A model generated the notes under the pieces. The model was given only the letters and a program-made list of their open reading frames with translations. It ran no database searches and was not told the origin of the DNA. From Actinomycetota bacterium (GTDB lineage Bacteria > Actinomycetota > CALGFH01): a DNA stretch of 64,000 nucleotides. Below are positions 1-64,000 of this stretch, piece by piece. The translations under genes were made by a program, and so were the position numbers. The stretch covers positions 10,734 through 74,733 of the forward strand of contig DATLQA010000233.1 of the NCBI GenBank assembly GCA_035535495.1. Reading direction: 5' to 3'. How positions within the stretch are numbered: the stretch's first letter is position 1; each line of letters opens with the position of its first letter.

Positions 1-361
1 CTACTACATGCGCTACTACCAGGGGTACGGCTCAGAGGTGCGCTACCCGGCGATCCCGCCGCAGCGGACCAGCCTGCCGTCCAACCCCGCCCACCTCTTC
101 CGCTTCCTCAACACCTGGCCCGGCGCCAGGGACCTGCACGTGGTCATCCAGCAAGGCCAGTCGCAGGAGGAGACGACCGCGATGTTCAAGGTCATCAGGC
201 AGTTCGGCTTCCGGGAGTCGTTCCGCGAGGCGAGCGGGGTCACCTCGGTGATCAACCTGGTGAGGCAGCCGCCAACCGGGCTCGCGCCCAACCAGGGCGC
301 GGCACCGTCGCCGGCGCCGCGGAGTCCGGTCCAGCGGAGTCCGGTCCGGACGACCGGCTGA
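1..361 (+). CDS. Partial CDS (C-terminal part) of a hypothetical protein. The reading frame runs off the 5' edge of the window.
   Basis: Open frame from the window edge to a stop at 359-361. Coding-like codon usage. No recognisable domain. Ends in a 15-bp tandem duplication at about 322-352. Confidence 0.3.
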   Translation, partial: YYMRYYQGYGSEVRYPAIPPQRTSLPSNPAHLFRFLNTWPGARDLHVVIQQGQSQEETTAMFKVIRQFGFRESFREASGVTSVINLVRQPPTGLAPNQGAAPSPAPRSPVQRSPVRTTG

Positions 362-480
362 GGCCGCGGCCGCCGCCCGGCTCCACCATTGGTGGCCGTG
401 TATGCTCCCGGGGTTCGGCAGCCGTCATCCGGGCAGCCGGCCACCCCGAAACGGCCCAGCAGCAGCGGAGGTCGCACGCC

Positions 481-1122
481 GTGCCCCAGGACCCGGCCGT
501 CCCCGAGACGCCAGGCATCGTCATCGGCAACACCACCCCGAAGTACACCGCCAAGAACCCGGCCATCCGGTACCTCACCCAGCGCTGGGTGGACAACCTC
601 GAGAAGGTGTTCGACCGGGTCACCGCCGACCCGCGCGGCGAGCCCAAGGCCGCGCTCGAGGTCGGCTGCGGCGAGGGTGTGATCGCCGACAAGCTGCGGC
701 ACCGGTTCAAGGACGTGGTCGCCCTCGACCTGCCCGATGCCGGCCTGCGGGCCTGGTGGCAGCGCTACCCGGGGCCGCACTATCTGCACGCCGACGCGCA
801 CCACCTGCCCTTCGAGGACGACCAGTTCGACCTGGTGGTCGCCGTGGAGGTGCTGGAGCACCTGCACGACCCGGTCAAGGGCCTGCGCGAGATGGCCCGG
901 ATCTCACGGCGCCACGTGATCTTCTCGGTGCCGCGCGAGCCGATCTTCCGCGGCTGCAACCTGCTCACCGGCCGCTACGTCTCCGACCTCGGCAACACGC
1001 CCGGTCACCTGAACCACTGGTCGAAGCGGGGCTTCGCGAAGTTCGTCTCCACCGTCGCCGACGTCCGCGAGATCACCTCGCCGTTCCCCTGGACCACGGT
1101 TTGGGCGGTGCTGCCGGACTGA
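481..1122 (+). CDS. Class I SAM-dependent methyltransferase
   Basis: Motif I LEVGCGEGV, an acidic residue after beta-2 (VALD), motif II FDLVVAVEVLEHL. This is the Methyltransf_11/25 architecture. Confidence 0.8.
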   Translation: MPQDPAVPETPGIVIGNTTPKYTAKNPAIRYLTQRWVDNLEKVFDRVTADPRGEPKAALEVGCGEGVIADKLRHRFKDVVALDLPDAGLRAWWQRYPGPHYLHADAHHLPFEDDQFDLVVAVEVLEHLHDPVKGLREMARISRRHVIFSVPREPIFRGCNLLTGRYVSDLGNTPGHLNHWSKRGFAKFVSTVADVREITSPFPWTTVWAVLPD

Positions 1123-1129
1123 CAGGAGA

Positions 1130-2152
1130 TCAGCGGCGGGCGCGGTCGGGTTCGTCGGGGGCGGGTGGGGCCGCCGGTAGGGCCTCGGTGGCCGCCGCTT
1201 CGGTTGGCGCGGGGCCGGGCGGCTTGCGGACGCCGATCAGAGCGAGCAGGCCCCAGGCCACGTCGCCGAGGGTGATCAGCAGGCGCGAGACGAGCGCGAG
1301 CACGGTGGCTTGGGCGGTCGGCAGGGTCGCGCCGAACAGCAGGATGAAGGCTGCCTCGCGCGGGCCGGCGCCGGCCGGGAGCACGCCGAGCACGAACCCG
1401 ATCGACCAGGAGGCGGCGAACACCCCGGTCGCTTGCAAGTAGAGGTCGAACGCGTTGGCGCTGCCGAGGTCCAGGGCGAGCGCCCAGGTGTGGACGCCGA
1501 ACAGGGCCCACATCGGCAGGCACCAGAAGGCGGCGACGGCGATGCCGCGCAGGGTCAGCGGCCGCGGCATGGGCTCCCGCTTGGCCAGGCGCAGTGCCGT
1601 CCCGAGACCGCGGTTGAGGATCGCCGGGTGCATCGCCGCCAGGGCCACCGGCAGCACCACCAGCGTCCACCAGTAGCGGCTGAACGCCTGGCCGCCGAGG
1701 AACGGCATGGTCACCGCGGCGAGCACCAGCCCGGTGCCGAGCACCAGCAGCATGAACACGCCGGCGGCGGCGCCGGAGGCGCGCTTCGGCACGCGGTACT
1801 CGGCGCCCAGCCGGATCTGGGTCAGGATCGGCCAGAGCTTGCCTGGCAGGTACTTGCCGAGCTGGCCGATGAAGAAGATCCGCATACCGCCGGAGACCGG
1901 CACGTGCGAGCCGAAGTCGGCCAGCACCGCCTTCCAGCACAGGAAGCTGCACCAGATGGCGCCGAGCACGGCGGCCATCGAGAGCCCGGCGGCGCGCAGC
2001 GACAGCCGGCCGGCATAGTCGCGCACGTCGTCCCAGCGCTTGGCGACCGCGTAGACGATGAAGAGCACGAACGCGGCGACCACCAGCAGGTGCAGGACGG
2101 TGCGCAGCGGCCGGCGCCGGCGCGGCGTTGGCTCGGTCGTCGGCACGCTCAT
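1130..2152 (-). CDS. Lysylphosphatidylglycerol-synthase-like (flippase-like, UPF0104/TIGR00374 family) polytopic membrane protein
   Basis: Eight or more predicted TM helices. Family-typical motifs (GKYLPGKLW, REAAFILLF). The start is set at the internal ATG (revcomp at 2150-2152), which forms an ATGA overlap with the upstream gene. The rest of the 553-aa ORF is an R/G-rich GC artefact. Confidence 0.7.
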   Translation of the reverse strand: MSVPTTEPTPRRRRPLRTVLHLLVVAAFVLFIVYAVAKRWDDVRDYAGRLSLRAAGLSMAAVLGAIWCSFLCWKAVLADFGSHVPVSGGMRIFFIGQLGKYLPGKLWPILTQIRLGAEYRVPKRASGAAAGVFMLLVLGTGLVLAAVTMPFLGGQAFSRYWWTLVVLPVALAAMHPAILNRGLGTALRLAKREPMPRPLTLRGIAVAAFWCLPMWALFGVHTWALALDLGSANAFDLYLQATGVFAASWSIGFVLGVLPAGAGPREAAFILLFGATLPTAQATVLALVSRLLITLGDVAWGLLALIGVRKPPGPAPTEAAATEALPAAPPAPDEPDRARR

Positions 2153-3255
2153 CGTCCCGGCTCCGCGGTGTCCAGCCTGGCGGGGGAGAGCGGCAGTCCG
2201 AAGCGGTCCGCCCAGGCGGTGGCGAGCGCCTCGGGCACCCGGTCGAGCGCGCACGCGACCGTCCGCAGGCGCCCCAGGTCGAGCCCGGCAGGGTCCGCGT
2301 CCGCCGCCAGCACCGTCTCGGCCTGCTCGGGCAGCAGGACGGCGACGGCCACCTTCTCGTCCGCCAGCCGCTTCCAGAACGCGCCTGGTTCGAAGCCGGT
2401 GCCGACCACCACACCCGCCCCGGCCACGAACGGCGCCACCAGGCCGCCCACCACGCCGTCGGGCCGGTAGGACGGCACCCCGGCGAGCAGCCGGTCGGAG
2501 TCGTCCAGGGCCAGGTCGCCGGCTGCCTTCCCGGCGGCCGCCAGCAGCTCGCCCTGGCTGCGGGCCGAGCCGCCGGTCAGCAGCGCCTCGCCGTCCAGCC
2601 CGCCGGCCGCGTCGAACAGGTCGCCCATGCTCGGGACGACGCCGGCGAAGTCCAGCGCGGTCGCCGGGTCGGCGCCGGTGCGGCCGAGCAGGCCGCGGCC
2701 GACGGCCACCAGTGCCGGCCGGCCGTGCTCGTGGTGGAGGGCGGCGGCCAGGGCGGCCAGCCGTTCCTCCGCCACGAAGGCGACGGCGCATCCGGCCGCG
2801 CGGAGCGCGTCGGCGCCGCGTCCGGCGGATGCGGCGGGGTCGAGCGGCACCAGGGACACCCCAGCCCGCCAGCAGGCGAAGGAAATCGCCACCGCCCGCC
2901 AGTGGTTGCCTACCAGGACGGCGACGCGCGCGCCCTCGGCGGCGTCAAGCTCCTCGACCAGGAGGTTCGCGATCTTGGCGGTCCAGTTCTCGAACGTCCG
3001 GTATGACAGCTCGACCCGTTCGGCGCGGTCGTCGTCATAGTGCGTGAGGAAGGGCTTGTCGCCGTACCGTCCCGCCTGCCGTTCGATCAGCGCTCCGATG
3101 CCGGTGACCTGGGGGATGCGGGGCCGGCCGGTCGCCGGGGACGCGGCCGCCGGCGGGTCGTCGGGGAGCTCGTCGGCCTGCACGATCGCTGAACACCTAC
3201 CCTGCGCGTACGTGGTCACAAAGGTTTCCGAGGGAGGTTCAGAGGCTATCTCCAC
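2149..3255 (-). CDS. Conserved actinobacterial hypothetical protein with an AMP-binding-like fold, resembling the TIGR03089 family that is usually found next to flippase-like genes.
   Basis: 368-aa ORF with good coding potential. Operon-style 4-bp overlap with the downstream membrane protein gene. Start codon not verified. Confidence 0.55.
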   Translation of the reverse strand: MEIASEPPSETFVTTYAQGRCSAIVQADELPDDPPAAASPATGRPRIPQVTGIGALIERQAGRYGDKPFLTHYDDDRAERVELSYRTFENWTAKIANLLVEELDAAEGARVAVLVGNHWRAVAISFACWRAGVSLVPLDPAASAGRGADALRAAGCAVAFVAEERLAALAAALHHEHGRPALVAVGRGLLGRTGADPATALDFAGVVPSMGDLFDAAGGLDGEALLTGGSARSQGELLAAAGKAAGDLALDDSDRLLAGVPSYRPDGVVGGLVAPFVAGAGVVVGTGFEPGAFWKRLADEKVAVAVLLPEQAETVLAADADPAGLDLGRLRTVACALDRVPEALATAWADRFGLPLSPARLDTAEPGR

Positions 3256-3309
3256 TCTGTCTCGCCAACGTATCGGTCCTGTCCGGTTCGAAAACGAATC
3301 CAGGCGAGC

Positions 3310-4854
3310 ATGCTACGCTCAGACCCTGGTCCAGAATCCCATGCGCGGCGGGTGCCGTACTTCCATGTCGCTGTCCCATCTCGGGAGCTCGAGCTGGTGA
3401 ACGACCGCAGGACGTCCACGTTGCGACCCCGCCGGGCTGCCCCGGTGCGCGAGGACCTGCTTCCAGCACCCGACGAGGACGTGTGGGGGATCCGCCAGCC
3501 GCCCTCGCACCCGCCCGAGGTCAACTGGTCGCCACGCCGTGACCGCTACCGCCGGCGTCGCCGGATCCTCAAGTGGACCGCCCTGGTCCTGGTCGTCGCC
3601 CTCCTCGTGGCCGGTGCCGTGTTCGCGTACGGCCTGCGCTACACCAACCAGCTGCTCGACAAGGGACGCACCGAGGTCGGCGGGCTGACCCAGGCCGGCG
3701 CCGGGCAGCCCTTCAACGTCCTGCTGGTCGGCTCGGACTCACGCGAAGGCCTGTCCGAGGCGGAAACAAAACGCCTGGCCGTCGGCGAGGCGGGCGGGCG
3801 GCGCACCGACACCATCATCGTCCTGCACGTCAGCCCGCGGAACCGCAAGGCCGCGATGATCTCGATCCCGCGCGACCTGAAGGTGACCATCAACGGCCGC
3901 ACGGCCAAGGTCAACTCCGCCTTCGCCGGCGGCCCCGAGCTCATGGTGCGCACCGTCCAGCAGGTCACCGGTCTGCCGATCCACCATTACGTGGAGATCA
4001 ACTTCGCGGCGTTCGCCAAGGTGGTCGACGCGGTCGGCGGCGTGCGCGTCTGCAACCCGACCAACAAGGACTGGGACGACCGCTTCGCCAACCTGCACCT
4101 GCCCGCCAACACCTGCAGGATCGCCAGCGGGGCGGGGGCACTGTCGTACGTGCGCGCCCGCCACATCGACAGCGACTTCGGCCGGATCGGCCGGCAGCAG
4201 GCGTTCATCCGCGCGCTGATGGCCAAGATCGCCAACAAGGGCAACCTCATCAACGTCCCCAAGATCCTCAGCATCGCCAACATCGTCTCGGGCAACGTCA
4301 CCACCGACCAGAACTTCAGCGTCGGCACCGCCCTGAAGGTCGCCAAGCGCATGGGCTCGCTCTCCTCCAAGGAAGTCGACATGCGCATCTACCCGAGCTA
4401 CCCGGAGGGCATCTCGTTCGTGGAGGCCGCGCCGGAGGCGCCGATCCTCATGAAGGCGCTCCGCGAGGACGCGCCCGTCCTGCCGCCGGTCGGCCTGGCC
4501 GACCAGAAGGGCCCGACCCTTCGCGGCACCAGGCTGTGGGTGCTGAACGGCAGCGGCACGCCAGGGGCGGCGCGGCGAGCCAAGGAGGGCCTCGAGGCCT
4601 ACGGGCTGAACGTGGTCAAATGGGACAACGCCCAGTCGCCGACCGGCAACGCCTCCTACCTGTTCTACCCGACCAAGCGGGCCAAGGAAGCCCAGCTCCT
4701 CGGTGCCCTGCTGGGTCCCCAGGTCCGGGTGGTGCTGGCCCCGTCGGCGTCGACCGCGGCGGTCAAGGGCGTCCTGGTGCTCACCGTGGGCTCCAACTTC
4801 CAGCCGGTGGGCCCGCCAGGGTTCGTGCCGAGCACGCCGACCACCGCCCCGTGA
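3310..4854 (+). CDS. LytR-CpsA-Psr (LCP) family cell-wall glycopolymer ligase with a C-terminal LytR_C domain
   Basis: Cytoplasmic tail, one TM helix (ILKWTALVLVVALLVAGAVFAY), and an LCP core (NVLLVGSDSR...RTDTIIVLHV...ISIPRDL). The start is uncertain; a downstream GTG is possible. Confidence 0.8.
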   Translation: MLRSDPGPESHARRVPYFHVAVPSRELELVNDRRTSTLRPRRAAPVREDLLPAPDEDVWGIRQPPSHPPEVNWSPRRDRYRRRRRILKWTALVLVVALLVAGAVFAYGLRYTNQLLDKGRTEVGGLTQAGAGQPFNVLLVGSDSREGLSEAETKRLAVGEAGGRRTDTIIVLHVSPRNRKAAMISIPRDLKVTINGRTAKVNSAFAGGPELMVRTVQQVTGLPIHHYVEINFAAFAKVVDAVGGVRVCNPTNKDWDDRFANLHLPANTCRIASGAGALSYVRARHIDSDFGRIGRQQAFIRALMAKIANKGNLINVPKILSIANIVSGNVTTDQNFSVGTALKVAKRMGSLSSKEVDMRIYPSYPEGISFVEAAPEAPILMKALREDAPVLPPVGLADQKGPTLRGTRLWVLNGSGTPGAARRAKEGLEAYGLNVVKWDNAQSPTGNASYLFYPTKRAKEAQLLGALLGPQVRVVLAPSASTAAVKGVLVLTVGSNFQPVGPPGFVPSTPTTAP

Positions 4855-5921
4855 AGGCGCTGGTCCTGGCCGGCGGCTCTGGCACCCGCCTCCGCCCGAT
4901 CACCCACACCAACGCCAAGCAGCTGGTCCCGGTCGGCAACAAGCCGATCCTGCACTTCGTGCTGGAGTCGCTGGTCGCCGCCGGCGTCGTCGACGTCGGC
5001 ATGATCGTCGGCGACACCGCCGCGGAGATCCAGGCCAGCGTGGGCGACGGCTCCGAATGGGGCGCGGCGGTCACCTACATCCGCCAGGAGGCGCCGCTCG
5101 GCCTCGCCCACGCGGTGCGGACCGCCGAGCGCTACCTCGGCGACGACGACTTCGTCATGTACCTCGGCGACAACCTGATCCTCGACGGCATCACGCCGCT
5201 GGTCGAGGAGTTCCGCGCCGAGCGGCCGAACTCGCAGATCCTGCTCACCCGGGTGCCCGAACCCGAGCGCTTCGGCGTGGCCGAGCTGGGTCCCGACGGC
5301 CGGGTGGTCCGCCTGGTCGAGAAGCCCAAGCAACCGAAGTCGGATCTGGCCCTGGTCGGCGTCTACATGTTCGACCACCACGTCCACGAGGCCACCAGGG
5401 CGATCAAGCCGTCCGACCGCGGCGAGCTCGAGATCACCGACGCCATCCAGTGGCTGGTGGACAGCGGCTACGACGTCCGGCCGCATCTGATCACCGGCTG
5501 GTGGAAGGACACCGGCCGGCTCGAGGACCTGCTGGACGCCAACCGCCAGGTGCTCGACGAGCTGGTCCCCGCCAACCACGGTTCGATCGACGCGGAGTCC
5601 CGCATCGAGGGCAAGGTGGTGATCCAGGCCGGCGCGGTGATCGAGCGGTCGACCATCCGCGGGCCGGCGATCATCGGCGAGCGGACCCGCATCGTCGACT
5701 CGTACGTGGGGCCGTTCACGTCGATCTACTTCGACTGCCTGATCGACGCGGCCGAGATCGAGAACTCGGTGGTGCTCGAGCAGTCGGTCATCAGAGACCT
5801 GCGCCGCATCGAGTCGAGCCTGATCGGCAAGAACGTCGAGGTGGGCCGGTCGGAGGAGCGCCCGCGGGCCTACCGGCTGATGCTCGGCGACCACTCCCGC
5901 GTCGGCGTCGTCCCCGAGTAG
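4851..5921 (+). CDS. rmlA: Glucose-1-phosphate thymidylyltransferase, long form (nucleotidyltransferase domain plus a C-terminal left-handed beta-helix)
   Basis: N-terminal LVLAGGSGTRLRPITHTNAKQLVPV signature. 356 aa. GTG start with a GTGA overlap on the LCP stop codon. Confidence 0.85.
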   Translation: MKALVLAGGSGTRLRPITHTNAKQLVPVGNKPILHFVLESLVAAGVVDVGMIVGDTAAEIQASVGDGSEWGAAVTYIRQEAPLGLAHAVRTAERYLGDDDFVMYLGDNLILDGITPLVEEFRAERPNSQILLTRVPEPERFGVAELGPDGRVVRLVEKPKQPKSDLALVGVYMFDHHVHEATRAIKPSDRGELEITDAIQWLVDSGYDVRPHLITGWWKDTGRLEDLLDANRQVLDELVPANHGSIDAESRIEGKVVIQAGAVIERSTIRGPAIIGERTRIVDSYVGPFTSIYFDCLIDAAEIENSVVLEQSVIRDLRRIESSLIGKNVEVGRSEERPRAYRLMLGDHSRVGVVPE

Positions 5922-6017
5922 CGGACGCCGGCGGCGCTGCTCCTGGCTGACATGGTGCTGCCCGGCCGCCTTGGTGACCGGAGGGCGGCCGGGCAGGAGT
6001 TGGCCGAGGCTGGCCGG

Positions 6018-6572
6018 CTAGGGCGTGGCCTTCGCCGACTCGCGGCGACCGAGCCACAGGGCGGTGCCGCCGGCGAGCAGCAGGCCGACGGCGAACGCCA
6101 GCTCCCAGCCGATGCTGTCGCTGCCGGTCATCGGCAGCGACCCGCAGTTGGTGGCGGCCGTGTCCTTGGCCTGCATGGTCAGGGTCTCGCCCTTCTTGGT
6201 CCAGATGCTCACGTCCACCGTGCGGACACTGCGCAGGTTGGCGTGGACCACCGACGAGACCATGCCGCCGGTGTCGGACTTGACCGACATCGGCTTGCCG
6301 CTGGTGTTGAGCACCTTGCCGTTGGAGAGGTCACGGGCCAGCAGGAGGAGCTGGGAGCTGGCCGGCATGCCCTCGGCCACCACCGCGACGCTGCCGCAGC
6401 TGGTGTTGGAGACGCGCAAGTCCTTGGGTGCGGCCGCGGCGGGCAGGGCGAAGGTCAGCAGCAGTCCGACTGCGAGAACAAGGATCGACCGCCCCGCGGG
6501 CAGGACGACCCCGGTCCGGCGGGCGACTCGCTTCCGTGGTATCGGCTTCATCGTGGTGGCGGTACGTCGCAT
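6018..6572 (-). CDS. Small secreted surface protein with a C-terminal LPXTG-type sortase sorting signal
   Basis: N-terminal signal peptide. C-terminal LPMTG, then a hydrophobic stretch, then an RRESAK tail. The start overlaps the stop of the upstream acidic-protein gene. Confidence 0.6.
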   Translation of the reverse strand: MRRTATTMKPIPRKRVARRTGVVLPAGRSILVLAVGLLLTFALPAAAAPKDLRVSNTSCGSVAVVAEGMPASSQLLLLARDLSNGKVLNTSGKPMSVKSDTGGMVSSVVHANLRSVRTVDVSIWTKKGETLTMQAKDTAATNCGSLPMTGSDSIGWELAFAVGLLLAGGTALWLGRRESAKATP

Positions 6573-8146
6573 CAGGGGCTCCTCCCCGTCCGTCGACAGG
6601 CTCGGGCGTTGGCGCCGTAGTCCTGGATCGACTTGGACAGCCGCTCGTCGCGGATCTTGGCCACCAGGTACGAGATGACCGCGTCGGCATCGTCCATTGC
6701 TTGCGTGCAGGCAGCCGGGGGCGGCGCGTCACGGATCTGCACCACCGGCTGCGGGGCGGCAGGCGGGCTCACCTGCTGCGGCTCGTTGGACCCGATGGCC
6801 ATGCCGATGCCGATGCCGGCGAGCAGCAGCACCAGCCCGGCGGCGACGTTGACCAGCAACCGGCGGCGCCGGCCGCGTGACCGCTTGGCCTCCTCGGTCT
6901 CCAGCCACTGCTGCAGCGCGACCGCCTTGGCCATCGCCACACCGGCCTGGACCTGGAGCGGGGGCGGTAGCCCAGCGGCGCGCTCCTGGGTCGACGGTCC
7001 GCTGGTCGCGGCGGCGACCAGCTCCTTGTCGCCCGCTGGCAGGGGCTCCCCGGCCTGGGCGACCCAGGCGGCGGCCAGGTCGTCGTCCTCCTGGGACGGC
7101 TCCCAGTCCTCGGTGTGGCGCTCGACCGGCTCCGCCTCCGCCGCCGCGGCCACGGCCGGCTCCTCGTCCTCGGCAGCCTCGGCGGGTGGCTCCTCGTCGG
7201 CGGCGGCCTCCACCTCGTCCGCCTCGTCCTGGGCGGCCTCGTCCTCGGCGTCGAGTTGCTCGGCCGCCTCGACCTCGTCGTCCTGGGTGCTGACCGCGAC
7301 GAACTCCTGGGTCTCCGCCTCCTCGTCCTCGGCGGCCTCGGCGGCGAACGATTCCTCGTCCTCGGCGGCCTCGGCGACCAGCAGCTCCTCGTCCTCGTCC
7401 TCGAAGGTCTCCTCGTGCTCGGCCGCCTCGACGGCGACCGGCTCCTCGGCTTCGGCGCCGAACGCTTCGTCCTCCTCCACGGCCAGCGCCTCGGCCGCGG
7501 CATCCTCGTCCTCGTCCTCGGCGACGAGCTCCTCGTCGGCGTCCTCGTCCTCGGCGACGAGTGCCTCCTCGGCCGCAACCTCGGCGTCCTCGTCGTCCTC
7601 GGCGACCAGTGCGGCCTGGTCCTCGACGTGGTTGTTGTGGAGGTCGGCGTCGGCCTCCGCCTCGAACGGCCCGCCGAACCTCCCGGCCTCGGCCGTCGGG
7701 GCCTGCTCGGCGGCCGGCGGGGTGGCCGGGTCGGCGAGGTCGGGGAAGGCCGGTGCCTGCTGGCGGTTCCAGCGGAACAGGCGGCGGTACCTGGCGGCGC
7801 GCTCGGCCACCGACGTCTCCTCCGGCTCCTGCACGCCGGCGATCAGGTCGGCGACCTGGAAGGGGCGGACGAGGAAGCGCCGCTTCGCGTCCGGAGGCCA
7901 GTCGTTCGTGTCCCTGGCGTTGTCGACCGGCACCACCACGCGGCCCTCGTACCGCTGGCGGAGTTCCTCGTAGGCGTCACGCCGGGTGTCGGCGGGGAGA
8001 TCGAGCACCACCGCGTCGATCGCCGCCGCGGAAGCATTTGGCACCTCGGCCGCGGAGCCGAGCAGGGTGAGACCCTCGGGCGTGGGGAGCGCCATGGTCA
8101 AGATCGCGCCAAGCCGATGGTCGCGCGAAATCAGCACCACGTTCAC
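6572..8146 (-). CDS. Membrane protein with four parts: an N-terminal atypical receiver-like (REC) domain, a poly-acidic (Glu/Asp/Ala) low-complexity region of about 230 aa, one TM helix, and a short extracytoplasmic Cys-containing C-terminal domain.
   Basis: REC-like landmarks are present (DAVVLDLP, VVVPVD, KRRFLVRPF), but the acidic pocket is replaced by ISRDHR. TM helix at LLVNVAAGLVLLLAGIGIGMAI. Confidence 0.6.
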   Translation of the reverse strand: MNVVLISRDHRLGAILTMALPTPEGLTLLGSAAEVPNASAAAIDAVVLDLPADTRRDAYEELRQRYEGRVVVPVDNARDTNDWPPDAKRRFLVRPFQVADLIAGVQEPEETSVAERAARYRRLFRWNRQQAPAFPDLADPATPPAAEQAPTAEAGRFGGPFEAEADADLHNNHVEDQAALVAEDDEDAEVAAEEALVAEDEDADEELVAEDEDEDAAAEALAVEEDEAFGAEAEEPVAVEAAEHEETFEDEDEELLVAEAAEDEESFAAEAAEDEEAETQEFVAVSTQDDEVEAAEQLDAEDEAAQDEADEVEAAADEEPPAEAAEDEEPAVAAAAEAEPVERHTEDWEPSQEDDDLAAAWVAQAGEPLPAGDKELVAAATSGPSTQERAAGLPPPLQVQAGVAMAKAVALQQWLETEEAKRSRGRRRRLLVNVAAGLVLLLAGIGIGMAIGSNEPQQVSPPAAPQPVVQIRDAPPPAACTQAMDDADAVISYLVAKIRDERLSKSIQDYGANARACRRTGRSP

Positions 8147-8568
8147 GGCCGTCCCCCCTCAGTGCACACGGCCTGGAAATCTTCCACGTCGCGCTCGTCC
8201 GGCGCGGTCATGGTCGCTCTGATTCCGACCGGCCGAAACACATGCTGACCGGCTGAATTTGTATGCCCAGGTGGTAGGCGTGTCAACCAATACCTGCCGT
8301 ACCGCTGCTCAGCCGTTTGGTTTTGCGGACTCGAATCGGGATCGCGAATCACACTGCTCTGCAATTGCGTAACTATTCCCGCTTCCATCTCGCTCGGATT
8401 GAAGTCCTCGATCCTGTCAAACAGCATTACAAGCACGTGGAAGCCGGGTACACAGCCCGTCCCGGGTCGGCTCAGGGGCCGGCCCGAGGAGTGAAACGGT
8501 CGCTCGTATTGCTTCGGCCGCCCGGCTCTAGGACCCTGCGCACACCTTCACGGCGGGAGGGTGAGCAA

Positions 8569-8705
8569 ATGACCGACACAGGGTCGGTGACCGCGTAGCG
8601 GGAGGTCCGGGGAAAGGGCTCGGCGTGGTGCTCGGCTCGACCGCCTACAAGCTGCTGCACCGCTCGACCGTCCCGGTCCTGGTGGTGCCCGCCAAGCCCG
8701 GCTGA
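8569..8705 (+). pseudogene. Universal stress protein (UspA family) C-terminal remnant
   Basis: The C-terminal about 30 codons read GKGLGVVLGSTAYKLLHRSTVPVLVVPAKPG followed by a stop; this is the typical USP C-terminus. It follows a 9-codon ORF (MTDTGSVTA, with a good SD) in another frame. No N-terminal USP domain is present. Confidence 0.35.
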
Positions 8706-9184
8706 GCCGGCCACGACCAGGCGTGCACGCTCGCCGCCCGTGTGCCGGTGGCGGCGAGCAGGTGCACGTGACCGGGGTCGAACGCCGTTGTCGAGCCGGC
8801 GCGGAAGGTGGTGCGCCGGCAGGTCGTCCAGATGGTGGCGTCGAGGCAGTCCTCGACCAGCACGCCGTCGAGCACGGTCAGCGCCACCGCGGCGCCGTGG
8901 TGGTCGTGCGCGCGGGTCGCCGCGCCCGGCGCCCACTCGACCAGCCACAGCTCCGCCGTCGCGTTCCAGGCGAGGCGGGTGCGGCGGGCCCCCTCGGGCG
9001 TGGCGCCCAGCAGTGGCCGCCAGCGCGGTGCGCTCGCGGCCAGCAGCCTGGTCGCCTCCGCCAGCCGGCCATGGCCGGGACGCGTCCAGGTGGCCGACAC
9101 GGCGGCGAGGGCGCCGGCGAGGCCGGCGTCGGTGCCGGTGAGCACCTGGTGCACTTCGAGGTCGGGCAGGAGGGTGGGGTTCAA
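8645..9184 (-). CDS. Cysteine dioxygenase type I (cupin fold)
   Basis: Cupin motif WAPGAATRAHDHHGAAVALTVLDG with the three-His metal site. The 3' end overlaps the USP remnant in antisense, so the true C-terminus is uncertain. Confidence 0.7.
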   Translation of the reverse strand: MNPTLLPDLEVHQVLTGTDAGLAGALAAVSATWTRPGHGRLAEATRLLAASAPRWRPLLGATPEGARRTRLAWNATAELWLVEWAPGAATRAHDHHGAAVALTVLDGVLVEDCLDATIWTTCRRTTFRAGSTTAFDPGHVHLLAATGTRAASVHAWSWPAQPGLAGTTRTGTVERCSSL

Positions 9185-9680
9185 GGATGATCCTCCGGTG
9201 GTGACAGGTGAGGCTCGGCGCGACCCCGGCCGCCGCCAACGGCGGCGCGCCGCAGGGTTCGGGCGCGCTACCGCGGAGCGGGAGCGGTCAACGCCGCGTG
9301 GGGCGGGGTCCCTGGAGGATGGGCCCGAGCGGTTCCGGCAGGCTCAGGCGAGCCGCGCGGGACGCTGGGCCCCCGGACACGAGCACCACGGCGCCAGCCC
9401 GGTCGTGCGGGCGGCGCGCTGGCGCGAGGCGTTGTCCCGGAGGTCCATCGGGGGGAGCATCCGCGGTGGGTCGCCTACCTGTCAAGCTCGCTCGCGCCAT
9501 CTGGCCGGCGTGGCCACACGGCGCTGCTCGACCGACACCCGTGGGATCGCGCCGGTGCCTCGCGGACGCGCATTCCTGCGCTCAAAGCGGATACGATCCG
9601 ATCCGGCACCGGAACCGTCGCCCGGGCTGGTGCCTCCCCGTATGCACCCGGGTCGGCACGACGAGAACATCGGGAGCAGG

Positions 9681-10409
9681 ATGATCGACGAGCACGATGC
9701 GGAGCGGGACGGAACGGGGGAGCGGCAGGGGGCGGCCGGGGAGCCGGTGTCCAGCGACACCCCGCCCGCGAGCGAGCTCGTGACCGCTGACGAGCTGGAC
9801 CTGGCGGAGGACGTCGGGCTCGGCGAGGCCGAGCGGGCACTGCTGCGGTGGGCGCTCAGGCAGCGCCAGCGCGCCCCAGGCGAGCCGCTCCTGCCGACCG
9901 GGAACGAGCCGCTCCTGCCGACCGAGGAGCCGACGCCCGACCCGGTGCCGCGGCCGACGCCACCGGCCAGGGCGACACCCACTCCGGCCCCTGAGCCGAG
10001 GCGCGAGGTGGCGCCGATCCCAGCGCCCCGGTCGAAGCCGGTGCGGCTGTGGCCCGAGCCGACCCCCGAGCCGACGGCGGCCCCGGCGCCGGTGCCAAGG
10101 CCCGAGGCGGCTGCCACGAGGGCGGATGACCGGCCCGCCTCTGCGTCGGAGCGGCTCCACAACTCCGCCGAGGAGGCGATCTCCGCCCTGGTCGCCGCGG
10201 GTGGCCCGGACCCACGGGACTACGCGAGCCCGCGCCTGGACCGGCGGGCCAAGATGCTGATCGCGGTCGCGCTGGTGGTGCTGTTGGTGGTCTCGGTCGT
10301 CGGCGGCTTCGTCGGCTACCGCGTGACCCACCGCGCCGCCGGTGCCGGGCCCGAGGCGGTCGGCAGGCCGGCCGGGATCCACGCCGCGCCGGCCAGGCTC
10401 AGCGTGTAG
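9681..10409 (+). CDS. Proline-rich protein with a C-terminal transmembrane anchor (hypothetical)
   Basis: ATG with a GGGAGCAGG Shine-Dalgarno. Pro/Glu-rich region, then a TM helix [22 protein letters not shown]. The upstream part of the 8808..10409 ORF is treated as a GC artefact. Confidence 0.4.
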
Positions 10410-10500
10410 GCTGCCGCGGTCGGCCCCACGGCCACTCGCAACCGGACATGCTGCGCGGTCCCGCCGGCTGGGGCACCCCGAGCAACGGAGGTCTGGACGC

Positions 10501-11373
10501 GTGCGCGTGCTCGTCACCGGAGCCAACGGCCAGGTCGGCCAGGAGCTGCTGGCCGCGTTCGGCGACGCCAAGGAGGTCCACGCGTTCAGCCACGCCGAGC
10601 TGGACGTGGGCAGCTGGCCGGCGGTGGCGTCGACGGTCGCCGAGCTCGAGCCCGACCTGGTCTGCAACGCGGCCGCGTACACCGACGTCGACGGCTGCGA
10701 GGGCGACCCGGACCGGGCCTTCCGCGACAACTGCCTCGCCCCGCGCCACCTCGCCCTTGCCTGCCGCGAGGTCGACGCCGAGCTGGTCCACATCTCCACC
10801 GACTACGTCTTCGAGGGCGGCGCCCGCGCGTCGCGCCCCGACGGCTACGGCGAGTACGACCCGACCGTGCCGGCCAGCGTCTACGGGCGCTCCAAGCTGG
10901 CCGGCGAGCAGGCGATCCGCGACCTCTGGAGCCGCCACTACCTGGTCCGCACCGCCTGGGTGTACGGCGCCGGCCGCAACTTCGTCGGCACCATCCTGCG
11001 GCTGGCGTCCGAGCGCCCCACCCTGCGGGTGGTAGACGACCAGCTCGGCAGCCCCACCTGGTCGCGCGACCTGGCGAGCGGCATCCGGGTGCTGGTCCGC
11101 ACCGGCCAGCACGGCACCTACCACCTCACCGGCGGCGGGTTCTGCTCCTGGTACGAGCTGGCACGCGCCGTGCTGGCCGGCACCGGCCAGGACCCGGACC
11201 GGGTGGAGCCGTGCTCGAGCGACGAGTTCCCCAGGCCGGCGCGGCGGCCCGCCTGGTCGGTGCTGGACAACCGGCTCGCCCGCCTGGTCGGCGTCCCGCC
11301 GCTCCGCCCCTGGCAGCAGGCCCTCCAGGCCTACCTCGAGGAGCGTGCGACACCACCCGTCGCGGTGGGCTGA
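10501..11373 (+). CDS. rmlD: dTDP-4-dehydrorhamnose reductase
   Basis: Rossmann [14 protein letters not shown]. The catalytic YGRSK motif and the STDYVF motif are present. GTG start with an AACGGAGG ribosome-binding site. Confidence 0.85.
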
Positions 11374-11415
11374 CCGCGCGACCGACCCCGGCGGCCGGGC
11401 CGCTCCCTTGGCCGG

Positions 11416-12222
11416 CTACTCCTGGGGGTCGTCGGTGTGTCTGGCCACCACGTAGACCTCGGCCGGCTGATGCATGGCGTCGGTCAGCGCGCGGTGGGCG
11501 AGCAGGATCCGCCGCGCCGAGTCCTGCGTCTCCGCCAGCCGGTCGGCCACCGTCTTGAGCACGTGGACGAGGTTGTGGGCGAACGCCGGGTCGTGTGCCT
11601 CCCCGGCCGGTCGGCCGCGTTCGTGGTGCTCGAGGCCGCGGCCGAGCTTGGTGAGCGCCTGGCCGATGGCGTCGGCGAGGTCGGGATGCACGGTCGGCTC
11701 GTCAGCGCGCAGCCAGGCCGGCGGGTCCGGGCGGGTCGCCGGGTTGCCGCCGGAATCCTCCACCTGGAAACCCGCCCGCCGGCTCAGGTAGGCGAGCAGC
11801 GAGAGGTCGTAGAGCCGGACCAGGGCCGGGTCGCGCCAGGCGTCAGCGGCCAGCACGGCGTAGGAGGCAGGGTTGGCCACCGACGCCACCAGCCGGCCGC
11901 CGGGAGCGAGCACGCGGCCGACGCCGGCCAGCAGCCGCAGGGCCTCTGGTGCCTGCAGCCGGTCGAGCAGGCGGCCGCAGAACACCGCGCGGTACGGGCC
12001 GGGCGGCGGCTCGGCGTCCAGGTGACCGAACGCCCGCGCCGCCTCCTTGCCGGCCGGCCCTGTCCTGATCCCGCTGGCCTCGACCCCGTCGGCGGCCAGC
12101 AGCTCGACCAGCTCCTGCTGGTCGGGACCGAGCGCGAGCACCGGGCCACGGCCGCGCAGCAGCGGCAGGTAGTGCCGCAGGCGGTCGCTCGCTGGCACGG
12201 CCGGCGGCAGCGCGAGGCTCAC
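11416..12222 (-). CDS. Class I methyltransferase-fold protein with a degenerate SAM-binding motif I. It is a paralogue of the methyltransferase at 24250-25101.
   Basis: Shares NPASYAVL..WRDP..VRLYD and a C-terminal HDP..H.L.HVLK...DRL.ETQ region with the paralogue. It has VLALGPDQQ where the paralogue has VVDLGCGRG. Confidence 0.7.
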   Translation of the reverse strand: MSLALPPAVPASDRLRHYLPLLRGRGPVLALGPDQQELVELLAADGVEASGIRTGPAGKEAARAFGHLDAEPPPGPYRAVFCGRLLDRLQAPEALRLLAGVGRVLAPGGRLVASVANPASYAVLAADAWRDPALVRLYDLSLLAYLSRRAGFQVEDSGGNPATRPDPPAWLRADEPTVHPDLADAIGQALTKLGRGLEHHERGRPAGEAHDPAFAHNLVHVLKTVADRLAETQDSARRILLAHRALTDAMHQPAEVYVVARHTDDPQE

Positions 12223-12246
12223 GGGCGTGTCCTGTCCGAGGTCGTG

Positions 12247-12900
12247 CTACTGCCAGTGCTCGATGGTCCTGACCGGCTTGGCCGGGACGCCCGCGACGAG
12301 GGTGGAGGGGGGGACGTCGCGGGTGACGACCGACCCGGCGGCAACGACGGCGCCGTCACCGATGGTCACCCCCTTGAGCACGAGCGCGTTGGTCCCGACC
12401 CAGACACGGTCGCCGATCACGATCGGCGCGGTGTGGGGCTGTGGCAGCCCGTCCACGTAGACGGCGTGGAAGTCGGTGTCCAGGATCTGCACGTTCCAGG
12501 AGATGTTGCAACCCGAACCAATGGTCACGCCGCTGGCGACCAGGATCTTGGTGAAGCCGTTGACCATCGTCTGGTGGCCGATCTCGAGCTGGCCGGCGTC
12601 GACCACGATCCGGGAGCCGCGGTGCAGGTTGACCTGCCCGTCGACCACGAACTGGGCGCCGGGGCGGATCCGGATCACGGTCTCGTCCCTGACGGTGGTC
12701 AGGCCGAAGCTGCCGATGCCGATGCGCAGGTGCCCGTTGTTGCGGAACACCAGCCGGCTGGGGTCGTCGATCACGGTGGCGGACCCGATCGACACCGGCA
12801 GGCGGTGGCGCAGCTCGTAGCGGAGCCGCCCCCGCCAGGCGGCCACGGGCGACACCTCCTGCTCCCGCCAAAGCTGCCGGTCGATCGCCTCTCGGAACAT
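12247..12900 (-). CDS. Hexapeptide-repeat (left-handed beta-helix) O-acetyltransferase, of the WbbJ / maltose O-acetyltransferase type
   Basis: Repeated [LIV]G-x4 hexapeptides and a C-terminal VGTNALVLKGVTIGDGAVVAAGSVVTRDVP. Start ATG (revcomp at 12898-12900) with an AAAGAGGAG ribosome-binding site. Confidence 0.8.
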   Translation of the reverse strand: MFREAIDRQLWREQEVSPVAAWRGRLRYELRHRLPVSIGSATVIDDPSRLVFRNNGHLRIGIGSFGLTTVRDETVIRIRPGAQFVVDGQVNLHRGSRIVVDAGQLEIGHQTMVNGFTKILVASGVTIGSGCNISWNVQILDTDFHAVYVDGLPQPHTAPIVIGDRVWVGTNALVLKGVTIGDGAVVAAGSVVTRDVPPSTLVAGVPAKPVRTIEHWQ

Positions 12901-13095
12901 TCCTCGCTCGCTCCTCTTTCGATGGTCCCGAGGGTCGACGCAGCGGAGCGGCGACCCCCGGCGACAAGATCCCCGGGACCTTCTCACTTCCGCGCCCTGT
13001 AGGACAAAGCGCCGCGAAGCCCCGGGCCCGGCCGGTGTCCACAGCCTTCCCATTCGTCGGGGTCGGCACCTGGAAGCACGTATACTCCCCGCCTC

Positions 13096-15171
13096 ATGGC
13101 GGTCGGAGAGGTTCGTGACATCGACGCCGTGCCGGGCACGACCGGCGAGGCCCAAGCGGAACGCAGGGAGGCGCCCGCGCCCCTGTACGCGGCCGAGGTC
13201 GCCGTCGGCGGGGCCGCGCTCGCGCTCGCCCTGCTCGCCTGGGCCGGCCTCGCGCTCGCCCACGCCCGCCACTACAGCCTCGCCGCCGCCGCCGGCCTCA
13301 CCCTGGTGGCGCTGGCCGTGGTCGTCCTGCTCGCCCGGGCCGGCGCGTCACGGCGTCCCGGTGGCCGCCCGCGGCTGGCGCTCGACCCGCCCGGGCTGGT
13401 CATGGTGGGCGTGCTCGCGCTGATCACCGCGGTCCTGCTCTTCCCCGGCTTCCCCTACGGCGTCGGCGACAAGGACCCTGGCGGCTACGTGTCGCAGGGC
13501 ATCCTCATGGCCCGCACCGGCGACTGGGCGATGAACGACCCGGTGCTCGACAAGGCCCGCATCCCCAGGGTCGCGCTCGCCTCGCCCGGCGCGCGGCTGC
13601 CCGGCCAGTGGATCGAGCACGCCCAGGTCCCGCGCCGCACCATCCCGCAGTTCTACCACCTCTGGTCCGCCGCTCTGGCCAGCGCGTTCGCCGCCGGCGG
13701 CTACACCGGCCTGGCGAACCTCAACCCGCTCTGCGGGGTGCTCGCGGCCTGCCTCGCCGCCCTCGCCGTCCGCAGGGTGTTCGGGCTGGTCGCCGGCTCG
13801 CTGGCCGGCCTGCTGCTGGCCGCCAACATGCTCGAGGTCTGGCAGGCCAAGTACCTGACCAGTGAGGTGTTCACCCAGGTCCTGGTGCTCGGGTCGATCC
13901 TCGGGGTGGTGCTCGCCCTGCGGACCGGGTGGCGCCTGCCCGCCGGCGTGGCCGGGCTGCTGCTCGGGCTCGGCTTCCTCGCCAGGGCCGACGGCCTGGT
14001 CCTGATCCTGATCGCGGTGGGGATCGGCTGCGTGCTGATCGCCACCGGCCGTTTCGACGCCCGCGCCGGCTGGTTCGCCGCCGGCCTCACGCTCACCCTG
14101 CCCCACGGCTTCCTGCAGGCCTACCACTTCGCCAGGCTCTACACCATCTCGGTGAAGCTGCCGGGGGCGACCACGGTGCTCGTGGCCATGGCGGTGCCGC
14201 TCGCCCTGGCGCTCGCGCTGCGCCGCTTCGCCCGGCCGCTGGGGGAGTGGGTGGCCCGCCTGATCGCCGAGCCGCGCGTCCAGCTCCTGGCCGGCGCGGC
14301 CATCGTCGGCCTGGCCGTGCTGCTGCTGGCGGTCGGGTTCCTGCGCCCAAGGCTCTTCGGGATCGACTACTTCAACTACAACGGCCGGGTCATCCGCAGC
14401 TACGACGAGCAGGCCCTCCGCCGCCTGTCCTGGTTCTTCACCCTGCCCGGGTTCGCGCTGATGGTGGCCGGGCTGGCCTACCTCGCCCTGCGCCGCTGGT
14501 CGGCGGCCGCCTGGGCGCTGGTCCTTCCCGGGTTGCTGCTGTTCCCGCTGTACGCCTACGAGGCGCAGAACTCGAGCCGGCTGATGTGGTGGAACCGCCG
14601 CTTCGTGCCGGTGGTGGTGCCGGCGGTGATCATCCTGATCGCGGTGGCCCTGGCCGTCGCCGTGGCCTGGACGGGACGCTGGCGCTGGCCCGTGCGCCTG
14701 GCCGGGCTGGCCGCCACCGGCGCGCTGCTGGCGGTGTTCCTCGGCCAGTCCCTGCCGCTCCGCCACCACCACGAGTTCGCCGGGTCGTTCGAGATCAGCC
14801 AGCGCGTCAGCCGCCTCGCCGGCGACCGCCAGGGCGTGTACCTGTGGCAGTCCCCGGGCGGGCGGCCGGTCTCGGCGACCTCGCTGTTCGCCTCGCCGTT
14901 GTGGCTGCAGGAGGGCGAGATCAGCGCGCTGCTGCCGAGGCGGCCCGACCCCGGCTACGTGCGCTCGTTCGTGCGCGGGTTCCCCGGGCAGCCGGTGTTC
15001 GTGGTGAGCGCGGGCGGCCGGGCCCTCGCCGGCTACGAGCGCGTCGGCCTCCGCCCGGTCGACCGGGTCCGCGCGACCCTGCCGTTCTGGGCCGAGAGCG
15101 ACACCAGCCGGCCGTCCAGGGCCGGCGCGGTCCCGGTCGACTTCACCGTCTGGCGGGTCGCCGGCACGTAG
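13096..15171 (+). CDS. GT-C-fold polytopic membrane glycosyltransferase (putative; probably uses a polyprenol-phosphate-sugar donor). Paralogue 1, 691 aa.
   Basis: About 14 TM helices. The first extracytoplasmic loop carries FPGFPYGVGDKDPGGYV. Conserved MWWNRRFVP and DYFNYNGRVIRSYDEQ blocks are shared with the paralogue at 25299-27374. Confidence 0.7.
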   Translation: MAVGEVRDIDAVPGTTGEAQAERREAPAPLYAAEVAVGGAALALALLAWAGLALAHARHYSLAAAAGLTLVALAVVVLLARAGASRRPGGRPRLALDPPGLVMVGVLALITAVLLFPGFPYGVGDKDPGGYVSQGILMARTGDWAMNDPVLDKARIPRVALASPGARLPGQWIEHAQVPRRTIPQFYHLWSAALASAFAAGGYTGLANLNPLCGVLAACLAALAVRRVFGLVAGSLAGLLLAANMLEVWQAKYLTSEVFTQVLVLGSILGVVLALRTGWRLPAGVAGLLLGLGFLARADGLVLILIAVGIGCVLIATGRFDARAGWFAAGLTLTLPHGFLQAYHFARLYTISVKLPGATTVLVAMAVPLALALALRRFARPLGEWVARLIAEPRVQLLAGAAIVGLAVLLLAVGFLRPRLFGIDYFNYNGRVIRSYDEQALRRLSWFFTLPGFALMVAGLAYLALRRWSAAAWALVLPGLLLFPLYAYEAQNSSRLMWWNRRFVPVVVPAVIILIAVALAVAVAWTGRWRWPVRLAGLAATGALLAVFLGQSLPLRHHHEFAGSFEISQRVSRLAGDRQGVYLWQSPGGRPVSATSLFASPLWLQEGEISALLPRRPDPGYVRSFVRGFPGQPVFVVSAGGRALAGYERVGLRPVDRVRATLPFWAESDTSRPSRAGAVPVDFTVWRVAGT

Positions 15172-15200
15172 CCTGCCCGGCGGACGGTGGCGCCACCGCG

Positions 15201-15548
15201 CTAGTGCCCGGCGCGGGTGCAGGCGTCCCTGGCGCGGGTGTAGCTCGGGCCGTCGACCACGCCGTGCGCGGCGAGCCGGGCGGCCTCCGCGCACGCCGGG
15301 CTCTCGACCGGACGGGGCGGGGTCGGGTCGTCGGCGAAGTACCTGACGGCGAGCTGCGCGAAGATCCAGAACAGCGCGCCGACCATGAGCACGCTGACGA
15401 TCCGCGGCCGGGCCACCTTGGTGCCCGCAGCCTCGTGCGCCCACAGCGGCAGCCGCCGCTTGGCGTGATCCCATTGCGGCCCCCCCGGCCGGAGGATCAG
15501 GACCAGCAGCAGGACGATCGCGATGAAGCCGAGGGTCCCAGAGTCCAT
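15201..15548 (-). CDS. Small two-TM membrane protein (hypothetical)
   Basis: 115-aa ORF with two hydrophobic helices. Convergent with the GT-C gene and divergent from the SpoIID gene. Confidence 0.35.
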   Translation of the reverse strand: MDSGTLGFIAIVLLLVLILRPGGPQWDHAKRRLPLWAHEAAGTKVARPRIVSVLMVGALFWIFAQLAVRYFADDPTPPRPVESPACAEAARLAAHGVVDGPSYTRARDACTRAGH

Positions 15549-15820
15549 GGTTCAGGCTCGCGCCAGGTTCGCCTGATGTCAACCAGTTCGCGCGGTTCGT
15601 GAGCGCTGTCGGCCGTGGCCGGGGGGAGCGGCTCGGCGCCTCGACTCCGACCGCACCGGCCGCCGGGCGGAGCGAGTTCAACCGCCTCAAGACCGGCCCC
15701 TGACCGCCGGCCGGAGCCGGCATCCCCGGCCCCGGCCTGAGACGCGGTGTTCAAGTCACCCCTTCCGGACGCCGACCCTCCAGCTTGTTCACGACCAAGC
15801 TGTCGGGGAGGTCCGGTTCC

Positions 15821-17215
15821 ATGCCCCGCCGTTCGCGCTGGCCTGCCCACATCCTGCTGCTGGCGACCGTCGCCGCCCTGCTGGGCGGGCCCACCGCGGT
15901 CAGGCCCGCCGCGCTCGCCGCTGACCCGTCCGCATCCGATCCGTTCGCCCCGGCGCCGGGCCGGCGGCCGGCCGCCCAGGCACCGGCACGGGCGCCGGCC
16001 GCGGCGCCGGCAGCCTTCCGCATCAGCGGCGGCGGCTACGGCCACGGGGTCGGGATGGGCCAGTACGGCGCCTACGGCATGGCGCTGCGCGGCCGGTCCG
16101 CCGCCGCGATCGTCGGCTTCTACTACGGTGGCGCGGCGGCGCGGAGGGTGGCGCTGCCGGCCGCCATCCGGGTCGGCGTCCTGCAGGCGCCCCGCGACCC
16201 CAGCACCGGCGGGCGGCTGACCAGGGTCCTGGTCCGCGGCCTGCGCCTCCCCGGCCACCGCTCCACCGGCACGATCGCCGCCGGCGGGATCGGCAAGCGG
16301 CACCAGGCCATGGCGAAGGGCCTGCCAGCCAACGTCACCTACGCCGTCCGGCCCGACCGCGGCGGGGTCTCGGTGTTCGCCGGGTCCAAGCGGGTGTTCG
16401 GGCCGACCTTGGCTGGCACCGGGGTCCGCATCCGCTACCAGGAGGGCATGCGCCTGCCGGCCCTGCTGTCGATGCCGCAGGCCGGTCGGACGCTGCGCTG
16501 GGGCCGGCTGGAGGTCAGCCTGGTCCGCGAGCGGAGCGCCTTCCGGCTCCGCGCGGTCGTGGTGATGGCGTTCAACACCTACCTCCGCGGTCTGGCCGAG
16601 ATGCCGAGCTCATGGCCGGCCAAGGCGCTCCAGGCACAGGCCATCGCCGGGCGCAGCTACGCCCTGGCCACGGTCCGCAAGGCCGGCCAGCACCGCGCCA
16701 GGTCCCGCTGGGACGGCTGCGACTGCGGCGTCTACGCCAGCGTCCGCGACCAGAACTGGATCGGCTGGTCCAAGGAGGCCGGCCCGTCCGGCGGCCGCTG
16801 GGTGGCGGCGGTGCGGGCCACCGGCTCGCTGGCGGTGGTCTGGCGGGGCCGGCTGGTGCAGGCGTTCTACTCGTCCTCGTCCGGCGGCCACACCGCCGCG
16901 GCCACCACCTGGGGCGGGCCGAGCCTGCCCTGGCTGCCCGCCCGCGCCGACCCGGACGACGCCGTCCGCGGCCACAACCCGAACCACCGCTGGACCGTCG
17001 TCCGTTCGGCCGCGAACGTCTCGGCCGCCCTCCGCCGCTACCACGTCGGCACGGTCGTCGGCCTCCGGGTGAGCCTGGCCGACGGCTCCGGACGCGCCCG
17101 CTCCGTCCAGGTCCGCGGGACGGCCCGGAGCGTGACCCTCGCCGGCGGCACCTTCCGCAGCCTGCTCCGGCTCAAGTCCACCAGATTCCGGATCGCCCCC
17201 GTGGCCACCGGCTGA
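15821..17215 (+). CDS. SpoIID/LytB domain protein (peptidoglycan hydrolase / amidase enhancer family)
   Basis: Signal peptide plus the SpoIID signature GYGHGVGMGQYGAYGMA. The start is taken at the internal ATG before the signal peptide. Confidence 0.8.
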   Translation: MPRRSRWPAHILLLATVAALLGGPTAVRPAALAADPSASDPFAPAPGRRPAAQAPARAPAAAPAAFRISGGGYGHGVGMGQYGAYGMALRGRSAAAIVGFYYGGAAARRVALPAAIRVGVLQAPRDPSTGGRLTRVLVRGLRLPGHRSTGTIAAGGIGKRHQAMAKGLPANVTYAVRPDRGGVSVFAGSKRVFGPTLAGTGVRIRYQEGMRLPALLSMPQAGRTLRWGRLEVSLVRERSAFRLRAVVVMAFNTYLRGLAEMPSSWPAKALQAQAIAGRSYALATVRKAGQHRARSRWDGCDCGVYASVRDQNWIGWSKEAGPSGGRWVAAVRATGSLAVVWRGRLVQAFYSSSSGGHTAAATTWGGPSLPWLPARADPDDAVRGHNPNHRWTVVRSAANVSAALRRYHVGTVVGLRVSLADGSGRARSVQVRGTARSVTLAGGTFRSLLRLKSTRFRIAPVATG

Positions 17216-17267
17216 CCCTACCGCTCTGGTCCACCGGCCGCCCGCACCGACATGGAGGTCCTGCCCG

Positions 17268-18785
17268 TTGCCCCGGTCACCGCTCACGCTGCTCCGCCGC
17301 CTCGCTACGGCCGGCCTCGCGTTGTCACTCGCGGTCGCGATCGTGGCCGACCTCGGCCCGCCGCGGCCGTCCGCCCCCCGGCCCGGTCCCGGCACCGTCA
17401 AGGACGTGCCCCTGTCGTTCGCCACCGGGTCGGTCGCCGGCCGCCTCGGCGGCGTCGAGCCGGCCCGCCTTCAGGCCACCGCCGGCCAGCGCGGCAGCTG
17501 GACCTCCGCGCCGGTCCCGCTCAACGGCGCCCGCATGGTCGGCCTCTCCTGGCGCAACACGCCGCACGGGCCCTGGACCGTGATCGACGGTGCCGGCGTG
17601 TGGCTGCGGACCAGCACCGCGAGCGGATGGTCGGGCTGGAGCGCGGCGGAGCCGGCCGACGACGGCCCCGACCCTGGCAGCGCCGAGGACCACCAGCAGC
17701 GGGTCTTCTCCGACGCGGTCTGGCTGCCTGCCGACACCAACGCGGTGCAGGTCAGGGTGGACCTGCCCGGGTACCACACCGCCAGCGTGGAACGCCTCAA
17801 CGCCCACCTGGTCTCCCCTGACCCGTCCCCGCTCGTGCCAGACCAGCCGCCACGGGGCGCGGCGGTCGCGGCGACCGCCAAGCCCGCGATCATCTCGCGC
17901 GCCCGCTGGGGTGCTGACGAGCGCCTGCGCGGCGGCCCGCCCAGCTACGCCGACACCGTGAAGGCCGCGTTCGTCCACCACACCGCGCAGAGCAACCGCT
18001 ACAGCAAGCGCGAGAGCGCCGCCCTGGTCAGGGCCGACTACCTCTACCACGTGCGCACCAGGGGCTGGAACGACATCGGCTACAACTTCCTCATCGACCG
18101 CTTCGGCCAGGTCTTCGAGGGCCGCGCCGGCGGGGTCGACCGTCCGGTGATCGGGGCGTGCACGGCCGGGTTCAACACCCGCACCAGCTGCGTGGCGCTG
18201 CTGGGCACGTTCAGCACCAGCAGGCCGCCGGCGACGAGCATGGCGGCGCTGCGTCGGCTGCTCGCCTGGAAGCTCGACCTCACCCACGTCGACCCGGCCT
18301 ACACCACCGTGCTGACCAGCGCCGGCGGGTCCACCAGCCGCTACCGCCGCGGCACCAGGGTGCGCCTGCGGACCATCAGCGGGCACCGCGACACCTCGTT
18401 CACCAGCTGCCCGGGGGCCAGGGTCTACTCCAGCATCACCGGCCTCCGGGTGGCGGTCGCCGCCCTCGGCGGGCCGAAGATCTACGGCGGCGCGACCAGC
18501 GCGGCGACTGTCAACCCTGGCACCACCCGGGTCGGGCTCCCGCTCAGGTTCAACCGGACGGTGCGCTGGTGGGTCAAGGTCGCCGCGGCCGACGGGCGCG
18601 TCATGCGGCGCTGGGCCGGCATCAGCCGCGCCACCCGGATCGTCTGGGACGGCCGCGACGCCCACGGCCAGGCCGCCGTCGCCGGCCGCGCCACCTTCAC
18701 CGCCACCGCCATGGTAGGTGGCCGGCGCGCCCGGCCCCTGACCGCCTCGGTGCTGGTCGGGGGGGCGACCACGACCCAGGAGTAG
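17268..18785 (+). CDS. Secreted N-acetylmuramoyl-L-alanine amidase (Amidase_2 / PGRP domain) with an N-terminal extension
   Basis: Signal peptide. Amidase_2 core: ISRARWGADE, FVHHTA, GWNDIGYNFLIDRFGQVFEGR, CTAGFN. Confidence 0.8.
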   Translation: MPRSPLTLLRRLATAGLALSLAVAIVADLGPPRPSAPRPGPGTVKDVPLSFATGSVAGRLGGVEPARLQATAGQRGSWTSAPVPLNGARMVGLSWRNTPHGPWTVIDGAGVWLRTSTASGWSGWSAAEPADDGPDPGSAEDHQQRVFSDAVWLPADTNAVQVRVDLPGYHTASVERLNAHLVSPDPSPLVPDQPPRGAAVAATAKPAIISRARWGADERLRGGPPSYADTVKAAFVHHTAQSNRYSKRESAALVRADYLYHVRTRGWNDIGYNFLIDRFGQVFEGRAGGVDRPVIGACTAGFNTRTSCVALLGTFSTSRPPATSMAALRRLLAWKLDLTHVDPAYTTVLTSAGGSTSRYRRGTRVRLRTISGHRDTSFTSCPGARVYSSITGLRVAVAALGGPKIYGGATSAATVNPGTTRVGLPLRFNRTVRWWVKVAAADGRVMRRWAGISRATRIVWDGRDAHGQAAVAGRATFTATAMVGGRRARPLTASVLVGGATTTQE

Positions 18786-18809
18786 ACGGCCAGGTGAGCG
18801 CCCCGCCCG

Positions 18810-19703
18810 TCACGACGCCGGCTTGACCGCTTCCCAGGTGAGGAACTGGTAGCTGGGGAAGACCCCGTCCCGCTGCGCCAGCTGGTCGTCGGCGACCACC
18901 ACCAGGTCCTCGGCCTTGGCCGCGGCGACCAGGGCGGCATGGTCGAACTCGGGGAACTCGAAGAAGCGGTCCCAGTGGGCGTCGCCCGCGACCACGCGGC
19001 GGCGGAAGTCCTCGGTGCACAGCACCACCGCCTGGAAGCCGTGCCGGCGCAGCCGTTCGGTCAGATCCATGCCGAAGCGCCAGAAGACCGGGGTGTTGTC
19101 GCCGTGGAACTCCGGCTCCGGCGGCGGCGCCGTGGTCGCCTGCCCGACCGGCACCTGCAGCAGCATGCGGCCGCCGGGGCTGAGCACCCGGTAGATCTCG
19201 GACAGGGCGGCCTCGGTGTCGGGCACGTGCTCCAGCACGTGCGCGGTGAGCAGCACGTCGATCGAGTCGTCGGGCAGGTCGAGGCGTTGCAGGTCGAGCT
19301 TGACGCTCGCCTTGTGCGCCCGCTGGTCGTAGTCGCTGGCCAGGTAGTGCACCCGGCGCGCCATCGTGTCCCGGTAGCCGGCGCCAAGGCGCGGGCTGGT
19401 CTCCAGCACCCGCAGCCGGCGCTCAAGCGGCACGCGCTGGTACAGGCACAGGTACATGAAGCGGTCGCGGCCGACCGCCTGGCAGTTCGGGCACTGGGCG
19501 GCCTCGGAATGCGGCGCGCCGGGGAACTGCGGTCCGCGCCAGTCGCAGAGGATGCACCAGGCGCCCTCGGCGGGGATGTCCTGTGCCCTGATCGGTGCCC
19601 ATGGCCGCAGCCGCGGGCCGTCGCCGCGCTGGCCGCCCAGCGCGTGCCGGGCCGAGCGGGCCAGCTCCCTGGTCTTGTTCCTGAGCGCGGTGGCGTACGA
19701 CAT
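18810..19703 (-). CDS. SAM-dependent methyltransferase (Methyltransf_11) with an N-terminal Cys4 zinc-ribbon
   Basis: CILCDW...CPNC ribbon. Motif II DVLLTAHVLEHV. ATG with a CAGGAG ribosome-binding site. Confidence 0.8.
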   Translation of the reverse strand: MSYATALRNKTRELARSARHALGGQRGDGPRLRPWAPIRAQDIPAEGAWCILCDWRGPQFPGAPHSEAAQCPNCQAVGRDRFMYLCLYQRVPLERRLRVLETSPRLGAGYRDTMARRVHYLASDYDQRAHKASVKLDLQRLDLPDDSIDVLLTAHVLEHVPDTEAALSEIYRVLSPGGRMLLQVPVGQATTAPPPEPEFHGDNTPVFWRFGMDLTERLRRHGFQAVVLCTEDFRRRVVAGDAHWDRFFEFPEFDHAALVAAAKAEDLVVVADDQLAQRDGVFPSYQFLTWEAVKPAS

Positions 19704-19757
19704 GCTGCTGCTCCTGAGGGTTGGTCGCCGGTCGTTCGCTGGTCCGGCCGTCGGACG

Positions 19758-20669
19758 TCAGTCGTCGCCCGTCCGCCTGACCACCAGGTCGCCGAGCAGC
19801 GCGATGGCGGCGATGTTGATGCCGGCCAGGCCGATCAGCACGGTGGAGCCCGCCACCCGGAACGGGTGCAGGATCAGGTCGGAGATGAGCTTCACGAAGG
19901 TGCCGCCCATCAGGGTCAGCGCCACCGGCATGAGCACGCGCAGCGGGTTGAAGTACATCACCATGCGCAGGACCTGGATGATGTAGTTGTAGGCGTCCTT
20001 GAACGGGTGGAACTTCGAGCGTCCGGCGCGCTTGAAGTAGTCGATCGGGACGTACTTGATCTGGTGCCCGTTGGACAGGAACGCCAGCGTGATGGTGGTC
20101 ACGCAGGAGAACCCTGGTGGCAGCAGGCGCAGGTAGGGCTTGGCCACCTCGCGCTTGAAGGCGCGCAGCCCCGAGTTCAGGTCCGGGATCTCGGTGTTGG
20201 TGAGGTAGGAGGCGAGCCGGCGGATGAGCCACTTGGCCGGCACGCGGAAGAACTTGTAGGTGCCCGCCTCGGTCTTGCGCGCCCCGACCACCTGGTCGTA
20301 GTTCTCGTCGAGCTCGCGCACCAGGTCGGGGATGAGCTCGTTGGGGTAGGTCATGTCCGCGTCGGTCCAGACCACCACGCGGCCGCGGGCCTCGTGGGTG
20401 CCGATGCGGCGGGCGGTGCCCGAGCCCTGGTTGCGCGGGAACAGGATGGTGCGGATGCCCTGGATGGAGGAGAGGACCTCGCGGGTGCCGTCGGTGGAGC
20501 CGTCGTCAACGCAGATCAGCTCGTAGCTCATGCCGGCCTGGTCGAGCGCGGCACGGATGCGCTTGATCTCCTGCTCGACATGGTCGCGCTCGTTGTAGCA
20601 GGGCAGCACCACCGAGACCTCGGGGACGGCCTCGACGGGCAGGGGGGAAGGAGCCGGTGCGGTGGACAC
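19758..20669 (-). CDS. GT2 polyprenol-phosphate glycosyltransferase (GtrB / Ppm1 / DPM1-like), which makes a lipid-linked monosaccharide donor
   Basis: VSVVLPCYNE, VDDGSTDGT and DADM motifs, with two C-terminal TM helices. The start is set at a GTG (revcomp at 20667-20669) with an AGGAG ribosome-binding site. A longer ORF would leave no divergent promoter space. Confidence 0.8.
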   Translation of the reverse strand: MSTAPAPSPLPVEAVPEVSVVLPCYNERDHVEQEIKRIRAALDQAGMSYELICVDDGSTDGTREVLSSIQGIRTILFPRNQGSGTARRIGTHEARGRVVVWTDADMTYPNELIPDLVRELDENYDQVVGARKTEAGTYKFFRVPAKWLIRRLASYLTNTEIPDLNSGLRAFKREVAKPYLRLLPPGFSCVTTITLAFLSNGHQIKYVPIDYFKRAGRSKFHPFKDAYNYIIQVLRMVMYFNPLRVLMPVALTLMGGTFVKLISDLILHPFRVAGSTVLIGLAGINIAAIALLGDLVVRRTGDD

Positions 20670-20764
20670 GGGACTGCACTCCTGACGACGATCGGCGGGT
20701 CTGGCGAGCTCGGACGGCGAGGGCCGGCGGCGTGGCGGGCCCAAGGTCCCGAGAACGGTCTAGG

Positions 20765-21727
20765 ATGCTACCGCACCCCCGAGCACCGCAGGTAAAGGGC
20801 AAGGAGCCGATCACGTCCACCGCCTCAGATCCGGTACCGGCTCAGGTCGGCGCCGTGCTGGTCACCTACGAGAGCGCCGCCGACCTGCCCGGCTGCGTCG
20901 AGTCGATCACCAGCGCCGCGCCGCCTGGCGGGGTCGAGGTGGTGGTGGTCGACAACGCCTCCCGTGACGGCTCCGCCGAGGTCGCACGCGCTCTCGGCCT
21001 CAAGGTGATCGAGAACCCCGGCAACGAGGGGTACGCCAGGGCGATGAACGCCGGCGCCGCCGCCACCTCGAGCGCCTGGGTGCTGGCGCTCAACCCGGAC
21101 ACGCGGCTTCCACCCGGCGCGCTGGCCCACATGCTGGTCACCGGCGAGGCCGACCCGGCGGTCGGCTGCGTCGGGCCCGACCTGCGCAACCCCGACGGCA
21201 CCTGGTACCCGACCGGGCGTCGCTTCCCGTCCCTGGCGGTCGGCGGCCTGCACGCCCTGCTCGCCCCGGTCTGGCCGTCCAACCCGGCCACCCGCCACTA
21301 CCACATGGCCGACGCCGACCGCCGCCACCCGGTCACGGTCGACTGGGTCTCGGGCGCCTGCATGCTGCTGCGCCGCTCCGCGTTCGAGGCGGTCGGCGGC
21401 TTCGACGGCGGCTACTTCATGTACTTCGAGGACATGGACCTGTGCCTGCGCCTGGCACGGGCCGGCTGGCGGGTGGTGCTCGATCCCGGCGTCAGGGTCG
21501 AGCACGCCGGCGGCAACTCCACCCGCAAGGCCCCTTACCGCAAGGTCCTCAACCACCACCGCTCCACCCTGCGCTTCTACTGCCGCCGCTACGCCTCCGA
21601 CCCCCGCATCGTGCTCGCCCCGGTGGTCGCGGCCGCCCTGGTCGTCCGCGCCGGTGTCTCCCTGGCGCGCACCGCCATCGTGGTCAGGTCCCAGGCCAAG
21701 GCCCTGGCCGCCGACCACGACGGCTGA
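20765..21727 (+). CDS. GT2 glycosyltransferase, WbbL-like (dTDP-rhamnosyl transferase family)
   Basis: N-terminal VLVTYESAADLPG and VVVDNASRDGS, and a DxD-type FEDMDL motif. Alternative GTG start at 20855. Confidence 0.75.
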   Translation: MLPHPRAPQVKGKEPITSTASDPVPAQVGAVLVTYESAADLPGCVESITSAAPPGGVEVVVVDNASRDGSAEVARALGLKVIENPGNEGYARAMNAGAAATSSAWVLALNPDTRLPPGALAHMLVTGEADPAVGCVGPDLRNPDGTWYPTGRRFPSLAVGGLHALLAPVWPSNPATRHYHMADADRRHPVTVDWVSGACMLLRRSAFEAVGGFDGGYFMYFEDMDLCLRLARAGWRVVLDPGVRVEHAGGNSTRKAPYRKVLNHHRSTLRFYCRRYASDPRIVLAPVVAAALVVRAGVSLARTAIVVRSQAKALAADHDG

Positions 21728-21751
21728 CCAGCTGGCACGGCGGACGGGATC

Positions 21752-22315
21752 ATGGCCGACACCGCCTTCACCACGCTGACCTCCGACCGGCTGGTGCTGC
21801 GCCGGTTCCGGCCGGAGGACCTGGACGCGTTCGTCGCCTACCGCTCCGATCCCGAGGTCGCCCGCTACCAGGGCTGGGAGGCGCCGTATTCCCGCGCCGA
21901 GGCGACCAGGTTCCTCGCCGACCTTCAGGCCACCCACCCGGACACGCCCGACGTGTGGTACCAGATCGCGGTCGCGCTGCGGCAGACGGACCAGCTGATC
22001 GGCGACTGCGCCGCCCACGTCGAACCCGACGACCCGCGGCAGGCCGAGATCGGCTTCACCATCGCCCCGGCCCACCAGGGCCACGGCTACGCCACCGAGG
22101 CGGTGCGCCGGCTCCTCGACTACCTGCTCGTCGAGCGGGGCAAGCACCGCGTCCACGCGAGCTGCGACGACCGCAACACCCGCTCGGCGGCGCTGCTGGA
22201 ACGGGTCGGGATGCGCCGCGAGGGCCACCTGCTGGAGAGCACCTGGGCCAAGGGCGAGTGGACCAGCGACCTGCTGTTCGCCGTCCTGCGCCGCGACTGG
22301 CCGCCCGGAGGCTGA
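21752..22315 (+). CDS. GNAT family N-acetyltransferase (RimJ/RimL-like)
   Basis: 187 aa. GNAT motif A region QGHGYATEAVRRLLDY. Confidence 0.8.
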   Translation: MADTAFTTLTSDRLVLRRFRPEDLDAFVAYRSDPEVARYQGWEAPYSRAEATRFLADLQATHPDTPDVWYQIAVALRQTDQLIGDCAAHVEPDDPRQAEIGFTIAPAHQGHGYATEAVRRLLDYLLVERGKHRVHASCDDRNTRSAALLERVGMRREGHLLESTWAKGEWTSDLLFAVLRRDWPPGG

Positions 22316-22346
22316 CCTGCAGCCGGGGCTCGAAATCCGCCACCGG

Positions 22347-22646
22347 TTGCTGCGGACCAGGGCCGAGACGGGCACGCCCGTCCAGGCCCTGGTCCGCAGC
22401 ACCGGCGACGCCAAGAGCCTGCTGGTCCGCTCTGCCACCGGCTACTGGATCCGCTTCCCAGTCGGCGACCTGGACCGCCTGCTGCTGGCCACCCGAGTCG
22501 GCGGGGAGCCGCTGGCCGCCAGGCACGGCTTCCCGCTCCGCCTGGTCGCCCCTGGCCGGCGCGGCTTCTGGTGGGTGAAGTGGGTCGACCGCGTCGAGCT
22601 GCACGACACGCCGTGGTGGTGGCAACCACCGTTCCCGGTGACCTAG
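22347..22646 (+). pseudogene. C-terminal fragment of a sulfite-oxidase-family molybdopterin oxidoreductase (MsrP/YedY-like). The N-terminal about 130-150 aa are missing.
   Basis: EPLAARHGFPLRLVAPGRRGFWWVKWVDRVEL matches the C-terminal end of the Moco domain. No upstream coding sequence is left between it and the GNAT gene. Confidence 0.5.
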
Positions 22647-24199
22647 GAGCCGGTCCCGGCCAGGCCGGCGCGGGTGGCGATCTCATGCCAGCGCCGACGG
22701 AAGGCGTCCTCGGAGAAGGCCTGGGCGCGCTCGACCGCGGCCGCGCCGAGGCGGCGGCAGTGGTCGGGGTCGGCGGCCAGCTCGCGGGTGCGGGCCTCCA
22801 GCTCTTCGAGCGTCGACCAGCGGTAGCCGTCGACCCCCTGGCGGACGATCTCGCGCTGGCCGGCCTGGTCGATCACCACCGGGACGCAGCCGGCCGCCAT
22901 CGCCTCGACGGTGGTCATGCCGAAGTGCTCGAACACCCACGGCTGCTGCTCGGGGTCCTCGCCGAGGCCGGTCGCCGCCCAGAAGATCGAGCTGGTGGCG
23001 AACAGCTCGTCGACCTTGGCCCTTGGCGCGTTGGGGTGGATCTCCACCGGCAGGCCGGCGGCGGCCTCGCGCAGCGCGGCCAGGTAGGGGCGCTGGGACG
23101 GCTCGCAGCCGCCGACCACGTGCAGCGTCCAGGAGTCCAGGCCGCCGTTGCGGACCATCTGGCCGAAGGCCTGCACCTGTTCCAGCTGCTTCTTGTTGTG
23201 GCCGAGGCCGGGGGCGAAGAAGCGTCCGACCGTGAGGATCTTGCGGTCCTTGCTGCCGGGTTGGAGCTCGTGCACGCGGATCGGCGGGAACAGGACCTCG
23301 CTGTCGACCCCCCAGAGCCGCTTGATCCACGAGCGGGTGTACTCCGAGTTGGCCATCACCACCTGGTAGTGGTCGAGGAAGGACAGGTCGGTGGGGTCGC
23401 GCAGCAGCCAGGGGAACCGCTCGGCGACCCGCTGGCGCAGGTCCCGCTGGGACCCGGCCATGCGCAGGCGGCTCACCGCCACGCCCAGGTCGCGGTCGTC
23501 GCCGCCGCCCGGCTTGAACGTCTCGGTGCGCAGCACCAGCTCGGCCGGCTGCGGCGAGGCCGGCAGGCGCACCTCGTGCCCCCGGAACCGGTCCGGCTGG
23601 GCGACCAGCCGTGCCAGCTCGCGGCCGTCCTCGTCGCGGAAGGTCAGCTCGGCCGGTCCGGGCGCACCGGGCCGGCCGAGGTCGAAGGTGAGCACCCGCT
23701 CCCCCTCGCTGCCCGGGACCTGCAGGAGCGAGCGGTCGCTGGTCCACGCCCACGAGCGGCGCCGCCCGCCCTCAGGGGGAAACCAGCCCAGCCCGTAGCC
23801 GATGTCCGGCCGTACCTGGCGGACGTACGGGCCGGCCAGGCGGACCAGGCGCCGCCGCCACGCCGCCATGTCGTGGTCGAACGGGGTGGGGAACCAGCAC
23901 AGGTAGAGGCTGTGGGCCGCCCGCGCCTTGATGCGGCTCATGTAGGAGGCGTTGACGAACAGGTCGTACTCGGACGACACCCGGGCCAGGTCGGTCTCGC
24001 CCCGGTCGGAGACCACCCGCAGCGCCACCTTGGCCAGGTCCAGTCCGAGATGGTCGGCGAGGACGTCCTTGCCGACGTCCTCGTGGCCGATGAGGTCGAC
24101 CTCGTGGCCGTCCTCGGCGAGGACCTGGGCGAGCATGCTGGAGTGGCGCTCACCGCCACCCATCGAATGCAGGAACCGGTTGTAGACGGCGGCCTTCAA
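22643..24199 (-). CDS. GT4 family glycosyltransferase (large form, with an inserted domain)
   Basis: C-terminal GT4 signature (FEHFGMTTVEAMAAGCVPVV) and an N-terminal Rossmann half. Proposed TTG start with an AGGGAG ribosome-binding site; an upstream ATG at 24298 is the alternative. Confidence 0.7.
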   Translation of the reverse strand: MKAAVYNRFLHSMGGGERHSSMLAQVLAEDGHEVDLIGHEDVGKDVLADHLGLDLAKVALRVVSDRGETDLARVSSEYDLFVNASYMSRIKARAAHSLYLCWFPTPFDHDMAAWRRRLVRLAGPYVRQVRPDIGYGLGWFPPEGGRRRSWAWTSDRSLLQVPGSEGERVLTFDLGRPGAPGPAELTFRDEDGRELARLVAQPDRFRGHEVRLPASPQPAELVLRTETFKPGGGDDRDLGVAVSRLRMAGSQRDLRQRVAERFPWLLRDPTDLSFLDHYQVVMANSEYTRSWIKRLWGVDSEVLFPPIRVHELQPGSKDRKILTVGRFFAPGLGHNKKQLEQVQAFGQMVRNGGLDSWTLHVVGGCEPSQRPYLAALREAAAGLPVEIHPNAPRAKVDELFATSSIFWAATGLGEDPEQQPWVFEHFGMTTVEAMAAGCVPVVIDQAGQREIVRQGVDGYRWSTLEELEARTRELAADPDHCRRLGAAAVERAQAFSEDAFRRRWHEIATRAGLAGTGS

Positions 24200-24249
24200 G
24201 CGTCGGACACTCCCTGTGGCGTGGTGGGCGTCGGCGCGGGCCGCGCCGG

Positions 24250-25101
24250 TCAGGCGTGCGCGCGCACGAAGATCTCGTTCGGCTGGTACATCCCCCATAC
24301 TAGGTTGTCGTGCGCGATCCGGAGCTCCCGCACCGCCTCCTGCGTCTCCCGCAGCCGGTCGCAGAGCACCTTGGCGACGTGGGCGAGCTGGTAGGCCCAC
24401 GAAGGGTCGTGCGACTCCCGCCAGCGGCCGCGGCCGTCGTGATGCTGCAGCGCCATGGCGACCTGGCTGGTGGCGGCGTCGAGGACGTCGTCAAGTCCCG
24501 GGTGGACGATCGCCTCCGGCGCCAGGAACCCCGGCGGCGGCCCCGGATGGTTCTGCGGGTTCGGCCCTGACTCCTCGACCTCGAGGCCGGCCTCACGGCA
24601 GAGGAACTCCAGCAGCGGGGCGTCGTAGAAGCGCACGTGGGTCGGGTCCCGCCAGAAGTCGTGGGTGAGCACCGCGTAACAGGCCGGGTTGGGGGTGGCG
24701 GCCACGAACTTGCCGCCAGGCACCAGCACCTTGCGGACGCCGTCGAGCATGCGCACGACCTGCTCCGGCGTGAGGTGCTCGACGAAGTGGGCGCAGAAGA
24801 CCCCGCCGAACGGCCCTGGGGTCGGGTCGGCGTGCAGGTACTCGATGGCGTCGTCGAGGAGCACGTCGAGCCCGCGGCCGCGGGCCTGCTCCACCATGCC
24901 CTCGTCCGAGTCGACGCCGACGGCCTTGATGCCCGCGTCGTGCAGCATGGTGACGAAGTCGCCGCGGCCGCAGCCAAGGTCGACCACTGGCGCCGCCTGG
25001 TCGGCGAACATCGGCACGTAGAAGCTCTGCACGGCACGCGCGTGCTCGCCGTGGGGGTCGAAGTCCATGTAGGCGTAGTAGTCGCTTTCGAGTCGGGTCA
25101 T
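24250..25101 (-). CDS. Class I SAM-dependent methyltransferase with a C-terminal helical extension. Paralogue of 11416-12222.
   Basis: Intact motif I VVDLGCGRGDF, post-I acid VGVDSD, motif II FGGVFCAHFVEHL. Confidence 0.8.
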   Translation of the reverse strand: MTRLESDYYAYMDFDPHGEHARAVQSFYVPMFADQAAPVVDLGCGRGDFVTMLHDAGIKAVGVDSDEGMVEQARGRGLDVLLDDAIEYLHADPTPGPFGGVFCAHFVEHLTPEQVVRMLDGVRKVLVPGGKFVAATPNPACYAVLTHDFWRDPTHVRFYDAPLLEFLCREAGLEVEESGPNPQNHPGPPPGFLAPEAIVHPGLDDVLDAATSQVAMALQHHDGRGRWRESHDPSWAYQLAHVAKVLCDRLRETQEAVRELRIAHDNLVWGMYQPNEIFVRAHA

Positions 25102-25298
25102 GGTCGACCTCCTTGCGCCGCGACCACGCTGCCGCGGTGCCGCCTCCCCCCGTACGACATGGCGCCCAGGACCGAGGGCACCCGAATGCTACCGACCGGC
25201 GCGTCCGCAGGGCGACTCCTGGGCTCGCCGGCCGGCGCCTGGCCGGCTCCAAGCGGGCCGGGGCAGGACGCCGGTGGCCGGGTAGACTGCGGCGCGAC

Positions 25299-27374
25299 AT
25301 GCGGACCCGCTCCACCTCCCCGCCTGCCGCCGAGCCGGAGGCCCTGGATGCGGCCGCGCCGGCCGGCGCCGCGATCGAGCTGCGACCGGCCGAGGCGCTG
25401 TGGCTGGGCGGCACCGCCGTGATCGCCGCGGTCTGCTGGGCGTCCCTGGCCGCCGCGCACCTCGCTGTGCTCTCGGTCGGCTCGGTGCTCGGCCTGGCGG
25501 CGGTGATGCTCGCGGCGCTCGCCGTCCCCGTCTGGCTGTCCCTGCGGCGCGGAGCCCGCCGCCTGGTCCTCGGCGGCCGCCTCGGCTGGGTCGAGGTGGC
25601 GGCGCTGGCGGCCGGCGCCGGCCTGCTGCTCCTGCTCTACCTGCCCGGCTTCCCGTACGGCGTGGCCGACAAGGACCCCGGCGGGTACGTGCAGCACGGC
25701 TTCTCGATCGCCCGCACCGGCGACTTCCGCATCCACGACGAGGCCCTGGCCAAGCTGCCGGACATGACCCGGTACGGCGCCGGCATCCGCTTCCCCGGCA
25801 TCTGGATCAGCGACGCCGCCCGCGCCGAGGTGGTGCCGCAGTTCTACCACCTGTACCCGGCCACCCTCGGCTTCCTCGGCCGGCTCTCGGGCCAGACCGC
25901 CATGATGAGCCTGAACGCGCTGCTCGCGGTGGTGTCCGCCGCCGGGGTGTACCTGGTGGGGCGGCGACTGGCCGGGCCGGTCGCCGGGGCGGTGGCCGCC
26001 GCCGTGCTCGCCCTCGACATGGTCCAGGTCTGGCAGGCCAAGTACCCGACCACCGAGATCTCCACCAAGCTCTTCTTCGTGGTCACCATCCTCGGCCTGG
26101 TGGTCGCCGCCGAGACCCGCTGGTGGCCGCCGGCGGTGCTGGCCGGCGCGGCGCTCGGGGTCGCCTGGCTGGACCGGCCCGACACGCTGCTGCCGGTGCT
26201 GATCGCTCTCGGCGTGCTCGCCGCCGCGGTGGTGCTCGGGCGCTTCGGGCGGCTCCACGCCGCGTTCGCGCTCGGCCTGGCGGTGGTCGCCCCCCACGCC
26301 ATCTGGCAGGCGCTCGGCCCTGCCGGCAGGTACAGCCAGGCCGCCGGCGGCATCACCAGCGGCCGGCTCGCCCTGGCCGCCGCCGCGCTCGCCGCCGGCA
26401 CGGTGGTCGGCCGGGTGCTGTGGCGGGGGCCGCTCGGCCGGTGGATCGAGCGGTTGGCGGGCCGGCTGGTCGCCGACCCGCGCCGCCGCTTGGCGCTCAA
26501 GGCGCTGCTCCCGGCCGGCCTGGTCCTGCTCGCCCTGGTCGCGTGGTTCCGGCCGCAGCTCTTCGGCGCCGACTACTTCGACTACAACGGCCGCCTGATC
26601 CGCAGCTACGACGAGCAGAACCTGCGCCGCCTCGCCTGGTTCGTGACCGTGCCGGGGATCGCCGCCACCCTGGTCGGCTTCGCGGTGGTGGCGCTGCGCC
26701 GCTGGCGGGCGGCGGTCTGGATCGCGGTCGGGCCGGCGGTGGTGCTGCTCATCCTCTACCTCTACCAGGCGGTCAACTCGACCCGGCTGATGTGGTGGAG
26801 CCGGCGCTACGTGCCCAGCGGCCTGCTGGTGTTCGCACTGCTGATCGGGATCGCCTGCGCCGCGGCGTGGGCGTGGCGGGGGAGAGGACGACTGCTCGCG
26901 CTGGTCGCCGCCGTGGCGGTGGCCGGGGTGGTGGTGGGGACCGGGCTGGTGCAGAGCCTGCCGCTCGCCAGGCACCGGGAGTTCGGCGGGTCGTTCGCCG
27001 CCTCGGCCCGGATCGCCGACGCCGCGCACGGCCGCCAGGGGGTGTTCGTCTGGGGGCCGCGCCGCACCTACTACGACACCATGCCGCTGTTCGCCGCGCC
27101 GGTGTGGCTGCAACGCGACCAGCTCTCGGTGATCCTGCCGCCGAACGGCACCCGCGCCGACCTGGAGCGCATCCAACGTGCCTTCCCCGGCCAGCCGCTG
27201 TTCCTGGTCACCGGCTCGCTGGGCCTGCCGCCGACCCTCCGCCAGGCCGGCCTGCGCAAGGTCGACGGCTTCCGGGTGGCGATGCCGTTCTGGCAGGAGT
27301 CCGACACCCAGCGGCCCTCCCACAACGTCGGCGTCGGCGCCAGGATCGAGATCTGGTCGCTCGGCGGGCCATAG
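25299..27374 (+). CDS. GT-C-fold polytopic membrane glycosyltransferase (putative). Paralogue 2, 691 aa.
   Basis: LPGFPYGVADKDPGGYV, MWWSRRYVP and DYFDYNGRLIRSYDEQ blocks. With the ATG at 25299 the product length is the same as paralogue 1 (691 aa). Confidence 0.7.
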   Translation: MRTRSTSPPAAEPEALDAAAPAGAAIELRPAEALWLGGTAVIAAVCWASLAAAHLAVLSVGSVLGLAAVMLAALAVPVWLSLRRGARRLVLGGRLGWVEVAALAAGAGLLLLLYLPGFPYGVADKDPGGYVQHGFSIARTGDFRIHDEALAKLPDMTRYGAGIRFPGIWISDAARAEVVPQFYHLYPATLGFLGRLSGQTAMMSLNALLAVVSAAGVYLVGRRLAGPVAGAVAAAVLALDMVQVWQAKYPTTEISTKLFFVVTILGLVVAAETRWWPPAVLAGAALGVAWLDRPDTLLPVLIALGVLAAAVVLGRFGRLHAAFALGLAVVAPHAIWQALGPAGRYSQAAGGITSGRLALAAAALAAGTVVGRVLWRGPLGRWIERLAGRLVADPRRRLALKALLPAGLVLLALVAWFRPQLFGADYFDYNGRLIRSYDEQNLRRLAWFVTVPGIAATLVGFAVVALRRWRAAVWIAVGPAVVLLILYLYQAVNSTRLMWWSRRYVPSGLLVFALLIGIACAAAWAWRGRGRLLALVAAVAVAGVVVGTGLVQSLPLARHREFGGSFAASARIADAAHGRQGVFVWGPRRTYYDTMPLFAAPVWLQRDQLSVILPPNGTRADLERIQRAFPGQPLFLVTGSLGLPPTLRQAGLRKVDGFRVAMPFWQESDTQRPSHNVGVGARIEIWSLGGP

Positions 27375-27406
27375 GCTCGCCCGGCATCGTCGATCCCCGA
27401 TGCCGG

Positions 27407-29044
27407 TCAGCCCCTGGCGCCGGTCAGCAGCAGCAGCGGCAGCCGGCCGCTGTTGGCCCTGCGGGCGGTCGGGGCCGCCTTGCCCCAGACCGGCCCGCCG
27501 TCGCCGGCCTCGGCGAGCACCAGCCACACCCGACCCGAGCGGGTCCGGGCGGTGGCCTCGCGGACGGCCGCCTCCGCGCCCGGCTGCCCGCGCTGGTGGG
27601 TGACCACCAGCTCCGGCCGGTCCGGGTAGTCCACCTGGAACAGCACGGCCGTGTCGCTCTGGGTGGGCGTGAAGGTGGGCCGGTCCGGCCAGTAGTAGGC
27701 GAACGCGAACGAGGCGTTGCGGCCGACCAGCACCACGTCGCCCGGCCGCCGGTTCTCGAGCACGAAGGCGACCTGCTGGCGCAGGGTGCTGCCCGGCATC
27801 GGCCTGCGGACCGCCTCGCGGCTCGCCGGCACCAGCAGCGCGGCCGCCAGCCCGGCGGCGGCCAGCCCCACCGGGACCGTCGCCGGCCGCCGGAACGACC
27901 AGGCGACCAGCGCGCCGACGCCGAGCCCGGCGCAGACGGTGAACAGCACGGTGACGAACAGGCTGGTCCGCTCGTCCAGGAACGGGTACCGGTGGGCCGC
28001 GCCCGCGACCACCAGCTCGGCCAGCAGGACCGGCACCGCCAGCGCGGTCGCCGGCAGGCGCCCGCGCCACAGCGCCGCCAGGCCGCCCAGCGCCAGCACG
28101 ACGGCGAGCGCCCAGGGCCCGAACCCGGCTCGGCCGAGCGTCTCGGCCAGACGGGTGGCGACGAACGAGACCGCCCGGCCGGGCCCCTCGGACACCGGGA
28201 CGAAGGCGTACCCCCAGTACCGCTGCATGGCCGCGTTGTCGCCCACCGACAGGAACACCAGGAAGACGGCCGCCTCGACGGCACCGGCGACGAGCCCGAG
28301 CCCGAGGACCTGGCGCAGCCGCCCCCAGCGCCGCTCCGCCAGGCAGCGCAGCGCGAGCGCGCCGAACACCGCCGCCGAGGCGAACACGGCCGCGTGGCTG
28401 ACCAGCACCGCCGCCGCGCAGGCCACGCACAGGACCAGCAGCCGCCAGGGGCCGCGGCGCTCCGGCCCGGTCCAGTCCGCCTCGACGCGGGCACCGAGCC
28501 AGAGCAGCAGCAGGGTCACGAACACGTCGCCGGTGTACTGCTTGAGGTCGTCGTTGGCGATGGCGCTCGGGGCGATCGCCGCGGCCACGCCGGCGGCGAC
28601 CGCCTGGACCCGTCCCAGCCGCCGGCCGAGCAGGTAGGCGGGCACCACCGCCGCCACCGCGAACGCGATCGGCAGCAGCCGCAGCCGCTCGGGCGGCCCG
28701 ATCTCCGGGACCAGGCGCAGCAGCGACGTCCAGCCGATCGGCGTGGACGAGGTCAGCATGCGCAGCTGGTGGAACGGGGCGCGGACCGAGTCGGCGACCC
28801 AGCCCTCGTCCAGCCAGAACGAGTGCGACAGCAGGTAGCCGAGCCGGCGGCTCACCGTCGCCAGGACGAGCAGGACGGCGACCAGGCCGAGCTCGACCGC
28901 CGGGTGGCGGGCCAGCCGCCGCCAGCCCCCGGCGCGCGGCTGGCGCGGCGCGGCCGGTCGGGCGGGCGCCGCGCCGTGCCGCTCGACCGGCGGCCTCCTC
29001 TGGTCCACCGCCGCCCGTGGCCCTGGGTGCTGGCTGTCGGTCAT
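27407..29044 (-). CDS. Polytopic membrane protein, GT-C / ArnT-PMT-like (putative glycosyltransferase)
   Basis: 545 aa with 11 or more TM helices. A DEGW motif sits in the first loop. The soluble C-terminal domain is probably periplasmic. The rest of the 1267-aa ORF is a GC artefact. Confidence 0.55.
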   Translation of the reverse strand: MTDSQHPGPRAAVDQRRPPVERHGAAPARPAAPRQPRAGGWRRLARHPAVELGLVAVLLVLATVSRRLGYLLSHSFWLDEGWVADSVRAPFHQLRMLTSSTPIGWTSLLRLVPEIGPPERLRLLPIAFAVAAVVPAYLLGRRLGRVQAVAAGVAAAIAPSAIANDDLKQYTGDVFVTLLLLWLGARVEADWTGPERRGPWRLLVLCVACAAAVLVSHAAVFASAAVFGALALRCLAERRWGRLRQVLGLGLVAGAVEAAVFLVFLSVGDNAAMQRYWGYAFVPVSEGPGRAVSFVATRLAETLGRAGFGPWALAVVLALGGLAALWRGRLPATALAVPVLLAELVVAGAAHRYPFLDERTSLFVTVLFTVCAGLGVGALVAWSFRRPATVPVGLAAAGLAAALLVPASREAVRRPMPGSTLRQQVAFVLENRRPGDVVLVGRNASFAFAYYWPDRPTFTPTQSDTAVLFQVDYPDRPELVVTHQRGQPGAEAAVREATARTRSGRVWLVLAEAGDGGPVWGKAAPTARRANSGRLPLLLLTGARG

Positions 29045-29215
29045 GACCGCGAATTGTGGCACAGACGCGCGAGTGAACGTCCTGGCCGGCGGCGCCGGGG
29101 ATGTACGCCGTGCGCCGGTATACTCCGGGAGTCCCGGGCCGGTCGGGCCGGGACGTTCGGTTGCAGGATCCCGATGGTCACGCTGCTCGCCGACGGCGAG
29201 CGAGGAGAGGCACGC

Positions 29216-30076
29216 ATGGCGAGTGCGGCCGACGCCCGCGCCCTTGCCCAGACCCGGGTCCGCTGGGAACTGCTGGCGAACCTGGTGCGCAAGGACCTCA
29301 AGGTCAAATACAAGAACTCGGCCCTCGGCTTCGCCTGGTCGCTGGCCAACCCGCTGCTCTACCTGGCGGTGTTCTCGATCGTGTTCAGCGGGTTCCTGCT
29401 GCGCGGCGGCGTCCCCAGGTTCGCGGTCTACCTGATGTCCGGGCTGCTGGTCTGGAACTTCTTCGCCACCGCCACGATGGGCGCCACCGGCGCCGTCACC
29501 GGCAGCGCCAACCTGGTCAAGAAGGTCCGCTTCCCGCGCATCGTGCTGCCGCTGGCCTCGGTCGGCTTCGCCGGCGTGCACTTCGTGCTCCAGCTCGGGG
29601 TGCTGTTCGTGGTCCTGGTGCCGCTGCACCGGACCGCGTTCGGGGCGCAACTCTGGCTGGCCGTGCCCGCGCTCGCGGTGGCGGTGGCCTTCACCGTGGG
29701 GATGAGCCTGCTCGCCTCCAGCCTCAACGTCCGCTTCCGCGACGTCGAGCACCTGCTGGAGGTCGCCCTGCTCGCCTGGTTCTGGCTCACCCCGATCGTC
29801 TACCCGGTCGCGCTGGTCAAGGAGCGGCTGGGCGAGCTGTTCTGGCTCTACATGGCCAACCCGATGGCCACCGTGGTGGTGGCGATGCAGCGGGCGATCT
29901 ACGCCGACGCCGCCCCGATCGGCAAGGACGGCGTGGCCGTGCCCGTCCTGGCCGACGGCGGCTACGCCTTCTACCTCAGGTGGCTCGGCATCACCGGGCT
30001 GGTGTCGCTGGGGCTGATCGCGATCGGGTTGTTCACCTTCCGCCGGCTGGAAGCCGACTTCGCCGAGGAGCTGTAG
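29216..30076 (+). CDS. wzm: ABC-2 type polysaccharide export permease (Wzm)
   Basis: Six TM helices. ABC-2 signature KDLKVKYKNSALGFAWSLANP. GAGGAGAGG ribosome-binding site. Confidence 0.85.
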   Translation: MASAADARALAQTRVRWELLANLVRKDLKVKYKNSALGFAWSLANPLLYLAVFSIVFSGFLLRGGVPRFAVYLMSGLLVWNFFATATMGATGAVTGSANLVKKVRFPRIVLPLASVGFAGVHFVLQLGVLFVVLVPLHRTAFGAQLWLAVPALAVAVAFTVGMSLLASSLNVRFRDVEHLLEVALLAWFWLTPIVYPVALVKERLGELFWLYMANPMATVVVAMQRAIYADAAPIGKDGVAVPVLADGGYAFYLRWLGITGLVSLGLIAIGLFTFRRLEADFAEEL

Positions 30077-30079
30077 CCG

Positions 30080-31267
30080 GTGGGCGGCGAGGCGATCACG
30101 GCCCGCGGGGTCGGCAAGCGGTTCCAGCTCCACCACAAGCGGGCCACCAGCCTGAAGGAGCGGCTGCTGCTGGCCCGCTCCTCCTCGTCGGAGGACTTCT
30201 GGGCCCTGCGCGACGTCGACCTGGCCGTCGGCCAGGCGGAGACGGTCGGCCTGATCGGGCCCAACGGCTCCGGCAAGTCCACCCTGCTCAAGGTGCTGGC
30301 CGGCATCCTCGCGCCGACCAAGGGCGAGGTCGAGGTCCGCGGCCGCATCGCTTCGCTGCTGGAGCTGGGCGCCGGCTTCAGCGGCGAGCTGACCGGCCGC
30401 GAGAACGTCTACCTGAACGCCTCCATCCTCGGCCTGACCCGGCGCGAGATCGACCGGCAGTTCGACAGCATCGTGGACTTCGCCGAGCTGGAACCGTTCA
30501 TCGACAACCAGGTCAAGCACTACTCGTCGGGCATGTACGTCCGGCTCGGCTTCGCCGTGGCGGCACACGTCGATCCGGACGTGCTCCTGGTCGACGAGGT
30601 GCTGGCCGTCGGCGACGAGGCCTTCGCCGCCAAGTGCCTGGCCAAGGTGGCCGAGTTCCAGGCCCAGGGCCGCACCATCCTGTTCGTCACCCACGGCCTC
30701 GACCAGGTCAGCCAGGTCTGCGACCGGGCGGTCGTGCTCAACCAGGGGCGGGTGCTGTTCGACGGCGAACCCGCCGAGGCGGTCTCCAAGCTCCGCGCCT
30801 TCCTCGGCACCTCCGAGGACCCGGCCGCCGGGCTCGGCGGCGACGGGCTGCTGGAGATCGTCGACGCGCACGTGATCGACCCGGCCGCCGGCGGCGAGCA
30901 GCTCGACTTCCACGTCGGCGACAAGCTCGCCATCGACGTGATCGTCAAGGGCAGGGCGGAGGCCCCGGCGGCCGACCTCCGCCTGGTGGTGACCGGCCCG
31001 GCCGACTACCCGATGTTCCTGATGGAGAGCCCGCCTGGGGTGGTGCCGGCCGGCGGGGCGGTGCACACCGTCCGCTTCCTCCTCCCCGCCTTCCCCTCCC
31101 TGCAGGGGCTGTTCTCGCTGTCGGTGGCGCTGATCCGCTCGGGCGGCAAGGACGTGCTCGACGCCCGCCGCTTCGGCGAGCGGATCCGCGTGTACGGCCC
31201 CGCCACCCACGGCTTCCAGCTGGTCGACTTCGAGACCGAGCTGCTCCCGCCCGAGGACCGGCCATGA
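30080..31267 (+). CDS. wzt: ABC transporter ATP-binding protein (Wzt) with a C-terminal extension of about 150 aa, in the position of a terminal-modification-recognising carbohydrate-binding domain
   Basis: Walker A GPNGSGKST, signature YSSGMYVRL, Walker B LLVDEVL. The C-terminal extension (residues about 250-395) is annotated by analogy to Wzt_C. GTG start 4 nt after the wzm stop. Confidence 0.85.
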   Translation: MGGEAITARGVGKRFQLHHKRATSLKERLLLARSSSSEDFWALRDVDLAVGQAETVGLIGPNGSGKSTLLKVLAGILAPTKGEVEVRGRIASLLELGAGFSGELTGRENVYLNASILGLTRREIDRQFDSIVDFAELEPFIDNQVKHYSSGMYVRLGFAVAAHVDPDVLLVDEVLAVGDEAFAAKCLAKVAEFQAQGRTILFVTHGLDQVSQVCDRAVVLNQGRVLFDGEPAEAVSKLRAFLGTSEDPAAGLGGDGLLEIVDAHVIDPAAGGEQLDFHVGDKLAIDVIVKGRAEAPAADLRLVVTGPADYPMFLMESPPGVVPAGGAVHTVRFLLPAFPSLQGLFSLSVALIRSGGKDVLDARRFGERIRVYGPATHGFQLVDFETELLPPEDRP

Positions 31268-32631
31268 CCGGCGCCGCGCCGCTGGTCACCGTGGTGATCG
31301 TCAACTGGAACGGCGCCCACCTCCTGCCCGCCTGCCTGGACGCGCTGGCCGCCCAGGACCTGCCGGAGGGGCGCATGGCGGTGTGGGTGGTCGACAACGC
31401 CTCGACCGACCCCTCCCGCGAGCTGCTCGCGCGCGACTACCCGTGGGTGAAGGTGCTCGCCAACACCCGCAACGACGGCTTCGCCGGCGGCAACAACGTC
31501 GCCCTGCGCCAGGTGGACACGCCCTACGTGACCCTGCTCAACAACGACGCCCGGCCCGCGCCCGACTGGCTCGCCCGCCTGCTGGAGCCGTTCGAGGCGC
31601 CGGGTTCCGAGCGGCTGGCCGCGGCCACCTCCAAGCTGGTCTTCCTGCCCCGCTTCGTGTCGCTGCGGGTGTCGATGCCCGGCTTCGTGCCTGGCGGCCT
31701 CGACCCACGCGAACTGGGCGCCCGGGTCTACCAGGTGACCGTGAACGGCGCCGACGTCACCGAGCAGGTGCTCTGGGACCAGGTCGCCTACGGCCCGGAA
31801 GGGGAGGGTGCCTGGCGCTTCCGCTGGCTCCGCCCGGCCGGCACCCTGCTGGTCCCCGTCGCGGAGGAGGGCGGGCCTGCTACCGGGCCGTTCCGCCTCG
31901 GCCTCCGCCTGGCCGCCGAGACCGCCAAGGCGGTCGAGGTCGCCTTCCCGGGCGGCACCGCCACCGTCAAGGCGACCCAGGAGGTGGCCGACGCCGAGGT
32001 CGACCTGCCGGCCGGCGTCCAGCTGGTGGACGTGCTCAACAACGCCGGCGGCAAGGTGTTCGCCGACGGCTACGGCGCCGACCGCGCCTACCAGGAACCC
32101 GACCTCGGCCAGTACGAGCACGCCGAGGAGGTGTTCACCTTCTGCGGCGCGGCGGTGTGCTTCCGCACCGAGGCGCTGCGCGAGGCGGGCTTCTTCGACG
32201 ACGACTTCTTCCTCTACTACGAGGACACCGACCTGGCCTGGCGGCTCCGCGCGCTCGGCTGGTCGATCGGCTACCAGCCGGCCGCGGTGGTGCGCCACAT
32301 CCACTCGGCCTCCTCCAAGGAGTGGTCGCCGCTGTTCATCTTCCACGTGGACCGCAACCGGCTGCTGATGCTGACCAAGAACGCCAGCGCCCCACTCGCC
32401 GTCCGCGAGGTGCTGCGCTACCCGCTGACCACCGCCTCGCTGGCCCTGCGGGAGGTCGCCAGGGCGCGCCAGTCCCGCCGCCGCCCGCCGGTGCGGCCGA
32501 CCCTGCTCCGCCTCCGGGTCTGCGCCTCCTACCTGCGCCTGCTCCCAGCCATGCTGGCCCGCCGCCGCGACCTGGCCCGCCGCGCCCGCGTCGACCGCGG
32601 CCAGCTCGAGCGCTGGCTGGTGCCGCGCTGA
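31264..32631 (+). CDS. GT2 family glycosyltransferase (WbbL/GlfT1-like, with an insertion)
   Basis: VTVVIVNWNG, VVDNASTD and YYEDTD motifs. ATGA overlap with wzt. Confidence 0.8.
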   Translation: MTGAAPLVTVVIVNWNGAHLLPACLDALAAQDLPEGRMAVWVVDNASTDPSRELLARDYPWVKVLANTRNDGFAGGNNVALRQVDTPYVTLLNNDARPAPDWLARLLEPFEAPGSERLAAATSKLVFLPRFVSLRVSMPGFVPGGLDPRELGARVYQVTVNGADVTEQVLWDQVAYGPEGEGAWRFRWLRPAGTLLVPVAEEGGPATGPFRLGLRLAAETAKAVEVAFPGGTATVKATQEVADAEVDLPAGVQLVDVLNNAGGKVFADGYGADRAYQEPDLGQYEHAEEVFTFCGAAVCFRTEALREAGFFDDDFFLYYEDTDLAWRLRALGWSIGYQPAAVVRHIHSASSKEWSPLFIFHVDRNRLLMLTKNASAPLAVREVLRYPLTTASLALREVARARQSRRRPPVRPTLLRLRVCASYLRLLPAMLARRRDLARRARVDRGQLERWLVPR

Positions 32632-32635
32632 GCCC

Positions 32636-33748
32636 ATGAAGGTCGCGCTCGACGCCACCCCGCTGCTCGGCGTCCGCACCGGCGTCGGGCAGTACGTCCA
32701 CGGCCTGGTCTCCGGCATGGTGCAGCTCGGCGAGCCCGACGAGCTGGTGCTGGTCCCGTTCAGCTGGCGTGGCACCAGGGACCTGCCCGCGGCCGCGCCC
32801 GAGGGCCCGCTGGTGCGCGTCGGCCGCCGCCGGGTACCCGCCCGGCTGCTGGTCCAGGCCTGGTCGCGGCTGCCGCTTCCGCCGGTGGAGTGGCTCGCCG
32901 GACGGGTCGACGTCTTCCACGCCACCAACTTCGTGTTGCCGCCCGCCCGCCGCGCGGCCGGCGTGCTCACCATCCACGACCTCACCTACCTGCGCTTTCC
33001 GGCGATGGTCACGGCCGCGACGGCGCGCTACACCACCCTGGTGCCGCGCGGCCTCGCCCGCGGGGCGACCGTCTGCACGCCCACCAGGGCGGTGGCCGCC
33101 GAGGTGATGGAGGCCTACCGGGTGCCGCCGGAGCGGGTGGTGGTGACCCCGCTCGGCGTCGGCCGGGCCTGGTCGGAGGGGCGCCCGCCCGAGCCGGCCT
33201 GGCTCGACGCCCACACCCTGCCAGCGCGCTACCTGCTGTTCGTCGGCAGCCGCGAGCCTCGCAAGGGCCTCGAGGTCCTGCTCGCCGCCTACCGCGAGCT
33301 GCTCGCCGACGAGCCGGGCGCCCCGCCGCTGGTGCTCGCCGGGCCGCCCGGCTGGGGCGAGGCGCTGGATCTCGACGGCCTGCCGGACGGGGCCGTGCGC
33401 ATGCCCGGCTACCTGCCGGAGCCCGATCTGATGCGGCTGGTCGCCGGTGCCGCCGCGCTGGTCTTCTCCTCCCGTTACGAGGGCTTCGGCCTGCCGCCGC
33501 TGCAGGCGCTGGCCTGCGGCACCCCGGTGGTGGCGTCCGACCTGCCGGCGCTCAGGGAGGTCCTCGGCGACCAGGCCGAGTTCGTCCCCGTCGGCGACCA
33601 CGCCGCGCTCGCCGCCGCGCTCGCCGCGGTGCTGAAAGACGACGGCGGCGCGGCGGGCAGGTCCGCCAGGCGCGACCACGCCGCGGCCTTCACCTGGGAG
33701 GACTGCGCGCGCGCCACGCTCACCGCCTACCAGCGTGCCCTGGCATGA
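32636..33748 (+). CDS. GT4 glycosyltransferase (putative mannosyltransferase), first of three in tandem
   Basis: EGFGLPPLQALACGTPVV signature. Confidence 0.8.
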   Translation: MKVALDATPLLGVRTGVGQYVHGLVSGMVQLGEPDELVLVPFSWRGTRDLPAAAPEGPLVRVGRRRVPARLLVQAWSRLPLPPVEWLAGRVDVFHATNFVLPPARRAAGVLTIHDLTYLRFPAMVTAATARYTTLVPRGLARGATVCTPTRAVAAEVMEAYRVPPERVVVTPLGVGRAWSEGRPPEPAWLDAHTLPARYLLFVGSREPRKGLEVLLAAYRELLADEPGAPPLVLAGPPGWGEALDLDGLPDGAVRMPGYLPEPDLMRLVAGAAALVFSSRYEGFGLPPLQALACGTPVVASDLPALREVLGDQAEFVPVGDHAALAAALAAVLKDDGGAAGRSARRDHAAAFTWEDCARATLTAYQRALA

Positions 33749-34962
33749 ACGCTCCAGGCCCGGCGTCAGCTCCGCCGCCTCCGGCCGAGCCCGAGCCGGG
33801 CGACCGCCCCGGTCCGCTGCCCGGCGGCGGTCGCGCCACCAGCCTGCGCGCCGGCGTGGTCGCCGAGCAGCTGTTCGGCCCCGTGCCCGGGGGGATCGGC
33901 CGCTACGTCGGCGCGCTCGCCCGCCACCTGCCCGCCGTGGCCGCGGCCGCCGATCCCGGCGGGAGCATCCGCTGGATCACCGGCCGGCACCCGCCAGAGC
34001 GGCTCGCCGCGGCCGGGCTCGACCCGTCGGCGACCACCACCCTGGCGCTGCCGGGCAGGCTGGCCACCCGCGCCTGGGTCAGCCTGCGCCGCCCCCGCCT
34101 GCCGGGCCGGCTGGTCGCCGAGCTCGACCTGGTCCACGCGACCAGCGCGGCCGTGCCGCCCGCCACCGGCCGCGCCCTGGTCGCCACCGTCCACGACCTC
34201 GGCTTCCGCCACCACCCCGAGACCTACCCGGCCGCCGGCCGCCGCTTCCACGAGCGCGCCACCCGCATCGTGGTGGCCGAGGCCGCCCGCGTGCTGGTGC
34301 CGTCGGCGGCGACCGGCTTCGACCTGACCGACCTCTACGGCCTGGAGCCCAGCCGGGTGGCGGTCACCGCGCTCGGCGTCGACCTCCCCGAGCCCGACCC
34401 GGCGCCGGCCCGCCTCCTCTTGGCCGAGCTCGGCGTGCGCGGGCCGTTCCTGCTCGCGGTCGGCACCCTCGAGCCACGCAAGAACCTGCGCCGGCTGCTG
34501 GCCGCGTTCGCGGCCAGCGCCCAGGAGCTGCCCGACCACCATCTGGTGGTGGCCGGGCCGGTCGGCTGGGGCCCGGCGCTCCGCCCGACCTACGAGTCGG
34601 TCAGGGTCAAGCTGGCCGGCCCGGTCGACGACGTCACCCTGCACGGCCTCTACGACGCCGCCGACGGCCTCGCCTATCCGAGCCTGTACGAGGGCTTCGG
34701 CCTGCCGGTGCTGGAGGCGATGGCCCACGGTACCCCGGTGCTGACCAGCGACCGCTCCAGCCTGCCCGAGGTCGCCGGCGACGCCGCCCTGCTGGTGGAC
34801 CATGACGACGAGGACGCCATCGCCGCCGGGCTGGTGCGCCTGGTCGGCGACCAGGCGCTGCGGGCCCGGCTGGCCGCCGCCGGCCGGCGGCGGGCGGCGC
34901 GCTACACCTGGCCGGCGACCGCCGCCGCGACCTGGGCGGCCTACCAGGAGGCGCTGGCGTGA
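33745..34962 (+). CDS. GT4 glycosyltransferase, second of three
   Basis: EGFGLPVLEAMAHGTPVL. ATGA overlap with the previous gene. Confidence 0.8.
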   Translation: MNAPGPASAPPPPAEPEPGDRPGPLPGGGRATSLRAGVVAEQLFGPVPGGIGRYVGALARHLPAVAAAADPGGSIRWITGRHPPERLAAAGLDPSATTTLALPGRLATRAWVSLRRPRLPGRLVAELDLVHATSAAVPPATGRALVATVHDLGFRHHPETYPAAGRRFHERATRIVVAEAARVLVPSAATGFDLTDLYGLEPSRVAVTALGVDLPEPDPAPARLLLAELGVRGPFLLAVGTLEPRKNLRRLLAAFAASAQELPDHHLVVAGPVGWGPALRPTYESVRVKLAGPVDDVTLHGLYDAADGLAYPSLYEGFGLPVLEAMAHGTPVLTSDRSSLPEVAGDAALLVDHDDEDAIAAGLVRLVGDQALRARLAAAGRRRAARYTWPATAAATWAAYQEALA

Positions 34963-36107
34963 CCCTGCCGTTGCGGGTGGGGGTCGACGCCACCGCCATC
35001 CCGGCACGGCTCACCGGCGCCGGCATCTACGCCGCCGGGCTGCTCAGTACGCTCGCCCGCCGCGACGACGTCGACCTGGAGGTGCTCGCCAGCGCGGCCG
35101 CCGCCGAGATCCTCGCCGCTCCGGGTCTGCGCCTGCGGGTGGTCGCCGCGGCCGGGGCCGGCCGGCCCGTCCGGATCGCCTGGACGCAGCTGGCCGCCGG
35201 CCGCGCCGTCCGCCGCGCCGGCAACCAGGTCTTCCACGGCCTCCACTACGAGCTGCCGTACCGTGCCTCGCTGCCGCAGGTGGTCACCGTCCACGACCTC
35301 ACCATGGTCACCCATCCGGAGTGGCACGAGCCGGCCAAGGTCCGCTACTTCGGCTGGGCGATGCGCCGCGCGGTCCAGGCCGCCGACCGGGTCCTGTGCG
35401 TCTCGGCGACCACCGCCCACGACCTGGCCGAGCACCTCGGCGTGGCACCGGACCGGGTGGACGTCACCCCGCTCGGCACCGACCTCGCCCCCGCCTCCGA
35501 GCGGGAGATCGCCGACCTGCGCGACCGGCTCGGCCTCGACGGCCCGTTCCTGCTCGGGCTCGGCACCCTGGAGCCCCGCAAGGACCTGCCCACCCTGGTG
35601 CGGGCGTTCGCCACCCTGGCCGGCGAGCTGCCCCACGCCCTGGTGCTTGCCGGCCTGCCCGGCTGGGGCGCCGGCGAGCTGGCCGCCGCGGTCGAGGCCA
35701 GCGGCGTGGCCGACCGCATCCACCTGCCCGGCTACGTCTCCGAAGCCGACAAGGCGGCCCTGCTCAGCGGCGCCGACCTGCTCGTCTACCCGAGCCGCTA
35801 CGAGGGCTTCGGCCTGCCGGTGCTGGAGGCGATGGCGTGCGGCACCCCGGTGGTGACCACCACCGGCGGGTCGCTGCCGGAGGTCGCCGGCGACGCCGCC
35901 CTGCTGGTCGAGCCCGGCGATCCCGAGCAGCTCGCCGCGGCGGTGGTGAAGCTCCTCGGCGACCAGGCGGCCTGGAGCGACCTGGCCCGCCGCGGCTACG
36001 CCAGGGCGGCCGGCTTCACCTGGGAGCGCTGCGCCGAGCTGACCCTCGCCGCCTACCGGAAGGCCGCCGCCGGCGGGCCCGCGCGCCCGAGCGGCGGCAC
36101 CCCGTAG
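34959..36107 (+). CDS. GT4 glycosyltransferase, third of three
   Basis: EGFGLPVLEAMACGTPVV. GTGA overlap with the previous gene. Confidence 0.8.
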   Translation: MTLPLRVGVDATAIPARLTGAGIYAAGLLSTLARRDDVDLEVLASAAAAEILAAPGLRLRVVAAAGAGRPVRIAWTQLAAGRAVRRAGNQVFHGLHYELPYRASLPQVVTVHDLTMVTHPEWHEPAKVRYFGWAMRRAVQAADRVLCVSATTAHDLAEHLGVAPDRVDVTPLGTDLAPASEREIADLRDRLGLDGPFLLGLGTLEPRKDLPTLVRAFATLAGELPHALVLAGLPGWGAGELAAAVEASGVADRIHLPGYVSEADKAALLSGADLLVYPSRYEGFGLPVLEAMACGTPVVTTTGGSLPEVAGDAALLVEPGDPEQLAAAVVKLLGDQAAWSDLARRGYARAAGFTWERCAELTLAAYRKAAAGGPARPSGGTP

Positions 36108-36145
36108 ACTGCGGCCATCGCCAGCGCCGCAAGGAGACCGAACCC

Positions 36146-37264
36146 GTGCAAGCCGTCATCCTCGCCGGAGGCTTCGGCACCCGCCTCCGCCCCCTCACCA
36201 CCACCCGGCCGAAGCCGCTGATCCCCTTCGCCAACGAGCCGTTCCTGCTGCACAACCTCCGCCAGCTCGCCGCCGCCGGCCTCAACGAGGTGGTCCTTTC
36301 CACCATGTACCTGCCGGAGGCGTTCGACGAGCTGCTGCCGGCGGCCCGCAAGGCCGGGGTCGAGGTGACGCTCTCCTCCGAGGACACCCCGATGGGCACC
36401 TCGGGCGCGGTCAAGCGCCTGTCACACCTGCTGCACTCCACCTTCCTGGTGCTCAACGGCGACATCCTGGTGGACCTGGACTTCCAGCGCCTGGTCGCGC
36501 GGCACCTCGAACGCAAGGCGGCCGCCACCCTGGCGCTGGTGCGCGTGCCCGACCCGAGCGCGTTCGGCCTGGTCCCGGTCGACGGCGACGGGCGCGTGGC
36601 GGCGTTCCTGGAGAAGCCGGGCCCGGACGAGGACCGCTGGGTGACCGACCTGATCAACGCGGGCGTGTACGTGCTGGAGCCGTCGGTGCTCGAGCACGTG
36701 CCAGCGGGCCAACCCTCATCCTTCGAGCGAGACCTGTTCCCCAGCCTGCTCGCCTCGGGCGCGTCCGTCTACGGCTACGAGCTGTACGGCTACTGGCGCG
36801 ACCTCGGCACGCCCATCGCCTACCTGCAGGCCCAGGCCGACCTGCTCGAAGGCCGGCTGCACCTGCCCATCAACGCCACCGAGCGCCGCCGCAACCAGTA
36901 CATCGCCGACAACGCCGAGATCGACGAGGGCGCGGTGCTGCGCGGCCCGATCATGGTCGGCGCCGGCGCCCGCATCGAGGACGAGGCCCGCGTGTTCGGT
37001 CCGTCGGTGCTCGGACCCGGCGCAGTGGTCCGCGGCGGGGCCCGCCTGGAGCGCTCGGTGCTGCTCGAGAACGCGCGCCTGGAGCCGGGCGCCAAGGTCT
37101 CCGACTCGATCATCGGCAGCGAGGTGGTGGTCGGCTCCGGCGCGGTGGTCGGTGACGGCACCATCCTCGGCGACCGGGTGGTGATCGAGGACGGCAACGT
37201 GCTCGCCGGCGGCCTCCGCGTCGCCCCCGGCGTCCACCTCGGCCCCGGCGCCATCCGCGTCTGA
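36146..37264 (+). CDS. manC: Mannose-1-phosphate guanylyltransferase (GDP-mannose pyrophosphorylase; nucleotidyltransferase plus LbH)
   Basis: AVILAGGFGTRLRPLT N-terminus. 372 aa. AAGGAGA ribosome-binding site and a GTG start. Confidence 0.85.
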   Translation: MQAVILAGGFGTRLRPLTTTRPKPLIPFANEPFLLHNLRQLAAAGLNEVVLSTMYLPEAFDELLPAARKAGVEVTLSSEDTPMGTSGAVKRLSHLLHSTFLVLNGDILVDLDFQRLVARHLERKAAATLALVRVPDPSAFGLVPVDGDGRVAAFLEKPGPDEDRWVTDLINAGVYVLEPSVLEHVPAGQPSSFERDLFPSLLASGASVYGYELYGYWRDLGTPIAYLQAQADLLEGRLHLPINATERRRNQYIADNAEIDEGAVLRGPIMVGAGARIEDEARVFGPSVLGPGAVVRGGARLERSVLLENARLEPGAKVSDSIIGSEVVVGSGAVVGDGTILGDRVVIEDGNVLAGGLRVAPGVHLGPGAIRV

Positions 37265-37287
37265 GGGCGGCCGCGCCGGCGCCTGGG

Positions 37288-38022
37288 CTAGATCGCGTTC
37301 TTCTCCGGTGCCACCGACTTGGCGCCGCGGGGGACCATGAAGTCGTTGATGAAGGCCGAGACCACGTCGATGTTCACCCGCTGGCTGGTCTGCAGGTGCC
37401 GCCAGGCGGTCATGGTCAGGCCGTCGGACGGCAGGCCCTCATACGGCGCCAGCACGAGCTTGTCCTCGCTGAGCCCCTCGGCGATGCGGGTCAGCGTCTC
37501 GACCTGGTCGGCGGGGAGGTTCTTGTACTGGAGCACCACGTAGCCGTGTTCCAGGTTGTGCACCAGCGCCCGCTCGTCCTGCTGGTCACGGTAGATGCCC
37601 CTCGGCAGCGGCGTGCCCAGGTGGTCCCCTGAGGTCGGGGGCTGCGAGTTCCAGTTCCTGGGCTGGGCGTCCGCACCGATGTGGTCGCGGCCGGCCTCGG
37701 CGAACTGCCGCACCTGGCTGGCGCCGGCCGCGCGGGTGGCGGCCGCCAGCTGGGCGGCGTCCGGGTTGGTCAGCTTGATGGAGGTGTCCCGTCCCTGCCA
37801 CAGGATCACGCCGACCAGCGCCAGCACCACCACGACGCCCCCGGCTGTCCAGGCGATGGCACGCTTCCGCCTGCGCCGCTCGGCCTCCCGCCTGGCCGCC
37901 GCCCCCTTGGCGAGCTTGCCCTTGCCGGCCGGCCCCTTCGGCTGCTTCTTGGACGCGGGGGCGGGCCGGTTGGATGCCGGCTTGGCGCCCTTCGCCTTGC
38001 CGGGCTTCTGCTGATCGACCAT
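37288..38022 (-). CDS. DUF3105 domain membrane-anchored protein
   Basis: Lys-rich tail, one TM helix, and the DUF3105 signature LVHNLEHGYVVLQY. Confidence 0.7.
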   Translation of the reverse strand: MVDQQKPGKAKGAKPASNRPAPASKKQPKGPAGKGKLAKGAAARREAERRRRKRAIAWTAGGVVVVLALVGVILWQGRDTSIKLTNPDAAQLAAATRAAGASQVRQFAEAGRDHIGADAQPRNWNSQPPTSGDHLGTPLPRGIYRDQQDERALVHNLEHGYVVLQYKNLPADQVETLTRIAEGLSEDKLVLAPYEGLPSDGLTMTAWRHLQTSQRVNIDVVSAFINDFMVPRGAKSVAPEKNAI

Positions 38023-38177
38023 GGACGACTGTCTCCAAAACGGGTGGGACGGACGGCGGAGGTTCAATTCTATGCACCTGGGCGCGAAACGGCGGCACCG
38101 GCCCGCGGTGTAGCCCGGCCTCGCCTCGGGTAGACGCCATCGGGTCGACCCCGCGAGCAGCGACGAGAGGCGGCGGC

Positions 38178-39668
38178 ATGAGCGTCCTGAAGACCAAGCC
38201 GGTCGAGCAGTGCATCAGCGACACCGAGGTGGAGGGGCACCAGCTCCGCCGCGACCTGTCCGCCCTCGACCTGACCGTCTTCGGCGTCGGGGTCACCATC
38301 GGCACCGGTATCTTCGTGCTCACCGGGGTGGCCGCCGCCACCAAGGCCGGTCCGGCCATCGCGCTGTCCTTCGTGGTCGCCGCAGTCGCCTGCGCCCTCG
38401 CCGGGCTGTGCTACGCCGAGCTGGCCAGCGCCGTGCCGGTGGCCGGCAGCGCCTACACCTTCTCCTACGCCACCCTGGGCGAGCTGATCGCCTGGATCAT
38501 CGGCTGGGACCTGGTGCTCGAATTCACCCTCGGCGGAGCGGCGGTGGCCAAGGGCTGGTCCAAGTACCTGGTCGAGCTGCTGCCGTTCACCCTCCCCGCC
38601 AGCATCGCCGGTGACAGCCCGACGGTCGACGTGCCCGCCGCGTTGGTGGTGGCCGCGCTCACCGTGGTCGCGATCATCGGGGTGAAGTTCAGCGCACGCT
38701 TCAACAGCCTCCTGGTCGCCGTCAAGGTCGCGGTGGTGCTGCTGTTCATCGCCGTCGGCCTGACCGCGGTCAAGGCGAGCAACTGGAGCCCGTTCATCCC
38801 GCCGGCCGCCAAGGCGCCCAAGGCGGTGACCGCCGTCGAGACCGGCACGCCAGTGATCCAGCTGCTGCTCGGGCAGGAGCCGCTCGACTACGGCCTGCTC
38901 GGCATCGGCTTCGGCGCCGCCATCGTGTTCTTCGCCTTCATCGGCTTCGACGTGATCGCCACCACCGCCGAGGAGGTCCGCCGGCCGCAGCGCGACCTGC
39001 CCATCGGCATCCTCGGCTCGCTGGCCATCTGCACCGTGCTCTACGTGATCGTCTCGGTGGTGATGACCGGCCTGCTCCGCTACACCGAGCTGAACGACGC
39101 CGCGCCGATGGCCAAGGCGCTCAAGGCCAACGGCCTCGACCTGGCCGCCAGCCTGGTCTCGCTCGGCGCCCTCGCCGGCCTCACCACGGTCATCCTGGTG
39201 CTGATGATGGGCCAGGCCCGGGTCCTGTTCGCCATGAGCCGCGACCGGCTGCTCCCCGAGGGGCTGGCCAAGGTCCACCCGACCTTCCGCACCCCGTGGA
39301 TCATCTCGCTGCTCACCGGCACGGTGATCGCGGTGATCACCGCCCTGGTGGACCTGGAGACCCTGGCCGACCTGGTGAACATCGGCACGCTGTTCGCCTT
39401 CGTGCTGGTCTCGATCGGGGTGGTGGTGCTGCGTCGCACGCGGCCCGACCTGCAGCGCGCCTTCCGCACCCCGGCGGTGCCGCTGATCCCCGCCCTGGCC
39501 GTGGTCGCCTGCCTGTTCCTGATGCTGAACCTCGGCACCCACACCTGGTACCGCTTCCTCGCCTGGATGGTGATCGGCCTGGTGGTCTACTTCTTCTACG
39601 GCCGGCGCCGCAGCCGCCTGGCCACCGGCGAGAAGACGGTGGCCACCGGCGACGGTCAGGCGCGGTAG
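38178..39668 (+). CDS. APC-family amino acid permease
   Basis: 12 TM helices. LTVFGVGVTIGTGIFVLTG N-terminal signature. Confidence 0.85.
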   Translation: MSVLKTKPVEQCISDTEVEGHQLRRDLSALDLTVFGVGVTIGTGIFVLTGVAAATKAGPAIALSFVVAAVACALAGLCYAELASAVPVAGSAYTFSYATLGELIAWIIGWDLVLEFTLGGAAVAKGWSKYLVELLPFTLPASIAGDSPTVDVPAALVVAALTVVAIIGVKFSARFNSLLVAVKVAVVLLFIAVGLTAVKASNWSPFIPPAAKAPKAVTAVETGTPVIQLLLGQEPLDYGLLGIGFGAAIVFFAFIGFDVIATTAEEVRRPQRDLPIGILGSLAICTVLYVIVSVVMTGLLRYTELNDAAPMAKALKANGLDLAASLVSLGALAGLTTVILVLMMGQARVLFAMSRDRLLPEGLAKVHPTFRTPWIISLLTGTVIAVITALVDLETLADLVNIGTLFAFVLVSIGVVVLRRTRPDLQRAFRTPAVPLIPALAVVACLFLMLNLGTHTWYRFLAWMVIGLVVYFFYGRRRSRLATGEKTVATGDGQAR

Positions 39669-39676
39669 CCGCGACC

Positions 39677-40447
39677 TCAGGTGGACGGCGGGGCCGGGAC
39701 CGGCCTGCCGACCAGGTGGAGCCGGTCGCGGCGGGCCAGGGTGAAGCCGAGCTTGGCGGCGACCCGCAGGCTGGCCAGGTTGTCGGGCGAGGTCGTCCAG
39801 GTCGGCGTCCGGCCGCGGCGGCGGATGTCGTGGCAGACGGCGGCGGCGCAGGCGGTGGACAGCCCGAGGCGGCGGTGCGCCGGCTCGGTGGCCACGCCGA
39901 TGTCCTCGTACCGCCAGCCGGCGAAGAACGGGCAGGCCACCGCGGCCAATCGGCCATCCACGAACGCCCCGCACCCCATGCCGCTGGCGGCCAGCCCGGC
40001 GGGGCCGCCCCAGGTCCCGGAGATCCAACCCGTCTCGCCGCCGAGGCCGGCGAGCGCGCCGGCGTCGGCCGGGACGAGCCGGCGCACCACCTGCCCGGGC
40101 GGGAGCGCGGGACTCCGCGCCGGGAGCCGCTCCTGCGTGAGGATCACCCGTGGCCACTCGTGCACCTCACCGAACGCCGCCCGCAACAGCGGCACGAACG
40201 GCTCGGCCGCGTCCACGAAGCCGGTGACCTGGCCGCGCAGCTCGCCCGGGTCGAGCGCGCCCGGGTCCCCGGCGAGCAGGTAGTTGCCGGCCGACTCCAC
40301 CACCAGCGCCCGCGGGTCGGGCCAGCGGTCCGCCAGGCACCGGCCGTGACCGGTCAGGATCACGTGCTGGGCGACCAGCGGACCGGGCCGCTCTGGCAGG
40401 AACCACCCGCGGACGGCCGCGAGCTGCTCACCCGTGACCGGCACCAT
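39677..40447 (-). CDS. GNAT family acetyltransferase with an N-terminal extension
   Basis: C-terminal GNAT core YEDIGVATEPAHRRLGL...LGF. Confidence 0.6.
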   Translation of the reverse strand: MVPVTGEQLAAVRGWFLPERPGPLVAQHVILTGHGRCLADRWPDPRALVVESAGNYLLAGDPGALDPGELRGQVTGFVDAAEPFVPLLRAAFGEVHEWPRVILTQERLPARSPALPPGQVVRRLVPADAGALAGLGGETGWISGTWGGPAGLAASGMGCGAFVDGRLAAVACPFFAGWRYEDIGVATEPAHRRLGLSTACAAAVCHDIRRRGRTPTWTTSPDNLASLRVAAKLGFTLARRDRLHLVGRPVPAPPST

Positions 40448-40468
40448 CGCGCCCCTCCCCGCGCCGAC

Positions 40469-41827
40469 CTACCGGTCGATCAGGCCGGAGCTCGGCGGGG
40501 TCGCCGGTGGGGGAGTGGCGTCCGGGCCGGAGCGGCCGGCGGCCAGCGCGCCGAGGGGGAGCCAGCCGCCGGGGAGGTCGAGCGCCCTGGCGGCGGCCTG
40601 GCGGTGTGACGGCCCGGCGGGGACCCACGCCGCCGCCATGCCCTGGGCGCGGAGGGCGAGCAGCAGGGCCTGGGTGAACGCGCCGGCGGCCAGCTCGTCC
40701 GCTGGCCCGGCGCCGGCCAGGCAAACCACCAGCAGCACCGGCGCCAGCGCGGCCAGGGCGGCCCGCTCCGCTCCGCCGGACGCCTCGTCCTGGGCGGGTG
40801 CCGCCCCGGCGGCGGTGCCGAGGCCTGGCAGGGCCGGCGCGTTCTCGCCGGCCGGTTCCGGCCTGGTGGCGGCCAGCCAGCGCTCGCGGGCGGCGGCCGA
40901 GACGACCCGGACCACCGGGGGGGCCGGCCAGGGCGCGGCCAGGGTGGCGGCCTCGACGGCCCGCTCGACCAGGGCCGGGTCGACCGGGTCGGGGAGCAGG
41001 GCGGCGGGTCGGCCAGCACCCTCGAGGAAGGCGAGCAGCTCCTCCGGCGCGCCGGCGGTGCGGAACAGGTCGTCGGATGCCGGGCGGACGAGGTCGCGGG
41101 CGGTGCCGTCCCCTGGCGGGCGTGCCACCCCGCGGAGCAGCGCGGCGGGGACCCGGGCGAGCTTCCCCTTGACCAGGTCGGCAGCCGCGGCCACCTCGTC
41201 GGGCACGGCCGTCTCGGTGACCTCGAGCACGCGGCCGTCGCCGTCCGGGCGGCCGCGGTAGTCGGCCAGGGCGCCCATGCCGGCCAGCCCGACGGCGACG
41301 TCGGTCTGGCCAAGCCGCCAGGGCCGGCCGAGGGTGTCGGTGACCACCACGGCGAGGTCGGCGCCGGTCGCGGCGGCCAGGGCGGCGCGCAGCCTGGCGG
41401 CCGAGGCGTCCGGGTCCTCGGGCAGGGGCACCAGCGCGTCGCCGCCGGCGTTGGACGCGTCGATCAGGGCGTTCGCCCCGACCAGGCCATGCCGGGTCTC
41501 GGCGATCACCAGCCGGCCGCGCCTGGCCACCACCCGGACGGTCTCGGCGGCGACCGTCTCGCGGTGGATCCGCTCGCGCTCGGCCTCCTCGGCCGGCAGC
41601 GGCACCAGGCGGCCTTCGGCCTTGGCGACCACCTTGGAGGTCACCGCCAGCACGTCGCCGTCGCGCAACCGCTCGCCGGCGGCCTCGACCCCGTCCAGCA
41701 GCAGCCTGACCAGGTCGTCGCCCGCCCGGATCTCGGGCAGCCCGGGCAGGGGGATCACGCTCACCACGCCGGGCCGCCCGGGCGCCGCGGCGCCCGGCCC
41801 GTCCTTGGCAGGCGGCGGGGTGCTCAT
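40469..41827 (-). CDS. fbiB: Coenzyme F420:L-glutamate ligase (CofE domain) fused to a nitroreductase-like C-terminal domain (FbiB)
   Basis: CofE motifs (VTSKVVAKAEGR, ALIDASNAGG, VVTDTLGRPWRLGQTDVAVG). ATG (revcomp at 41825-41827) in an ATGA overlap with fbiA. The upstream part of the 608-aa ORF is an R/G artefact. Confidence 0.85.
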   Translation of the reverse strand: MSTPPPAKDGPGAAAPGRPGVVSVIPLPGLPEIRAGDDLVRLLLDGVEAAGERLRDGDVLAVTSKVVAKAEGRLVPLPAEEAERERIHRETVAAETVRVVARRGRLVIAETRHGLVGANALIDASNAGGDALVPLPEDPDASAARLRAALAAATGADLAVVVTDTLGRPWRLGQTDVAVGLAGMGALADYRGRPDGDGRVLEVTETAVPDEVAAAADLVKGKLARVPAALLRGVARPPGDGTARDLVRPASDDLFRTAGAPEELLAFLEGAGRPAALLPDPVDPALVERAVEAATLAAPWPAPPVVRVVSAAARERWLAATRPEPAGENAPALPGLGTAAGAAPAQDEASGGAERAALAALAPVLLVVCLAGAGPADELAAGAFTQALLLALRAQGMAAAWVPAGPSHRQAAARALDLPGGWLPLGALAAGRSGPDATPPPATPPSSGLIDR

Positions 41828-42792
41828 AGCGCCGAGAGCGCGGTCTTGGCCAGGGCGGCGGCGTCCTCGACGGTGTGCATGATGGTGGGGGCGACCAGCG
41901 CCCGCAGCCCCAGCGCGGTCACGTCCTCGGCCTGGCCGGCGTCGAGGAGGTCGAGGACGAACGCGTCGACCAGGTCGGCGTAGAGGCCGGCCACGCCGCG
42001 GGCGGACACCTCCACCTCCCAGGCGGGCAGGAGCTTGTCCGCCATGCCGCGCACCGGCGCGCCGGCCACGATCGGGGTCACGGCCACCTTGGCGCAGGTG
42101 GCGGCCTGCACCGCCTCGACCACGCCGGGCACCGCCAGGATCGGGGCGATCGAGACGACCGGGTTGGAGGGGCAGACCACGATGCCGTCCGCGGCGGCCA
42201 GCGCGTCGAGCACGCCCGGCGCCGGGCGTGCCCGCTGGACGCCCTCGAAGCGGACTCGCCGGACCGGATCGCGTGCCTGGCGGCCCACCCACCACTCCTG
42301 GAAGCTCAGGTCGGTCGGGCCGTCCGGCCCGTCGACCTCGACCCGGGTCTCGACCCGGTCGTCGCTCATCGGCAGCAGGTGGGCGGCGACCCCCATGCGG
42401 TCGCAGAGCTCGGCCGTCACCTGGCTGAGGCTGGCGCCTTCGGCCAGGCGGCGGGTGCGGTACAGATGGGTGGCGATGTCCCGGTCGCCAAGGCCGAACC
42501 AGCCAGGCTCGCCCAGGCGGACCAGCGCGTCGCGGACGTTCCAGGTCTCGCCGGCGAGCCCCCAGCCGCGCTCGGAGTCGGCCCTGCCGGCCAGGGTGTA
42601 GGTGACCGAGTCCAGGTCCGGCGAGATCGCCAGCCCGTGCATGCGCAGGTCGTCACCGGTGTTGACGACCACCACGAGCTGCTCGGCCGGGTGGATGCGG
42701 ACGAGCCCTCGCAGGAACCGGCCGGCCCCGACGCCGCCCGCGAGCGCCACCAGCATCTGCCGCCTCCGTCGTCTACGGTCCGCCCTGGGCAC
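41824..42792 (-). CDS. fbiA: 2-phospho-L-lactate transferase (CofD/FbiA)
   Basis: CofD family fold. An alternative start at the ATG at 42756 ([12 protein letters not shown]) is perhaps more likely. Confidence 0.85.
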   Translation of the reverse strand: MPRADRRRRRRQMLVALAGGVGAGRFLRGLVRIHPAEQLVVVVNTGDDLRMHGLAISPDLDSVTYTLAGRADSERGWGLAGETWNVRDALVRLGEPGWFGLGDRDIATHLYRTRRLAEGASLSQVTAELCDRMGVAAHLLPMSDDRVETRVEVDGPDGPTDLSFQEWWVGRQARDPVRRVRFEGVQRARPAPGVLDALAAADGIVVCPSNPVVSIAPILAVPGVVEAVQAATCAKVAVTPIVAGAPVRGMADKLLPAWEVEVSARGVAGLYADLVDAFVLDLLDAGQAEDVTALGLRALVAPTIMHTVEDAAALAKTALSAL

Positions 42793-42877
42793 GGGCTGAC
42801 GCCTGGCTGGGTCCGGGCGCAGTCTGCCACCGCGTCAACCGGCCCCGCCAACCGGGCAGGCGTCCGTGCTCGGGCGG

Positions 42878-43726
42878 CTAGGTGCTGCTGGGAGGCGGCG
42901 GCTGGGGCTGGGTGGCGCCCCGCTGCTGCTTCTGCTGCTTCGCGCTGACCAGCGCCTTCTGGGCGACCTGGATCGCCTCATTGGCGGCGGGCGAGGTCTT
43001 GGGAAGCGCCATGGCCACGCTGGTGAGGCGGATGATCTGCCGGTCCTGGACCTCGACGAGGCCTTGCCGCAGGGCGACCGCCCGCTTGTCGTCGAGTTCC
43101 TGCAGCTGGGCCTGGTCGACCGCTTGGGCGGCGGCGTCGACCGAGGCGCGGAGGCTCAGGATGGCGTCGGGGACGCGGTCCATCTGGCGGGCGTTGGCCA
43201 GACGGGTCAGCTCGCTCAGCCGGACGTCGGCGATGCGCATGCGCTCGCGCGCGGCGCCCGTCGGCGACCAGCCCAGCGAGACCAGGCGGACCTCCTCGAC
43301 GGAGAGCTTCACCGGGTAGAGGGGCTGTCCCGGCAGGGCGTTGCCGGAGGCCATCGTGGCCGGGATGAGCAGCAGGGCGGCCGCTAGCAAGGCGGTGGCG
43401 ACGCGGCGGCGCAGCCGCGACGGCCGCACCTGGCTCGCGGCGGGGTCGACCGGCTGGAGCTGGACGACGTCGGTGCCGATGCGCCGGCGCGTCCCGTTGG
43501 CCGAGAAGGTGATCGGAGCGAGCCTTGGCGTACCGATCGCATGGTTCAGATGCCGGCGCGCGACGCCCGGATCGAGCGTCACCGTCGCCAGCTCCGCCCG
43601 CAGGGCGGTGGCCACCGCGACCAGCGGGGCGAGTTCCACCGAGACGTAGCGGTCAGACCCGCCCGCGGGCGCGTCCAGCAGCGCGTCCAGCTCGTCGTCG
43701 AGGCTCAACGGCCTCCCCATCGTCAA
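42878..43726 (-). CDS. Membrane-anchored anti-sigma factor (DUF5667-like extracytoplasmic domain)
   Basis: Single TM helix. A PGQPLYPVKLSVEEVRL block. ATGA overlap with the upstream ECF sigma gene. Confidence 0.6.
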   Translation of the reverse strand: MTMGRPLSLDDELDALLDAPAGGSDRYVSVELAPLVAVATALRAELATVTLDPGVARRHLNHAIGTPRLAPITFSANGTRRRIGTDVVQLQPVDPAASQVRPSRLRRRVATALLAAALLLIPATMASGNALPGQPLYPVKLSVEEVRLVSLGWSPTGAARERMRIADVRLSELTRLANARQMDRVPDAILSLRASVDAAAQAVDQAQLQELDDKRAVALRQGLVEVQDRQIIRLTSVAMALPKTSPAANEAIQVAQKALVSAKQQKQQRGATQPQPPPPSST

Positions 43727-44424
43727 CCCTCCTCCTGTGAAGGCAGGCGATCAGGAGGGCCGGATAGATACGGGTTGTCGTCTGGCAGATCGTCTTCCGG
43801 CTGGTCGGTGCGGAGCTCGAGCACCCGCGCCAGGCTGGCCAGACCGCGGTGCTGCAACGACTTGACCGCGCCGGTGGTCTTGCCGAGGGTGGTGGCCACC
43901 TCCGGGGCGGTCAGCCCGGCCGCCAGCCGGAGCAGCAGGACCTCGCGCTGGTCGGTGGAGAGCTGCTGGAGGGCCGCCATCACCCGGCTGGCGTCGAGCC
44001 GCTCGATCGCCAGGTCCTGCGGGTCGGGCGCGTTCTCGACCAGGGCGGCCTCGTCGAGCACGTCGTCGAGGTTCTCGGTGCGGACCCTGGCGACCCGGCG
44101 CCGGTAGTCGTAGAGGTCGTGGCGGGCGATGCGGAACAGCCAGCCGCCGAGCTTGTTGATCTCGCCGCGGAACCCGGGCAGGGATTCGATCGCGGCGGTG
44201 AAGACCGTGCCGGTGAGGTCCTCGGCCGCGTGGCGGTCGCCGACCGCGGCGACGAAGAAGCGCAGCAGCGCTGGCGCGTATGCCTGGTAGATGCGCGTGA
44301 CCGCGGCGGGGTCGCGGCGACGGGCCGCGACCAGGTCAGCCGCGGTGAGTTCGATCCCGCTCGCGATCACGACCCCGGGAGCCCCGGGGGTGGGCGAGGT
44401 GCGTGTGGTCTTGAACACGAACAT
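43723..44424 (-). CDS. ECF (sigma-70 family) RNA polymerase sigma factor with a C-terminal acidic extension
   Basis: Region 2 (FRIARHDLYDYRRR) and region 4 helix-turn-helix (LTAPEVATTLGKTTGAVKSLQHRG). Confidence 0.8.
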   Translation of the reverse strand: MFVFKTTRTSPTPGAPGVVIASGIELTAADLVAARRRDPAAVTRIYQAYAPALLRFFVAAVGDRHAAEDLTGTVFTAAIESLPGFRGEINKLGGWLFRIARHDLYDYRRRVARVRTENLDDVLDEAALVENAPDPQDLAIERLDASRVMAALQQLSTDQREVLLLRLAAGLTAPEVATTLGKTTGAVKSLQHRGLASLARVLELRTDQPEDDLPDDNPYLSGPPDRLPSQEEG

Positions 44425-44631
44425 CCCTCAGAAGGTCTATCAGGCGGCGTAGAGGCTATCCGATCAGGCCGGATATGCACGAGTCCCAAGAGGCTCCGTT
44501 ACGTCACAGCTTGATGGCGGCCGCGTACCAAACTGCTTGATTCTGCCTCTCAAGCTGGCGCAGAATGCCACCGATGTAATTACGGCCATGGAGCTACGTA
44601 CCACGCCGCCGCGAGCACGAAAGAGGCCGGG

Positions 44632-44874
44632 ATGACCACACTCCCCCTCGTCGAACCGCAAGCCTGGTACGAGCAGGCTGCCTGCCTGCAGGCCAATGCC
44701 GACTGCTTCTTCCCGGAGAAGGGCGGCTCCACCCGCGAGGCCAAGCGGATCTGCTCGACCTGCACCGTTCGCCTCGAATGCCTGCAATATGCTCTCGCCA
44801 ACGACGAACGCTTCGGCATCTGGGGCGGTCTGAGCGAGCGCGAGCGCCGGCGGCTCAAGCGCCTGGCGTCCTAG
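44632..44874 (+). CDS. whiB: WhiB-family (Wbl) Fe-S transcription factor, WhiB2/WhmD-like
   Basis: Four Cys (C..C..C..C). GIWGG turn and a basic C-terminal tail. Confidence 0.9.
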   Translation: MTTLPLVEPQAWYEQAACLQANADCFFPEKGGSTREAKRICSTCTVRLECLQYALANDERFGIWGGLSERERRRLKRLAS

Positions 44875-44887
44875 CGCCCTCCCTGCG

Positions 44888-44908
44888 GAGAAATGCTCCG
44901 CAGTCCCA
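44888..44908 (+). terminator. Putative intrinsic terminator hairpin downstream of whiB
   Basis: A perfect 8-bp stem CTGCGGAG / CTCCGCAG with a 5-nt loop, followed by a T-rich tract (ttctttgtatctttctt). Confidence 0.4.
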
Positions 44909-45332
44909 CGTAGGCAGTTCTTTGTATCTTTCTTCGTGGTCGCCGGCTGCCGCATGGGTGCCGCGGATTGCCCCGGACGGGCGCGTCCGGGCGGCCGGAT
45001 CTTCCCGCCGGCGCCACCCGGACGCGGGCACGCGGGTGGGGCGCTGACCGGCACGGATGCGTTGCAGCAGCCCAAGCGTGGTAGGATCCGTCCCGCCCGT
45101 GGGGAGGTCATCCATCCCCACGGGTATTTGTCATGGCTTATACAGTCGACGGGTGCATCGAGCCGTGACGGATGAACGAGGGTGGAATGGTCAAGGTGGC
45201 AAAATACGCGGACACGGTGCCGTAGGAGCGGGCACGCACGTGAGGACGCCGGACCGACTCGAACCTGCCGACAGGCAAGCCCCGCATCCCTGACAACGTC
45301 ACCACCCCCCACGCTCAGGAGACGCATCGCCA

Positions 45333-48300
45333 GTGGCAGTCAGCCCTCAGCGCGTCCTCGCCGTGGTCGTGGTCCACAACGGGCGGCCATTCCTGCGGGA
45401 CACGTTCCGAGGCCTCGCGGAGCAGACCCGCCCGATCGACGACGTGCTGATCGTCGACACGGGCTCGACCGACGGCAGCGCCGACTGGGCCAGGGCACGG
45501 CTCGGCCCCGACGCCATCCTGGCCGTCCGTGGCCAGTTCGGCCGGGCGGTCTCCGCCGCGCTCCGCGACCCACGTTCGGCGGAGATGGACTGGCTGTGGC
45601 TGCTCCACGACGACTCCGCGCCGGAGGCCGAGGCGCTGGAGCGGCTGCTGGGTGAGGCCGAGGCACGCCCTGGGGCGAGCGTCCTCGGGCCCAAGCTGGT
45701 GGGCTGGAACGACTCCAACCGCCTGCAGGAGGTCGGCTGGAAGGTCGACCGCACCGGCCGGGCGGTGTCGCCGATCGAGGACGACGAGATCGACCAGGGC
45801 CAGCACGACCTGGTCCAGGACGTCTTCTACGTGTCGACCGCCGGCATGCTGGTCCGGCGCGAGGCGCTGCTGGCGGTCGGGGGCTTCGACGAGCGCATCT
45901 CGGCGTTCCGCGACGACCTGGACCTGTGCTGGCGCGCCCACCTGGTGGGGGAGCGGGTGCTGATCGTCCCCCACGCCAAGGTCCGCCACTTCGGCGCGGC
46001 CGCCTCCCGTGCCCGCCGCACCCGCGCGGTCAGCCTGCCCCGCTACCTGGTCGAACGGCACACCACCTTGGCGTTGTTCAAGTCGACCTCGCTGCGCCGC
46101 CTGCCGCTGGTGATGACGCTCGCCTTCGTCGGCGCGCTGATCCGCGCGCTCGGGCTGACGCTGACCGGCCGTCCCGGCGACGCCGCCCAGGTGCTGTGGG
46201 CCTGGGGGTGGAACGCCAAGGAGCTGCCCATCTCCCTGGTCCACCGGCGCCGCGCGCAGAAGAGCCGCAGGCTGGACGACGCGCGCCTGTCGGCCTTCCA
46301 GGCGCCAGGCGGCCAGCGCGTGCGCGCGCTCCTGCGCGACCTGCTGGACCTGGTCTACGGGGAGGTGGGCGAGCACGTCGCCGAGGTGCGGTTCAAAGAG
46401 GAGGAGGACTCGCCGGCGCTTGGCGCCTCGATCGGGCGGGTGATGGCCAGGCACCCGGTGGGGTTCGCCGTGGCGGCCTTCGCCGCCCTGATGGCGGTCT
46501 CGCTCCGCGCCCTGCTGGTGGCCCCCGGGATCAGCGGCGGCGCCCTCGCCCCCTTCCCGGCCAGCGGCCTGGACCTGCTCAACGAGTACCGGGCCGCGCT
46601 CCACGGCGGCGGGCTTGGCTCGACCCTGGCCGCGTCCCCGTCACTCGCCCTGCTCGGCGCCGCCAGCCTGCTCACCGCCGGCAAGGCGCTGGTGACCCAG
46701 AAGCTGCTGCTGTGGCTGGCCCTGCCGTTGGCCGCCGCCACCTGCACCCGCGCGCTGCGGGTGGTGGTGCCCGAGCGCGCCCCCAGGGCCGTCGCCGGCC
46801 TGCTCTACGCCACCACCCCGCTGGCCATCGGCGCGCTGGCCCAGGGCCGCCTCGGTGAGCTGGCCTTCCTGGTGATCGCCCCGCTCGCCCTCGCCCAGGT
46901 GGTGCTCGCCTTCCGTGGTGACCAGCCGCGCGAGCCGTGGCGGCCGGCGCTCCGCTTCACCCTGCTGGCCGCGGTCGCCGTCGCCATGTACCCGCCAGCC
47001 CTGATCCCGCTCGGGCTGGTGGTGTTCGGCGCCGTCGGCGTGGCCGTCTTCCGCGCCAGGGGCCCGGCCTCCTCCACCGCGATCCGCCAGGCCATCTACC
47101 TCGGTGCCGGCTTCGCCGCCGTGCTGGCCCTGCTCGCCCCATGGAGTGGCCTGCTGTTCACCGGCGCGTCGCCGCTGCGCGCGATCGGCAGGCCGCTGGT
47201 CTCGCCGACAATGGTCGACCTGCTGCAGCTCCGCCCGGGCGGGCCGGGGCTGCCCACCACCCTGGTCGGACCGGTGTACCCGATTCTCGCGCTCGCCGCC
47301 CTGCTGCTCGTCCCCGCCGCCCGCCGGGTCCAGACGTTCATGCTGGTGCTCGGGTTCGTGGTGGCCGCCGCGCTGGCCGCCTGGCAGGCCAAGGGCCTGC
47401 CGCCCCTGATCACCGACTGGGCCGGCGGGATCATGGTCGCCGGCGCGGTGACCTGGGCCGGCGCGGCCGCGCTGGCCCTGGCCGGGATCGGCGCGGTCCG
47501 GCTCAAGCTGGACCTGGACCCGCGGCGGCTCGCCGCCACCGCCCTCGCCCTGGTCGTGGTCGCGTCCAGCGTGATGGTGTTCGCGCACCTGGCCTCCGGC
47601 TCGTGGGGGGAGCTGCAGGCGGTGCGCGGCCGCGCCCTGCCCGCCACCGTCACCGGCGGCCAGGCCAGGGTGCTGTGGCTGGCCGGCCGGCCCGATCACG
47701 GTCTCGATTACGGCGTGACCGGCCCGAACGGCCGCACCCTGCTCGACTCCGGCCGGCCGGAGCCGGTGCCGGCCGCCGAGGCGCTCGGCTCGGTGGTGAC
47801 CGACATCGCCCAGGCCCGCACCCACCGGGCCGGGGCGATGCTGCGGATGTTCAACATCGGCTATGTGGTGGTGCGGACCGGCCCGGACGCCGACCGGCTC
47901 ACCGACCTGGTCGCCCGCCAGCAGGACCTGGTCTGGCGGCCGTCGAGCCAGGCCGGCCTGTATGAAGGCCCCGAGGTCAGCCCCGGTGGCTGGGTGCTGC
48001 CAGGCAAGCCACCGCAGCGGGTCCAGGACCTGGTGGTCGCCGAGGCACCGGTCGCCCTGCGCGGCACCGGCCTCGGCAACGGCACCGGCCAGGTGGAGGG
48101 GCCAGGGACGGTGATCGTGCCCGTGCCGGCGGGTCGGACCTGGAGCGCCTGGGTCGGTGACACCCCGCTCGCGCCGACCTCGGCGCTCGGCTGGGAACAG
48201 GCCTTCGTCCTGCCGCAAGGGGTGAGTGGCGTGCTGCAGGTCCGGGAGACCGGCCAGAGCCGGCGCAACACCCTGCTGCTGGTCGAGGGCCTGCTGGTGC

Positions 48301-48425
48301 TGGCCGCGTTCGCCACCCTGTTCCGTCCGACCAGGTCGGCGCCGCCATCCGCCCCGATCACCCTGGACGACACCGTCACCGACCTGCCGGTCGTCGAGCT
48401 GACCAGGCAAGGAGCCGCGCGGTGA
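45333..48425 (+). CDS. GT2 glycosyltransferase domain fused to a large polytopic membrane domain (1030 aa)
   Basis: N-terminal GT2 (VVVVHNG, VDTGSTDGS, DxD-type FRDDLD), then more than 12 TM helices. GTG start with an AGGAGA ribosome-binding site. Confidence 0.8.
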   Translation: MAVSPQRVLAVVVVHNGRPFLRDTFRGLAEQTRPIDDVLIVDTGSTDGSADWARARLGPDAILAVRGQFGRAVSAALRDPRSAEMDWLWLLHDDSAPEAEALERLLGEAEARPGASVLGPKLVGWNDSNRLQEVGWKVDRTGRAVSPIEDDEIDQGQHDLVQDVFYVSTAGMLVRREALLAVGGFDERISAFRDDLDLCWRAHLVGERVLIVPHAKVRHFGAAASRARRTRAVSLPRYLVERHTTLALFKSTSLRRLPLVMTLAFVGALIRALGLTLTGRPGDAAQVLWAWGWNAKELPISLVHRRRAQKSRRLDDARLSAFQAPGGQRVRALLRDLLDLVYGEVGEHVAEVRFKEEEDSPALGASIGRVMARHPVGFAVAAFAALMAVSLRALLVAPGISGGALAPFPASGLDLLNEYRAALHGGGLGSTLAASPSLALLGAASLLTAGKALVTQKLLLWLALPLAAATCTRALRVVVPERAPRAVAGLLYATTPLAIGALAQGRLGELAFLVIAPLALAQVVLAFRGDQPREPWRPALRFTLLAAVAVAMYPPALIPLGLVVFGAVGVAVFRARGPASSTAIRQAIYLGAGFAAVLALLAPWSGLLFTGASPLRAIGRPLVSPTMVDLLQLRPGGPGLPTTLVGPVYPILALAALLLVPAARRVQTFMLVLGFVVAAALAAWQAKGLPPLITDWAGGIMVAGAVTWAGAAALALAGIGAVRLKLDLDPRRLAATALALVVVASSVMVFAHLASGSWGELQAVRGRALPATVTGGQARVLWLAGRPDHGLDYGVTGPNGRTLLDSGRPEPVPAAEALGSVVTDIAQARTHRAGAMLRMFNIGYVVVRTGPDADRLTDLVARQQDLVWRPSSQAGLYEGPEVSPGGWVLPGKPPQRVQDLVVAEAPVALRGTGLGNGTGQVEGPGTVIVPVPAGRTWSAWVGDTPLAPTSALGWEQAFVLPQGVSGVLQVRETGQSRRNTLLLVEGLLVLAAFATLFRPTRSAPPSAPITLDDTVTDLPVVELTRQGAAR

Positions 48426-51124
48426 GCGACCGCCCGCCCGACTGGAGCGAGCACCCTGACTATCAGGACTGGCCCGACTACGAGGGCGAGACCGATTCGG
48501 GCCTTGGCAACGGCCGCGGGCGGGCCGAGGCCCCCGGCCGGCCGCGGCAGCGTCCCGACGCCGCCGAGCCCGGCCAGGGTGGACCCCGGCCCGGCCAGCG
48601 ATCCGAGTGGCGCGGCCCGGTCGGCCCCGGCTGGCCCGCTCCCGGCGGCCAGCCCGCCGCCGAGCGGCGCGACCCCGGCGGCCAGCCTGGCTGGCAGGAT
48701 GCCGGCGACCGGTCCGAGCCGCCCTGGCGTGCCGGCCAGCCGCCCAGCGACGAGCCCGGATGGCGGGATCCCCGGGACCCGTCCGGTCCCGGCCGGGACG
48801 AGGCGCCGGACGAACCCGAGTGGCGTGACGCCGCCACCTGGGGGACGGATCCGCGTGGCGTGCCCCCACCGCCCGGCGGGTGGCAGGACCCGCCCACGCA
48901 GCCCGGCGAGCCGGGGCCTGGCGGCAAGCACGACAGCGGCCGGGTGATCCCAGGGCGCGCCCAGCGCAACAGCGGCCGGATCACCGGGCGGCTGACCCGG
49001 CGGACGCAGCGCGGCGGCCGGCAGGCGCCCCGCCGCGACCTCGCGGATGGGACCCAGGCCCCGCCCCCCCGGCCGGAGGCGGAGGCGCCTGGCCCGCCCG
49101 CACGGCCCGCCTGGTCTCCGGAGCAGCCGGACGCCGGGCGTTCCTGGCCTCCCGAGGGCCATGGCCAGGCCCCGCCGGCGGGCCGGCGGCCGACGCCGCC
49201 GCCTGCCTGGGCAGGTGGCGAGCAGGCCCCACCGCCGGCACCGCCGCGCGGCCCGGCCGGTGGCGGCGCGCCGCCACCCGCGGGCGCCCAGCGGCCGGTG
49301 CCGCCGCAGGCCTGGGCGCGTGGCGAGCCGTCCGACCCGGGCCGGTTCGCCGGACCGGCGGGAGCGCCCCGACCGCGCCACGGCTCCCCGCCGGCTCCCG
49401 GCTCCGGTGACGACCAGCCGAGGCGGTACGGCGAGGCACCGGCCGGGCCGGGCTTCGCCGGCTACGGCGGCCCGCCCGCGGCCGAGCGGCGCGACGACCT
49501 GGCAGGGCGGCCGCGGCGCGCCGGCTACGACGCCGAGGACGGGGTCCAGCCCGAGGGACTGGTGGCCGGCGAGCCCGGGGCGCCTGGCTGGGACGGCCCG
49601 GCGGCGCTCCCCAGGCCCTCGCGCGGACGCCCCCGCCACGGCGCCCACGGCCGCACCCGGGCCAGGAGGCTGCCCGGCCTGCCCAAGCCGAGCCTGCCCA
49701 AGCCGAGCCTGCCCACGGTCAGGCGGGCGAGGATCCCCCAGGCGAGCCTCGCGCTTGCCGGGATCGCCATCCTGGTCGCCGGCGGGCTCGCCGGGCTGAT
49801 GAACGTGCTGCCCAAGGCCTCCGCCCCGGTCGCCGCCGATGCCGGCGCGCCCTACTCGGCCCGCTGGGTGTGCCCGTTGCTGCCCAGCTCGCTCGGCACG
49901 GTGGTGACCGACAACCTCGGCCAGCGCGCCGCCGCGATGCGGGTCGGGGTCAACGCGCTCCGGTCCCAGGGCGTCGCCGGGCCAGGGGGGCAGCCTTTCC
50001 CGGACCTGGCGGCGGGGGCGAGCCGCCAGGTGCGCGCCCAGAGCGGCCCCAACGGTGGCTTCGTGCAGGTGGAGGCGTTCGGCGCGCCGATCGCGGCGAC
50101 CTCCGCCGACCAGCCCACCTGCGTGCCCGGTCCGGCCACCCGCTGGTGGCTGTCTGGTCTCACCGTGACCAACGAGACCAAGGTCACCATGGTGATCGCC
50201 AACCCCGAGACGGCCGACGCCACCGTCAACATCACCCCGCACGTGAGCGAGGGCTCGCTGCACCCCGAGGGCCTGCAGAACGTGTTCGTGAAGGCCGGCA
50301 CCACGGTCCGCAAGGACCTCAGCGTCCCCCAGGTGCAGGGACTCCCGTTCACCGCCGAGGTGGTGGCGAGCCAGGGCCGGGTGGTGGTGGGCACGCGCAT
50401 GGACAGCCGCATCGGCGAGCGCCAGGAGAGCCTGATCGTGCCCGCGCAGCAGACCGAGCGTTCGTCGTGGCTGTTCTCGGGTGGTCTGGCCGGCGACGCG
50501 CGCCAGGTCGAGCTGCTGGTCACCAACCCCAACCCCAAGGCGCTGTCGCTGGTGGTCGAGGGCGTCAACGACCAGGGCCGGTTCAAGGTGCCCGGGTTCG
50601 ACCTTCCGATCTCCGACGGCTCCAGCAACGAGGCGATCGTCCCGGTCCAGTTCGGCAAGACGGGCGCGTTCTCGCTGCGGGTGCGGTCCAAGGACGGCTC
50701 CAGGTTCGTCGCCGCGATGCGCTTCGGCTCGGGCGCCAGCCCGGTCAACGCCAGCTACCTCGACCTCGGCGGCAGCGGGCTGGACGCCCGCTGGATGGCG
50801 CCGGTGGCGCCCACCTCGGGCCGGGTGGTGCTCGCCAACACCGCCGCGACGCCGGTCAGGGCGACGCTGTCCGGGCTGGCGCGCTCGGACGGCGGAGCCA
50901 GCACCCAGGCCGGTCCGGCCGGGAAGGGGTCCGCGGTCACGATCCAGCCCGGGCAGGTCCGGATCGCCACCGTGCCGAAGGGCGTGCGGAGCCTGCTCCT
51001 GGTGGCGGATGGTCCCGGCCTGGTGGTCGCCCCGGTCGGCGAGGGCCAGCTGGTGCCCGGCTCGCAGGTGGGCGGGGTGCCGCTCGCCGGCGCGGTGACG
51101 CCCGGCCCGGCGGCCGCGCCCTGA
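48422..51124 (+). CDS. DUF5719-like protein with a Pro/Gly/Arg-rich disordered N-terminal region of about 430 aa, one TM helix, and a large extracytoplasmic domain
   Basis: GTGA overlap with the upstream GT2-membrane gene. Repeated P(E/G)W(R/Q)D Trp motifs in the N-terminal tail. TM helix LALAGIAILVAGGLAGLM. Confidence 0.65.
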   Translation: MSDRPPDWSEHPDYQDWPDYEGETDSGLGNGRGRAEAPGRPRQRPDAAEPGQGGPRPGQRSEWRGPVGPGWPAPGGQPAAERRDPGGQPGWQDAGDRSEPPWRAGQPPSDEPGWRDPRDPSGPGRDEAPDEPEWRDAATWGTDPRGVPPPPGGWQDPPTQPGEPGPGGKHDSGRVIPGRAQRNSGRITGRLTRRTQRGGRQAPRRDLADGTQAPPPRPEAEAPGPPARPAWSPEQPDAGRSWPPEGHGQAPPAGRRPTPPPAWAGGEQAPPPAPPRGPAGGGAPPPAGAQRPVPPQAWARGEPSDPGRFAGPAGAPRPRHGSPPAPGSGDDQPRRYGEAPAGPGFAGYGGPPAAERRDDLAGRPRRAGYDAEDGVQPEGLVAGEPGAPGWDGPAALPRPSRGRPRHGAHGRTRARRLPGLPKPSLPKPSLPTVRRARIPQASLALAGIAILVAGGLAGLMNVLPKASAPVAADAGAPYSARWVCPLLPSSLGTVVTDNLGQRAAAMRVGVNALRSQGVAGPGGQPFPDLAAGASRQVRAQSGPNGGFVQVEAFGAPIAATSADQPTCVPGPATRWWLSGLTVTNETKVTMVIANPETADATVNITPHVSEGSLHPEGLQNVFVKAGTTVRKDLSVPQVQGLPFTAEVVASQGRVVVGTRMDSRIGERQESLIVPAQQTERSSWLFSGGLAGDARQVELLVTNPNPKALSLVVEGVNDQGRFKVPGFDLPISDGSSNEAIVPVQFGKTGAFSLRVRSKDGSRFVAAMRFGSGASPVNASYLDLGGSGLDARWMAPVAPTSGRVVLANTAATPVRATLSGLARSDGGASTQAGPAGKGSAVTIQPGQVRIATVPKGVRSLLLVADGPGLVVAPVGEGQLVPGSQVGGVPLAGAVTPGPAAAP

Positions 51125-51182
51125 CGCCCGAGCCGGCCGCGCCGCGCCGGTCCACCGGCCTGGCCTCCCCGGCCCGGGGCGG

Positions 51183-51515
51183 TTACCAGCCGAGCTCGTC
51201 CAGGCGGTCGTCGTCGATGCCGAAGTAATGGGCCACCTCGTGGATGACCACCTCGCGCACCAGCTCGGCCAGGTCGGCGTCGGAGTGCGAGCGGGCCTCG
51301 ATGGGCCGGCGGAAGATCACGATCCGGTCGGGCAGCACGGCCGAGTAACCCGCGCTCCGCTCGGGCAGCGGCACGCCCTGGTAGAGGCCGAGCAGCAGGC
51401 CGCCGCCTGGCACCTCGTCACCCCGGAAGGTCTCCTCGACCACGAACTCCACGTTCTCGAGCTGGTCGCGGAACTCGGCCGGGATCGAGCCGACCGCCGC
51501 CTCGACCAGCCGCAT
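51183..51515 (-). CDS. Metallopeptidase-family protein (DUF1025-like, HExxH zinc motif)
   Basis: VVIHEVAHYFG motif. 110 aa from the internal ATG (revcomp at 51513-51515). Confidence 0.65.
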   Translation of the reverse strand: MRLVEAAVGSIPAEFRDQLENVEFVVEETFRGDEVPGGGLLLGLYQGVPLPERSAGYSAVLPDRIVIFRRPIEARSHSDADLAELVREVVIHEVAHYFGIDDDRLDELGW

Positions 51516-51956
51516 GAACGCCTCGCTGCCCGACCCGGGTGGCTGCACCGCGGGGATCGGCAGCCGGGGCCGGGGCGCACGGCGGCCATGACGCTGACGG
51601 GCCAGGACGGGCTCCTCTCCGTGGGGCGGCACCGACCCCGACGCCGGATCGCTCCCGGGCGCCCAGGGGTGGCGGCGCAACCATAGCTCTCCGGCGCGGC
51701 CGCGGCAGAACCCGCGTTGACCGCCACCGATGGCCGCCCGTAGCGTCGGCCGTGACGCCTGCGGGGACCCGTAGGGGCGACCCGATCGTCGCCGCGGGCG
51801 TCGTTCTAGTCATCCTGAGTGGTTCGGCCCGCCCGATCGGGCCATACGGCACCCGCGCGCTCATGCCGAGTAGTGGAGCGACCACGCGCGGTGATCATGA
51901 CCGCGCTGGGCCGGCAACTTCCCTACCCCAGCGGGGCTCACCGCCGAGGTGCCACC

Positions 51957-52133
51957 ATGACGTGCCCGACCTGCAGCTCCCACCGCCTCACCGCGATCGC
52001 CATCAAGCTGGCGCCCGAGGAGGACCACCTCTTCGCCTCCTGCCACGCGTGCGAGTGGAAGGGCTGGTTCAAGCACGGCAGCGCCGTGCCCCTCGAGCAC
52101 ATCCTCTCGCTCACCTCGGAGCGGAGGTTCTAG
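51957..52133 (+). CDS. DUF3499 family small Cys-rich protein
   Basis: CPTC...CHAC zinc-ribbon-like. 58 aa. Confidence 0.65.
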   Translation: MTCPTCSSHRLTAIAIKLAPEEDHLFASCHACEWKGWFKHGSAVPLEHILSLTSERRF

Positions 52134-52300
52134 CTGAGGCCCTAGCCGCCCGTCACCGTGGGCGTCGCGCCGCCCCAGCACAACGAGCCACACCGCCGCC
52201 GAGCCCTGTCGGTCGCCCTGCCTGCGGGGCAGTCGTCTAGAATGCGCCCTCGCAGTGCCTCCGCCGCCACGGAGGCCGGCCGCCGTCGCAAGGAGTCACC

Positions 52301-53659
52301 GTGCCCGCCGATCTCGACAAGGTGTTCAAGGCGTACGACATCCGCGGGGTCTACCCCGATGAGATCGACGAGGACCTCGCGTACGCGGTCGGCCGCGCCT
52401 TCGTCGGGCTGACCGGCGCGCGCACGGTCGCCATCGGCCACGACATGCGGCCGTCGTCCCCGCCCATGACCGACGCCCTCACCGCCGGCGCGACCAGCCA
52501 GGGCGCGGACGTCATCCGGGTCGGGCTCTGCTCGACCGACATGCTGTACTTCGTCTCCGGCGCCCTCGGCGTCGCCGGGATCATGCTCACCGCCTCGCAC
52601 AACCCGGCCCGCTACAACGGCCTCAAGCTCTGCCGGCCCGGCGCGGTCCCGGTCGGGGTCGAATCCGGCCTGGCCGACCTGCAGCGCATGGTCGCCGCCG
52701 GCGAGCCGGCGGCCCGGCCCGACCGCCCCGGCACCGTGAGCGACCGCGAGGACCTGCTGGAGCGCTACGCCGAGCACGTCCGCGGCTTCGTCGACCCCGG
52801 GGCCTTGCGGCCGCTCCGGGTGGTGGTCGACGCCGGCAACGGCATGGCCGGCCACGTCCTGCCCGTGGTGTTCAAGGGCCTGCCGTTCCAGCTCGACCCG
52901 ATGTACTTCGAGCTCGACGGCAACTTCCCCAACCATCCGGCCGATCCGATCAACCCCGAGAACCTGGCCGACCTGCGCAAGCAGGTGCTCGCCACCGGCG
53001 CCGACGTCGGCCTGGCCTTCGACGGCGACGCCGACCGGGTGTTCCTGGTCGACGAGCGCGGCGGGATCGTGCCCTCCAGCCTGGTGGTGGCGCTGGTCGC
53101 CCAGACCATGTGCGAGCGCGAGCCGGGCGCGACCGTGCTCTACAACCTGATCTGCTCGCGCATCGTGCCCGAGACCATCAAGGCGGCCGGCGGGACGCCG
53201 GTGCGGACCCGGGTGGGCCACTCGTTCATCAAGCAGGTGATGGCCGATACCGGCGCCATCTTCGGCGGGGAGCACTCCGGGCACTACTACTTCCGGGACA
53301 ACTACCGGGCCGACTCCGGCCTGGTGGCCGCCGTGGTGGTGCTGGAGGTCCTCTCGGGCGCCGGCCGGCCCCTGTCGGAGGTGCTCGCCCCCTACCGCAA
53401 GTACGCCGCCTCGGGCGAGATCAACCGCCGCGTCGACGGCGACCCCGCCGCGGTGATCGACCGCATCGCCGCGGCCTGGCCGGCCGCGGCGGCCGACCGC
53501 ACCGACGGCCTCACCATCCAGGGTCCGACCTGGTGGTTCAACCTGCGCCCGAGCAACACCGAACCGCTGCTGCGTCTCAACGTCGAGGCGGCCGACCAGG
53601 AGGAGATGGCCCGCGTGCGGGACGAGGTCCTCGACGCCGTCGGCGGCGAGCCGGCGTAG
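52301..53659 (+). CDS. Phosphomannomutase / phosphoglucomutase
   Basis: Active-site loop LTASHNPARYNG. Metal site FDGDADR. GTG start with an AAGGAG ribosome-binding site. Confidence 0.85.
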   Translation: MPADLDKVFKAYDIRGVYPDEIDEDLAYAVGRAFVGLTGARTVAIGHDMRPSSPPMTDALTAGATSQGADVIRVGLCSTDMLYFVSGALGVAGIMLTASHNPARYNGLKLCRPGAVPVGVESGLADLQRMVAAGEPAARPDRPGTVSDREDLLERYAEHVRGFVDPGALRPLRVVVDAGNGMAGHVLPVVFKGLPFQLDPMYFELDGNFPNHPADPINPENLADLRKQVLATGADVGLAFDGDADRVFLVDERGGIVPSSLVVALVAQTMCEREPGATVLYNLICSRIVPETIKAAGGTPVRTRVGHSFIKQVMADTGAIFGGEHSGHYYFRDNYRADSGLVAAVVVLEVLSGAGRPLSEVLAPYRKYAASGEINRRVDGDPAAVIDRIAAAWPAAAADRTDGLTIQGPTWWFNLRPSNTEPLLRLNVEAADQEEMARVRDEVLDAVGGEPA

Positions 53660-53715
53660 CCCGACCGTCCCCAACCCGGCCGCGCGGCCGGGCCGTAGGA
53701 GGGAAGGAGCGCACC

Positions 53716-53895
53716 ATGCCGCTGGACTCCGAGTTGCTCGGCATCCTGATCTGCCCGAACTGCCACGGCGAGATCGACTACAAGGAGGCCGAGGCGGTCA
53801 TCGAGTGCCGCCAGTGCCACTACCGCTACCCGGTCCGCGACGACATCCCCGTGATGCTGGTCGACGAGGCCGAGAAGCCGGAATCCGCCAAGTGA
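53716..53895 (+). CDS. Trm112-family small protein
   Basis: LLGILICPNCHG...ECRQCHYRYPVRDDIPVML is the Trm112 zinc-ribbon-like fold. Confidence 0.7.
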   Translation: MPLDSELLGILICPNCHGEIDYKEAEAVIECRQCHYRYPVRDDIPVMLVDEAEKPESAK

Positions 53896-54953
53896 CCCTC
53901 GACGACGCGGCCGCGCTGGCCGCGGCCGACCCTGGGGGGATGCTGGCCGCGGTGGCCGGCGCCGGCGACCAGGCCCGCGCCGCCGCCGAGGCAGCCAAGC
54001 GCGCCGGCCTGGCCGGGCCGCGACCCGACAACGTGGTGGTGGCCGGCATGGGCGGCTCCGGGGTGGCCGGCGACGTGCTCGCCGCGCTCGCCTTCGGCGA
54101 ATCACCCGTCCCGGTGGTGACGGCCAAGGGCGACCGCCTGCCCGCCTTCGTCGGCCCAGGCACCCTGCTGATCGCGGTCTCCTACTCGGGCAACACCGAC
54201 GAGACCCTGGCCGCCGTCGAGCAGGGGCTGGCGGCCGGCGCCCGGCTGGTCGCGGTCGCCTCCGGCGGGCGCCTGGCGGAACTGGCCCAGGGCCACGGCG
54301 GCGCGCTGGTGCTGGTCCAGGGCGGGCGGATGCCCCGCGCCGCGCTCTGGTCGCTGGTCGTGCCCGTGCTGCTCGCCGCGGAGGCCCGCGGGGTGCTCGC
54401 GCCGGTCGCGGCGGACCTCGGCGCGGCGGCGGCGGCGCTGGACACCGAGGCAGCCGCCCTCGGCCCGGCCGTCCCCAGCGCCGACAACCCGGCCAAGCAG
54501 GCCGCGCTCCGCCTGCGCGACCGGCTCCCGCTGGCCTGGGGCACCGGGCAGCTCGGCGCCGTCGCGGCCACCCGGTTCCGCACCCAGTGCAACGAGAACG
54601 CCAAGGTGACCGCGGTCTCCGCGGCCGTGCCCGAGGCCAACCACAACGAGGTCATGGGGCTGGAAGGCGGGCTCGGCCGCGGCCGCGAGCTGGTCCTGCT
54701 GCGCGACCAGGCCGGCGAGCACGAGCGCGACGGGCGCCGGCTCGCCGTGGTCTTCCAGGCGCTCGGGGTCACCGACCCGGTGGCCCGGCTGTCGGGGGAG
54801 GGCCCGCCCCCGGTGCGGCTGGCCCGGCTCACCGCCTTCGCCGACTTCACCACCACCTACCTGGGCGTGGCCCGCGGTGTGGACCCCACGCCGATCCGCA
54901 CGCTCGACGAGATCAAGGTGGCGATGGCGGCCGGGGCGGGCGCCTCGCCATGA
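53892..54953 (+). CDS. SIS-domain bifunctional phosphoglucose/phosphomannose isomerase family protein
   Basis: SIS motifs (VVVAGMGGSGVAGD, LLIAVSYSGNTDET). GTGA overlap with the Trm112-like gene. Confidence 0.7.
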   Translation: MTLDDAAALAAADPGGMLAAVAGAGDQARAAAEAAKRAGLAGPRPDNVVVAGMGGSGVAGDVLAALAFGESPVPVVTAKGDRLPAFVGPGTLLIAVSYSGNTDETLAAVEQGLAAGARLVAVASGGRLAELAQGHGGALVLVQGGRMPRAALWSLVVPVLLAAEARGVLAPVAADLGAAAAALDTEAAALGPAVPSADNPAKQAALRLRDRLPLAWGTGQLGAVAATRFRTQCNENAKVTAVSAAVPEANHNEVMGLEGGLGRGRELVLLRDQAGEHERDGRRLAVVFQALGVTDPVARLSGEGPPPVRLARLTAFADFTTTYLGVARGVDPTPIRTLDEIKVAMAAGAGASP

Positions 54954-55759
54954 CCGGCGCCGCGCCGGAGGCGGTCGCCGAAGCCGCGGCGGCGCTCAGC
55001 CCGCGCCTGCCGGAGCGCCCCGCGGTCGCCCTGGTGCTCGGCTCCGGTCTCGGCGGGCTGGCCGACGAGGTCGACGGCGCGGTGGCCATGCCCGCCGCCG
55101 AGGTGCCCGGCATGCCGGTGCCGAAGGTTCCCGGCCATGCCGGTGCCCTGGTCGCCGGGCGGCTGGCCGGCGTGCCCGTGCTGGTCCTGGCCGGCAGGGT
55201 CCACACCTACGAGGGCTACACCGCCGCCGAGGTCGCCTTCCCGACCCGGCTGGCGGCGGCACTGGGCTGCCGCGCGCTGATCGCCACCAACGCCGCCGGC
55301 GGCCTCAACCTCGACTACCAGCCGGGTGAGCTGATGGTGCTCCGCGACCACATCAACTTCCTGTTCGACAACCCGCTCAAGGGCGGGCCTTCGTTCGTGG
55401 ACCTGGCCGGCGCGTACGACCCCGACCTCAGGGAGGTGGCCGCCCGGCACGCCGCCGCGGCCGGGGCGCCCGTCCACGAGGGCGTCTACCTGGCCGCCGC
55501 CGGGCCGTCCTACGAGACCCCCGCCGAGATCGCCATGTTCCGTGCCTGGGGCGCCGACGCGGTCGGCATGTCCACCGTGCCGGAGGTGATCGCCGCCCGC
55601 GCCCACGGCATGCGCGTGGCCGCCGTCTCGGCGATCACCAACGTGCACCGCCCTGGCGGGACCCCGACCAGCCACGCCGAGGTCCTCGAGGTCGGCGCGC
55701 GGCTCCGCCCCCGCTTCCGCGAGCTGGTCCTGGCCCTGCTCCCGGCCGCCGCCGGCTGA
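54950..55759 (+). CDS. Purine nucleoside phosphorylase (PNP/MTAP family I)
   Basis: LVLGSGLG, VHTYEGY and GMSTVPEV motifs. ATGA overlap with the SIS gene. Confidence 0.85.
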   Translation: MTGAAPEAVAEAAAALSPRLPERPAVALVLGSGLGGLADEVDGAVAMPAAEVPGMPVPKVPGHAGALVAGRLAGVPVLVLAGRVHTYEGYTAAEVAFPTRLAAALGCRALIATNAAGGLNLDYQPGELMVLRDHINFLFDNPLKGGPSFVDLAGAYDPDLREVAARHAAAAGAPVHEGVYLAAAGPSYETPAEIAMFRAWGADAVGMSTVPEVIAARAHGMRVAAVSAITNVHRPGGTPTSHAEVLEVGARLRPRFRELVLALLPAAAG

Positions 55760-55790
55760 GCCGGCAGCCCTCCCTCTCGTCGGCGGCGCA

Positions 55791-56954
55791 CTACTGGTGC
55801 GGCATGAGCCGCCCGCCGTGGCCCGGCCTGCCAGCCGCCCCCGCGCCGGCGAGGTAGGCGTGGTCGGCCTCTGGCGGGACCGGCACGGCGCCGGGCGGGT
55901 GGGGGAGGCGGACCGCGAACACCGAGCCGTCCGGGTCGGTCCGTTCCAGCACCACCTCGGCGCCGATGCTGGCGGCCAGGCGCCGGCACAGGTACAGGCC
56001 GAGGCCGATGCCCCCCGCCTGCCTGGTGCGCGACTGGTCGACCTGGTAGAAGCGCTCGAAGATGCGCTCCCGCGCCTCGAGCGGGATGCCGGGCCCCTGG
56101 TCGGCCACGAGCACGTCGGTCGAGGTCCGGCCCGGCCGGACCCGCACGGTGACGGTGGTGCCCGCCGGGGCGTACTTGCGGGCGTTGCCGACCAGGTTGG
56201 CCAGGATCTGGTGGAGCCGGTCGGCGTCGCTGCGCACCGGTCCCAGCCCGGCGGGCACGTCGGTCTCCATCAGGTGCTGGGTGCCGTCGGCGGCGAGGTC
56301 CTCGAGCACCTGGTCGACCAGGACGTCCAGGCGGACGTCGCTGAGCAGGGGGCGGTCCTCGCCGGACTCGAGCCGCGAGACGACCAGCAGGTCCTCGATC
56401 AGCCGGCGCAGGCGCCGGCTCTGGCGGTCGGCCACCTCGAGCAGCGAGCGGGCCGTGGTCGGGTCGAGTTGGGTGCCGGCCCGCAGCAGCGTCGCCAGGC
56501 TCCCCTGGATCGAGGTGAGCGGGCTGCGCAGCTCGTGGGAGACGGCCGCCACGAAGTCGTCCTTCAGCCGGTTGGACTCGCGCAGCCCCTCCAGCGAGGC
56601 CCGCAGCCGGCTGTTGGTCTGGTTGAGCCGGTCGAACTGCTCGTGGTCGCCGGGCTCGCGTCCCAGCAGCCGGGCGGCGGCCGTCACCGCCACCAGCGGC
56701 ACCAGCAGCAGCAGCGCGGTCGCCGGGGACCACCAGGTGCGCGTGGCGGCGAGCAGGCCGAGGCCGCCGCCTGCCACGACCGCGGCCGCCGACCAGGCCA
56801 CCAGCGCTCCGGCCGTGTGCCCGGGCAGCGACCGCCCGAGCACGGCCAGGACCTGCCCGGCCATGCCGCCGCCGGGCGGCCACGCCTGCCCGCTGCCCGC
56901 CGGTCCCGCTTGCCGCATCCCGCCTCGCTCCTCGGACCCGGAGCCGCCGTCCAC
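55791..56954 (-). CDS. Sensor histidine kinase (two N-terminal TM helices, HisKA, HATPase_c)
   Basis: H-box VAAVSHELRSPLTSI. N-box LANLVGNARKYA. G-boxes DQGPGIP and GGIGLGL. Probable start at an internal ATG (56918 or 56864). Confidence 0.8.
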   Translation of the reverse strand: MDGGSGSEERGGMRQAGPAGSGQAWPPGGGMAGQVLAVLGRSLPGHTAGALVAWSAAAVVAGGGLGLLAATRTWWSPATALLLLVPLVAVTAAARLLGREPGDHEQFDRLNQTNSRLRASLEGLRESNRLKDDFVAAVSHELRSPLTSIQGSLATLLRAGTQLDPTTARSLLEVADRQSRRLRRLIEDLLVVSRLESGEDRPLLSDVRLDVLVDQVLEDLAADGTQHLMETDVPAGLGPVRSDADRLHQILANLVGNARKYAPAGTTVTVRVRPGRTSTDVLVADQGPGIPLEARERIFERFYQVDQSRTRQAGGIGLGLYLCRRLAASIGAEVVLERTDPDGSVFAVRLPHPPGAVPVPPEADHAYLAGAGAAGRPGHGGRLMPHQ

Positions 56955-57115
56955 GGCGGCTCGCTCACGTCCTGATCGGCAGGCTTGGCGCCCGCGTGAT
57001 GGGAACCGCCCTGTTCAGTTGAGCGCCACGCGTGCGTCAGGCAGACTGAGCGGTCAACCCGCAAGCCGAGCCGAACCGGCGTGCCCTCCCGTACGCCGCC
57101 GCCCAAGGAGGATCC

Positions 57116-58369
57116 TTGCCGTACGACGTCGCTGATCTCGCCCTCGCCGACGAGGGCCGGCTGCGCATCGAGTGGGCCGACAGGCACATGCCGGTGCTGC
57201 GCGACATCCGCGCACGCTTCGAGAAGGAGCAGCCCCTCGCCGGCCTCGAGGTGGCCGCCTGCCTGCACGTGACCACCGAGACGGCCAACCTGATGCGCGC
57301 CCTCAAGGCCGGCGGCGCGTCGGTCACCCTCTGCGCCTCCAACCCGCTGTCGACCCAGGACGACACCGCCGCCGCGCTGGTACAGCACTATGGCATCGAC
57401 GTGTTCGCCCGCCGCGGGGTCGACAACGCCGGCTACTACCAGCACCTCGAAGCGGCGCTCGACACCCGTCCCAACGTCACCATGGACGACGGCTGCGACC
57501 TGGTCACCCTGCTGCACACCCGGCGCACCGACCAGCTCGGCCAGGTGCGGGTGGGCACCGAGGAGACCACCACCGGGGTCATCCGGCTGCGCCAGATGGA
57601 GCGCGAGGGCGCCCTGGCCTACCCGATCATCGCGGTCAACGACACCCCCACCAAGCACCTGTTCGACAACCGCTACGGCACCGGCCAGTCGAGCATCGAC
57701 GGGATCCTGCGGGCCACCAACCTCCTGCTCGCCGGGACCACCTTCGTGGTCGCCGGCTACGGCTACTGCGGCAAGGGCCTGGCCATGCGCGCCCGCGGCA
57801 TGGGCGCCAAGGTGGTCGTCACCGAGGTCGAGCCGGTCCGCGCGCTCGAGGCGGCGATGGAGGGCTTCCGGGTGGCGCCGATGCTCTCCGCGGCCCGCGA
57901 GGCCGACCTGATCGTGTCGGTCACCGGCGACCGCGACATCCTCCGGCGCGAGCACTTCGAGGTGATGAAGGACGGCGTGATCCTGGCCAACTCCGGCCAC
58001 TTCGACGTGGAGATCGACAAGGTCGCCCTCCGCGAGCTCGCCACCTCGGTGACGCGGGTCCGCGAGAACGTCGAGGAGTTCGTGATGGACGACGGCCGGC
58101 GCATCAACCTGGTCGCCGAGGGGCGGCTGGTCAACCTCGGCGCCGCCGAGGGCCACCCCGCCGCGGTGATGGACATGTCGTTCGCCGACCAGGCCCTGTC
58201 GCTGGAGTGGCTGACCCGCCAGCAGAGCCTCGACGTCCGCGTCCACGACGTCCCGGCCGAGATCGACGCCGAGGTCGCCAGGGTGAAGCTGGCCACCATG
58301 GCCATCGAGATCGACACGCTCACCCAGGCCCAGGTCGACTACCTGCACTCCTGGACCGAGGGCACCTGA
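57116..58369 (+). CDS. ahcY: Adenosylhomocysteinase (short form, about 417 aa)
   Basis: NAD-binding GYGYCGKG and conserved SAHH blocks throughout. Apparent TTG start with an AAGGAGGA ribosome-binding site. Confidence 0.9.
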
Positions 58370-58391
58370 GCCGCCACGGCACGGCAGCGAG

Positions 58392-58421
58392 GTTGGGGCC
58401 CCGCCGTGGCGGGGCCCCAAC
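58392..58421. terminator. GC-rich hairpin between the convergent ahcY and RDD genes (candidate bidirectional terminator)
   Basis: Arms GTTGGGGCCCCGCC / GGCGGGGCCCCAAC. No T-tract, as is common in high-GC actinobacteria. Confidence 0.4.
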
Positions 58422-58423
58422 CG

Positions 58424-59404
58424 CTATCCGGGTGGGGAGAACCCGCCAGGCTCAACGGCCGGCGGAGGCTCCAGGGCCTCGGCGTCCGGGTCGCCGGTGC
58501 CGGATCGCGGCGGTGCCGGCGGCGGGGCGCCGGGCGCCGGCCCGGCGGGCACCGCGGGCGGGGTGGGCGGCGCCGAGGCGGGCGGAGCGGCAGGCTGCCA
58601 GCCGCTCGGGAGCGGGGGCGCCGGTGCGCCGGCGGCGGCGCGCTGGCGCCGCTGGTAGGCGGCTGCCACGCAGCGCAGGTAGGCCTCGGGCGGGACCCCG
58701 TCGGGCGGCGGCGGGCGGAGCCGCGTGGCCAGCGGCGTGGCGAGCTGCGCGGCCAGTGACGCCCGCGACGCGGGGGCGAACTGCTCGGCGCGGAGCAGGA
58801 AGCTCCGCACCGCCTGGTAGTCCTCGGTGGCCACGCCGGTGACGTCCAGGGTGGCGGTATAGGACTCGAGTCCTGGCGGGGCAGCGAAGCTGACCGGCGC
58901 GGCCAGCTTGGTCGCGCTGCGCTCGCGCAGCACCAGGGTCCCGGCGACCATGTCGCCCAGCCGCTGGTTGTCGCGGCTGAACAGGATGAACACGACCGCG
59001 AAGAAGCCGCTTCCGAGCAGGAAGTCGACGGTGCCGAGCAGGGTGCGGATAGCCGCGTGCCTGAACCGCACCGGCGCCCCCTCGCGGGTCACCACCCGCA
59101 GGCCGAGCGCGGCCTTGCCGAGGGTGCGGCCGCGCCACAGCGTCTCGAAGGCGATGAAGTAGCCGAGCCACCACCCTGGTATCAGCACGAAGAACATGGC
59201 CAGCACCAGCCAGTCCGGCAGCGCGAGGTCGGCCGCGTTGACCAGCAGGGCGACCCCGGTGATGCCCACGAACAGGCCGGCGAGGACCACCGCCATGTCG
59301 ATCAGGAACGCCAGGATCCGCGAGCCGACGTTGGCGGTCTGGAACTCCAGGGCCACCGCCTCGGGGGTGACCATCCTGGTGGAGCCCTGCGCCATCGTCC
59401 GCAT
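58424..59404 (-). CDS. RDD-family membrane protein with a Pro-rich C-terminal tail
   Basis: RDD core with three TM helices (RILAFLIDMAVVLAGLF...). Confidence 0.75.
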   Translation of the reverse strand: MRTMAQGSTRMVTPEAVALEFQTANVGSRILAFLIDMAVVLAGLFVGITGVALLVNAADLALPDWLVLAMFFVLIPGWWLGYFIAFETLWRGRTLGKAALGLRVVTREGAPVRFRHAAIRTLLGTVDFLLGSGFFAVVFILFSRDNQRLGDMVAGTLVLRERSATKLAAPVSFAAPPGLESYTATLDVTGVATEDYQAVRSFLLRAEQFAPASRASLAAQLATPLATRLRPPPPDGVPPEAYLRCVAAAYQRRQRAAAGAPAPPLPSGWQPAAPPASAPPTPPAVPAGPAPGAPPPAPPRSGTGDPDAEALEPPPAVEPGGFSPPG

Positions 59405-59435
59405 TCCCTCCCGAGATGGGCTCTACAATCCGGCG

Positions 59436-60482
59436 GTGGACATCGACCGGTACATCGCCGGCAACACGCCGGCGTGGAACCGCCTGGCGGAGCTGACCAG
59501 CCGGGCCCAGCGCGGGGTCGGCCGGCTGCCAGCCGCCGAGCTGGCCGAGCTGGTCCGGCTCTACCAGCGGGTCGCCGGCCACCTCTCCTACGCCCAAACC
59601 TACTACCGCGATCCGGCCCTCGTCGCCAGGCTGTCCAGCCTGGTCGCGCGGGCGGCGGCGGTGGTCTACGGCACCAGGCCGCGCACCCCGCGGGTGCTCG
59701 GCCGCTTCTTCACCACCACCTTCCCGGCCGCGGTCTGGCACGCGCGCTGGTTCGTGCTCGCCTCCACGCTGCTCTCCCTGATCCCCGCGCTGGTCCTCGG
59801 GATCTGGATCGCCAATTCGACCGCGGCCCTGGAGGCCCTCGGCCCGCCCGCCGTCCGCGAGGCCTACGTCTCTTCCGACTTCGAGTCCTACTACTCCTCG
59901 GCGCCGGCCGCCCAGTTCGCCTCCCAGGTCTTCGCCAACAACGTGCAGGTCGCCTTCCAGGCCTTCGCGCTCGGCATCCTGCTCTGCGTCGGCAGCGCCT
60001 ACGTGCTGGTGACCAACGGCGCCATGCTCGGCCTGGCCGCCGGCCTGTTCGCCGCGGTCGGCCAGCAGCCCAAGTTCTGGGGGCTGATCCTGCCCCACGG
60101 CATGCTGGAGCTGACCGCGGTGTTCGTGGCCGGCGCCTCCGGGCTCCGCCTCGGCTGGACGGTGATCGACCCGGGTGACCGGCCCCGAGGCGAAGCCCTC
60201 GCCGAGGAAGGCCGGCGCGCGGTGGTGATCGTGCTCGGCCTGATCCTCACCTTCTTCGTCGCCGGCACGATCGAGGGGTTCGTCACCGGCCGGCCCTGGC
60301 CGACCGTGCTGCGGGTCGGCATCGGCGCGGTGGCCGAGGCCGCCTTCCTCGGCTACATCTGGGTGCTCGGCCGTGCCGCCGCCCGCCGAGGCCTGACCGG
60401 CGCCCTCGGCGAGGAGGACGAGGGCAGCTGGCTGATCCGCGGTGAGGTTTCTCCCAGCCGGGGCTACCGCTCCGCTACTTGA
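59436..60482 (+). CDS. SpoIIM-like (stage II sporulation protein M family / DUF95) polytopic membrane protein
   Basis: GTG start. A longer ORF would overlap the RDD gene. Family-typical TM pattern. Confidence 0.6.
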   Translation: MDIDRYIAGNTPAWNRLAELTSRAQRGVGRLPAAELAELVRLYQRVAGHLSYAQTYYRDPALVARLSSLVARAAAVVYGTRPRTPRVLGRFFTTTFPAAVWHARWFVLASTLLSLIPALVLGIWIANSTAALEALGPPAVREAYVSSDFESYYSSAPAAQFASQVFANNVQVAFQAFALGILLCVGSAYVLVTNGAMLGLAAGLFAAVGQQPKFWGLILPHGMLELTAVFVAGASGLRLGWTVIDPGDRPRGEALAEEGRRAVVIVLGLILTFFVAGTIEGFVTGRPWPTVLRVGIGAVAEAAFLGYIWVLGRAAARRGLTGALGEEDEGSWLIRGEVSPSRGYRSAT

Positions 60483-60495
60483 GCCCCGGACCCCT
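60461..60495. repeat. 35-bp direct repeat, copy A. It lies immediately 3' of the DUF58 stop and within the last codons of the convergent SpoIIM-like gene.
   Basis: ggggctaccgctccgctacttgagccccggacccc, compared with copy B at 61833-61868 (about 33/36 identical). Confidence 0.6.
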
Positions 60496-61872
60496 AGAGC
60501 CGGCCGGTCGCCTTGACCCGCAGGTAGGCGTCGGCCAGCTCGGGGGCGAGCCGGCCGGGGCCGGCGTCGACCACCACCGCGCCGAGCCCGCGGAGGCGGG
60601 CGACGGTGCGCCGCCGCGCCTCCAGGGTGGCGGTGGCGGCGGCCTTGCGATAGGCGGCGCCGGCCTCCGCCGGGGTCGAGCGCGCCCAGGTGGTGATCTC
60701 AGGGTCGGTCACGCTGGCCACCACCACCAGGTGGCTGCGGGCGATCAGGGGGAGGGCGGGCAGCAGCGTCTCGGTCACCGCCTGCTCGGCCAGCTCGGTG
60801 AAGACCACCAGCATGGCCCGGCGCCGGAACCGGACCAGGGTCTCGGCGAACGCGCCACGATAGTCGCTCTCCACCAGCTTCGGCTCCAACTGGTACATCG
60901 CCTCGGTGACCCGGGAGAGCTGGTCGCGGCTGTGCCCAGGGTTGACCGCCGCCCGCACCTCGCTGTCGAACGCCACCAGCCCGGCCCGGTCGCCCAGCCG
61001 GGTCGCGACCGCGGTGAGCATCATCACCGCGTCCATGGCGTGGTCGAGGCGGGGCACCTCCTCGACCCGCCCGGCCATGGTCCGGCCGGCGTCCAGCAGC
61101 AGCAGCACCGTCTGGTTGCGCTCCGCCCGGTAGGTCCTGACGATCGCCTTGCCGGCGCGGGCGGTGGCCGCCCAGTCCATGCGCCGGAACTCGTCGTCCA
61201 CGCTGTACTCGCGGAGCGAGTCGAACTCGGTGCCGCCGCCGCGCCCCTGCGCCGAGCGGAGCCCGACCTCGAGGATGCGGGCCTTGTTGATGCGCAGCTC
61301 CGCCTCGTCGCGGGACTTGAACGGCGGGTACACGCGGAGGGTGCCAGGCAGCTCGCGGCGGCCCTGGCGGGCCGCCAGGCCGAGCGGGCCCTGGGCCCGC
61401 AGGGTCAGCTCGGTGGGGGTGAAGCGGCCGCGGCGGGTCGGGCGGATCGCGGTCGCCGCCGCCGCCCGGCCGTGGGCGGGGACGACCAGCCGCGCCCGCC
61501 TGGTGGTGGCCGCCAGCGACGGCGCCAGCTCGTCGGCGAGCCGCACGCGCACCGCCCGCCCCGACCGGCGGCCCTGCCGGTTGGCCACCCGCCAGACCAC
61601 CCGGCCCTCGCCGCCGAGCGGGACGATCCCAGGCAGCTCCCGCTCAACCTCGAGATCCTCCGGCTTGGTGGCCAGCAGCCAGTCGGCCACCGCGACGGCC
61701 AGCAGCAGCCCGTCGACCAGCACCAGCCCGAACGGCGGGCGGAGCGGCAGGGTCAGCACCGCCAGCGAGCAGACCGCCGCCAGCACGGCCAGCCGCCAGG
61801 TCGGCACCGGCAGAAGGCCCCTTGTTCCCGGGGGGCTACCGCTTCGCTCCTTGAGCCCCCCGGACCCCCCGC

Positions 61873-61876
<4 letters not shown>
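60494..61876 (-). CDS. DUF58 domain protein (vWA-like; the MoxR-associated partner)
   Basis: DUF58 core (GGTEFDSLREYSVDDEFRRMDW). ATGA overlap with the upstream MoxR gene. Confidence 0.8.
61833..61868. repeat. 35-bp direct repeat, copy B. It lies within codons 3-15 of DUF58, immediately 3' of the MoxR stop.
   Basis: ggggctaccgcttcgctccttgagcccccggacccc. Confidence 0.6.
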
Positions 61877-62809
<933 letters not shown>

Positions 62810-62820
<11 letters not shown>

Positions 62821-63907
62821 TGGTGACCTCCCGGCGGACGGCGTCGACGGTGTGGGCGAGCGCGACGAGCTCGGCCTCGTCGCGCGGGGTGGCCGGTGCG
62901 AGCGCGGCCAGCGCGCGCTCGACCGGGATGCCGGTGCGGGCCGCGGCCGCCTCGGCCACCCGCTGGGGTGGGGTGGCGGCGGGCAGGCCGAGGCGCTCGG
63001 CCAGGACGCGGCGCAGGTCGTCGGCGAGCAGGCCGGCTGCCTGGTCGCGGCCGCGGGCCCGCTGCAGCAGGTTGCCGACGGCCACCACCAGCTCGGAGCC
63101 TTCGAGCTGGACGGGCTGCGGCTCGCGCACCGGACGGCCGAGGCGGCGCGCCCGCCACATGGCGAGCACCACGAACGCGACCACCAGTTGCCAGCCGAAC
63201 AGCTTGACCCGGGGGGCGATCAGGTCGGTGAGGCCGCGCGCGCCGCCGCCTGGTGGCGGCGGCCGCAGCACCACCACCCGCGTGCCCGCCGACGGCGCCA
63301 GCAGGCTGGCGGCCAGCACCGCGTTGTCGGCCTTGCCGAGTTCGCGGTTGACCAGCGCGCTGGCCCCGCCGAGACGGACCAGGGTGCCGCCACCGAGCGG
63401 CTGGGCGACCAGCCAGGAGCCCTCGCCCCGGCTGAAGCAGCCCTGGCTGCCCGGCGGCGGCTCGAACAGCACGCCACCCGGGGCCGACACCCGCCCCACG
63501 TCGCGCAGGGCGGGCAGGTCGCAGCGGCGCTGCAACTGGACGTCGACCAGCCCGAAGGTGGCGGTGCCGGCCGTGTCGAGGTCGGACACCGAGGAGCTCG
63601 GGTCGGCCACCACCAGGGTGCCGCCCTGGCGCACCCAGCCGAGCAGCACCTCCCGATCAGGGGTTTCGAGGGCGTCGACCAGCAGCAGGGCGGTCCCGTC
63701 CGTTCCTGGCGGTGGCGCCTGGCCGACGGAGACGTCGGCGCCCAGCTCCCGCAAGACCTCGACCAGGGCCTTGGTGCCGAGCGGGCCGGGGGAGTCAGGG
63801 TCGAGCGGGGCGCCCTCCCCGGGCTGCCGCCCGCCGATCAGCGCGGCCGCCACCAGCCCGGCGGCCACCAGCAGCCAGGGCAGCACCCGCCGCAACCGCC
63901 CGCTCAC
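62810..63907 (-). CDS. DUF4350-like protein (upstream partner in the MoxR operon) with an N-terminal membrane anchor
   Basis: Operon position upstream of MoxR. N-terminal TM helix. GTGA overlap with the next upstream gene. Confidence 0.6.
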
Positions 63908-64000
63908 GCCGGCACCCTGGTCAGGACCTGGTCGGACAGCGTCCGCAGGCGGGCGGCGTCGTCCGGGCCTGTTGGCCAGCGCGCGTACCAGGCAAGCTCG
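63904..64000 (-). CDS. Partial CDS (3' end) of the next upstream MoxR-operon gene. It continues beyond the window.
   Basis: Open frame on the minus strand whose stop overlaps the GTG start of the DUF4350-like gene. Confidence 0.3.
   Translation of the reverse strand, partial: ELAWYARWPTGPDDAARLRTLSDQVLTRVPA

Follow-up and report, generated by a model that had tools for sequence, protein, structure and literature searches.

Two copies of a repeat at the ends of the DUF58 gene

The window, by which we mean the whole 64-kb stretch of DNA analysed, carries a MoxR-type AAA+ ATPase gene, a DUF58 gene and a convergent SpoIIM-like gene side by side (Table 1). A direct repeat of 35 nt bracketing the DUF58 gene had been described in a sequence-only reading of this locus, and the repeat proved to be real. 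Its 28-nt core occurs on the + strand at 60460-60487 (GGGGCTACCGCTCCGCTACTTGAGCCCC) and at 61832-61859 (GGGGCTACCGCTTCGCTCCTTGAGCCCC), with 26 of 28 positions identical in an ungapped alignment, and the two copies, termed A and B respectively, lie in the same orientation exactly at both ends of the DUF58 ORF. The whole window contained no other match to the core at up to three mismatches, and 100 dinucleotide-preserving shuffles of the window contained none at all. A search with nhmmer using the family profile described below again recovered copies A and B alone from the 64 kb.

Table 1. Genes and repeat features at the locus, numbered from the first nucleotide of the window
Feature	Position	Strand	Remarks
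SpoIIM-like gene	59436..60482	+	Likely start GTG 59436 (VDIDRY...); Pfam PF01944
30-nt segment	60441..60470	+	In the window, missing from the truncated copies of L065 and L002; CCGC microhomology at its bounds; from junction alignment
Copy A	60458..60494	-	Hairpin 60458-60489, 8-bp stem CCGGGGCU/AGCCCCGG, plus 5′ G-run
DUF58 gene	60494..61876	-	460 aa from ATG, which overlaps the MoxR stop as ATGA; Pfam PF01882
Copy B, full inserted unit	61817..61870	-	54 nt; absent from the closest orthologous locus, L065
Copy B hairpin	61828..61863	-	10-bp stem CCGGGGGGCU/AGCCCCCCGG around a 16-nt conserved apical sequence; from folding and family stem covariation
MoxR-type AAA+ ATPase gene	61873..62820	-	TGA stop 61875-61873; Pfam AAA_3, AAA_lid_2

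When their flanks were included, copies A and B could be aligned over 39-44 nt and differed by 2 substitutions and three 2-nt indels, two of which extend both stem arms symmetrically (CCGGGGCT/AGCCCCGG in copy A, CCGGGGGGCT/AGCCCCCCGG in copy B). The inserted unit of copy B reads GGGGGGTCCGG-GGGGCTCAAGGAGCGAAGCGGTAGCCCC-CCGG-GAACAAGGGGC on the minus strand, and its first 43 nt were identical (43/43) to those of copies that other genomes carry at unrelated loci (L007, L015, L044, L051, L058 and L183), while the copy A hairpin was identical to a copy in the metagenome contig L207. Copies A and B belong to different subfamilies, each nearer to copies in other genomes than to its partner. Because identical or closer relatives of each exist elsewhere, local duplication of one window copy from the other is ruled out. 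The copy B hairpin had a folding energy of -24.9 to -29.3 kcal/mol; however, the window hairpins did not exceed dinucleotide shuffles of this 75% GC sequence in stability (z -0.8 to +0.5), so folding energy alone is uninformative here.

Neither junction has essentially any intergenic DNA, and the inserts have therefore been taken up into the reading frames. On the minus strand, copy B begins 6 nt past the DUF58 ATG (61876), continues in frame and encodes residues 3-20 (GGSGGLKERSGSPPGTRG), its hairpin following the MoxR TGA stop by 9 nt. Copy A lies at the DUF58 TAG stop (60496-60494), the G of which is the first base of its 5′ G-run, and on the + strand it encodes the last eight residues of the SpoIIM-like product (SRGYRSAT, as had been noticed from the letters) and the TGA stop (60480-60482). 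Past ...EGSWLIR, the SpoIIM-like tail consists of GEVSP from the adjacent flank and then of SRGYRSAT and the stop from copy A. Alignment with orthologues, which the sequence-only reading had asked for, showed that this tail is not conserved but different in every lineage. Among 120 DUF58 homologues, the conserved part begins at (L)PVPTWRL, preceded by an N-terminal extension of 0 to ~30 aa. As the DUF58 N-terminus and the SpoIIM-like tail are hypervariable, they are tolerant of inserts. A GTG at 61807-61805, with AAGGGG 9 nt upstream, is a possible alternative start for DUF58. The earlier suggestion that the SpoIIM-like C-terminus is a recruited DUF58 5′ end was thus right in that a repeat copy encodes it, and wrong as to the source, since copy A has closer relatives elsewhere than copy B, from which it is separated by the substitutions and indels given above.

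Histories of the two junctions in orthologous loci

The gene order MoxR-DUF58-SpoIIM was the same in all eight orthologous loci examined, including those with no copy or one copy, and DUF58 was present in every one, with or without repeats. By DUF58 DNA identity the loci group as ((window, L065 at 94.4%), ((L001, L067), L002=L066, L068), L003). At the MoxR-DUF58 junction, intact copies with differing flanks were found in the window and in L001, a degenerate remnant in L068, and no copy in L065, the sister of the window, or in L067, the sister of L001. The closest relative, L065, has an empty site, in which GTGACC is directly followed by CTCCTGCCGGTG, where the window has a clean 54-nt insert; comparison of the filled and empty sites revealed no target-site duplication, the flanks not being duplicated. 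At the DUF58-SpoIIM junction, the window has an intact copy, L001 has none, and the truncation of the L065 and L002/L066 copies falls at one and the same CCGC junction. The two junctions have separate histories and have changed independently. Identical repeats with conserved protein sequence at both positions and no structural variation would have suggested coincidental sequence constraint; this was not what we found, because the orthologous loci vary structurally at both junctions.

A single deletion does not fit the gene tree as the origin of the CCGC truncation common to L065 and L002, which would need parallel deletion, recombination or gene-conversion repair. The intact 5′ copies of the window and L001 leave DUF58 open in the same phase, which could reflect a single ancient gain that was later lost in some loci instead of two separate gains.

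A dispersed family of hairpin elements

The family to which copies A and B belong is dispersed and numbers hundreds of members. The unit is ~35-55 nt long and consists of a variable stem, a near-invariant 20-nt core (CTC[A/G]AG[C/T/G]AGCG[A/G]AGCGGTAG), a complementary arm and a purine- or A-rich tail, which is 36-64% A at +4 to +12 against a background of ~18%; copies of the actinobacterial lineage have an additional 5′ G-run, GGGG(GG)TCC. The 28-nt core was searched for in 185,579 species genomes, an exact 24-base match being required. Of the 59 loci obtained, 58 come from MAGs of uncultured Actinomycetota or Actinomycetes and the remaining one (L021) from a MAG that bears the label Rhizobium. 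These loci gave 79 exact copies at 47 sites, which are regarded as independent because their flanks are unrelated beyond ~55 nt. One MAG carried at least 14 exact-pattern copies and others several, and these counts are lower bounds given the exact match needed and the fragmentary state of MAGs. Besides single copies at dozens of unrelated sites, there were tandem arrays of 2-4 head-to-tail copies with a period of 31-46 nt. The gaps between cores in these arrays are only 3-18 nt long and largely identical inside one array, and a CRISPR array was rejected on these grounds. The repeated spacers in the arrays of L012, L032, L035 and L050 look like tandem duplication of the unit with its spacer.

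Plasmids of Alphaproteobacteria likewise carry the 20-nt core (CTCAAGNAGCGAAGCGGTAG), flanked by stems that covary freely and followed by an A-rich tail, as do more than 100 stretches of viral contigs. Further copies were located in rRNA operon spacers and inside 23S rRNA of Rhodobacterales (near positions 1270-1320 and near 150), inside the P3 loop of a TPP riboswitch, where 1 to 4 tandem copies occupy the same loop, and in ORF ends, including the C-terminus of a phage portal protein. Carriers include Cereibacter sphaeroides, which is cultured, Asticcacaulis excentricus and the MAG SMAG_U1911. No Rfam 15 family matched the element at E values up to 1 in window positions 59000-64000, at the gathering score across the whole window, or in seven proteobacterial or metagenomic loci carrying it. 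The searchable literature, queried in either orientation as DNA or RNA, returned two unrelated primer matches only; the REP surveys examined do not have the element among their listed repeats, and BLAST against cultured phage genomes (INPHARED) gave no convincing match.

The hairpin is supported by covariation in 150 distinct copies chosen on the 20-nt core alone. The three base pairs flanking the core are paired in 96-99% of copies, with 15, 81 and 64 double-sided changes, and 88% of cells are paired, compared with 75.7% in shuffles (none of 500 reached 88%) and 26-60% in slid controls. Of the 79 copies of the actinobacterial set, 32 had three or more additional Watson-Crick pairs outside the 28-nt core, where ~5 were expected. 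Within the core, the variable positions 4, 7 and 12 would correspond to a bulge, a Y-G pair and the middle of a GNA triloop in the proposed fold. In the inner helix, 16 cells were changed on both sides where 8.2 were expected, a number reached in none of 500 shuffles, but pair 7-17 is unpaired in 23 of 92 cells, which leaves this helix weakly supported. Kink-turn, tRNA D-arm, boxA/boxB and anticodon-mimic readings of the core were judged by eye to fit poorly.

Most copies lie between called genes. Copies A and B overlap ORF ends, as do some of those in phages, and many copies end 4-30 nt ahead of a start codon. Sense copies outnumber antisense copies 23:5 at de-duplicated co-directional sites and, in the broad set, 142:85 at downstream gene starts and 88:45 at upstream gene ends, about a third of copies in the latter set being antisense to their neighbours. 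G.U wobble pairs are tolerated on the sense strand only. No common neighbour gene (transposase, HUH enzyme or integrase) was found among ~290 loci: the downstream genes are unrelated, the largest real neighbour cluster comprises 17 loci, and the clusters consist of phage terminase, portal and tail tube proteins or of spurious ORFs translating the motif itself. Inverted neighbour pairs numbered just 16 among the ~290 loci, irregularly spaced, and the ORFs between them, one a phage tail tube protein by Pfam and others inspected by eye, included none that was transposase-like.

Nature and possible role of the element

The element shares several properties with the REP/BIME sequences of Enterobacteria and Pseudomonas, which are associated with a single-copy RAYT (Y1) transposase that inverted REPs often flank. 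Both are short imperfect palindromes (20-40 nt in REPs; 32-36 nt for the window hairpins, with a covarying stem in the 150 copies), mostly extragenic, sometimes clustered and subject to compensatory stem changes; like REPs, the element is probably transcribed with neighbour genes, and it contains GTAG. REPs typically exceed 100 copies per genome, for which the element has a lower bound of 14 in one MAG. In contrast to typical REPs, however, it conserves its apical 20 nt and leaves the stem free. Its GTAG is internal, at the boundary of loop and 3′ arm, and its AG is paired to CU at the bottom of the conserved core, whereas in REPs an unpaired GTAG or CGTC tag is found at one palindrome end (PMC3733652) and GTAG is a 5′ tag. 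Copies stand singly or head-to-tail, unlike the inverted pairs and regular alternating orientations of REPINs and BIMEs. REP consensus sequences are usually lineage-specific, with low similarity between genomes (PMC12306157); a 20-nt core near-invariant across phyla is unusual for REPs and counts against the REP type. MITEs are expected to have terminal inverted repeats and a target-site duplication, and the clean 54-nt insertion that distinguishes the window from L065 has no duplicated flanks.

Other known repeats resemble the element in part. Rickettsia palindromic elements are cited in PMC3733652 as palindromic repeats lying in frame inside protein genes that still function, to which the 18-codon DUF58 insert, the SpoIIM-like tail and the phage portal C-terminus are parallels. 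Those elements are, however, longer (~100-150 bp), confined to Rickettsia and unrelated in sequence. The 23S rRNA copies in Rhodobacterales operons recall the intervening sequences (IVS) of Alphaproteobacteria, the two insertion positions being the classical helix-45 and helix-9 IVS sites; yet IVS are defined by rRNA position and excision, whereas the element is dispersed and also found in mRNAs, a riboswitch loop, plasmids and phages. Br-REP1 and Br-REP2 of Bradyrhizobium (PMC5082802) are likewise alphaproteobacterial intergenic stem-loop repeats in transcribed 3′ UTRs whose copy numbers differ strongly between relatives, but they have a sequence of their own (CCGGAATCTCGAGATTCCGG), form a perfect palindrome and occur in one genus group only.

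We consider it likely that the 35-mers arose as two insertions, independent of each other, of a small dispersed hairpin element that is non-autonomous and of REP type. One copy would have landed at the MoxR-DUF58 junction and another at the DUF58-SpoIIM junction. Copy B would have added 18 in-frame codons to the poorly conserved DUF58 N-terminal tail, or moved the real start to GTG 61807, and copy A would have replaced the end of the SpoIIM-like ORF and supplied its stop codon. The element is presumably copied by a trans-acting enzyme and, as suggested by the sense bias, the sense-strand wobble pairs and the copies in a riboswitch and in rRNA, transcribed within mRNAs, mostly in sense, as a stable stem-loop that may block 3′-5′ exonucleases or serve as a processing site. 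REPs stabilise upstream mRNA and stall ribosomes when located within 15 nt of a stop codon (PMC5082802, PMC3733652), and these effects are established in E. coli according to the summary in PMC5082802; by analogy, a hairpin within ~10 nt of a stop codon may hinder terminating ribosomes. The stops of the MoxR, DUF58 and SpoIIM-like genes are all inside a hairpin or no more than 10 nt away from one.

Of the earlier idea of a past duplication, insertion or excision event, the insertion part agrees with junctions that vary in orthologues, and there is no sign of excision, circularisation or duplication of DUF58. The related proposal that the direct repeats are recombination sites or scars, with DUF58 a cassette open to excision, insertion or duplication, draws on their direct orientation at both ends of one ORF, and direct repeats of 28-40 nt could in principle allow rare deletion. 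We nevertheless hold it very improbable: DUF58 is retained in constant gene order whatever the repeat state, the copies are of different subfamilies, the junctions changed independently, the element stands singly at dozens of unrelated sites, and ORFs and Pfam revealed no recombinase gene adjoining the locus. That the similarity of A and B reflects coding constraint, with similar peptides required, or ordinary intrinsic terminators is hardly credible, even though both copies overlap ORFs and copy A sits at the 3′ ends of two convergent genes. The copies are read on opposite strands in different frames (GGLKERSGSP and SRGYRSAT), and neither peptide segment is kept in orthologues, being missing or different there, which already contradicts the coding version. 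As for Rho-independent terminators, which have a U-tract after the hairpin, neither window copy is followed by a T-run on the + or the minus strand, the tail of the family is A- or purine-rich, and the genes on either side of copy B are co-transcribed and translationally coupled.

A further alternative, which overlaps the insertion of a REP-type element and concerns the element's role rather than the origin of the DUF58 copies, is that it is mainly a functional cis-acting RNA module and not a selfish repeat. A conserved trans-acting factor (ribonuclease, RNA-binding protein or ribosome) would recognise its sequence-specific apical part; located in 5′ UTRs, in intercistronic and pre-rRNA spacers and in phage operons, the element would control processing, stability or translation, its spread being secondary. 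The near-invariant core from Actinomycetota to Alphaproteobacteria and viral contigs with freely changing stems, the location of the variable core positions, some compensatory change in the inner helix, the sense bias, the placement ahead of start codons, the A-rich tail and the defined positions in Rhodobacterales rRNA operons all point this way. On the other side stand presence or absence at the same junction between 94%-identical relatives, variable tandem copy number in one riboswitch loop, insertions into ORF ends, unrelated downstream genes, the antisense third, the lack of an Rfam match and the unpaired cells of the inner helix; we see this alternative as possible but incline against it. 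Rather unlikely, in our estimate, is a reading of the element as an undescribed cross-phylum mobile RNA module: a ~26-nt hairpin (free stem of at least 3 bp, invariant core CUCAAGYAGCGAAGCGGUAG, A-rich tail) that would be read sequence-specifically by a widely conserved cellular or phage factor, e.g. a processing ribonuclease, would seed tolerated places (rRNA and riboswitch helix tips, intercistronic spacers, ORF ends) and would alter mRNA processing or translation of its neighbours, including the MoxR-DUF58 operon.

For the DUF58 locus, the insertion of REP-type elements removes the tempting reading as a mobile cassette. The odd DUF58 N-terminus and the odd SpoIIM-like C-terminus are by-products of repeat insertion, which bears on where both genes should be annotated to start and stop. 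As a rule, dispersed hairpin repeats conserve their stems and are lineage-specific, whereas this element has a near-invariant apical 20 nt with free stems and is common to soil Actinomycetota, cultured Alphaproteobacteria (in rRNA operons and plasmids) and many viral contigs. If a conserved factor does read the core, the element would be a portable handle for RNA processing or stability.

Two hairpin copies at the ends of DUF58

The DUF58 gene had been described in the sequence-only reading as bracketed by a direct repeat, and the repeat is indeed present at both ends. The 28-nt cores of the copy at the DUF58/SpoIIM junction (copy A) and the copy at the MoxR/DUF58 junction (copy B) agree at 26 of 28 positions, and they are the only matches to the core with up to 3 mismatches in the 64-kb window (GC ~74%), against 0 in shuffled sequences. 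A family profile search of the window returned the same two copies and no others. Each copy individually forms a hairpin, and the stem of copy B exceeds that of copy A by 2 bp per arm (CCGGGGGGCU/AGCCCCCCGG vs CCGGGGCU/AGCCCCGG); this symmetric difference was the first hint of a structured element, not a duplication scar. A weak match to the Guanidine-III riboswitch (19.4 bits, cut-off 36; E = 0.83), which lies antisense within the MoxR reading frame, is almost certainly due to chance.

Coordinates and junction states (L numbers denote retrieved loci or contigs; other positions refer to the window)
Feature	Location	Strand, state or context
MoxR-type AAA+ ATPase gene	61873-62820	minus
DUF58 gene	60494-61876	minus
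DUF4350 gene	near the repeats	minus
SpoIIM-like gene	end at 60482	convergent to DUF58; RDD-family gene next
Copy A, 28-nt core	60460-60487	
Copy B, 28-nt core	61832-61859	
Guanidine-III match	62698-62756	plus
MoxR/DUF58 junction	window	element intact
MoxR/DUF58 junction	L065 (sister of window)	empty site GTGACC/CTCCTGCCGGTG; window longer by exactly 54 nt (18 codons)
MoxR/DUF58 junction	L001	copy intact, flanks differ
MoxR/DUF58 junction	L067 (sister of L001)	no copy
MoxR/DUF58 junction	L068	degenerate remnant, GCAGCCAAGCGGTAGCGCCCC
MoxR/DUF58 junction	L002, L066, L003	no copy
DUF58/SpoIIM junction	window	copy intact
DUF58/SpoIIM junction	L065, L002/L066	5' half alone, same CCGC end point; window longer by 30 nt (60441-60470)
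DUF58/SpoIIM junction	L001	no copy
DUF58/SpoIIM junction	L067, L068	different sequence
TPP riboswitch with element in P3	L028:5042-5192; also L006, L011, L017, L026, L029, L039, L045, L052, L053, L210, L254	
rRNA-operon copies	L295:1334, 2504; L296:928, 2504, 4507; L297:386, 846, 2504	Rhodobacterales plasmids
Acuticoccus sp. plasmid NZ_CP094831.1	L070:2713-3060	six tandem 60-bp units GUGCUCGAGCAGCGAAGCGGUAGCAC, GUGCU/AGCAC stem
Asticcacaulis		pair of copies in the repB-repA interval (the L071 copies below)
Asticcacaulis excentricus plasmid	L071:1405 and 1519	between parB/repB-like and replication initiator genes
Asticcacaulis excentricus plasmid	L298:2504	one copy right after initiator gene
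Cereibacter, Rhodovulum, Phaeobacter, Pseudosulfitobacter		apical sequence present (BLAST vs plasmids)

Junction histories and the affected genes

DUF58 homologues of 75-95% identity are plentiful in soil metagenomes, and the MoxR-DUF58-SpoIIM order is kept at 8/8 orthologous loci, which DUF58 DNA identity arranges as ((window, L065 at 94.4%), ((L001, L067), L002=L066, L068), L003). The states of the two junctions vary independently across these loci, and the junctions therefore have separate histories. Comparison of the filled window site with the empty site of L065 revealed no target duplication at the 54-nt insert. The truncation point common to L065 and L002 is at odds with the DUF58 tree if it arose by one deletion, and may reflect parallel microhomology deletion, recombination or gene-conversion repair.

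These data bear on the earlier suggestions of a mobile cassette or recombination site and of a duplication. As DUF58 is absent from none of the 8 loci and the junctions changed separately, the cassette or recombination reading was not borne out. Duplication between the two copies fared no better, as both have closer or identical relatives elsewhere: several other genomes carry, at loci unrelated to this one, copies that match copy B at 43/43 positions, and the copy A hairpin has an identical counterpart in metagenome contig L207. A and B are separated by 2 substitutions and three 2-nt indels. Judged by sequence, they are not copies of each other. The best-supported account of the bracket is that a REP-like dispersed hairpin element inserted twice, independently, once into each of two junctions without spare intergenic DNA.

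The ancestral DUF58 start overlaps the stop codon of MoxR (as GTGA in relatives and ATGA in the window), and the DUF58 frame stays open through the insert (M-S-[GGSGGLKERSGSPPGTRG]-LLPVPTW). Conservation of DUF58 begins at (L)PVPTWRL, after an unconserved N-terminal extension of 0 to ~30 residues among homologues; the extension is dispensable, because some homologues start at MPVPTW or VPTW. The GTG at 61807-61805, with AAGGGG 9 nt upstream, could be an alternative start. The proposal that a repeat copy encodes the SpoIIM-like C-terminus proved correct: the antisense strand of the element supplies the last 8 residues and TGA in the window, and in orthologues the protein is conserved to ...EGSWL(I/A)R with a tail that differs in each lineage. 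The MoxR and DUF58 stops lie 9 nt and 4 nt ahead of their hairpins, and the SpoIIM-like stop lies within one.

Other changes were seen at these loci. In L066, which shares 99.8% identity with L002, the stretch for the first DUF58 transmembrane segment (~2925-3000) is missing, apparently deleted between two CTGGCGGCT repeats, and the DUF58 call begins at an internal GTG (384 aa); the gap may be genuine or may stem from assembly. In the DUF58 3' flank of L067 (1900-1983) and L068 (1786-2030), a purine-rich repeat (GAGGAGCGACG[A/C]AGG, at least 2 copies), which may be another small repeat family, replaces the hairpin element. The more distant L003 has a 118-nt GC-rich MoxR/DUF58 spacer (9883-10000) with two direct copies of GGCCAGGCCCGGCGGCG and a TAG in frame directly ahead of the MPVPTW start. 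The neighbourhood of DUF7847/DUF4129/DUF4350/MoxR/DUF58, convergent SpoIIM and RDD, then adenosylhomocysteinase is kept (window 56000-64000; L003:1-21320), and in L003 it adjoins a response regulator/histidine kinase/LpqB trio, a gene order that is typical actinobacterial synteny.

A dispersed family with a conserved apex

Scanning one genome per bacterial or archaeal species with GGGGCTCNAGNAGCNNAGCGGTAGCCCC identified 59 loci: 58 in uncultured Actinomycetota/Actinomycetes MAGs, and L021, whose MAG carries the label Rhizobium. Merging orthologous sites left 47 independent ones. A single MAG carried at least 14 copies, and head-to-tail arrays contained 2-4 copies with a period of 31-46 nt. Within one genome, the common sequence reaches a 5' G-run, GGGG(GG)TCC(GG), and a 3' CCGG with a purine-rich tail (e.g. 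TCAACAAGGGAC), past which the flanks are unrelated among copies. Stem extensions outside the core covary (CCGG/CCGG, CC/GG, GCG/CGC, TCG/CGA; CGCCU/AGGCG in one array), and 3 or more additional Watson-Crick pairs are present in 32/79 actinobacterial copies vs ~5 expected.

BLAST against plasmids revealed the same apical sequence in Alphaproteobacteria, with different but compensating stems. The CDS that encloses the Acuticoccus array is annotated as a hypothetical protein and is probably spurious. The second L071 copy has the sense orientation and precedes the initiator start by ~50 nt; the repB/initiator region is often home to plasmid copy-number control RNAs. The core-only pattern CTCNAGNAGCGAAGCGGTAG matched 104 stretches in IMG/VR viral contigs and at least 120 in metagenome contigs. 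In 150 distinct copies selected on this pattern alone, the three flanking pairs were 96-99% paired, with 15, 81 and 64 double-sided changes, and 88% of all cells were paired, compared with 75.7% in shuffles (0/500 reached this value) and 26-60% in slid controls. Positions +4 to +12 past the core, just after the 3-bp stem arm, were 36-64% A vs ~18% background, which gives a unit of ~35-36 nt, the same as the common tandem period.

The variable core positions, 4 (A/G), 7 (C/U/G) and 12 (A/G/C), agree with a proposed inner fold of C1-G20, U2-A19, a CAA bulge and a GNA triloop, in which G6.U18, Y7-G17, G9-C15 and C10-G14 would also pair around an A8.G16 mismatch. A few compensatory changes favour this fold (G6.U18 to A-U or G-C, G9-C15 to A-U, U7.G17 to U-A), and its wobble pairs are possible on the sense strand only. 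With 16 double-sided cells vs 8.2 expected (0/500 shuffles) and pair 7-17 unpaired in 23/92 cells, its formal support from the alignment is only moderate. No Rfam family matched the element, and its sequence did not turn up in the literature that could be searched.

Genomic contexts and putative role

Sense and antisense copies relative to neighbours numbered 23:5 at de-duplicated co-directional actinobacterial sites, and 142:85 (downstream gene starts) and 88:45 (upstream gene ends) in the broad set. Many copies have a stop codon no more than 10 nt before them and a start codon 4-30 nt beyond their end; no protein family emerged as a general neighbour. In actinobacterial MAGs, a TPP riboswitch holds one to three or more tandem copies in its P3 loop at about ten loci. 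A 46-nt insert there pulls the RF00059 score to 42.1 bits, under the gathering cut-off of 54.3, so standard annotation misses such riboswitches. In Rhodobacterales rRNA operons (on plasmids), copies occur ~70 nt before 16S, ~40 nt after 16S and between tRNA-Ala and 23S, as well as inside 23S at ~1270-1320 (sense) and ~150 (antisense), the latter two being the classical intervening-sequence sites. In viral contigs, the element's neighbours are terminase and portal genes of lambda type and tail tube genes of P2 type, and some contigs show in-frame read-through at the portal C-terminus (...DTASSSEAVGDET...). The lambda-family portal ORF of L090 (1257-2801) and related viral contigs (L075, L094, L098, L113, L154) is such a case, its C-terminal end being translated from the element (...PDDTASSSEAVGDETPGDGA), and similar SSSEAVG read-through ends other ORFs in L089 and L137.

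Four features set the element apart from classical REPs: its apex is conserved and its stem free, its GTAG is internal and not terminal, its copies are tandem and not inverted, and its core is common to several phyla; REP consensus sequences generally differ from genome to genome (PMC12306157). In-frame palindromic inserts are described in Rickettsia (PMC3733652), and the E. coli evidence for REP effects is summarised in PMC5082802. By analogy, the transcribed element would fold as a stable stem-loop that may protect upstream RNA, mark a processing site or hinder terminating ribosomes.
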